Source: Promethearchaeota archaeon (lineage in GTDB: Archaea; Asgardarchaeota; Lokiarchaeia; Sigyniarchaeales; SOKP01). From it: a DNA stretch of 18,430 bases. Shown here piece by piece: positions 1-18,430 of the stretch (within the stretch, counting starts at the first letter, position 1; each line of letters begins with the position of its first letter). The stretch is taken from assembly GCA_030603385.1 (NCBI GenBank), contig JAUVXW010000047.1, forward strand, positions 1 to 18,430. The letters run 5' to 3'. The notes under the pieces were generated by a model. The model was not told the DNA's origin and made no database searches. It was given only the letters and a program-made list of their open reading frames with translations. The translations under genes and the position numbers were made by a program.

Positions 1-146
1 TCAATTAGTACAACTTTTTCTTCCTTAATTAAGTAGGAATTGTAAGTAGAACCACGATTCGTGGAATATTCGTCTCCATGGAATTTTTGGAGTTCCCAAT
101 CTACTTTACCGACCCAATAAACATTATTTTTTATTTTAAAGCTCAT
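1..146 (-). CDS. Flavodiiron protein (FprA / flavorubredoxin NorV-like), N-terminal part only; continues beyond the left edge
   Basis: Hand translation of the reverse strand from ATG at 146: [48 protein letters not shown](D). This is the typical FDP metallo-beta-lactamase N-terminus (WVG..DWE...FHG..Y....G.TYNSYLI). SD-like GGTGAT at 151-156 (minus). Not in the ORF track. Confidence 0.9.
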
Positions 147-275
147 AAACATCACCCAAATAATTTATTATTTTAATTAACAATATTTTTCTTCCTTTAA
201 AAATTGCGTTTCTCTAAAATATTAGCGCTTGCTTCAGCAAACAAGAAATCTAGTGTTGTATTAGTATACCGTTTT

Positions 276-614
276 TTAAAGGAGTTTTGTTTCTGAAGTA
301 GGAGTGGGGGTTTTTATTACTAAGAATCGAAAAATTTTTTCAGATTCATTTAATAACCTGTGGGAGATTTTAGCTGGACTAAAAATCAATTGATCTTTTT
401 TAACATTTTCTCTTTCTTTTCCAATCTCTACTATTCCATTGCCTTCAAGAATGTAAAAATTCACATCTACTGGAGTTATGTGCCTTTTAAGAGCTTCTCC
501 TGGTTTAAGTTCAATGTGAACAAATGTTGCATGTTCAAAATTAAGTAATTTTTTTACATCTACTTTATGAGGTGTATCTGCAATTTGAACGTCTTTAACA
601 TCTACAATTTTCAT
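276..614 (-). CDS. Cupin domain protein
   Basis: 112 aa. Cupin motif 1 PGEALKRHITP...FYILEGNG and motif 2 DQLIFSPAKISH. Confidence 0.85.
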   Translation of the reverse strand: MKIVDVKDVQIADTPHKVDVKKLLNFEHATFVHIELKPGEALKRHITPVDVNFYILEGNGIVEIGKERENVKKDQLIFSPAKISHRLLNESEKIFRFLVIKTPTPTSETKLL

Positions 615-856
615 TTAATTTTCATCTTAACTTTTTATTTTTTATTAATAAACTAAGCTGCCTAAGAATTGATAGGATATAAGTTTTAAAGCGAACATCT
701 TCGGAATTAGTTTTTCTCCTATACTATGCTTTAACTGCTATATATAAGATAATTCTCTGAAAATTTTTTATAAATTCGTCTCCTCGTTTCAGAGAGAAGA
801 TTAAGATATTTTTTGGCTCACATCAAATTTACAAGATTTCTATTTGGAGAGTAATT

Positions 857-1171
857 TTAGTGTCCATCTTGAACACCTAAAATAATCAAATTTTCAAGAC
901 TTTTTATACCTCTTATTTCATTAGCTTCGATGAATAAAGAATCATTCTTTTTTAATTCAAATTCTCCGTCTTTACTGGTAAAAATTCCAGAACCCTCTAA
1001 TATAAAAAAAAATACAGCATAAGGTTCAGGGTGTGGTTGTATTTCTAGCCCTTTTTCTAAGCACACACGAACAATATTAAACATTTTTGATTTAATGATT
1101 TTTTTTAGAACTGGTTTTTTTACTGAAAATGTTATATTAGATAATAGAATATCAGATTTCATTTTTTTCAC
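857..1171 (-). CDS. Cupin domain protein (degenerate metal site)
   Basis: 104 aa. KGLEIQPHPEP...FFILEGSG...NDSLFIEANEIRG. GTG start supported by GAGGT SD at 1180-1184 (minus), 8 nt upstream. Confidence 0.8.
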   Translation of the reverse strand: MKKMKSDILLSNITFSVKKPVLKKIIKSKMFNIVRVCLEKGLEIQPHPEPYAVFFFILEGSGIFTSKDGEFELKKNDSLFIEANEIRGIKSLENLIILGVQDGH

Positions 1172-1367
1172 TATTAATTACCTCATATTTTTTTTCAATC
1201 GTTTACAGCAACGAGGGATCCAAATCTTCTAATTAAGTTTAAAACCTTAATAGCAACTAATTCTATAATCAAATTTTGATTTTGAGAAATTTCAATCACT
1301 TAATCTTTTTTGTTACTATAATATTTTAACTAATATGATTAAATAGGAAAAAATAAAAAAATTTTAT

Positions 1368-1406
1368 CCTTTACATGTAAAGCTTATGTAAAAGGAATTA
1401 TATAAA
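1368..1406. promoter_or_regulatory. Candidate operator palindrome next to a TATA-like box in the divergent cupin/nreA intergenic region
   Basis: Perfect 14-bp palindrome CTTTACATGTAAAG (1369-1382). A second ATGTAAA half-site at 1386-1392 also forms an inverted repeat with TTTACAT. TTATATAAA follows at 1398-1406. Confidence 0.4.
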
Positions 1407-1532
1407 TTTCATTATTCATGAAGCACTTAGCTCTTTTTAATATAAATAATAAAAATTTATACTCATCTTCTCTTTTTATAATAGGAAGTACTTTTTATTA
1501 TTGAGTTAAATTAATTTTCAAGAGAAAGAAGA

Positions 1533-2864
1533 TTGGTCCGACCTCAAACAGAAAAAAATATTTGCCTTCGCTGTAAAGGAGCAAGACTTTTATGTGGGAA
1601 AAAAACTTGCCCGATTTTGCTAAAGAAGTCTGTGTTAAAATCAATGGTTCCTTTTGAAATCGATAAAACTCAGAGGAATGTAGAGATTTTTGGTGCAAGT
1701 CCTCCTGGATTTTTTGTAGGACACTTCAGCTATCCAAATGTCTATTTAGGTCCACTAGTACCGTACCAAGAATTTGAAACTGGACTTAATATATCAGATT
1801 ATCATATTCTTGATGCTCCAGAGTTGTGGTTTGGGAAAAAAATGGTTGATATAATACGTTATAGAAGCAGTTTAGTTAGAAGTAACTTTAAAACAAATGT
1901 TTTCATTGGTCGGAAGAGCCGAAAAAGTACACCTTCAATAAAAAACCAAAGGCTCCTAGAAACATCACAAGAATTATCGATGGCAGCAAGACCAGTCGAT
2001 ACAGAAACAAAGTTAGAGAAGATGAACTTACGTATGATGATGGATAACCATGCGTTACCTATGGGACCTTCTGGTATGACTGAGAAAATTACAATAACAG
2101 AAAACACAAAAGTGCATCCTCAAGTTGATTATTGTGTTGCTGATACAGATTTAAAGGCAACTGAGGCAGTCTCAGAACATCTTTACTTTAAAGGGCATGT
2201 ACCTGAATCTACAATTAAAAGAGTGTTTTCGGCAGGACTACTTGGTGAAGAAAAAAGGCGTCGAATTGTGCCGACAAGGTGGGCAATCACAGCAGTAGAT
2301 GATATAATTTCAAAAGCGTTAATAATAGAAATTAAAAAGTTTCCTGAAATCAATGATTATCAAATTTTCGAAGCAACTTACCTTGATAACCATTTTAAAA
2401 TCCTCTTATTCCCAGGTAAGTTTATTTTCGAAATGGATGAATGTTGGGCCCCAAATACGTTATGGAACATTTCTCTGTATGGGAATAATCGTAATCTAAA
2501 GCCTCAGATAATGACAGATTTTGAATTTTATCGAGGTAGGAAGAATTACGCAAGCAATATTACTGGTGCTTATTATGCTGCCCGTAAATCAGTTTGTGAG
2601 TATCTTTATAAAATTAAGAGACAGGCGCGAGTCCTGATTTTTCGAGAAGTTTCTGGAGGATATGTTGTGCCCCTTGGGGTCTGGGTAATTCGAGAAACAG
2701 TAAATAATGCTATGTTTACAACTGATCCAATTAAGTTTGATAATTTCAACGATGCTGTAAGTAAAATGGCAGAGAACTTCATGGTTGAATTTAAATATTG
2801 GAAAAAGAGTAGCAAATTAATTAATTTTATTAAAACACAGAAGACTATTGACAACTTCTTATAA
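1533..2864 (+). CDS. nreA: Nre family DNA repair protein (PCNA-interacting)
   Basis: N-terminal C-x2-C-KG-x3-LCG-x3-CP zinc motif, SPPGFFVG, RRIVPTRWAITAVD, PLGVWVIRE and a C-terminal PIP box QKTIDNFL. TTG start. Confidence 0.9.
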   Translation: MVRPQTEKNICLRCKGARLLCGKKTCPILLKKSVLKSMVPFEIDKTQRNVEIFGASPPGFFVGHFSYPNVYLGPLVPYQEFETGLNISDYHILDAPELWFGKKMVDIIRYRSSLVRSNFKTNVFIGRKSRKSTPSIKNQRLLETSQELSMAARPVDTETKLEKMNLRMMMDNHALPMGPSGMTEKITITENTKVHPQVDYCVADTDLKATEAVSEHLYFKGHVPESTIKRVFSAGLLGEEKRRRIVPTRWAITAVDDIISKALIIEIKKFPEINDYQIFEATYLDNHFKILLFPGKFIFEMDECWAPNTLWNISLYGNNRNLKPQIMTDFEFYRGRKNYASNITGAYYAARKSVCEYLYKIKRQARVLIFREVSGGYVVPLGVWVIRETVNNAMFTTDPIKFDNFNDAVSKMAENFMVEFKYWKKSSKLINFIKTQKTIDNFL

Positions 2865-2901
2865 TTTTTTATTTATAAAAAAAAAAGAGGATTTAAATAA
2901 T

Positions 2902-3960
2902 TTAAGCATATGATTTCATTTTCTTACAACTCTTGTGAATCAGGAATGAGGCACCTGTGAATAATGCGATAGAAATCAAGATAATTGAATAACCGGGGAT
3001 CTCGGGAGATCCATCATCCCCTTCTTCCGGAGGAGCATATTGGATTTCTATTTGTTCCTGAGTAACTCCGTACATGTTTTTAACTTCTACAGTAACCGTG
3101 TAGTTTCCCGCCGGAACCGAACCAAGATCAAAATCTATTAGGGTCGGTATCGCCGCCCAGGATGTCCAGGTGGATCCGTAGAACATCCTATATAGATAAT
3201 CCGTATCAGTCACTCCATCGTTATCATTATCTGCATCTGTAATTGCGACTTTAAGGTCTGTATCAGTTGAATTTACTATCAAGGTATCATGTTCAGTAGA
3301 AAAACTAAAAACGGGGGGAAGCTGTGCTGGTTGTGAATAGAGAGAAAAATTTTCCAGATCTGGGAAATTAGACTCCAATCCCGTTAAAATTCCCACATCG
3401 GTCCAATTAAAATGAATATAAGCATTGTTATAAGTCTCATTCCAAAATGCAATTGAGTATATACCATTATAAATATATAAGTTTTCCATGTTTTGATCCA
3501 TTAATTCTATCCCTAAAAATACAGATAGCCAACTTAAAATCGATGGTGAGACTTTCCCGTCATTTTCAACGGGAATTATTAATGGAGGTGTAAATACTGA
3601 AGCATATCCAACTGTTTCATTCCAATAACTAACTAATATATTAGTAGGAGTACTTGGGGTCTTCTCTCCTGAAGTCGTATTCCACGCATAACCGTTAACC
3701 CAAACACAAGTACCATTTCCCATCATCATGTAATCTGTTATATTACCATGTGTGACTTTGACCGCGGCAACTATGTCAGTAGGAAACCCTGATATTTCGT
3801 ATGCATACCATTCAGATGGATAAACAGAATGGTTTGGTATTCTTTCTGTATTTGCCCCCTCATATATCCATTCCTGAGCAGTTGCTCTAGGTACCATAAA
3901 TGAACAGAAAAAAATAATGCTAATTGTACTGAGCAAGATTATTCTTTTTACATTTTTCAT
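2902..3960 (-). CDS. Secreted/surface glycoprotein with a C-terminal Loki-CTERM-like sorting signal
   Basis: Signal peptide (MKNVKRIILLSTISIIFFCSFMVPRATA), 10 N-x-S/T sequons, a DxDxDG-like motif (DNDNDG), a beta-rich C-terminal module (GNYTVTVEVKN), then an acidic linker, PEIPGY, a TM helix and a basic tail (HKSCKKMK). Confidence 0.8.
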   Translation of the reverse strand: MKNVKRIILLSTISIIFFCSFMVPRATAQEWIYEGANTERIPNHSVYPSEWYAYEISGFPTDIVAAVKVTHGNITDYMMMGNGTCVWVNGYAWNTTSGEKTPSTPTNILVSYWNETVGYASVFTPPLIIPVENDGKVSPSILSWLSVFLGIELMDQNMENLYIYNGIYSIAFWNETYNNAYIHFNWTDVGILTGLESNFPDLENFSLYSQPAQLPPVFSFSTEHDTLIVNSTDTDLKVAITDADNDNDGVTDTDYLYRMFYGSTWTSWAAIPTLIDFDLGSVPAGNYTVTVEVKNMYGVTQEQIEIQYAPPEEGDDGSPEIPGYSIILISIALFTGASFLIHKSCKKMKSYA

Positions 3961-4248
3961 TAGTTTTAAGCCCTTGAATTTTAAAATTTTATAATACTAG
4001 ATTATAGAATATTAAATAAAGTAATGAGATTCTCCTATATAACTATTTCTTAGAAAAGCTCTTTTAGGCGGTTTTATAAAAATTTCCCTTTAAAAAAGTC
4101 TATTTAGAATTGTTTAAAAAAAATTTCGTGAGTAGTATTAAAATTCAAAGAATTTTGAATAGTTTTTTATAAATTCTCCAATTTCAATAGTTAGTTATTT
4201 TATCTCCAAAATAAAAATACTCAAAATTTATAATATAGAAGCGATTTC

Positions 4249-5103
4249 ATGATTATTGATATGCATGTTCATCCATTTTGCAGAGAAGTTTCTTGGGATG
4301 ATTTAAATAAAATAGCTGATGCAATGTGGTCTTTAGATCCTTTTAAAAGGAAATATATGTTTAAAATGTTGAAACAAGTAAGCCAAAATGTTTCTATTGA
4401 TGATTATATTGCATTGATGGATAATTTTAAAATTGAAAAATCAGTAATTGTGAGTTTTAATGTAAAGACGGCTTATGATATTATTTTAGTATCAAATGAT
4501 AATGTTGCTGATCTTGTAGCACTTCATCCAAAAAGGTTAATTGGATTTGCTGGAATTGATATCCCTGCTCCTAAGGCACTTGATCAACTTGAGTATGCAA
4601 TTAATTCACTGAATTTAAAAGGAGTGAAAGTTGTTCCTCCTGTACAAAAATTCGATATTTCAGATACGACTTATGATCCTATTTGGAAAAAAATGATTGA
4701 CCTTAATATTCCTTTATGGACACATGGGGGTCATCAAGTTTCAACCTCAGGTTCAATAGCAAGATTCGGACATCCCATGTTAATAGATGAATTAGCGATG
4801 AGACATCAAGATTTAACAGTAATAATTGGACATATGGGAACACCATGGTTTTGGGATACATATTCCGTTGTTTTAAGACACCCAAATGTATATGTCGATA
4901 TCTCTTCGCATCCTCATTTATACAACTACTTCCCATGGGATGCATACACTAATTATAACATAGAGCATAAAGTTTTATTCGGTTCCGATCACCCTTTAGT
5001 TCATTGGAACCAAATTATACCCGCTGTGAAAAATTTACCAATTTCAGACGGATTTAGAAATCTAATTTATTATGATAATGCTAAAAAAGTGTTAAACCTT
5101 TAA
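4249..5103 (+). CDS. Amidohydrolase family protein (Amidohydro_2 type TIM-barrel metallohydrolase)
   Basis: IIDMHVH metal motif, LKGVK, H.GH, IIGHMG.PW, NVYVDIS and KVLFGSDHP. Confidence 0.88.
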   Translation: MIIDMHVHPFCREVSWDDLNKIADAMWSLDPFKRKYMFKMLKQVSQNVSIDDYIALMDNFKIEKSVIVSFNVKTAYDIILVSNDNVADLVALHPKRLIGFAGIDIPAPKALDQLEYAINSLNLKGVKVVPPVQKFDISDTTYDPIWKKMIDLNIPLWTHGGHQVSTSGSIARFGHPMLIDELAMRHQDLTVIIGHMGTPWFWDTYSVVLRHPNVYVDISSHPHLYNYFPWDAYTNYNIEHKVLFGSDHPLVHWNQIIPAVKNLPISDGFRNLIYYDNAKKVLNL

Positions 5104-5159
5104 AAACACAAACTTTTTTTTGTTTTTCTTATAGTTTTACATATTCAAAATGATAAAGT

Positions 5160-6032
5160 TTGTTGAATAGATTGATTTGGAAGACACGCATAACAAAGTT
5201 AACAGGAACAAAATATCCTCTTATAATGGCTGCATTTGCGAGGCATGGGATAATTGAATTCGCGGCAGCATATTCAAATGCGGGAGGTTTAGGAATCACT
5301 ACAGCACTAACTTATGAACTTAAAGATTTTAAAAATGCACTAAAGAAAATGCGAGATCTTACTGATAAACCTTTTGGAGTAAATATAACTGTCAATGAGG
5401 AAGGGGATAAGGAAACATATTTAAAATATTTAGAAGTTGCGATAAACGCTGGAGTGAATATATTTACTACTTCAGCGTATCAAGCTATATTCCTCGGTAA
5501 AAGAATCCATGAGGCTGGCTGTTATTGGTTTCCTAAGTGTCCCTTAATGAAACATGCAATTTCAGTGGAAAAGGCAGGAGCAGATGCGATAACTTTAATG
5601 GGTATGGAATCAGCAGGCAACAAAAATCCATTTCAGCATACTACCTTGGTTAATTTAACAATGGGAAAAAGGTTGCTAAAGGTACCCTTAATTGCCGCGG
5701 GAGGAATAGGAGATGCGCGTGGTTTTCTTGGTGCTTTAGCTATGGGAGCTGATGCCGTATGCCTAGGAACTGCAATCTTAACTACGGAGGAAAGTCCAAT
5801 ATCAAGAGAAAGAAAAGAAGAAAGAATTAATACCGACATCTTTACAGAAGATTATCACCAAAGCCTTTATCATCGGAGGTTTGGAGGAACGCGTGTTCCC
5901 TCACCGTCAATAGGATTTCAAAATGAAATTATTCCTCTAAGAAATATGATTGAAAATATTGTACAAGAAGCGGAGCTTATTTTAAAGTCATGGGGATTTG
6001 ATAAGGATGAGTATTCTACTCTCTCATTATAG
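5160..6032 (+). CDS. Nitronate monooxygenase / FabK-like FMN-dependent oxidoreductase family protein
   Basis: KTRITKLTGTKYPLI, SNAGGLG, TDKPFGVN, AGADA, PLIAAGGIGDARG and LAMGADAVCLGT. TTG start at 5160 or 5163. Confidence 0.85.
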   Translation: MLNRLIWKTRITKLTGTKYPLIMAAFARHGIIEFAAAYSNAGGLGITTALTYELKDFKNALKKMRDLTDKPFGVNITVNEEGDKETYLKYLEVAINAGVNIFTTSAYQAIFLGKRIHEAGCYWFPKCPLMKHAISVEKAGADAITLMGMESAGNKNPFQHTTLVNLTMGKRLLKVPLIAAGGIGDARGFLGALAMGADAVCLGTAILTTEESPISRERKEERINTDIFTEDYHQSLYHRRFGGTRVPSPSIGFQNEIIPLRNMIENIVQEAELILKSWGFDKDEYSTLSL

Positions 6033-6144
6033 CTTTATTCTTATTAAATTGTTTAATTTAGACTTAAATTAGAAAATAATGTCATTTTTAATGAAATTAA
6101 TATTACTTTCTAATAATAAATCTGAAAATTAACGGAGATTGAAA

Positions 6145-7347
6145 ATGGCAAGAAAAACTATAGTATATTGGGCACCCCCTACCGAAATTGCAGCTCTTCC
6201 GAACACCGCTCAAAACATGGTAACTAATAATCTGGTTAAAACTCGCTTTATAGCAGATAAAATACTAGATAACATTAAAAAGGGTGATAAAGTAGGACTT
6301 AAAGTTCACGTTGGAGAGGCACACAACACGCATTATCTTCGTCCTGATTATGTGCGTGAAGTTGTAAAAGCTATTAAATTCAAGAGAGGTATTCCTACCC
6401 TCATAGAGACCCAAGGAAGGGGGAGTAATGTTGAAAAAATAGAAATTAATAACGATTATACAATATGTGTAGGGCATAGAAAATCAGCAGCAGCACATAT
6501 GGAAATTGCTCAACTTCATGGATATAGTGAGTCGGTAATAGGTGCACCTTTACGTTTTATTGATGGAGAAGAGGGGATTGATAGAAAGATTGTAAAAATA
6601 GACGGAATTGACTTGAAAGAAGTGTCTGTTGCAACAGGTCTTTTTGATTATGATAAACTGGTTGTGATTTCTCATTTTAAAGGTCATCCATTTGCAGGTT
6701 TTGGGGGAGCATTAAAGCAACTTGGATTAGGATGCGTTACAAAACATAATAAGCATTTAGCTCATTTTGGAAGTATGTTTAGTGTTAATTCTGATATTTG
6801 TAATTCTTCAAAATGCAACCAAGAATGTATAAAGGCTTGTTCAGTGGGAGCAATCAATATGAATGGTAAATCTGCTGTAATTAATGAGTCTATTTGTTAT
6901 GGATGTTTTCGATGTCTACAAAAATGCCCCATAGAGAAGGCAATAATAAGACCTACTTGGAATAACATAAAAAAATTTGTTGAACGTTTTGTAGATAATG
7001 CTAAGGCTGCGTTAAGTTTCGGTCCTGAGAAAATTAGGTATATCAATTTTGCTTTTGATATTCCCGCTAAGTGTGATTGTGTTTCTAATGCTAGTGTACC
7101 GGTGATACCCGATCTTGGTATATTTAGTTCCATTGATCCAGTATCTGTTGATAAAGCTTGTGTAGACATGGAAACAGATGCCCCAGGACTTCCATTTCTT
7201 AATAATAATGGTGAATGGTCTAAACCATTAGGGAGGGGAGTTGAAAAATTTAAAGCATTGATGCCAATAGTGGATACATCTCTTCAATTTGAAGCAGCTG
7301 TTAAGAATAAAATTGGATCAATTGAGTATGAACTAATAAAAATCTGA
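6145..7347 (+). CDS. DUF362 family Fe-S protein with an inserted 2x[4Fe-4S] ferredoxin-like domain
   Basis: GDKVGLKVHVGE, ISHFKGHPFAGFGGALKQLGLGC, Cys clusters CNSSKCNQECIKAC and CYGCFRCLQKCP, CDC, and DPVSVDKACVD. ATG at 6145 preferred over TTG 6139 because GGAG lies at 6134-6137. Confidence 0.85.
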   Translation: MARKTIVYWAPPTEIAALPNTAQNMVTNNLVKTRFIADKILDNIKKGDKVGLKVHVGEAHNTHYLRPDYVREVVKAIKFKRGIPTLIETQGRGSNVEKIEINNDYTICVGHRKSAAAHMEIAQLHGYSESVIGAPLRFIDGEEGIDRKIVKIDGIDLKEVSVATGLFDYDKLVVISHFKGHPFAGFGGALKQLGLGCVTKHNKHLAHFGSMFSVNSDICNSSKCNQECIKACSVGAINMNGKSAVINESICYGCFRCLQKCPIEKAIIRPTWNNIKKFVERFVDNAKAALSFGPEKIRYINFAFDIPAKCDCVSNASVPVIPDLGIFSSIDPVSVDKACVDMETDAPGLPFLNNNGEWSKPLGRGVEKFKALMPIVDTSLQFEAAVKNKIGSIEYELIKI

Positions 7348-7440
7348 TTTATTTTTATCTTGTTTGATTTACGTGGTAATGAAAAAGAAATAATAAAGTA
7401 AAGTATAACTAAAATAGATTTTTTTTTTATTTCTAATTTG

Positions 7441-8199
7441 TTATCGATTCATTCTTTTTTTTTTACTGAATAAATCATCTAAAAAATTAATTTTGCCACT
7501 AGTTATTCCCCGTGATAAATACATAAAAGGCGTATCCATAACCCCGAAAAACCATTTCGTCAAAATCTGACCCCATATAATTGACCAGAGCGGTAATAAA
7601 CCACCAAATGCGATACTTACGAAAATAAAACTATCTAATGCAAGCGTAGGGATATCGCTGAATATATTTCTTAACCATAAGTTTTTACCTTTTGTTAATT
7701 TCTTGAATTTGGCAAATAGAACAGCATCGAGATTTTCCGTAATTAAGAAAGCAATCCAGGAAGCAGCAGTTATACGTAGTGTTGACCCTAAAAAGTTTGC
7801 CCAAAACTTCTGAGCTTCAGCTGGATTACTACCCCAATCATATCCCCAAAAAGATGCACCCGATATTTCAATACTGAACCAAATAAAAATTGTCATAAAT
7901 ATTTGTGTGATAAATGCTATGAATATCATTCTATGTGTTGCTTTTTGCCCAAAGTTTTCATTTACCATATCTGTAATTTGAAATGTAAACGGAAATATGA
8001 TTACTGCCACTGGGGCTGTTATCGTAAAATTTCCAATACTAAAATCTCCAATTTTAACGGCTAGGATTTGAGACATGGTTAAAAATAACACAAAGAATGC
8101 AATTGCAACATCTTCTCTCTTATGAATTTTTATATATTGACTAATGAAAACTGTTGAAATAAAAATTACAACAAGCCAGACCAAAAATATTAACCACAC
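7441..8199 (-). CDS. Queuosine/7-deazaguanine precursor transporter (VUT/YhhQ family)
   Basis: Multi-TM protein with SQILAVK, FPFTFQITDMVNENFG, RITAASWIAFL, LWLRN..S and DSFIF..IAF...K...DTPFMY. GTG start with an AGGAGG SD upstream. Confidence 0.88.
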   Translation of the reverse strand: MWLIFLVWLVVIFISTVFISQYIKIHKREDVAIAFFVLFLTMSQILAVKIGDFSIGNFTITAPVAVIIFPFTFQITDMVNENFGQKATHRMIFIAFITQIFMTIFIWFSIEISGASFWGYDWGSNPAEAQKFWANFLGSTLRITAASWIAFLITENLDAVLFAKFKKLTKGKNLWLRNIFSDIPTLALDSFIFVSIAFGGLLPLWSIIWGQILTKWFFGVMDTPFMYLSRGITSGKINFLDDLFSKKKRMNR

Positions 8200-8382
8200 G
8201 TTAATCCTCCTGTTTTATTATAAGCCTTTTTCTTATTTTTCTAATTGATAAGCTTCTTTAATAATTCATAAGATAAAATTATTACATCATGGGGAGTATT
8301 GAAAAAATAATAAAATTTTTTGATTTAATTTTAATTAATGAAATAATATAGACCAATAAAACTTTTATAGTGAGATATTATC

Positions 8383-9621
8383 ATGAAAGAAGAAACTAAA
8401 TGGTTTAATAAAAATTGGTGGGTATCACCTCTCAATTATAATGATGATGTACTTAAATCCTTCAATCTTCCCGAAAAAGTTTATGTCAGAGATTCTACAA
8501 TTAGGGAAGGCGAAGAGACTCCCGGAGTATATTATACATTAGATCAAAAGATTAATATTGTAGAGAAATTAGAGGATATCGGCATTGAACACATAGATTG
8601 TGGCTATATTGGACAAGTTCAGGATCAATGGGACTTGGCAAATCAAATTAAAGAATTGGGTATTAAATTAAAGACATATTCCCATTTAAGCACAAATCCT
8701 TCGAGATGGACATCAGAAATTGAAAAATCAATGGAAGCAAAAATAGATTATATCGGATTTGGAATTGTTTTGACAGAATGGCAACTTCAATTATTTACTG
8801 GTGATGATAAAATAACACCAGAAGTAATGGTGTCAATAATTCCATCTGTCTTAAGCAGAATTAAAAAGCTTGGAGCAAATGCAATTTTAGATTGCGTCGA
8901 TGCCACTAGATCAAACTTATCAACTTTGACAAAAGCAATCGAACAAGGTATCAAACATGGTGTAAAAATGATAATGCTATATGATACTGTTGGTGCTTGT
9001 AACATTTCTGCGATTTCTTATCTAATAAGGAAGTTAAAACCCATTACGAATGACATACCAATCGGTATTCATGTTCATGATGATTTTGGGTTAGGCACAG
9101 CTTCAACAGTTGCTGCTGTTGAACAAGGGGCATCATTTATGGACCTTGTTGTAAATAAGCTCGGAGACAGAGCTGGTAATACCTCATTTGAGGAAGTTGT
9201 TGTTTCATTAGAAATGCTATATGGAATAGATACAGGAATTGATCTTTCTAAATTATACGATTTAAGTAAATATATCGAAAAAGTCTCTGGAGTTCCTTTA
9301 CCATATAATAAACCTATCGTTGGTAAGAATACTTTTATACATGAAAGTGAGCTTCATGTAATGAGCGCATTAAAAAAAGATAAACACTGGATGTGCTTTA
9401 CACCATATCGACCAGAGGTGGTAGGTCAAGAAGAAAAAGTCATATTTGGTCCCACCACTCTGCATGGGGATGCTATTAAATTGAAATGTGAACAAATGAG
9501 GCTAAACAATTATGAAAATTACTTAGATGAGATTATAACTAGCGTTCGCTCTATTATAATGGAGAAGAAATTCATTACAGAAGAAGATTTAGAAGATTTG
9601 ATAAAGAGAATAATTAAATAA
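8383..9621 (+). CDS. DRE-TIM metallolyase of the homocitrate/isopropylmalate synthase (LeuA) family; substrate uncertain
   Basis: DSTIREGEE, LYDTVG, IHVHDDFGLGTA, LGDRAGNT, KPIVGKNTFIHES. No LeuA C-terminal regulatory domain (412 aa). Confidence 0.85.
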   Translation: MKEETKWFNKNWWVSPLNYNDDVLKSFNLPEKVYVRDSTIREGEETPGVYYTLDQKINIVEKLEDIGIEHIDCGYIGQVQDQWDLANQIKELGIKLKTYSHLSTNPSRWTSEIEKSMEAKIDYIGFGIVLTEWQLQLFTGDDKITPEVMVSIIPSVLSRIKKLGANAILDCVDATRSNLSTLTKAIEQGIKHGVKMIMLYDTVGACNISAISYLIRKLKPITNDIPIGIHVHDDFGLGTASTVAAVEQGASFMDLVVNKLGDRAGNTSFEEVVVSLEMLYGIDTGIDLSKLYDLSKYIEKVSGVPLPYNKPIVGKNTFIHESELHVMSALKKDKHWMCFTPYRPEVVGQEEKVIFGPTTLHGDAIKLKCEQMRLNNYENYLDEIITSVRSIIMEKKFITEEDLEDLIKRIIK

Positions 9622-9651
9622 AAATTAAACTTTCTAGAATGGAGAATTTAA

Positions 9652-9679
9652 TGTAATAGCAGGTTTAGCTGCTGTTATA
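9652..9679 (+). other. Possible RNA hairpin in the 3' region of the LeuA-family gene
   Basis: TGTAATAGCAG-GTTTAG-CTGCTGTTATA gives an 11-bp stem with two G-U pairs and a 6-nt loop, about 30 nt after the stop codon. Confidence 0.3.
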
Positions 9680-9918
9680 ACATTTATATCAGTATTATCT
9701 CGTTAAAAAGAAAAGGACTAATAATACCGGTAGAATTACAGTAAATATTAAAAAAAACTTTTTTTTACTATTTTTTATTAATATTGAAAGAGATTACTAA
9801 TTAGAATTATAGCTTTCTAAGAAAGAGGTTTATTAATATCGTAAGTAATGATCTAACCGAAATATTAAAGCTAATTATTAAATTTATAAAGGGAGAGTCT
9901 AATTCTACATTAAAATCA

Positions 9919-11139
9919 ATGAGAAAAAATCCCAGAATTATTCATTATTATAATGAAATTGTGAGATTTTGGAATAAAATTAATTTCATAATTAAGAGAG
10001 CTTTGCCTAATTATATCACACCCACCACATCTCAATTAGCACATTTTTTATATGTAACATACAGAATATTTTGGGAAAGAGCCTCTGATAACACTATCTA
10101 TAGAGAAATGAAGGGAATTGATAAAAACTTTTTAAAAAACCTAAGGAAATTTTCATGGGAAAAGGCTTTAAAAAGAAAAGATGAGAAAGAGAAGCTAAGT
10201 ATATGTGAAGCTGTTCCTAGTTTTATGATAAATCATCTTTTACCCGTATTGTCCCTAGATTTTATCAAAGATAATATTCAAGCCATGGATGGTTTAGTTG
10301 GGAGTGATAGAACCTTTCTTCGAATTAATAGACTATTAGAGAAGAACCTAGCTCAAAATTTAAACACAGTTATTAAATCTGAATTTGAAAAGGAAAAAAT
10401 TCCTTTTTATAAAGACCCTCATGTTGTAGATTTACTTACCATTCCAACCTCTATGAAAAATAATGTATTAAAAAACCATATTTATCAAGAAGGCTATCTT
10501 ATTTTCCAAGATAAAGCTTCTGCTGCTGTAATCGAAGTACTATCTCCTCAGCCAGGAGAATTAATCTGTGATATGTGTGCTGCTCCAGGAATGAAAACGA
10601 GTTTAATTGCCCAGAATATGGAAAATAAAGGGCGTATAATAGCAGGAGAATTTCTCAATAAGCGTATAATTATTATGAAAGGTTTACTCAATCATTTGAG
10701 CGTGTTAAATACGCATATTTTAAACACTGATAGCATAATTTTTCCATTACGATTTGAAAATATCTTTGACCGTATATTGTTAGATGCTCCTTGTACCGGG
10801 AATGGCACTTTTTCAATAAATCCCGAGCTAAAATGGCGACAAAATGAAAAGTTTTTACATCAAAATACTGTTTTACAAAAAAAATTATTCGAAAGTGCTT
10901 TAAAACTATTAAAACCAAATGGAATCCTTGTATATTCTACGTGTAGTCTCTATCCAGAAGAAGGAGAATATATAATCATGAATTTTCAAGATTATTTAGA
11001 ACCTCAAAACTTACCAAAGTGGTTCTCTCCAAGTTACAATATTGAAGGTTCAATTTTGCCTGGAACTGGTAGATTATTTCCTTCAATCCATCACACTCAA
11101 GGATTTTTCATAGGAAAATTCAAAAAAAAAGAAATATAA
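9919..11139 (+). CDS. RsmB/NOP2 (NOL1/NOP2/Sun) family RNA m5C methyltransferase
   Basis: QDKAS, DMCAAPGMKT (SAM binding), ILLDAPCTGNG (motif IV Cys), LVYSTCSL..EEGE (motif VI Cys) and GFFI. Confidence 0.92.
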   Translation: MRKNPRIIHYYNEIVRFWNKINFIIKRALPNYITPTTSQLAHFLYVTYRIFWERASDNTIYREMKGIDKNFLKNLRKFSWEKALKRKDEKEKLSICEAVPSFMINHLLPVLSLDFIKDNIQAMDGLVGSDRTFLRINRLLEKNLAQNLNTVIKSEFEKEKIPFYKDPHVVDLLTIPTSMKNNVLKNHIYQEGYLIFQDKASAAVIEVLSPQPGELICDMCAAPGMKTSLIAQNMENKGRIIAGEFLNKRIIIMKGLLNHLSVLNTHILNTDSIIFPLRFENIFDRILLDAPCTGNGTFSINPELKWRQNEKFLHQNTVLQKKLFESALKLLKPNGILVYSTCSLYPEEGEYIIMNFQDYLEPQNLPKWFSPSYNIEGSILPGTGRLFPSIHHTQGFFIGKFKKKEI

Positions 11140-11177
11140 CATTACTTATTAATAGTTTGTGTTGTGAACAATTTTAC

Positions 11178-11996
11178 ATGCCACAAGAAAATAGAAAGTT
11201 CACTACTATTGGACAGATTGATGCTACAGGCGTAAGGGGGCCTCATGAGAAAGAATTAGAAGATATTAGTAATGCTAAATTCTCTATCTTCATAAATGTT
11301 GATTTAAAAGCCCTTGAGGCTATCATTAATAATGATTTAGGGGGAATAATTGAAAACATTGGTTTCAATGAGGATTGGACTATTACTATTGAAATGTTTC
11401 CTGAAGTTAACATTCATATGGCATATTCTTATTTTGGTGATGAATTTGGAGATGGTATTGAAGCAGGATTTAGGTTTTATTTCTCAGGAAGGTATGTTAC
11501 TTGGGTACCTGGTGAGGACAGTGCAACATTTATCGATATTGTTATGGATTTTATTAAGAGAAAGCTAAAGGGAGAAGAACCATTTGAAAAAAATTATAAC
11601 TCAAAAACAGATTTGATGCAAAAAGTATTATTACAAAGAGGGAAACCATTCAAATTTTTACAAGAAAAAGATCAGGAAAAACTTGAAAGTTTTCTAGGAG
11701 CTAAAGTATGGAAAACTGTTAATAGTTGGCGAATTAAAAAAGAAATATTTCCAGAAATCTTCACAGAAATTATGTGGGATGAAGAGAATGGTTTAGATAT
11801 AAAATTCCATGGTGAAAAATTAGCAAAAAACTTAGGGAGCTATCATGCAGAATTTATTGGTATATTTGTTTTAAATCATATTCTTCGATATATTACTGTG
11901 CACAATCTAGAGAAGGAATTGCCTGATATTTGCTATATTATGTTCTCTCGATACTATACAAAAAATATTGGAAAATGGGATCACAGGACAAGATAA
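11178..11996 (+). CDS. Hypothetical protein with two tandem DUF3786-like repeats
   Basis: First repeat LGG...EDW.....FPEV.I......GDEF......F.F.......PGED resembles DUF3786. Second repeat LGA.....W......FPEIFTEIMWDEE...I.F. ATG at 11178 preferred over the TTG at 11157. Confidence 0.55.
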   Translation: MPQENRKFTTIGQIDATGVRGPHEKELEDISNAKFSIFINVDLKALEAIINNDLGGIIENIGFNEDWTITIEMFPEVNIHMAYSYFGDEFGDGIEAGFRFYFSGRYVTWVPGEDSATFIDIVMDFIKRKLKGEEPFEKNYNSKTDLMQKVLLQRGKPFKFLQEKDQEKLESFLGAKVWKTVNSWRIKKEIFPEIFTEIMWDEENGLDIKFHGEKLAKNLGSYHAEFIGIFVLNHILRYITVHNLEKELPDICYIMFSRYYTKNIGKWDHRTR

Positions 11997-12012
11997 AATA
12001 AAAGTGGAGAAT

Positions 12013-12573
12013 TTATATCGCTGTCCAAAGTTGAGCTCTCCCTTTTTTTTCCGCACGTTTGATTTTTTTAGAATTCTCTAAATCAGACATAACCTTCCAA
12101 ATTTGAGAGTTGCTTAATTTAAAGTATCGTCTTAATTCTGGAGTTGACATTTTGGTATCTGTTAATAAATTTGGAATCAATCTTTTTATTTCCTCAACAG
12201 TGTTTTCATCAGAATCTTTAGGTACTTCAGCTTCAGGTTTTTCTATTATTTCCATCTCTGTAATAATTCTAGATGCAACCTTATTCAATTGTTTAATATT
12301 ATCATCCAGATTTTGAGGTTTCATAAATAAACAGCACAACTCGAGATCTCTTGGAAAAGCTACTATATAGAAGTTATCATATAAGATAGCTCTAGGTTTT
12401 TTCCCTGATGCGTTTCCACCTCGAAACGCTAGATAAAAATTCATTGCAAAATCATCTAATTTTACCAAATCTTTCGTTTTGTTATATTCCTTTTTCCATT
12501 TAAGAAAAGGGCCATCAATCATATCAAATCCAATTAAAGCAGCCCCAAATAATTCCTGTTCTTTAAAATTCAT
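12013..12573 (-). CDS. Putative uDENN/longin domain fused to a C-terminal winged helix-turn-helix
   Basis: N-terminus LFGAALIGFDMIDGPFLKW with a beta-beta-alpha-beta-beta-beta-alpha pattern, an acidic linker, then EEIKRLIPNLLTDTKMSTPELRRYFKLSNSQIWKVMSDLENSKKIKRAEKKGRAQLWTAI (wHTH pattern). The start overlaps the GTPase stop (ATGA at 12570-12573). Confidence 0.6.
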   Translation of the reverse strand: MNFKEQELFGAALIGFDMIDGPFLKWKKEYNKTKDLVKLDDFAMNFYLAFRGGNASGKKPRAILYDNFYIVAFPRDLELCCLFMKPQNLDDNIKQLNKVASRIITEMEIIEKPEAEVPKDSDENTVEEIKRLIPNLLTDTKMSTPELRRYFKLSNSQIWKVMSDLENSKKIKRAEKKGRAQLWTAI

Positions 12574-13091
12574 TTCTTTAATCCCCTCCTAATTGCGATT
12601 TTTTCTAATTCATTTTTTATTATATTCATTAGTTTTATTCTTTCTGCTGGATCTATAGCAGCTAATCCATATGTTTTCACATGTAGAAGATCCTCAACTC
12701 TTTTAGCATCCATTCGACCATCCTGCAAATCCTGCTTATTTGCTATTGCTATAATAGGGCATTCTTTACCTATAAAGTGATACGCATAATTAATCAATTC
12801 TCTCGAGTTTAGCACATTTCTAGGTGTTGAGTCTGTTACTACAAAAATAATATCAGATCCGAGCAAATAATCTTTTGAATAAGCCCTCAAATAACTGCTC
12901 TGGCCTCCTAAGTCCCATAATCTTAAATAATAATCATTAAACTTTATAGACTTTAAATCTAATCCATGTGTTGGAATATAAAATCTATCTAATATATTTT
13001 CTGACAGAAGTTTCACTATGGTAGTTTTACCCACGGCTGGGGAACCTATGAGAGTTATTTTCACCAATTTTTCTATTTCTGAACTTAACAT
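12570..13091 (-). CDS. Ras-superfamily small GTPase (Arf-like, with Rab-like features)
   Basis: G1 GSPAVGKTT, G2 YIPTHG, G3 WDLGGQ, G4 ANKQD and G5-like LAA. 173 aa with no Gly2 myristoylation site and no C-terminal Cys prenylation motif. Confidence 0.93.
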   Translation of the reverse strand: MLSSEIEKLVKITLIGSPAVGKTTIVKLLSENILDRFYIPTHGLDLKSIKFNDYYLRLWDLGGQSSYLRAYSKDYLLGSDIIFVVTDSTPRNVLNSRELINYAYHFIGKECPIIAIANKQDLQDGRMDAKRVEDLLHVKTYGLAAIDPAERIKLMNIIKNELEKIAIRRGLKK

Positions 13092-13216
13092 AGTAGTAAT
13101 AATACTAAAAATGAGTTATTAAGAAACAATGATTTAAAGAAAAATATGAATCTGGATAATATCGACGTATTACCAACTAGTTTCAAATATTATTGTTCCA
13201 TAAAGGTGTAAAAACA

Positions 13217-13942
13217 CTATTTTTGTTTTAAAAAGAGTTGTCTCATCCATTTTGGAAGAATGAATCCCCCATACCAAAATAATGCGCTCACAATCAATAA
13301 TAACCTTGTAAATACTACTGATATTTCATCCAATGGTATTGAAGAGTCCAATAAAGCACCTACTAAAAAAGTAGCATAAGCTACGATTAACAATCTTCCT
13401 TTAAGTTTAACTTCAGGATCATCAGATTTCAAGGATAACCGAGCAAATAATAAACCAGTAAAGACAACTATTAAAACAAAAACTAGTAGAAATATCATTA
13501 TGAAAGCTTTGTAGCGAACGTCAACAGGAGGATTTAATGTGCCAATTAAACTAGGATTTAGGAAAAGCAAACTAAAGAAAATGATTTCAAATACTATACC
13601 AACTAAAGTAAATATTAATAATATTAATTTACGTTTTTCAGTAAATAAAAATTCTGTAAACGCTAATAACCAAAGGGCAATCGCTAGAGGAACAAATATA
13701 TTTCCTATGAGAAAATAAACACTTGATGTTAATCCCACTCCATTGCTTAGTGATACTAAAAAGGATAAACTAGAAGGCCACCACGGCTCAGATATGAAAA
13801 TCCAGGTAGCTCCTACTAAAAAATAAATTTTCTCTTTATATTTGAAATACTTAGATAGTATTAGTAAACCAACAAATAAAGAAATGGCGACAAAAATGAA
13901 GCTAAAAATCCCACTTATAATATCAAACGGTTCTAATGACAT
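13217..13942 (-). CDS. Stand-alone seven-transmembrane protein (receptor-like)
   Basis: Seven hydrophobic segments at about aa 6-30, 39-64, 74-99, 106-128, 146-167, 184-202 and 207-229. Basic loops follow TM1, TM3, TM5 and TM7. No soluble output domain. Confidence 0.7.
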   Translation of the reverse strand: MSLEPFDIISGIFSFIFVAISLFVGLLILSKYFKYKEKIYFLVGATWIFISEPWWPSSLSFLVSLSNGVGLTSSVYFLIGNIFVPLAIALWLLAFTEFLFTEKRKLILLIFTLVGIVFEIIFFSLLFLNPSLIGTLNPPVDVRYKAFIMIFLLVFVLIVVFTGLLFARLSLKSDDPEVKLKGRLLIVAYATFLVGALLDSSIPLDEISVVFTRLLLIVSALFWYGGFILPKWMRQLFLKQK

Positions 13943-14030
13943 AGTCTAATCAAATTTTCCTTTTTTTTGTATAAATAAACAATAAGAGAATGAATTATAT
14001 AAATGTTGAATTATATTCAAGATAAAACTT

Positions 14031-15917
14031 TTAGATATTATAAAGAAAAAATAATAATATAAGCGAAAAAAATGTAGGTATTATTAAACTAAATGTTAAT
14101 AAGCTCTGTGAAACTCTAATACCTTCTTTAAGGGTATCAATAATAGCATTAAAGTATCGCGGATTACCCCAAATCTTAACCTTACGTTCTATAGAGTCAT
14201 TATAATAAAACTCAACGGGTTCTATATTATCTTCTGCTTCTTGGATTAAAATTTCTAATTTTTCTAAAATTTCATCGATTTTTATTTTGTCTCCAATAGG
14301 GGAATAACCTCTGGCTGAAAATTGTCTTGCTACAGTATGAGAATCAGAAGTAGTAATTTCTCCTCTTTCTATTCCCCTGTTTTGTAACATATTTAGGACA
14401 TAAGACCGAATATCTATGAACGCATTATTCCCATCAAAATGAATTAAAGCTGTTGTCTGATCAGTATTGGAATTTTGAAATAAATGGACAACTATGCCAC
14501 CAAAACCTATTCCATCTTTTTCTGAGTAATTTTTAAATGCACCTTTTGCAACCCCATATAGCATCGGAACCTTTTGAGAATTTTGAACTTTTTTACTTTC
14601 AATATAGTTTTGGGTTACATTAAATAAATCTTGAGCTTCAATCGAATCCCTTTTGATTAATATCTCATTGCCAATAATGGCATTATGAGAATCAACAATA
14701 ATGATATCTTTAAATCCCTTTGAAATAACATATTTTCTTATCCGATCTCCTACACTTGATTCAATATCGTCAGAAGGAAGCGGATGTCTTGTAATAAATA
14801 TAATGGGGGTATTACCAACTTCAATTCCAATGAGTTTAGCAGAATTTGAGATCTTTCTCGTAAAGTCTTTGACTTCCTTAACCCAATTTATATTTGGGTT
14901 ATTATTAATAGCATCAATATCTTGTTTTATTCTCTTCATAATGATTTCAACATACCCTTGAGATGTTAAATTTTGAGTATGATCATTAGTCGTGTGATAT
15001 ACAGTGGTTCCTGGGATGTGCTCAAATGCTTTATATATATGTTCAGGTAAGTCAGAAGAACCACATGTCTTAAATGGACCAAAATGAATATGTGGAACAA
15101 CGAATAAGCCTTTAATTTCTTTTGAAGATGTACTTCGGATAACTAAATACTGAATTCTGACATTAGATTTTATCCCAACCCTCTCAAAGTAACTTTCTAT
15201 AAGCTCATCATTCCCCTCTGTCATCATAGAAAGAATAAAAGCTCTAATAAAAGGATAACCACTCATACCGGTTGCTTCCCTATATATATTGCTCACTTGA
15301 AACAAACCTCTTCGATATGGGAATGCAAACAACATAGCGCATGCAACAAAAAAGATTATAGCTCTTACAAAGAAATCACTATCAAACTGTCCAATATAGA
15401 GGCTATAGAGGGTAATAGCAGTTAAGGGTTGTAAGAGTGATAAAATCATGTATCCAGGACGACCTACAGTAGTAAATGAAAAATAAATGACAAAAGCAAC
15501 AATATAAGATATAATCGATCCCATTATAAAAAATACTTCTTGATACCAGATGTTTTGGAGTAAAATGGCGACTATTTGGCCAAAAATAAAAGTAACTTCA
15601 ATCATAGCACTAAAATATACGTTCATTTGGATTGACCATCCATTTGGAGGGGCTCGCAATATAGGTGCTTTTTTTGAATAAAATAACATAGAAAAACTAG
15701 CACCTAAACCTGAGAGCAGCAAAAATAAACCTACAAACCTAAAGAAATGTAAAAAATCTAAATCATTTATTAGAATATAATTTAATATCAACGACAATAG
15801 TCCAAACACAATTGGAGTTCCAAGAAAAGTAGAATAAGCTAACTTTCTTGACTGGAAAAATTCCATATATGAAATTATTCCGGGGATTTGACGAGAGGGT
15901 GTCTTTTTAATAAACAT
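14031..15917 (-). CDS. DUF2070 family membrane protein (predicted neutral-ceramidase-like lipid hydrolase)
   Basis: About six N-terminal TM helices, then a soluble domain with PHIHFGPF, H..NDH, VDSHN, FDGNN and TSDSH, and a C-terminal TM helix. Confidence 0.85.
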   Translation of the reverse strand: MFIKKTPSRQIPGIISYMEFFQSRKLAYSTFLGTPIVFGLLSLILNYILINDLDFLHFFRFVGLFLLLSGLGASFSMLFYSKKAPILRAPPNGWSIQMNVYFSAMIEVTFIFGQIVAILLQNIWYQEVFFIMGSIISYIVAFVIYFSFTTVGRPGYMILSLLQPLTAITLYSLYIGQFDSDFFVRAIIFFVACAMLFAFPYRRGLFQVSNIYREATGMSGYPFIRAFILSMMTEGNDELIESYFERVGIKSNVRIQYLVIRSTSSKEIKGLFVVPHIHFGPFKTCGSSDLPEHIYKAFEHIPGTTVYHTTNDHTQNLTSQGYVEIIMKRIKQDIDAINNNPNINWVKEVKDFTRKISNSAKLIGIEVGNTPIIFITRHPLPSDDIESSVGDRIRKYVISKGFKDIIIVDSHNAIIGNEILIKRDSIEAQDLFNVTQNYIESKKVQNSQKVPMLYGVAKGAFKNYSEKDGIGFGGIVVHLFQNSNTDQTTALIHFDGNNAFIDIRSYVLNMLQNRGIERGEITTSDSHTVARQFSARGYSPIGDKIKIDEILEKLEILIQEAEDNIEPVEFYYNDSIERKVKIWGNPRYFNAIIDTLKEGIRVSQSLLTFSLIIPTFFSLILLFFLYNI

Positions 15918-16034
15918 AAACTTTTAAGCTTATAGTAATTCTTATCTGAGAAAACACATTCTAGAGTAATGAATAAATTGATTATTATATCTTTATCTAA
16001 AAAATTATAAATAAAATATTTTTTTATAGAGAGT

Positions 16035-17126
16035 ATGGAAAAATCACAAAGATTAGTTGATCATGCGAACAAACGTTTTTCTGATATTATTTTGGATGGA
16101 CTCAAACTATTTTTTCAAAATTATGGGACTATAATTTTACCCCTTGCCTTCTTTCAAGTATTATTAATCATTTTAGATATCTTCATATTAACAGATCTTA
16201 AATGGTATATTGATTCCATAGGATTAAATTTATCAGATATACTGGAAAAATTCACCGATGAGGTAACTCTTACTGAAAGTGAATGGAATTTATTAACATC
16301 CTTTCTATTCCTGAATATTGGCTTACTGTTTCTTGAAAATTTAATTGGGGCAATAATTATTACATTAGCGATGTGTTCAGTTAGTAACTATATATTAAAA
16401 AGGCACCTACACATAGAAACGCGCTTTATACAATCTTTCAAATCAGCATTTAATAAGAAAATATTTTTAGTTATTTTAATAATAGGGATATGCATACCAT
16501 TAGGTTCTTTGCTGTTTTTTATTCCTGCCATTATCATATTTGGTTTTTATATTTTCTTGGTCTTTACTTATAATATGGAAGATATTGAAAATCCCCTCTC
16601 AGAAGCACGGAGTGTCGCAAAGGGAAATTTCTGGAAAATAATTGGTATTTTTGTTTTCAATTTTATCTTTATTTTCATATTTAGCTTTATATTTAATTCG
16701 ATTATAGATTTATTTTTAGATCCGAGTTCAGATACTTTCTCTTATAATTATAATTTATGGTTAGCCCCTAGCACTAGAAATTATGGAATGCTTATACTTT
16801 ATCAAATACTTGTAAGCTTAGTTGATATTTTACTTGCTACATTATTTATCTGCTTATTAACTTCGTTATTCACCTCTCTAAAAGCTAAAAAAGATTCAGG
16901 TTTTAGTTATCAAAAGCAGTATTTACCCGCTAGAGAGAAGTATGAAAAGGCATATTCACAACCATTAGAATTAACTCAAAGAACAGATGAGTCTATTGAG
17001 GAGGTTTCCACAACAACATTACAGTTAGAAGGTGAATTTTATTGTCCCTTTTGTGGGTATAAAATAAATGTACCTAAGAAATTTTGTCCTAATTGTGGAG
17101 AAGGTTTTTCATTTATAAATAAATAA
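16035..17126 (+). CDS. Membrane protein with a C-terminal zinc ribbon
   Basis: Five to six TM segments, a PLSEARSVAKGNFWKI loop motif and a C-terminal CPFCG-x7-FCPNCG. Confidence 0.75.
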   Translation: MEKSQRLVDHANKRFSDIILDGLKLFFQNYGTIILPLAFFQVLLIILDIFILTDLKWYIDSIGLNLSDILEKFTDEVTLTESEWNLLTSFLFLNIGLLFLENLIGAIIITLAMCSVSNYILKRHLHIETRFIQSFKSAFNKKIFLVILIIGICIPLGSLLFFIPAIIIFGFYIFLVFTYNMEDIENPLSEARSVAKGNFWKIIGIFVFNFIFIFIFSFIFNSIIDLFLDPSSDTFSYNYNLWLAPSTRNYGMLILYQILVSLVDILLATLFICLLTSLFTSLKAKKDSGFSYQKQYLPAREKYEKAYSQPLELTQRTDESIEEVSTTTLQLEGEFYCPFCGYKINVPKKFCPNCGEGFSFINK

Positions 17127-17147
17127 TTATAGAGGTTTTCATGAAAA

Positions 17148-17939
17148 ATGTATATACATATCGAGAAAAAGTTTGATATAGAACCAGAGAATATAAAAAA
17201 TCCTGTGATTCTCATTGGATGGCCCGGGATTGCTTTAGTTGCTAAACTAGCTATTACTTCAATAAAAGATTCTATTAAAGCTAAAGAGTTTTTGACTATC
17301 CAATATTTCGATTTTCCAGCAAAGTCTGTCGTAGAAAAAGGATCCTTAGAAATACCAACAGCACAACTATATTATAAACCAACTGAAAAAGAAGATGGAA
17401 ATGACTTCTTTATTTTAACAGCAACTTATCAACCCCAAACCCCAGAAGGTGTTTTTGAGTTTTCCAAAATATTTTGTGAAGAAATGGATAAAATTACAGG
17501 AGGAAAAATTAAAATGTATCTAAGCACTGGAGCAATGATCTCTGATATTGTCCATGATTCTCCCTCAGTATATATATGTGGTACGGATCAAGATCTTGTA
17601 TCCACTTTCCTTGAATTTGAAAATACAAAATTATATGAGGGTGGATATATTTCAGGAGCAAATGGAATAATACCTGCTTATGCTGGTGCAAATAATTTTG
17701 CCCCAGGAGTTTGTTTGTTGGCAGAAACATTACCATTACCTATGATGACTTTAGATCCTCGTTCATCAAAAGCCCTAGTTTCCTTATTGAAAGAATATTT
17801 CTCCATAGAAATGGATTTCAGTACACTAAATGAAAAAATTAAGGAAATGGAAATTGTTTTTGAATCATTTAAGAAACAAGCCGATCGTTTTATGAAACCA
17901 CCTCAAGAAGATAGAGGTCCAGACTCTTATTTTCGCTAG
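17148..17939 (+). CDS. PAC2 family proteasome assembly chaperone-like protein
   Basis: PVILIGWPGIALVAKLA, DFPA, YQPQT, ISGANG, GVCLLAET, DPRSS and a C-terminal ...DSYFR. Confidence 0.88.
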   Translation: MYIHIEKKFDIEPENIKNPVILIGWPGIALVAKLAITSIKDSIKAKEFLTIQYFDFPAKSVVEKGSLEIPTAQLYYKPTEKEDGNDFFILTATYQPQTPEGVFEFSKIFCEEMDKITGGKIKMYLSTGAMISDIVHDSPSVYICGTDQDLVSTFLEFENTKLYEGGYISGANGIIPAYAGANNFAPGVCLLAETLPLPMMTLDPRSSKALVSLLKEYFSIEMDFSTLNEKIKEMEIVFESFKKQADRFMKPPQEDRGPDSYFR

Positions 17940-18122
17940 AGTTTCTATTATATAACTACACCATATTATCTCTTTCGATTTTTATCATAAAGAGAAAAAT
18001 TTTACTTATTAATTAGCTGTGAGCTTAATCTTAACATTCTTCTTTTTTTTTATAAGATTTAAAACTCATTAAAAATTCAAAACTAGTAATATCTAATAAT
18101 TATAAAAGTGAATGTGAAAAAA

Positions 18123-18430
18123 ATGAAACTTATAAAATTATTTGAACCTTTAAAAATTCAGGATTTGGAAATAAAAAATCGAATTGTTATGCCAGCTCTT
18201 GGTTTGGGTTACACACCTAAAGGAGAAGTTAATGATGTTTTCAATAATTTTTACGAAAAACGAGCGAAGGGTGGAGTAGGATTAATTATAATTGGTGGAT
18301 TAGGAATTAATCCTAATAGTGGAGGTACACCATATATCGGAGACGATAAATTCATTCCTGGATATACAGCATTTGCCGAAAAAATGCATAAACACGGTGC
18401 TAAAGTCATGGCACAAATAATGCATCAAGG
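18123..18430 (+). CDS. NADH:flavin oxidoreductase / Old Yellow Enzyme family (FadH-like), N-terminal part; continues beyond the right edge
   Basis: Hand translation: MKLIKLFEPLKIQDLEIKNRIVMPALGLGY...FYEKRAKGGVGLIIIG...MHKHGAKVMAQIMHQ(G). Not in the ORF track. Confidence 0.9.
   Translation, partial: MKLIKLFEPLKIQDLEIKNRIVMPALGLGYTPKGEVNDVFNNFYEKRAKGGVGLIIIGGLGINPNSGGTPYIGDDKFIPGYTAFAEKMHKHGAKVMAQIMHQ

Follow-up and report, generated by a model that had tools for sequence, protein, structure and literature searches.

A predicted two-gene operon conserved across Lokiarchaeia pairs an Arf-family GTPase with a longin-type winged-helix protein, a candidate GTPase-gated regulator

In MglA/MglB and other small-GTPase/Roadblock-LC7 operons, a Ras-superfamily GTPase is encoded beside a docking partner of the roadblock/longin superfamily and co-transcribed with it. 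MglB acts at the cell poles as a GTPase-activating protein (GAP), with no known link to DNA. In the SR-alpha SRX/SR-beta pair, the longin-like domain of SR-alpha binds the GTP form of its GTPase. SRX is listed among GTPase platforms in PMC3747258. MglA proteins are recognized by a G3 motif without the conserved Asp (PMC4316618). In the Group 3 MglA systems, which are bacterial and carry an MglA-type GTPase with separate MglB genes, the GTPase neighborhood includes a protein with a receiver-like N-domain that ends in a predicted winged helix-turn-helix (wHTH), and a role in transcription was proposed for it computationally (Wuichet and Sogaard-Andersen 2014, PMC4316618). Asgard genomes encode dozens of eukaryote-like small GTPases and many longin/roadblock proteins. 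Nevertheless, the GTPases of Prometheoarchaeum MK-D1 are generally not in operons with roadblock/longin genes (Tran et al. 2024, PMC10933270). Since the two are rarely encoded together, the matching of regulators to GTPases in Asgard archaea is mostly unknown (PMC10933270).

The locus described here lies in a window of 18,430 nucleotides (the whole stretch of DNA that was analysed) from a Promethearchaeota archaeon. An earlier reading of the letters alone (the sequence-only reading) had proposed a signaling module of three consecutive co-oriented genes, encoding a seven-transmembrane (7TM) protein, an Arf-like GTPase, and a longin-wHTH protein. All three genes were confirmed, each on the minus strand (Table 1), and so were the two junctions: the 7TM stop codon is 125 bp away from the start of the GTPase gene, and an ATGA overlap lies at 12570-12573, in which the stop codon of the GTPase gene overlaps the start codon of the longin-wHTH gene, with AGGAGGGGA 12 to 20 nt upstream.

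Table 1. Coordinates of genes, domains, and regulatory features at the locus (positions in the window)
Feature	Coordinates	Strand	Size or basis
7TM protein gene	13942..13217	-	241 aa; ORF and AF2; neighbor outside the conserved module
Arf-family small GTPase gene	13091..12570	-	173 aa; Pfam Arf, motifs, PDB profile matches
Longin-wHTH gene	12573..12013	-	186 aa; ORF and AF2 domains
Longin-type domain (aa 1-108)	12250..12573	-	AF2 topology, Foldseek, invariant residues
Acidic disordered linker (aa 109-124)	12202..12249	-	Low pLDDT, net charge
wHTH domain (aa 125-186) and stop codon	12013..12201	-	Structural matches, distant-ortholog Pfam
ATGA stop/start overlap and AGGAGGGGA Shine-Dalgarno-like run	12570..12590	-	Sequence; translational-coupling junction
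T5 tract, terminator-like oligo-T	13210..13214	-	Sequence and genus alignment
Bipartite cis-element, candidate operator	13152..13173	-	Genus alignment, matrix scan
AGATTCATATT block, TATA/BRE-like box	13143..13153	-	Genus alignment; promoter role inferred
Apparent RNA-contig 5' end	13121..13122	-	Metatranscriptome contigs

The GTPase matched the Pfam Arf family at an E-value of 6.8e-19 and 68.4 bits (cut-off, 22.3), and its motifs (G1 GSPAVGKT, switch I T41, G3 WDLGGQ, and G4 NKQD) are invariant across 16 orthologs, in agreement with the earlier call that they are intact. Its best solved relatives in a PDB profile search were Arl3, Arl2, and Arf1. Further profile matches were 8oul, 8ouk, and 8oun; two of these entries bear the name "Arf GTPase" and one "GTP-binding protein," and we take all three to be Asgard Arf structures. 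The protein starts with MLSSEIEKL, so residue 2 is Leu and there is no Gly2, and the first strand begins after a mere 10 residues or so, leaving no long N-terminal amphipathic helix. Many Asgard Arfs are likewise without this N-terminal membrane-binding feature of a myristoylated Gly2 and an amphipathic helix (Vargova et al. 2025, PMC11914678). Orthologs in other families are 41 to 47% identical to it, and the best paralogs among the roughly 40 GTPase-like matches in this genome 34 to 36%. The Pfam G-alpha score was 22.9 bits versus a cut-off of 48.8. These profile scores place the GTPase in the Arf type and not with G-alpha, which speaks against the GPCR-like receptor-to-G-protein circuit of the sequence-only reading.

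For the partner protein, the AF2 model (mean pLDDT, 74) comprises an N-domain, an acidic disordered linker, and a canonical wHTH. The N-domain has the topology beta-beta-alpha-beta-beta-beta-alpha without an N-terminal helix (E8-17, E23-29, H39-50, E62-64, E69-75, E78-84, and H89-108); its pLDDT of 55 to 79 gives a medium-confidence basis for calling it a longin domain. Foldseek searches with the two-domain model as the query returned weak matches (E, 7e-4 to 9e-3) to LAMTOR3/MP1, TRAPP Bet5/Trs23, AP-3 sigma, Mon1-Ccz1, and Prometheoarchaeum Roadblock2. We thus assign the N-domain to the longin type with moderate confidence. Residues F16, D17, G21, P22, Y47, F50, G53, P60, and F68 are invariant among phylum-wide relatives, and no Arg of the domain is invariant among them; in an alignment of 18 orthologs, position 51 is R, K, Q, N, or M and position 75 is R, K, or H. 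An arginine-finger GAP role of the NPRL2, FLCN, or SMCR8 type was rejected, since no longin Arg is invariant. When the GTPase alignment with GTP and Mg was submitted to complex prediction together with longin residues 1-112, the score was 0.13 against a mark of 0.32, which gives no verdict either way. The linker that follows has a pLDDT below 50 at residues 110-121 and, among the 18 orthologs, a mean net charge of -5.6 over 12 to 21 residues.

The C-terminal domain adopts the wHTH fold alpha1-beta1-alpha2-alpha3-beta2-beta3 in the AF2 model. Winged helices can also mediate contacts between proteins, examples being NPRL2/3, ESCRT-II, and cullins. Structural matches to the domain (Z, 9.5 to 8.0; rmsd, 1.7 to 2.4 Å over 58 to 63 residues) included the archaeal and bacterial regulators PH1932, NolR, HlyU, MarR, SmtB/ArsR, and IclR as well as Z-alpha domains. 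The mean net charge of the domain is +3.3, and wing residues R173, K176, and R179 are invariant. In sequence searches, the window's own protein gave no Pfam match at E-values up to 0.1 alone or up to 1 within an ortholog alignment, no NCBIfam family, and nothing significant in a PDB sequence profile, where the best match was an Lrs14-like regulator (E, 0.095). Sub-threshold matches to HTH_27 or HTH_5 were found in 4 of 18 close orthologs, and distant orthologs passed family cut-offs: HTH_DeoR in L056, P0007, P0008, and P0009 (27 to 35 bits; cut-off, 21), HTH_11 in L056, P0008, and P0009, and HTH_5 in P0009. No longer, fused forms of the partner were found, which is weak evidence. This longin plus winged-helix partner is previously undescribed.

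These results bear on an alternative that we consider rather unlikely, namely that the partner is a longin-type regulator or adaptor of the GTPase whose winged helix is a protein-protein module, and that a separate, cell-cycle-type factor binds the promoter element described below, co-regulating the operon with ftsZ. NPRL2/3 join an N-terminal longin to C-terminal wHTH domains and have no known DNA-binding role (PMC3521125), and the structural list also holds the wH domains of cullin, APC2, ESCRT-II, and Rpa2 (Z, 7.8 to 8.7). However, the best-scoring structures and the Pfam families reached by distant orthologs (HTH_DeoR, ArsR, and HTH_11) are DNA-binding regulators, the wing carries invariant basic residues on a positively charged domain, and the partner protein has no sequence match to the NPR2/NPR3 families.

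The link between the GTPase and its partner, to which the sequence-only reading had given precedence over the link to the 7TM gene, is strongly supported by comparative genomics, with the two genes adjacent or overlapping at all loci of the order that were compared. The partner gene, which is single-copy, turned up in 38 of 41 related genomes; these genomes are non-independent samples. All 12 loci of the order from outside the genus have a GTPase gene immediately upstream of it, and the pair is adjacent in all 10 loci from seven other genera of the family. The same order was seen in the distant relatives P0007 and P0008 (about 30% identity); in P0009 an overlapping ORF fragment lies upstream of the partner gene. 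GTPase-longin pairs were also found in families f5, f12, f13, and f19 (GTPase E-values, 1e-48 to 1e-56), and in other lineages the two genes either overlap or are separated by no more than 49 nt. The C-terminal domain is HhH-like instead in f13 and f19, at weak E-values, and is replaced by a poly-Arg tail in f12; these could be alternative nucleic-acid-binding ends. The GTPase-longin core thus persists where the C-terminal domain has been replaced or lost, and gene order and the tight junction are kept over order-, class-, and phylum-level divergence as the surroundings change. No conserved third partner was found outside the genus, where the flanks are heterogeneous. Among the flanking genes are those for a TPR protein, OMP decarboxylase, an HAD hydrolase, MetW, and a GvpD/KaiC-like ATPase. 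As far as gene neighborhoods can tell, these data show the functional unit to be a two-gene operon, a single-copy orthologous pair kept across Lokiarchaeia and beyond.

Such retention makes it most improbable that the two genes are co-transcribed neighbors whose products do not interact directly, with the wHTH protein acting, for example, as a ligand-sensing repressor and the GTPase acting elsewhere. The folds of longin, roadblock, and profilin domains have relatives in the PAS-like folds that bind ligands (PMC3521125), and the invariant motifs GFD..GP and F.GG might form the lining of a pocket. Yet neither the long-kept order and junction nor a core that outlasts its C-terminal domain fits that explanation, and longin/roadblock domains are recurrent partners of small GTPases (PMC3747258 and PMC10933270).

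We then consider the region between the 7TM gene and the pair. A run of at least 4 to 5 T residues follows the 7TM stop codon in about 9 of the 12 aligned genus orthologs that cover this stretch, by our own count. Oligo-T tracts terminate archaeal transcription. The AGATTCATATT block, a putative promoter box, is invariant in 13 genus orthologs, and its center lies some 26 nt upstream of where the RNA apparently begins. One RNA contig, 1251 nt long, spans the GTPase and longin-wHTH genes; it stops about 31 nt before the ATG of the GTPase. In metatranscriptome contigs from three runs of one study, the match to the window stops at 13101-13121, and the longest contig reaches about 13122 if 21 diverged letters beyond 13101 are counted. 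Contig ends cannot prove a transcript start, so this is a weak hint of one about 30 to 31 nt before the GTPase ATG; likewise, the 7TM gene lies outside the contig cover, and its absence from the contigs proves nothing. Taken together, the alignment and the positions of these features show a conserved promoter region that belongs to the pair itself, separate from the 7TM gene. The gap in which the sequence-only reading had noted AT-rich TATA-like sequence carries a T-tract and a conserved putative promoter with an upstream element.

The 7TM protein itself was modelled with confidence (pLDDT, 90.5; pTM, 0.85) as seven transmembrane helices and a short C-terminal amphipathic helix with no soluble domain, just as the absence of an output domain had been called before. 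From the positive-inside rule on charged residues, we read its predicted topology as N-terminus outside and C-terminus inside. No Pfam or NCBIfam family matched the protein, HisKA_7TM (PF16927) included; 7TMR-DISM_7TM was hit at an E-value of 0.12 in 3 of 16 7TM paralogs, and a language-model lead to HisKA_7TM scored 0.87. Its nearest named structural matches in the ESM Atlas were HisKA_7TM-bearing histidine kinases and GGDEF cyclases (TM-score, 0.64 to 0.69), of which the N-terminal 7TM parts are the matched sensor modules. Comparison with GPCRs gave an E-value of about 1e-3, TM of 0.4 to 0.55, and rmsd of 6 to 9 Å in Foldseek, and Z of 9 to 11 and rmsd of 4 to 5 Å in VIA-align, where the helical-bundle background of the tool is about 13.

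A minimal receptor-to-G-protein-to-transcription circuit, in which this 7TM sensor switches the Arf-like GTPase and thereby the longin-wHTH protein, could draw on the genuine stand-alone bundle and its resemblance to kinase and cyclase sensor modules, on the GPCR-like helix arrangement, and on the actinobacterial conservon as a prokaryotic precedent that combines a membrane sensor, a roadblock protein, and a small GTPase (PMC4316618). It is also in line with the 7TM gene being co-oriented and adjacent to the operon in 14 of 14 g1 loci compared, and with two tandem copies at the same place in genus g15. However, the 7TM gene is a member of a multi-copy paralog family, and it adjoins the GTPase only in g1 and g15, two of the eight genera of the family. 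It was not found next to the GTPase in the loci of g12, g13, g14, g16, g17, and g18, nor in those of families f2, f3, f4, f5, f12, f13, and f19. In the sister genera g14 and g16, DUF2070 lies directly upstream of the GTPase and the 7TM gene is absent; the remaining genera and families have unrelated genes there, often divergent. Other 7TM family members were examined at 14 loci, and at one of these a small GTPase gene lies no more than about 4 kb away, close to chance because about 40 GTPase genes lie in 3.9 Mb. Moreover, where the 7TM gene does adjoin the GTPase, synteny extends over the entire RsmB-orf279-pair-DUF2070 block, and the adjacency therefore does not count as independent evidence.

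With the T-tract and promoter in between and a GTPase that is not a G-alpha, we regard this circuit as highly improbable. The neighborhoods show that the 7TM gene was inserted, in particular lineages only, between DUF2070 and the operon, and it most probably does not encode a receptor for the switch. The gene is thus not retained beside the GTPase in related genomes outside g1 and g15, the outcome that the sequence-only reading had listed first as counting against its proposal, and the conserved module shrinks from three genes to two.

Upstream of the GTPase, at -82 to -61 from its ATG and just upstream of the TATA-like box, lies a cis-element, GTAATAC-N3-GATATTATC-CAG, composed of two TAWTAYC-like half-sites 11 bp apart and nearly invariant in the genus alignment. 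With a matrix built from genus g1 only, the region upstream of the GTPase ranked first among intergenic regions in 15 of 19 out-of-genus loci versus 2.7 expected, and the element was the top match of the whole locus in the distant relatives L027, L028, and L056. The window's copy is the strongest matrix site in the genome and is itself one of the 17 training sites. When a matrix made from operon sites only was applied to ftsZ loci, the region upstream of ftsZ-B came first at all 11 loci (2.3 expected), and that upstream of ftsZ-A came first in 10 of 16 (4.7 expected). In genome G000, the ftsZ-B promoter lies on C34 at about 186842-186859. These scans show that the operon shares a predicted promoter element with ftsZ. 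There was no genome-wide excess of matches (matrix, 70 versus 70 expected; regular expression, 6 versus 5.2 expected), and the regulon idea rests on position and conservation, not on enrichment, since the genome-wide counts are at chance level. The second-best matrix site, C36:60309, was discounted as a palindrome between two convergent genes and probably a hairpin. The two ORFs of unassigned function that flank the site at C27:15358 matched no Pfam family.

The element is also found upstream of the f19 pairs, whose partner has no wHTH. Element and wHTH are therefore not strictly co-varying, and another regulator could bind the element; its presence there and before ftsZ fits the separate factor of the adaptor alternative. 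Against that alternative, the element follows the operon as the flanking genes change.

We consider it probable that the two-gene operon encodes a GTPase-gated regulator, possibly tied to cell division, that docks the GTPase through its longin domain and contacts the cis-element through its wHTH. A soluble Arf-family GTPase would be translationally coupled to a longin-linker-wHTH protein, whose longin domain may bind it in a nucleotide-dependent manner, by analogy with the roadblock/longin platforms for MglA, SR-beta, Rag, and Rab. The longin domain would be an effector or platform rather than an arginine-finger GAP. The wHTH would bind the conserved bipartite element, with the nucleotide state of the GTPase gating DNA binding; the operon would then be autoregulated, and ftsZ probably co-regulated. 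It is doubtful, in our estimate, that the full, bolder version holds, in which the Arf-family GTPase directly gates a transcription factor via the fused longin domain, the switch both autoregulates its operon and controls ftsZ, and the inserted 7TM sensor in g1 and g15 might feed in.

The operon provides a fixed single-copy pair with three handles, an output domain, a conserved DNA element, and the candidate target ftsZ, and thus a tractable route to the function of an Asgard Arf-like GTPase. The attractive "archaeal GPCR to G protein" reading is removed as unsupported. If the proposed mechanism is true, the prokaryotes most closely related to eukaryotes would have a eukaryote-type GTPase switch connected to both transcription and cell division.

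Compared with the GTPases of MK-D1, which are generally not in operons with roadblock/longin genes (PMC10933270), this pair is unusually assignable. It is arranged like MglA/MglB, with a GTPase beside its presumptive docking partner. Unlike MglA, the GTPase is Arf-type, keeps the Asp of G3 in WDLGGQ, and has NKQD; unlike MglB, the partner has longin instead of roadblock topology, no N-terminal helix, and an added C-terminal wHTH, so that its proposed link to DNA also sets it apart from a polar GAP. The pair was not placed among the MglA/MglB systems, given the retained G3 Asp and the longin-topology partner. Group 3 MglA systems resemble it in having a two-domain protein with a terminal wHTH in the GTPase neighborhood, whereas here a single protein combines the docking fold with the wHTH, and its GTPase is of an Arf-like, Asgard-specific kind. 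In contrast to NPRL2/NPRL3 of GATOR1, and to the longin GAPs FLCN and SMCR8, the partner is much smaller (186 aa, one wH) and has no invariant finger arginine, and its distant orthologs carry a wH that falls into HTH families known for DNA binding. The actinobacterial conservon (CvnA-D) and eukaryotic GPCR/G-protein systems resemble the 7TM circuit, but at this locus conservation of the pair does not extend to the 7TM gene, a histidine kinase is absent, and the G-alpha cut-off was not reached. With SR-alpha SRX/SR-beta, the pair shares an N-terminal single longin-like domain of a two-domain protein matched to an Arf-related GTPase; it differs in that the NG domain of the SRP receptor is missing, the GTPase lacks a membrane anchor, and the predicted output is a wHTH.

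The three co-oriented ORFs were re-read in the window, which is contig C52 of a Promethearchaeota (Lokiarchaeia-type) MAG of 3.9 Mb and ~30% G+C, and the coordinates and gene descriptions of the sequence-only reading proved correct. The GTPase and partner genes overlap by ATGA at 12570-12573, directly preceded by AGGAGGGGA. Our results showed that the Arf-like GTPase and the longin-winged helix-turn-helix (wHTH) protein are encoded by a conserved, separately promoted operon, whose upstream element is also present at ftsZ. The real unit has two genes and is a putative switch.

Genes and sites considered in this analysis (window numbering unless a contig of the same genome, G000, or a related locus is named)
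Feature	Position	Strand	Description
7TM gene	13942..13217	-	ORF, 241 aa
Arf-family GTPase gene	13091..12570	-	ORF, 173 aa
Longin-wHTH partner gene	12573..12013	-	ORF, 186 aa
orf279	11157-11996	+	279-aa ORF, convergent with the partner gene; no Pfam family
DUF2070 membrane protein gene	14031-15917	-	628 aa; Pfam 7e-85
ftsZ-B promoter site GTATTATCTTCATATTAC	G000:C34:186842-186859 (outside window)		55 nt upstream of ATG
Further exact GTAWTAY-N4-ATATTAY match	G000:C27:15358-15375 (outside window), locus L109		divergent intergenic region
Longin partners with alternative C-termini	L057:2847-3416, L058:3026-3607, L059:1343-1933, L060:2987-3382		HhH-like region or poly-Arg tail replaces wHTH

The gene-neighbourhood comparison revealed that the adjacency of the GTPase and partner genes is kept across genera and families, which bears out the proposed link between the two. 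The partner gene is single-copy and present in 38 of 41 related genomes. Twelve loci were fetched from other families of the order, and in each of them the orthologous GTPase gene lies directly upstream of the partner gene, as it does in 10 loci that represent seven further genera of the window's family. The adjacency extends to two distant relatives known from metagenomes, P0007 and P0008; in a third such relative (P0009), an upstream ORF fragment overlaps the partner gene. When 250 Asgard genomes were searched with profiles, the full longin-wHTH protein was found in families f1 (that of the window), f2, and f5, and in f12, f13, and f19 the longin domain occurs without the wHTH, again directly after the gene for the orthologous GTPase (E 1e-48 to 1e-56). 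The replacing C-termini, an HhH-like region with a GLGxKR hairpin (IMS_HHH at E 0.07-0.14) and a run of about ten arginines, could serve as alternative nucleic-acid-binding ends. On the other side of the partner gene, orf279 is retained in most f1 loci examined (absent there in genera g13 and g17) and is not found there in other families.

The 7TM gene adjoins the pair only in the window's genus (g1) and in g15, where it is present in two tandem copies. Genera g14 and g16 carry the same RsmB-orf279-pair-DUF2070 block without it, the DUF2070 gene being directly upstream of the GTPase operon, and in all other lineages examined the genes upstream of the pair are unrelated. The 7TM family has one to seven matches per genome, and a small GTPase gene was found within ~4 kb at 1 of 14 loci of its other members, which is at chance level since this genome carries ~40 GTPase genes. 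Because the adjacency is limited to g1 and g15 and other family members lack GTPase linkage, the 7TM gene is best regarded as a lineage-specific insertion beside the operon and not as a conserved component. Thus, the conserved three-gene module proposed earlier does not hold, and the reading of a GPCR-like circuit from 7TM receptor to GTPase to longin-wHTH protein is unsupported. Lack of retention beside the GTPase in related genomes is an outcome that the sequence-only reading itself had named as refuting its model. The 7TM protein was modelled with high confidence (pLDDT 90.5) as seven TM helices and a short C-terminal helix. Among named structural matches, it comes nearest to the 7TM sensor modules at the N-termini of histidine kinases and GGDEF cyclases (TM 0.64-0.69), and its matches to GPCRs (Z 9-11) did not exceed the helical-bundle background.

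At the g15 locus, the operon is preceded by the tandem 7TM paralogs (L072:1239-2856) and followed by two or three copies of orf279; in this genus, local duplication has affected the surroundings of the operon. A 7TM paralog elsewhere in the window's genome (G000:C55:42650-43405, locus L032; 47% identical) has TAA at the second aligned codon; its true start is probably the next Met, and the gene need not be broken.

The GTPase matches Pfam Arf (6.8e-19), with Arl3, Arl2, and Arf1 as the best solved relatives, and its motifs GSPAVGKT, T41, WDLGGQ, and NKQD are invariant among 16 orthologs. Since it has neither Gly2 nor a long N-terminal helix, it is probably soluble. The partner has no family match in Pfam or NCBIfam and only 32 representatives at 50% identity among 1.84 billion proteins; public records label it hypothetical, in one case "biotin operon repressor," and our literature search found no description of the family. 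In an AF2 model from 18 orthologs (mean pLDDT 74), an N-domain of longin topology (beta-beta-alpha-beta-beta-beta-alpha), weakly matched by LAMTOR, TRAPP, AP sigma, and roadblock proteins in Foldseek, is followed by an acidic disordered linker and a textbook C-terminal winged helix, whose alignments to regulators of archaea and bacteria reach Z 9.5 at an rmsd of ~2 Å.

The 125-bp gap between the 7TM and GTPase genes is best read as a promoter. A T5 tract lies 3′ of the 7TM stop, with T-runs at the same place in most genus orthologs, and past it the genus alignment contains a nearly invariant two-part block: a bipartite element spanning −82 to −61, GTAATAC-N3-GATATTATC-CAG, which can be taken as a near-palindrome or as a pair of TAWTAYC-like half-sites spaced 11 bp apart, and then AGATTCATATT. 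With a weight matrix trained on genus g1 alone, the 130 nt preceding the GTPase gene were scored against all intergenic windows. The GTPase-upstream window ranked first in 15 of 19 out-of-genus loci (versus 2.7 expected), scoring 10 to 16 bits in 11 of these loci versus at most 5 for the best control window there; in three distant relatives (L027, L028, and L056), the best match anywhere in the locus falls ~80 nt before the start of the GTPase gene.

Metatranscriptome contigs were available from one study, of a strain ~96% identical. One 1251-nt RNA contig bridges the GTPase and partner genes, and contigs of three runs end ~10-31 nt upstream of the GTPase ATG; such ends, which cannot prove transcript ends, give a weak hint that AGATTCATATT is at the expected TATA-box position. 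A 68-nt contig in two runs enters the GTPase 5′ region (13081-13121) and then continues into its own reverse complement; it looks like the assembly artefact expected at the end of a read pile-up, fitting an RNA 5′ end near 13121. The 1251-nt contig runs beyond the partner stop into the 3′ end of orf279, and the convergent transcripts may overlap.

When the matrix derived from the operon's own sites was applied upstream of ftsZ, the ftsZ-B window (130 nt before the start) ranked first at all 11 loci compared, which span six genera (2.3 expected; 6 to 15 bits versus at most 4.3 for controls), and the ftsZ-A window in 10 of 16 (4.7 expected). The ftsZ-B site (G000:C34; loci L111 and L117-L122) is followed by a second repeat, ATATTAT-N4-GATAT, and a TATA-like box; it is kept within the genus, with related sites in five other genera. 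The motif is not over-represented genome-wide, and the suggested ftsZ link rests on position and conservation in related genomes, which are not independent. The C27 site lies ~90 nt from a pair of ORFs (156 and 162 aa) without a Pfam family and may represent one more target of this candidate regulator.

In the most likely reading, the longin domain would dock the GTPase, as roadblock/longin platforms dock MglA, SR-beta, Rag, and Rab (PMC3747258, PMC10933270). An effector or platform role would fit this domain better than that of an NPRL2/FLCN-type arginine-finger GAP, which is unlikely since no invariant arginine was found in the ortholog alignments of the domain. The wHTH would bind the element, as supported by distant orthologs that score above the Pfam thresholds for HTH_DeoR, HTH_11, and ArsR, by the invariant basic residues of the wing, and by the positive charge of the domain. 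In the main rival to the latter, the winged helix mediates protein-protein contacts and a different regulator binds the element, which is favored by the f19 pairs, still preceded by the element although their partner lacks the wHTH. If the longin domain docks the GTPase and the wHTH binds the element, the nucleotide state of the GTPase would gate DNA binding.

With a family match to none of them, MglA/MglB-type GTPase and roadblock operons, bacterial Group 3 MglA systems with a receiver-like and wHTH protein (PMC4316618), NPRL2/3, which join longin with wHTH domains (PMC3521125), and SRX with SR-beta are among the systems closest in kind to this switch, a variation on the theme of a GTPase paired with a roadblock/longin protein.

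Follow-up and report, generated by a model that had tools for sequence, protein, structure and literature searches.

Small GTPases and longin/roadblock proteins occur by the dozen in Asgard genomes, and because their genes rarely stand in operons, matching a GTPase to its regulator is hard in these archaea; according to one structural study, the GTPase genes of MK-D1 generally do not share operons with genes for longin or roadblock proteins. The locus described here lies in a window of 18,430 nt from a Promethearchaeota archaeon (JAUVXW010000047.1), and raises the question of what is done by a 186-aa protein that combines a longin-like N-terminal domain with a C-terminal winged helix-turn-helix (wHTH), and whose gene follows directly on that of an Arf-family GTPase (Table 1). 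An earlier note on this DNA had proposed a uDENN/longin-like domain with a candidate arginine finger, fused to a DNA-binding domain, in a GAP or effector of the neighbouring GTPase. The analysis below points to a protein that is probably a GTPase-linked gene regulator.

Table 1. Features of the longin-wHTH locus (window coordinates unless a locus handle is given)
Feature	Position	Strand	Basis or remark
Longin-wHTH gene (P0001)	12013-12573	minus	ORF and translation, 186 aa
Longin/roadblock-fold domain, residues 1-112	12238-12573	minus	AlphaFold2, structural matches
F16-D17-x3-G21-P22 hairpin	12508-12528	minus	end of β1 to start of β2
G52-G53-N-x3-K-K59-P60-R61 loop, helix 1 to β3	12391-12420	minus	family alignment
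R75 codon, β4-β5 turn, proposed arginine finger	12349-12351	minus	AlphaFold2
Acidic flexible linker, residues ~110-125	12199-12246	minus	pLDDT <50 at 110-123
Winged helix-turn-helix, residues 126-186	12016-12198	minus	AlphaFold2, structural matches
Arf-family small GTPase gene (P0002), 173 aa	12570-13091	minus	Pfam Arf 6.8e-19
TATA-like box CTTAATAA	13116-13123	minus	25-32 nt before ATG
Conserved element GTAATACGTCGATATTATCCAGATTCATAT, candidate operator	13144-13173	minus	53-82 nt before GTPase ATG
Multi-pass (7TM) membrane protein, 241 aa	13217-13942	minus	no Pfam/NCBIfam match
DUF2070 protein	14031-15917		farther upstream of GTPase gene
PF0610-type wHTH plus zinc-ribbon regulator genes	L027:3928-4269; L028:2529-2852	plus; minus	by appearance a split version of the fusion

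The coordinates first given for the gene were correct, and the strand, which had been left out, is the minus strand; GC content is ~30%. The 186-aa frame is a real gene and not a chance ORF, since a word-indexed search returned 489 homologues, the gene is present as one copy in its own genome, and it was found in 64 of the 68 genomes sampled from its taxonomic family. Among the 120 homologues listed, identity ranged from 76 to 97% and length from 169 to 189 aa (nearly all 183–189 aa). The sources among the matches listed were Asgard archaea (Promethearchaeota/Lokiarchaeota and other Asgard metagenome bins), and the source-named homologues listed were annotated as hypothetical, with the single exception of one carrying the automatic label 'biotin operon repressor'. 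By these sources, the window comes from an Asgard archaeon of Lokiarchaeia type. The gene was also present in six of the seven sampled genomes of the order's only other family with more than one sampled genome, and the full two-domain form occurred in three other Asgard families (four genomes); in the remaining Asgard families carrying the gene, the match covered the N-terminal domain only, in frames of ~130–165 aa. As only 30 of 1.84 billion cluster representatives had E ≤0.001 in an exhaustive HMMER scan, the family is narrow but strongly constrained. Pfam and NCBIfam scans of the protein gave no family match, and a search for longer fusions (e.g. GTPase-longin) found none, which is weak evidence. 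The query also matched two giant proteins (P0132, 5841 aa, and P0152, 2356 aa) in 19–22 separate stretches with its residues ~83–153, which probably reflects a repeat or low-complexity likeness to the helix and acidic linker.

The solved structures nearest to the GTPase were Arl3, Arl2 and Arf1 (2.6e-14), and its motifs are GSPAVGKT, WDLGGQ and NKQD. Its stop codon overlaps the start of the longin-wHTH gene by 4 nt (ATGA), with AGGAGGGGA located 9 nt upstream of the longin-wHTH ATG. A GTPase gene lies immediately upstream of the two-domain gene and on the same strand in 37/37 places (36 distinct two-domain loci plus the window), which span 89% down to ~33% identity and include other Asgard families, and wherever the ORF ends were read the two genes overlap or are separated by ≤21 nt. 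The orthologous GTPases are 40–91% identical across loci, and the GTPase gene is likewise immediately upstream of an N-domain-only relative (L027). This strictly conserved adjacency of overlapping or nearly abutting genes bears out the functional tie to the neighbouring GTPase that had been suggested. All GTPase orthologues looked at have a proline at the third P-loop position (GxPxVGKT), and two distant ones (L027:3383-3865 and L033:1930-2409, both minus strand) have a switch II of DLAGH instead of DLGGQ, which is Sar1/SR-beta-like, with the SRPRB model also matching.

The majority of the closest loci, though not every one of them, have the gene for the 7TM protein next to the GTPase gene; in L013 and L057, farther off in the same taxonomic family, a DUF2070 gene abuts the GTPase gene in its place. 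A conserved three-gene unit including the 7TM gene was therefore rejected. On the other side, a gene for a 279-aa protein without a Pfam match (11157-11996, plus strand) is convergent to the GTPase operon, and is syntenic at 55–83% identity in all of the closest loci but one (L021, where it is a fragment).

The AlphaFold2 model of the whole protein had a pLDDT of 74, and the N-terminal domain modelled alone reached a pLDDT of 85.4 (pTM 0.71), with strands predicted at residues 8–17, 21–29, 62–64, 69–75 and 78–84, and helices at residues 39–51 and 89–111. The resulting β-β-α-β-β-β-α topology is the longin order, without the N-terminal helix that sets roadblock domains apart from longins (PMC10933270). 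In each of three structural searches, all 50 of the listed matches belonged to the roadblock/longin superfamily (Z 5.5–8.3). The structure scan (VIA) covered 48,161 PDB representatives, and both Foldseek and a second-look alignment, run on the N-terminal domain, agreed with it. The matches included LAMTOR5 (Z 8.0), LAMTOR2/3, dynein LC7, the MK-D1 roadblocks and MglB (7.4), as well as AP sigma/mu, Mon1-Ccz1, BLOC-3, C9orf72 (6.5), TRAPP and a Lokiarchaeal longin, and a shape search of the ESM Atlas added TRAPP, coatomer zeta, DENND11 and a Thorarchaeal Arf-fusion. The predicted fold class, and with it the longin-like domain of the earlier note, is secure by the consistency of these matches; the scores themselves are modest, a Z of 7–8 being the middling range of the tool. 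The longin sub-class appears to lie beyond the reach of structure scores, as GAP longins, roadblocks, adaptins and TRAPP subunits matched alike, and the gaps between NPRL3 (Z 7.3) or C9orf72 (6.5) and LAMTOR, COPI zeta, dynein LC7 or MglB (7.8–8.3) are within noise. The more specific uDENN label is not borne out, with DENN and dDENN modules absent and the protein stopping after the 61-residue wHTH.

The most conserved feature of the family is the FD-x3-GP hairpin within residues 8–26 of the protein (LFGAALIGFDMIDGPFLKW), with F16 and D17 each present in 136/140 aligned members, G21 in 138/140 and P22 in 136/140. The near-fixed positions in this alignment are F16, D17, G21, P22, Y47, F50, G52, G53, P60 and F68, of which D17, G21, P22 and P60 were still invariant once N-domain-only relatives were added. 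A Gly-Pro motif at β1-β2 was reported, in a 2025 survey of GAP complexes with longin domains, to be specific to C9orf72, SMCR8, FLCN and NPRL2, to be absent from non-GAP longins, to occur in one class of Asgard longins too, and to sit in the GTPase pocket of GAP-type longins (PMC12290439). In C9orf72 the essential W33-D34 stands just ahead of G38-P39 (PMC12290439), and mutation of W33/D34 abolishes Arf GAP activity (PMC8213707). The spacing of F16-D17 and G21-P22 is identical to that of C9orf72, and the structural alignment to 7o2w_A placed residues 6–87 of the model on residues 23–120 of the chain. Judged from these alignment ranges, F16 would correspond to W33, provided that the chain is C9orf72 and that β1 is aligned without gaps. 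The likeness of this hairpin to those of C9orf72- and NPRL2-type longins, claimed earlier, is thus upheld, with the motif placed at β1-β2 and the Gly-Pro pair of GAP-type longins found at the end of that loop. A second conserved stretch, the GGN loop between helix 1 and β3, has G52 in 136/140 members, G53 and P60 in 138/140, K59 in 128/140 and R61 in 126/140; by sheet topology it would lie at the same end of the sheet as the GP hairpin and the β4-β5 turn.

Behind a linker of variable length and sequence in the family alignment, AlphaFold2 predicted a winged helix with helices at residues 126–136, 144–151 and 155–167, and wing strands at 171–177 and 180–185. Its structural match to PH1932 (Z 10.5, rmsd 1.7 Å over 61 residues) was accompanied by matches to NolR (Z 10.3), HlyU (9.5), ArsR/SmtB members, MarR, IclR and Z-alpha domains. 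Among profile models, family members matched HTH_11 (7e-8), HTH_5/ArsR (1e-7) and HTH_DeoR (1e-7), and also GntR, TrmB, MarR and PF0610-like_N; for P0001 itself, PDB sequence searches (single-sequence and profile) returned only a weak Lrs14 match (0.027) and a MarR match, and no longin. The recognition helix and wing are strongly conserved in the family alignment, and the wing is strongly basic (KKIKRAEKKGR). The C-terminal domain is a winged helix of the prokaryotic transcription-factor type. The wHTH recognised in the earlier note therefore stands, and its description as FaeA/PapI-type was too narrow, as FaeA (PF04703) was matched by only 3 of 19 members at 1.3e-3 and the HTH_11, ArsR and DeoR models fit better. 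Similarly, the likeness to the C-terminal domains of NPRL2/3 holds for the architecture and fails for the type of domain. ESCRT-II, Rpa2 and Stn1 were also among the winged-helix matches, and winged helices can mediate protein contacts too.

A candidate DNA target is present upstream of the operon, where comparison of 20 loci from the same taxonomic family showed a near-invariant GTAATACGTCGATATTATCCAGATTCATAT block with variable AT-rich flanks. A second block, TTCTTAATAA, is conserved in the upstream alignment at the TATA-like box, and CTTAATAA presumably serves as the TATA box of a near-leaderless mRNA. All 7-mers were counted, with no motif given in advance, in 16 orthologous loci so divergent that their intergenic regions are no longer alignable, and GATATTA was the top over-represented word, present in 9 of the 16 loci versus 1.15 expected from dinucleotide shuffles (p 3.8e-7, with 0/200 shuffled sets reaching the value); these loci are related, so that the statistics overstate their independence, and start codons were estimated from alignments. 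The overlapping words ATATTAC, CGATATT and GGTAATA were next in rank, and one locus (L036) contains three GATATTA-type boxes ~11 nt apart. Genome-wide, GATATTA occurs in only 9.2% of upstream regions and is hence not a general promoter element, and the 19-mer is unique in the genome. No regulon was visible in a search for the 19-mer with ≤2 mismatches (13 matches, versus 18 for the control), matches to a composite two-box pattern in the genome were mostly in coding DNA, and an Rfam search of the window returned nothing. The intergenic region contains many short AT-rich inverted pairs, none convincing alone. The candidate operator may reach farther, as an inverted ATAATAT box (13187-13193, minus strand) stands 24 nt upstream of the GATATTAT box. 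The GATATTA element could also belong to another regulator.

We propose that the 186-aa protein would be a partner dedicated to the Arf-family GTPase with which it is co-translated. Longin-type domains usually dimerise, and the longin domain probably does so here. The GTPase would be held at the conserved sheet end, to which the FD-x3-GP hairpin, the GGN...KKPR loop and the β4-β5 turn all contribute; C9orf72-type and MglB-type platforms grip their GTPases in this way. The acidic flexible linker would connect this platform to the DNA-binding winged helix, which most likely targets the GATATTA element in front of its own operon. DNA binding could then be gated by the nucleotide that the GTPase carries, giving a one-step switch from GTPase to transcription. 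Binding of the GTPase is the step we consider quite likely, and sequence-specific DNA binding is somewhat more probable than its absence. The combined reading, of a GTPase partner that is also an autoregulating DNA binder acting via the candidate GATATTA element and gated by the GTPase state, is the one we favour, tentatively. Rather doubtful is the fuller version, an Asgard small-GTPase-to-DNA switch in which the Arf protein binds a C9orf72/NPRL2-type longin domain joined to a winged helix and its GTP/GDP state sets occupancy of GATATTA boxes at the operon's own promoter and possibly elsewhere, and the same degree of doubt applies to any GAP activity of the longin-wHTH protein.

The alternative that survives best, unlikely as it is, holds that the protein acts on the Arf-like GTPase as MglB or TRAPP/Ragulator do on theirs, either as a GAP lacking a finger or as a GEF, with the winged helix as a mere anchor to the nucleoid or another protein. 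MglB, LAMTOR and TRAPP subunits match the N-terminal domain as well as any GAP longin does (Z 7.4–8.2), GEFs make up most of the longin/roadblock platforms, and MglB works as a GAP although it has no finger. An anchoring role also draws on two relatives that have only the N-terminal domain (L027:2987-3382, minus strand, and P0150) and end in about nine arginines where the winged helix would be; such poly-Arg tails suggest a generic binder of anionic surfaces. However, the strong conservation of the recognition helix and wing, the resemblance to HTH models of transcription factors and the promoter element argue for specific DNA binding, with which a finger-less GAP or GEF activity can coexist. 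In two other Asgard families a gene for a PF0610-type wHTH and zinc-ribbon regulator divergently adjoins the N-domain-only gene, and since the two modules are fused in one lineage and adjacent in others, this suggests that longin and wHTH modules work together; these neighbours and the poly-Arg tails also speak for the reading favoured above. Some neighbours of distant members have longin-like N-termini (L034:2116-2889, plus; L030:3589-4020, plus; L035:2332-2763, minus) and are possible extra platform subunits; one such neighbour (257 aa) ends in a V4R domain (1.7e-8).

It is improbable that the protein is instead a one-component transcription factor, in which the N-terminal domain senses a small molecule or another protein and the GTPase is co-regulated cargo. 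Sensor folds do occur far down the lists of matches (CzcS, Z 5.5; a histidine kinase cluster), and the N-domain-only relatives L029, L031 and L032 are without an adjacent GTPase. Against this stand the adjacency and translational coupling over >30 loci in several Asgard lineages, the top fold matches, which are all GTPase platforms, and the position of the GP motif in a known GTPase pocket (PMC12290439).

The arginine finger of the earlier note was placed at R75, within YIVAFP-R-DLELCCLF and between the last two strands, and the AlphaFold2 model agrees on this position, with R75 at the end of β4, in the two-residue turn before β5. The fingers of NPRL2 (R78) and FLCN (R164) likewise lie in the β4-β5 loop, and the topological argument for R75 as a finger is a reasonable one. 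An arginine-finger GAP, with R75 inserted into the GTPase active site as for NPRL2 R78, FLCN R164 and SMCR8 R147, would also be in keeping with the conserved GP motif beside R75, with the switch II glutamine retained in the GTPase (WDLGGQ), and with the Asgard GP-motif longins with an arginine in such an arrangement that have already been described (PMC12290439). The conservation of R75 speaks against it. Of the 140 aligned members, 87 have R at position 75, 42 have K and 8 have another residue (Q 2, D 2, H 1, E 1, V 1), with 3 gaps, and R and K replace each other among orthologues that are 77–97% identical, whereas the neighbouring P74, D76, L77 and E78 are far steadier. In more distant members with both domains the residue is D, E, H, K or V. 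K59 and R61 of the GGN loop are steadier than R75, yet these too vary in distant members. The conserved catalytic arginine of finger-bearing GAP longins is thus not found in the longin-wHTH family, and an essential finger at R75 is unlikely because the position varies across the 140 members. Furthermore, the loop is far shorter than in the eukaryotic GAPs, and the hydrophobic-D-x3-GP motif is of the type found in C9orf72, the subunit without a finger. We therefore regard the arginine-finger GAP as very improbable, and a finger role for R75 as scarcely more credible; R75 is at most a contact residue and not a catalytic finger, and the protein looks like one of the C9orf72 type, which has no finger, or like an MglB-style platform that also does without one.

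Profiles of NPR2 (PF06218) and Folliculin (PF11704) gave no match to P0001 or its relatives at E up to 10, and the same HMMs searched against its own genome and 301 Asgard genomes found nothing at the longin-wHTH locus, the matches in these whole-genome scans being weak and located elsewhere only. A profile search for N-domain-only relatives gave 22 matches, from Jord-, Frey-, Baldr-, Heimdall- and Hodarchaeal sources, which carried no Pfam tag and hence form no bridge to NPR2. In a feature search of the ESM Atlas, the top-ranking Asgard cluster (19% NPR2) scored 0.78, which is below the trust level and leaves it as a lead only. A miniature NPRL2-like subunit of a larger complex, with the winged helix as a protein-protein module like the GATOR1 C-terminal domains or ESCRT-II, is thus a far-fetched reading, for although the whole model is colinear with chains of complexes that contain GATOR1 over ~195 columns (E 3e-3 to 9e-3) and Asgard NPRL2-like longins with a small C-terminal domain have been reported, the alignment has an rmsd of ~23 Å and reflects shared domain order only, the NPR2 Pfam signal is absent from the locus and its relatives, and the C-terminal domain matches prokaryotic DNA-binding HTH models.

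The reading as a GTPase-linked gene regulator matters for several reasons. Because the pair is strictly conserved and coupled in translation, and a candidate DNA target is at hand, it is directly testable in vitro; it could reveal a role of an Arf-family GTPase in a cell without endomembranes, and bears on whether the longin pocket with the GP motif is older than its use in eukaryotic GAPs. If true, the protein would be a one-polypeptide forerunner of the eukaryotic longin GAP logic that links Rag/Arf GTPases to transcriptional programmes. GP-motif longins and NPRL2-like longins, the latter sometimes with small C-terminal or two-component domains, have already been described in Asgard archaea; the searchable literature yielded no architecture or operon combining Asgard, Arf, longin and winged helix, and gene neighbourhoods are not discussed in the preprint on Arf in Asgard archaea. 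The longin-wHTH/Arf operon thus adds to the Asgard longin/GTPase modules already known, and the GATATTA element is new here.

Compared with known systems, C9orf72 has the same longin fold, the same aromatic-Asp pair followed by three residues and Gly-Pro, no catalytic arginine of its own, and an Arf-family client. The longin-wHTH protein differs in having a wHTH instead of a DENN module, with no SMCR8-like finger-bearing paralogue in the genome, no detectable sequence-profile similarity and a structural Z of only 6.5. NPRL2/NPRL3 and the Asgard NPRL2-like longins (Liu et al.) share the N-terminal GP longin, a basic β4-β5 residue and a later winged-helix-like domain, but in the longin-wHTH family the arginine is not conserved, the C-terminal domain is of the ArsR/HTH_11 type, a PF06218 match is lacking, and the GTPase encoded alongside is Arf-like and not Rag-like. 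With ArsR/SmtB, PH1932 and PF0610-type regulators the C-terminal domain has in common the three-helix bundle and basic hairpin wing (Z 10.5–9.2); it lacks the helices through which ArsR proteins usually dimerise, and dimerisation would therefore need the longin domain. The pairing of roadblock/longin proteins with GTPases is ancient, as in MglA/MglB, and both this system and the actinobacterial conservons (CvnA-D, Mfp) likewise have an operon in which a small GTPase of the Ras superfamily is encoded alongside a partner of the roadblock superfamily. Relative to MglB, for which the fold match is good (Z 7.8), the domain described here has a longin topology without the N-terminal helix, and its GTPase is of the Arf type with an intact DxxGQ. 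The conservons have an HTH-superfamily component as well (CvnC/DUF742) and are believed to link a G protein with the control of genes; the locus described here is without their histidine-kinase component, and unites the platform and the HTH in one polypeptide.
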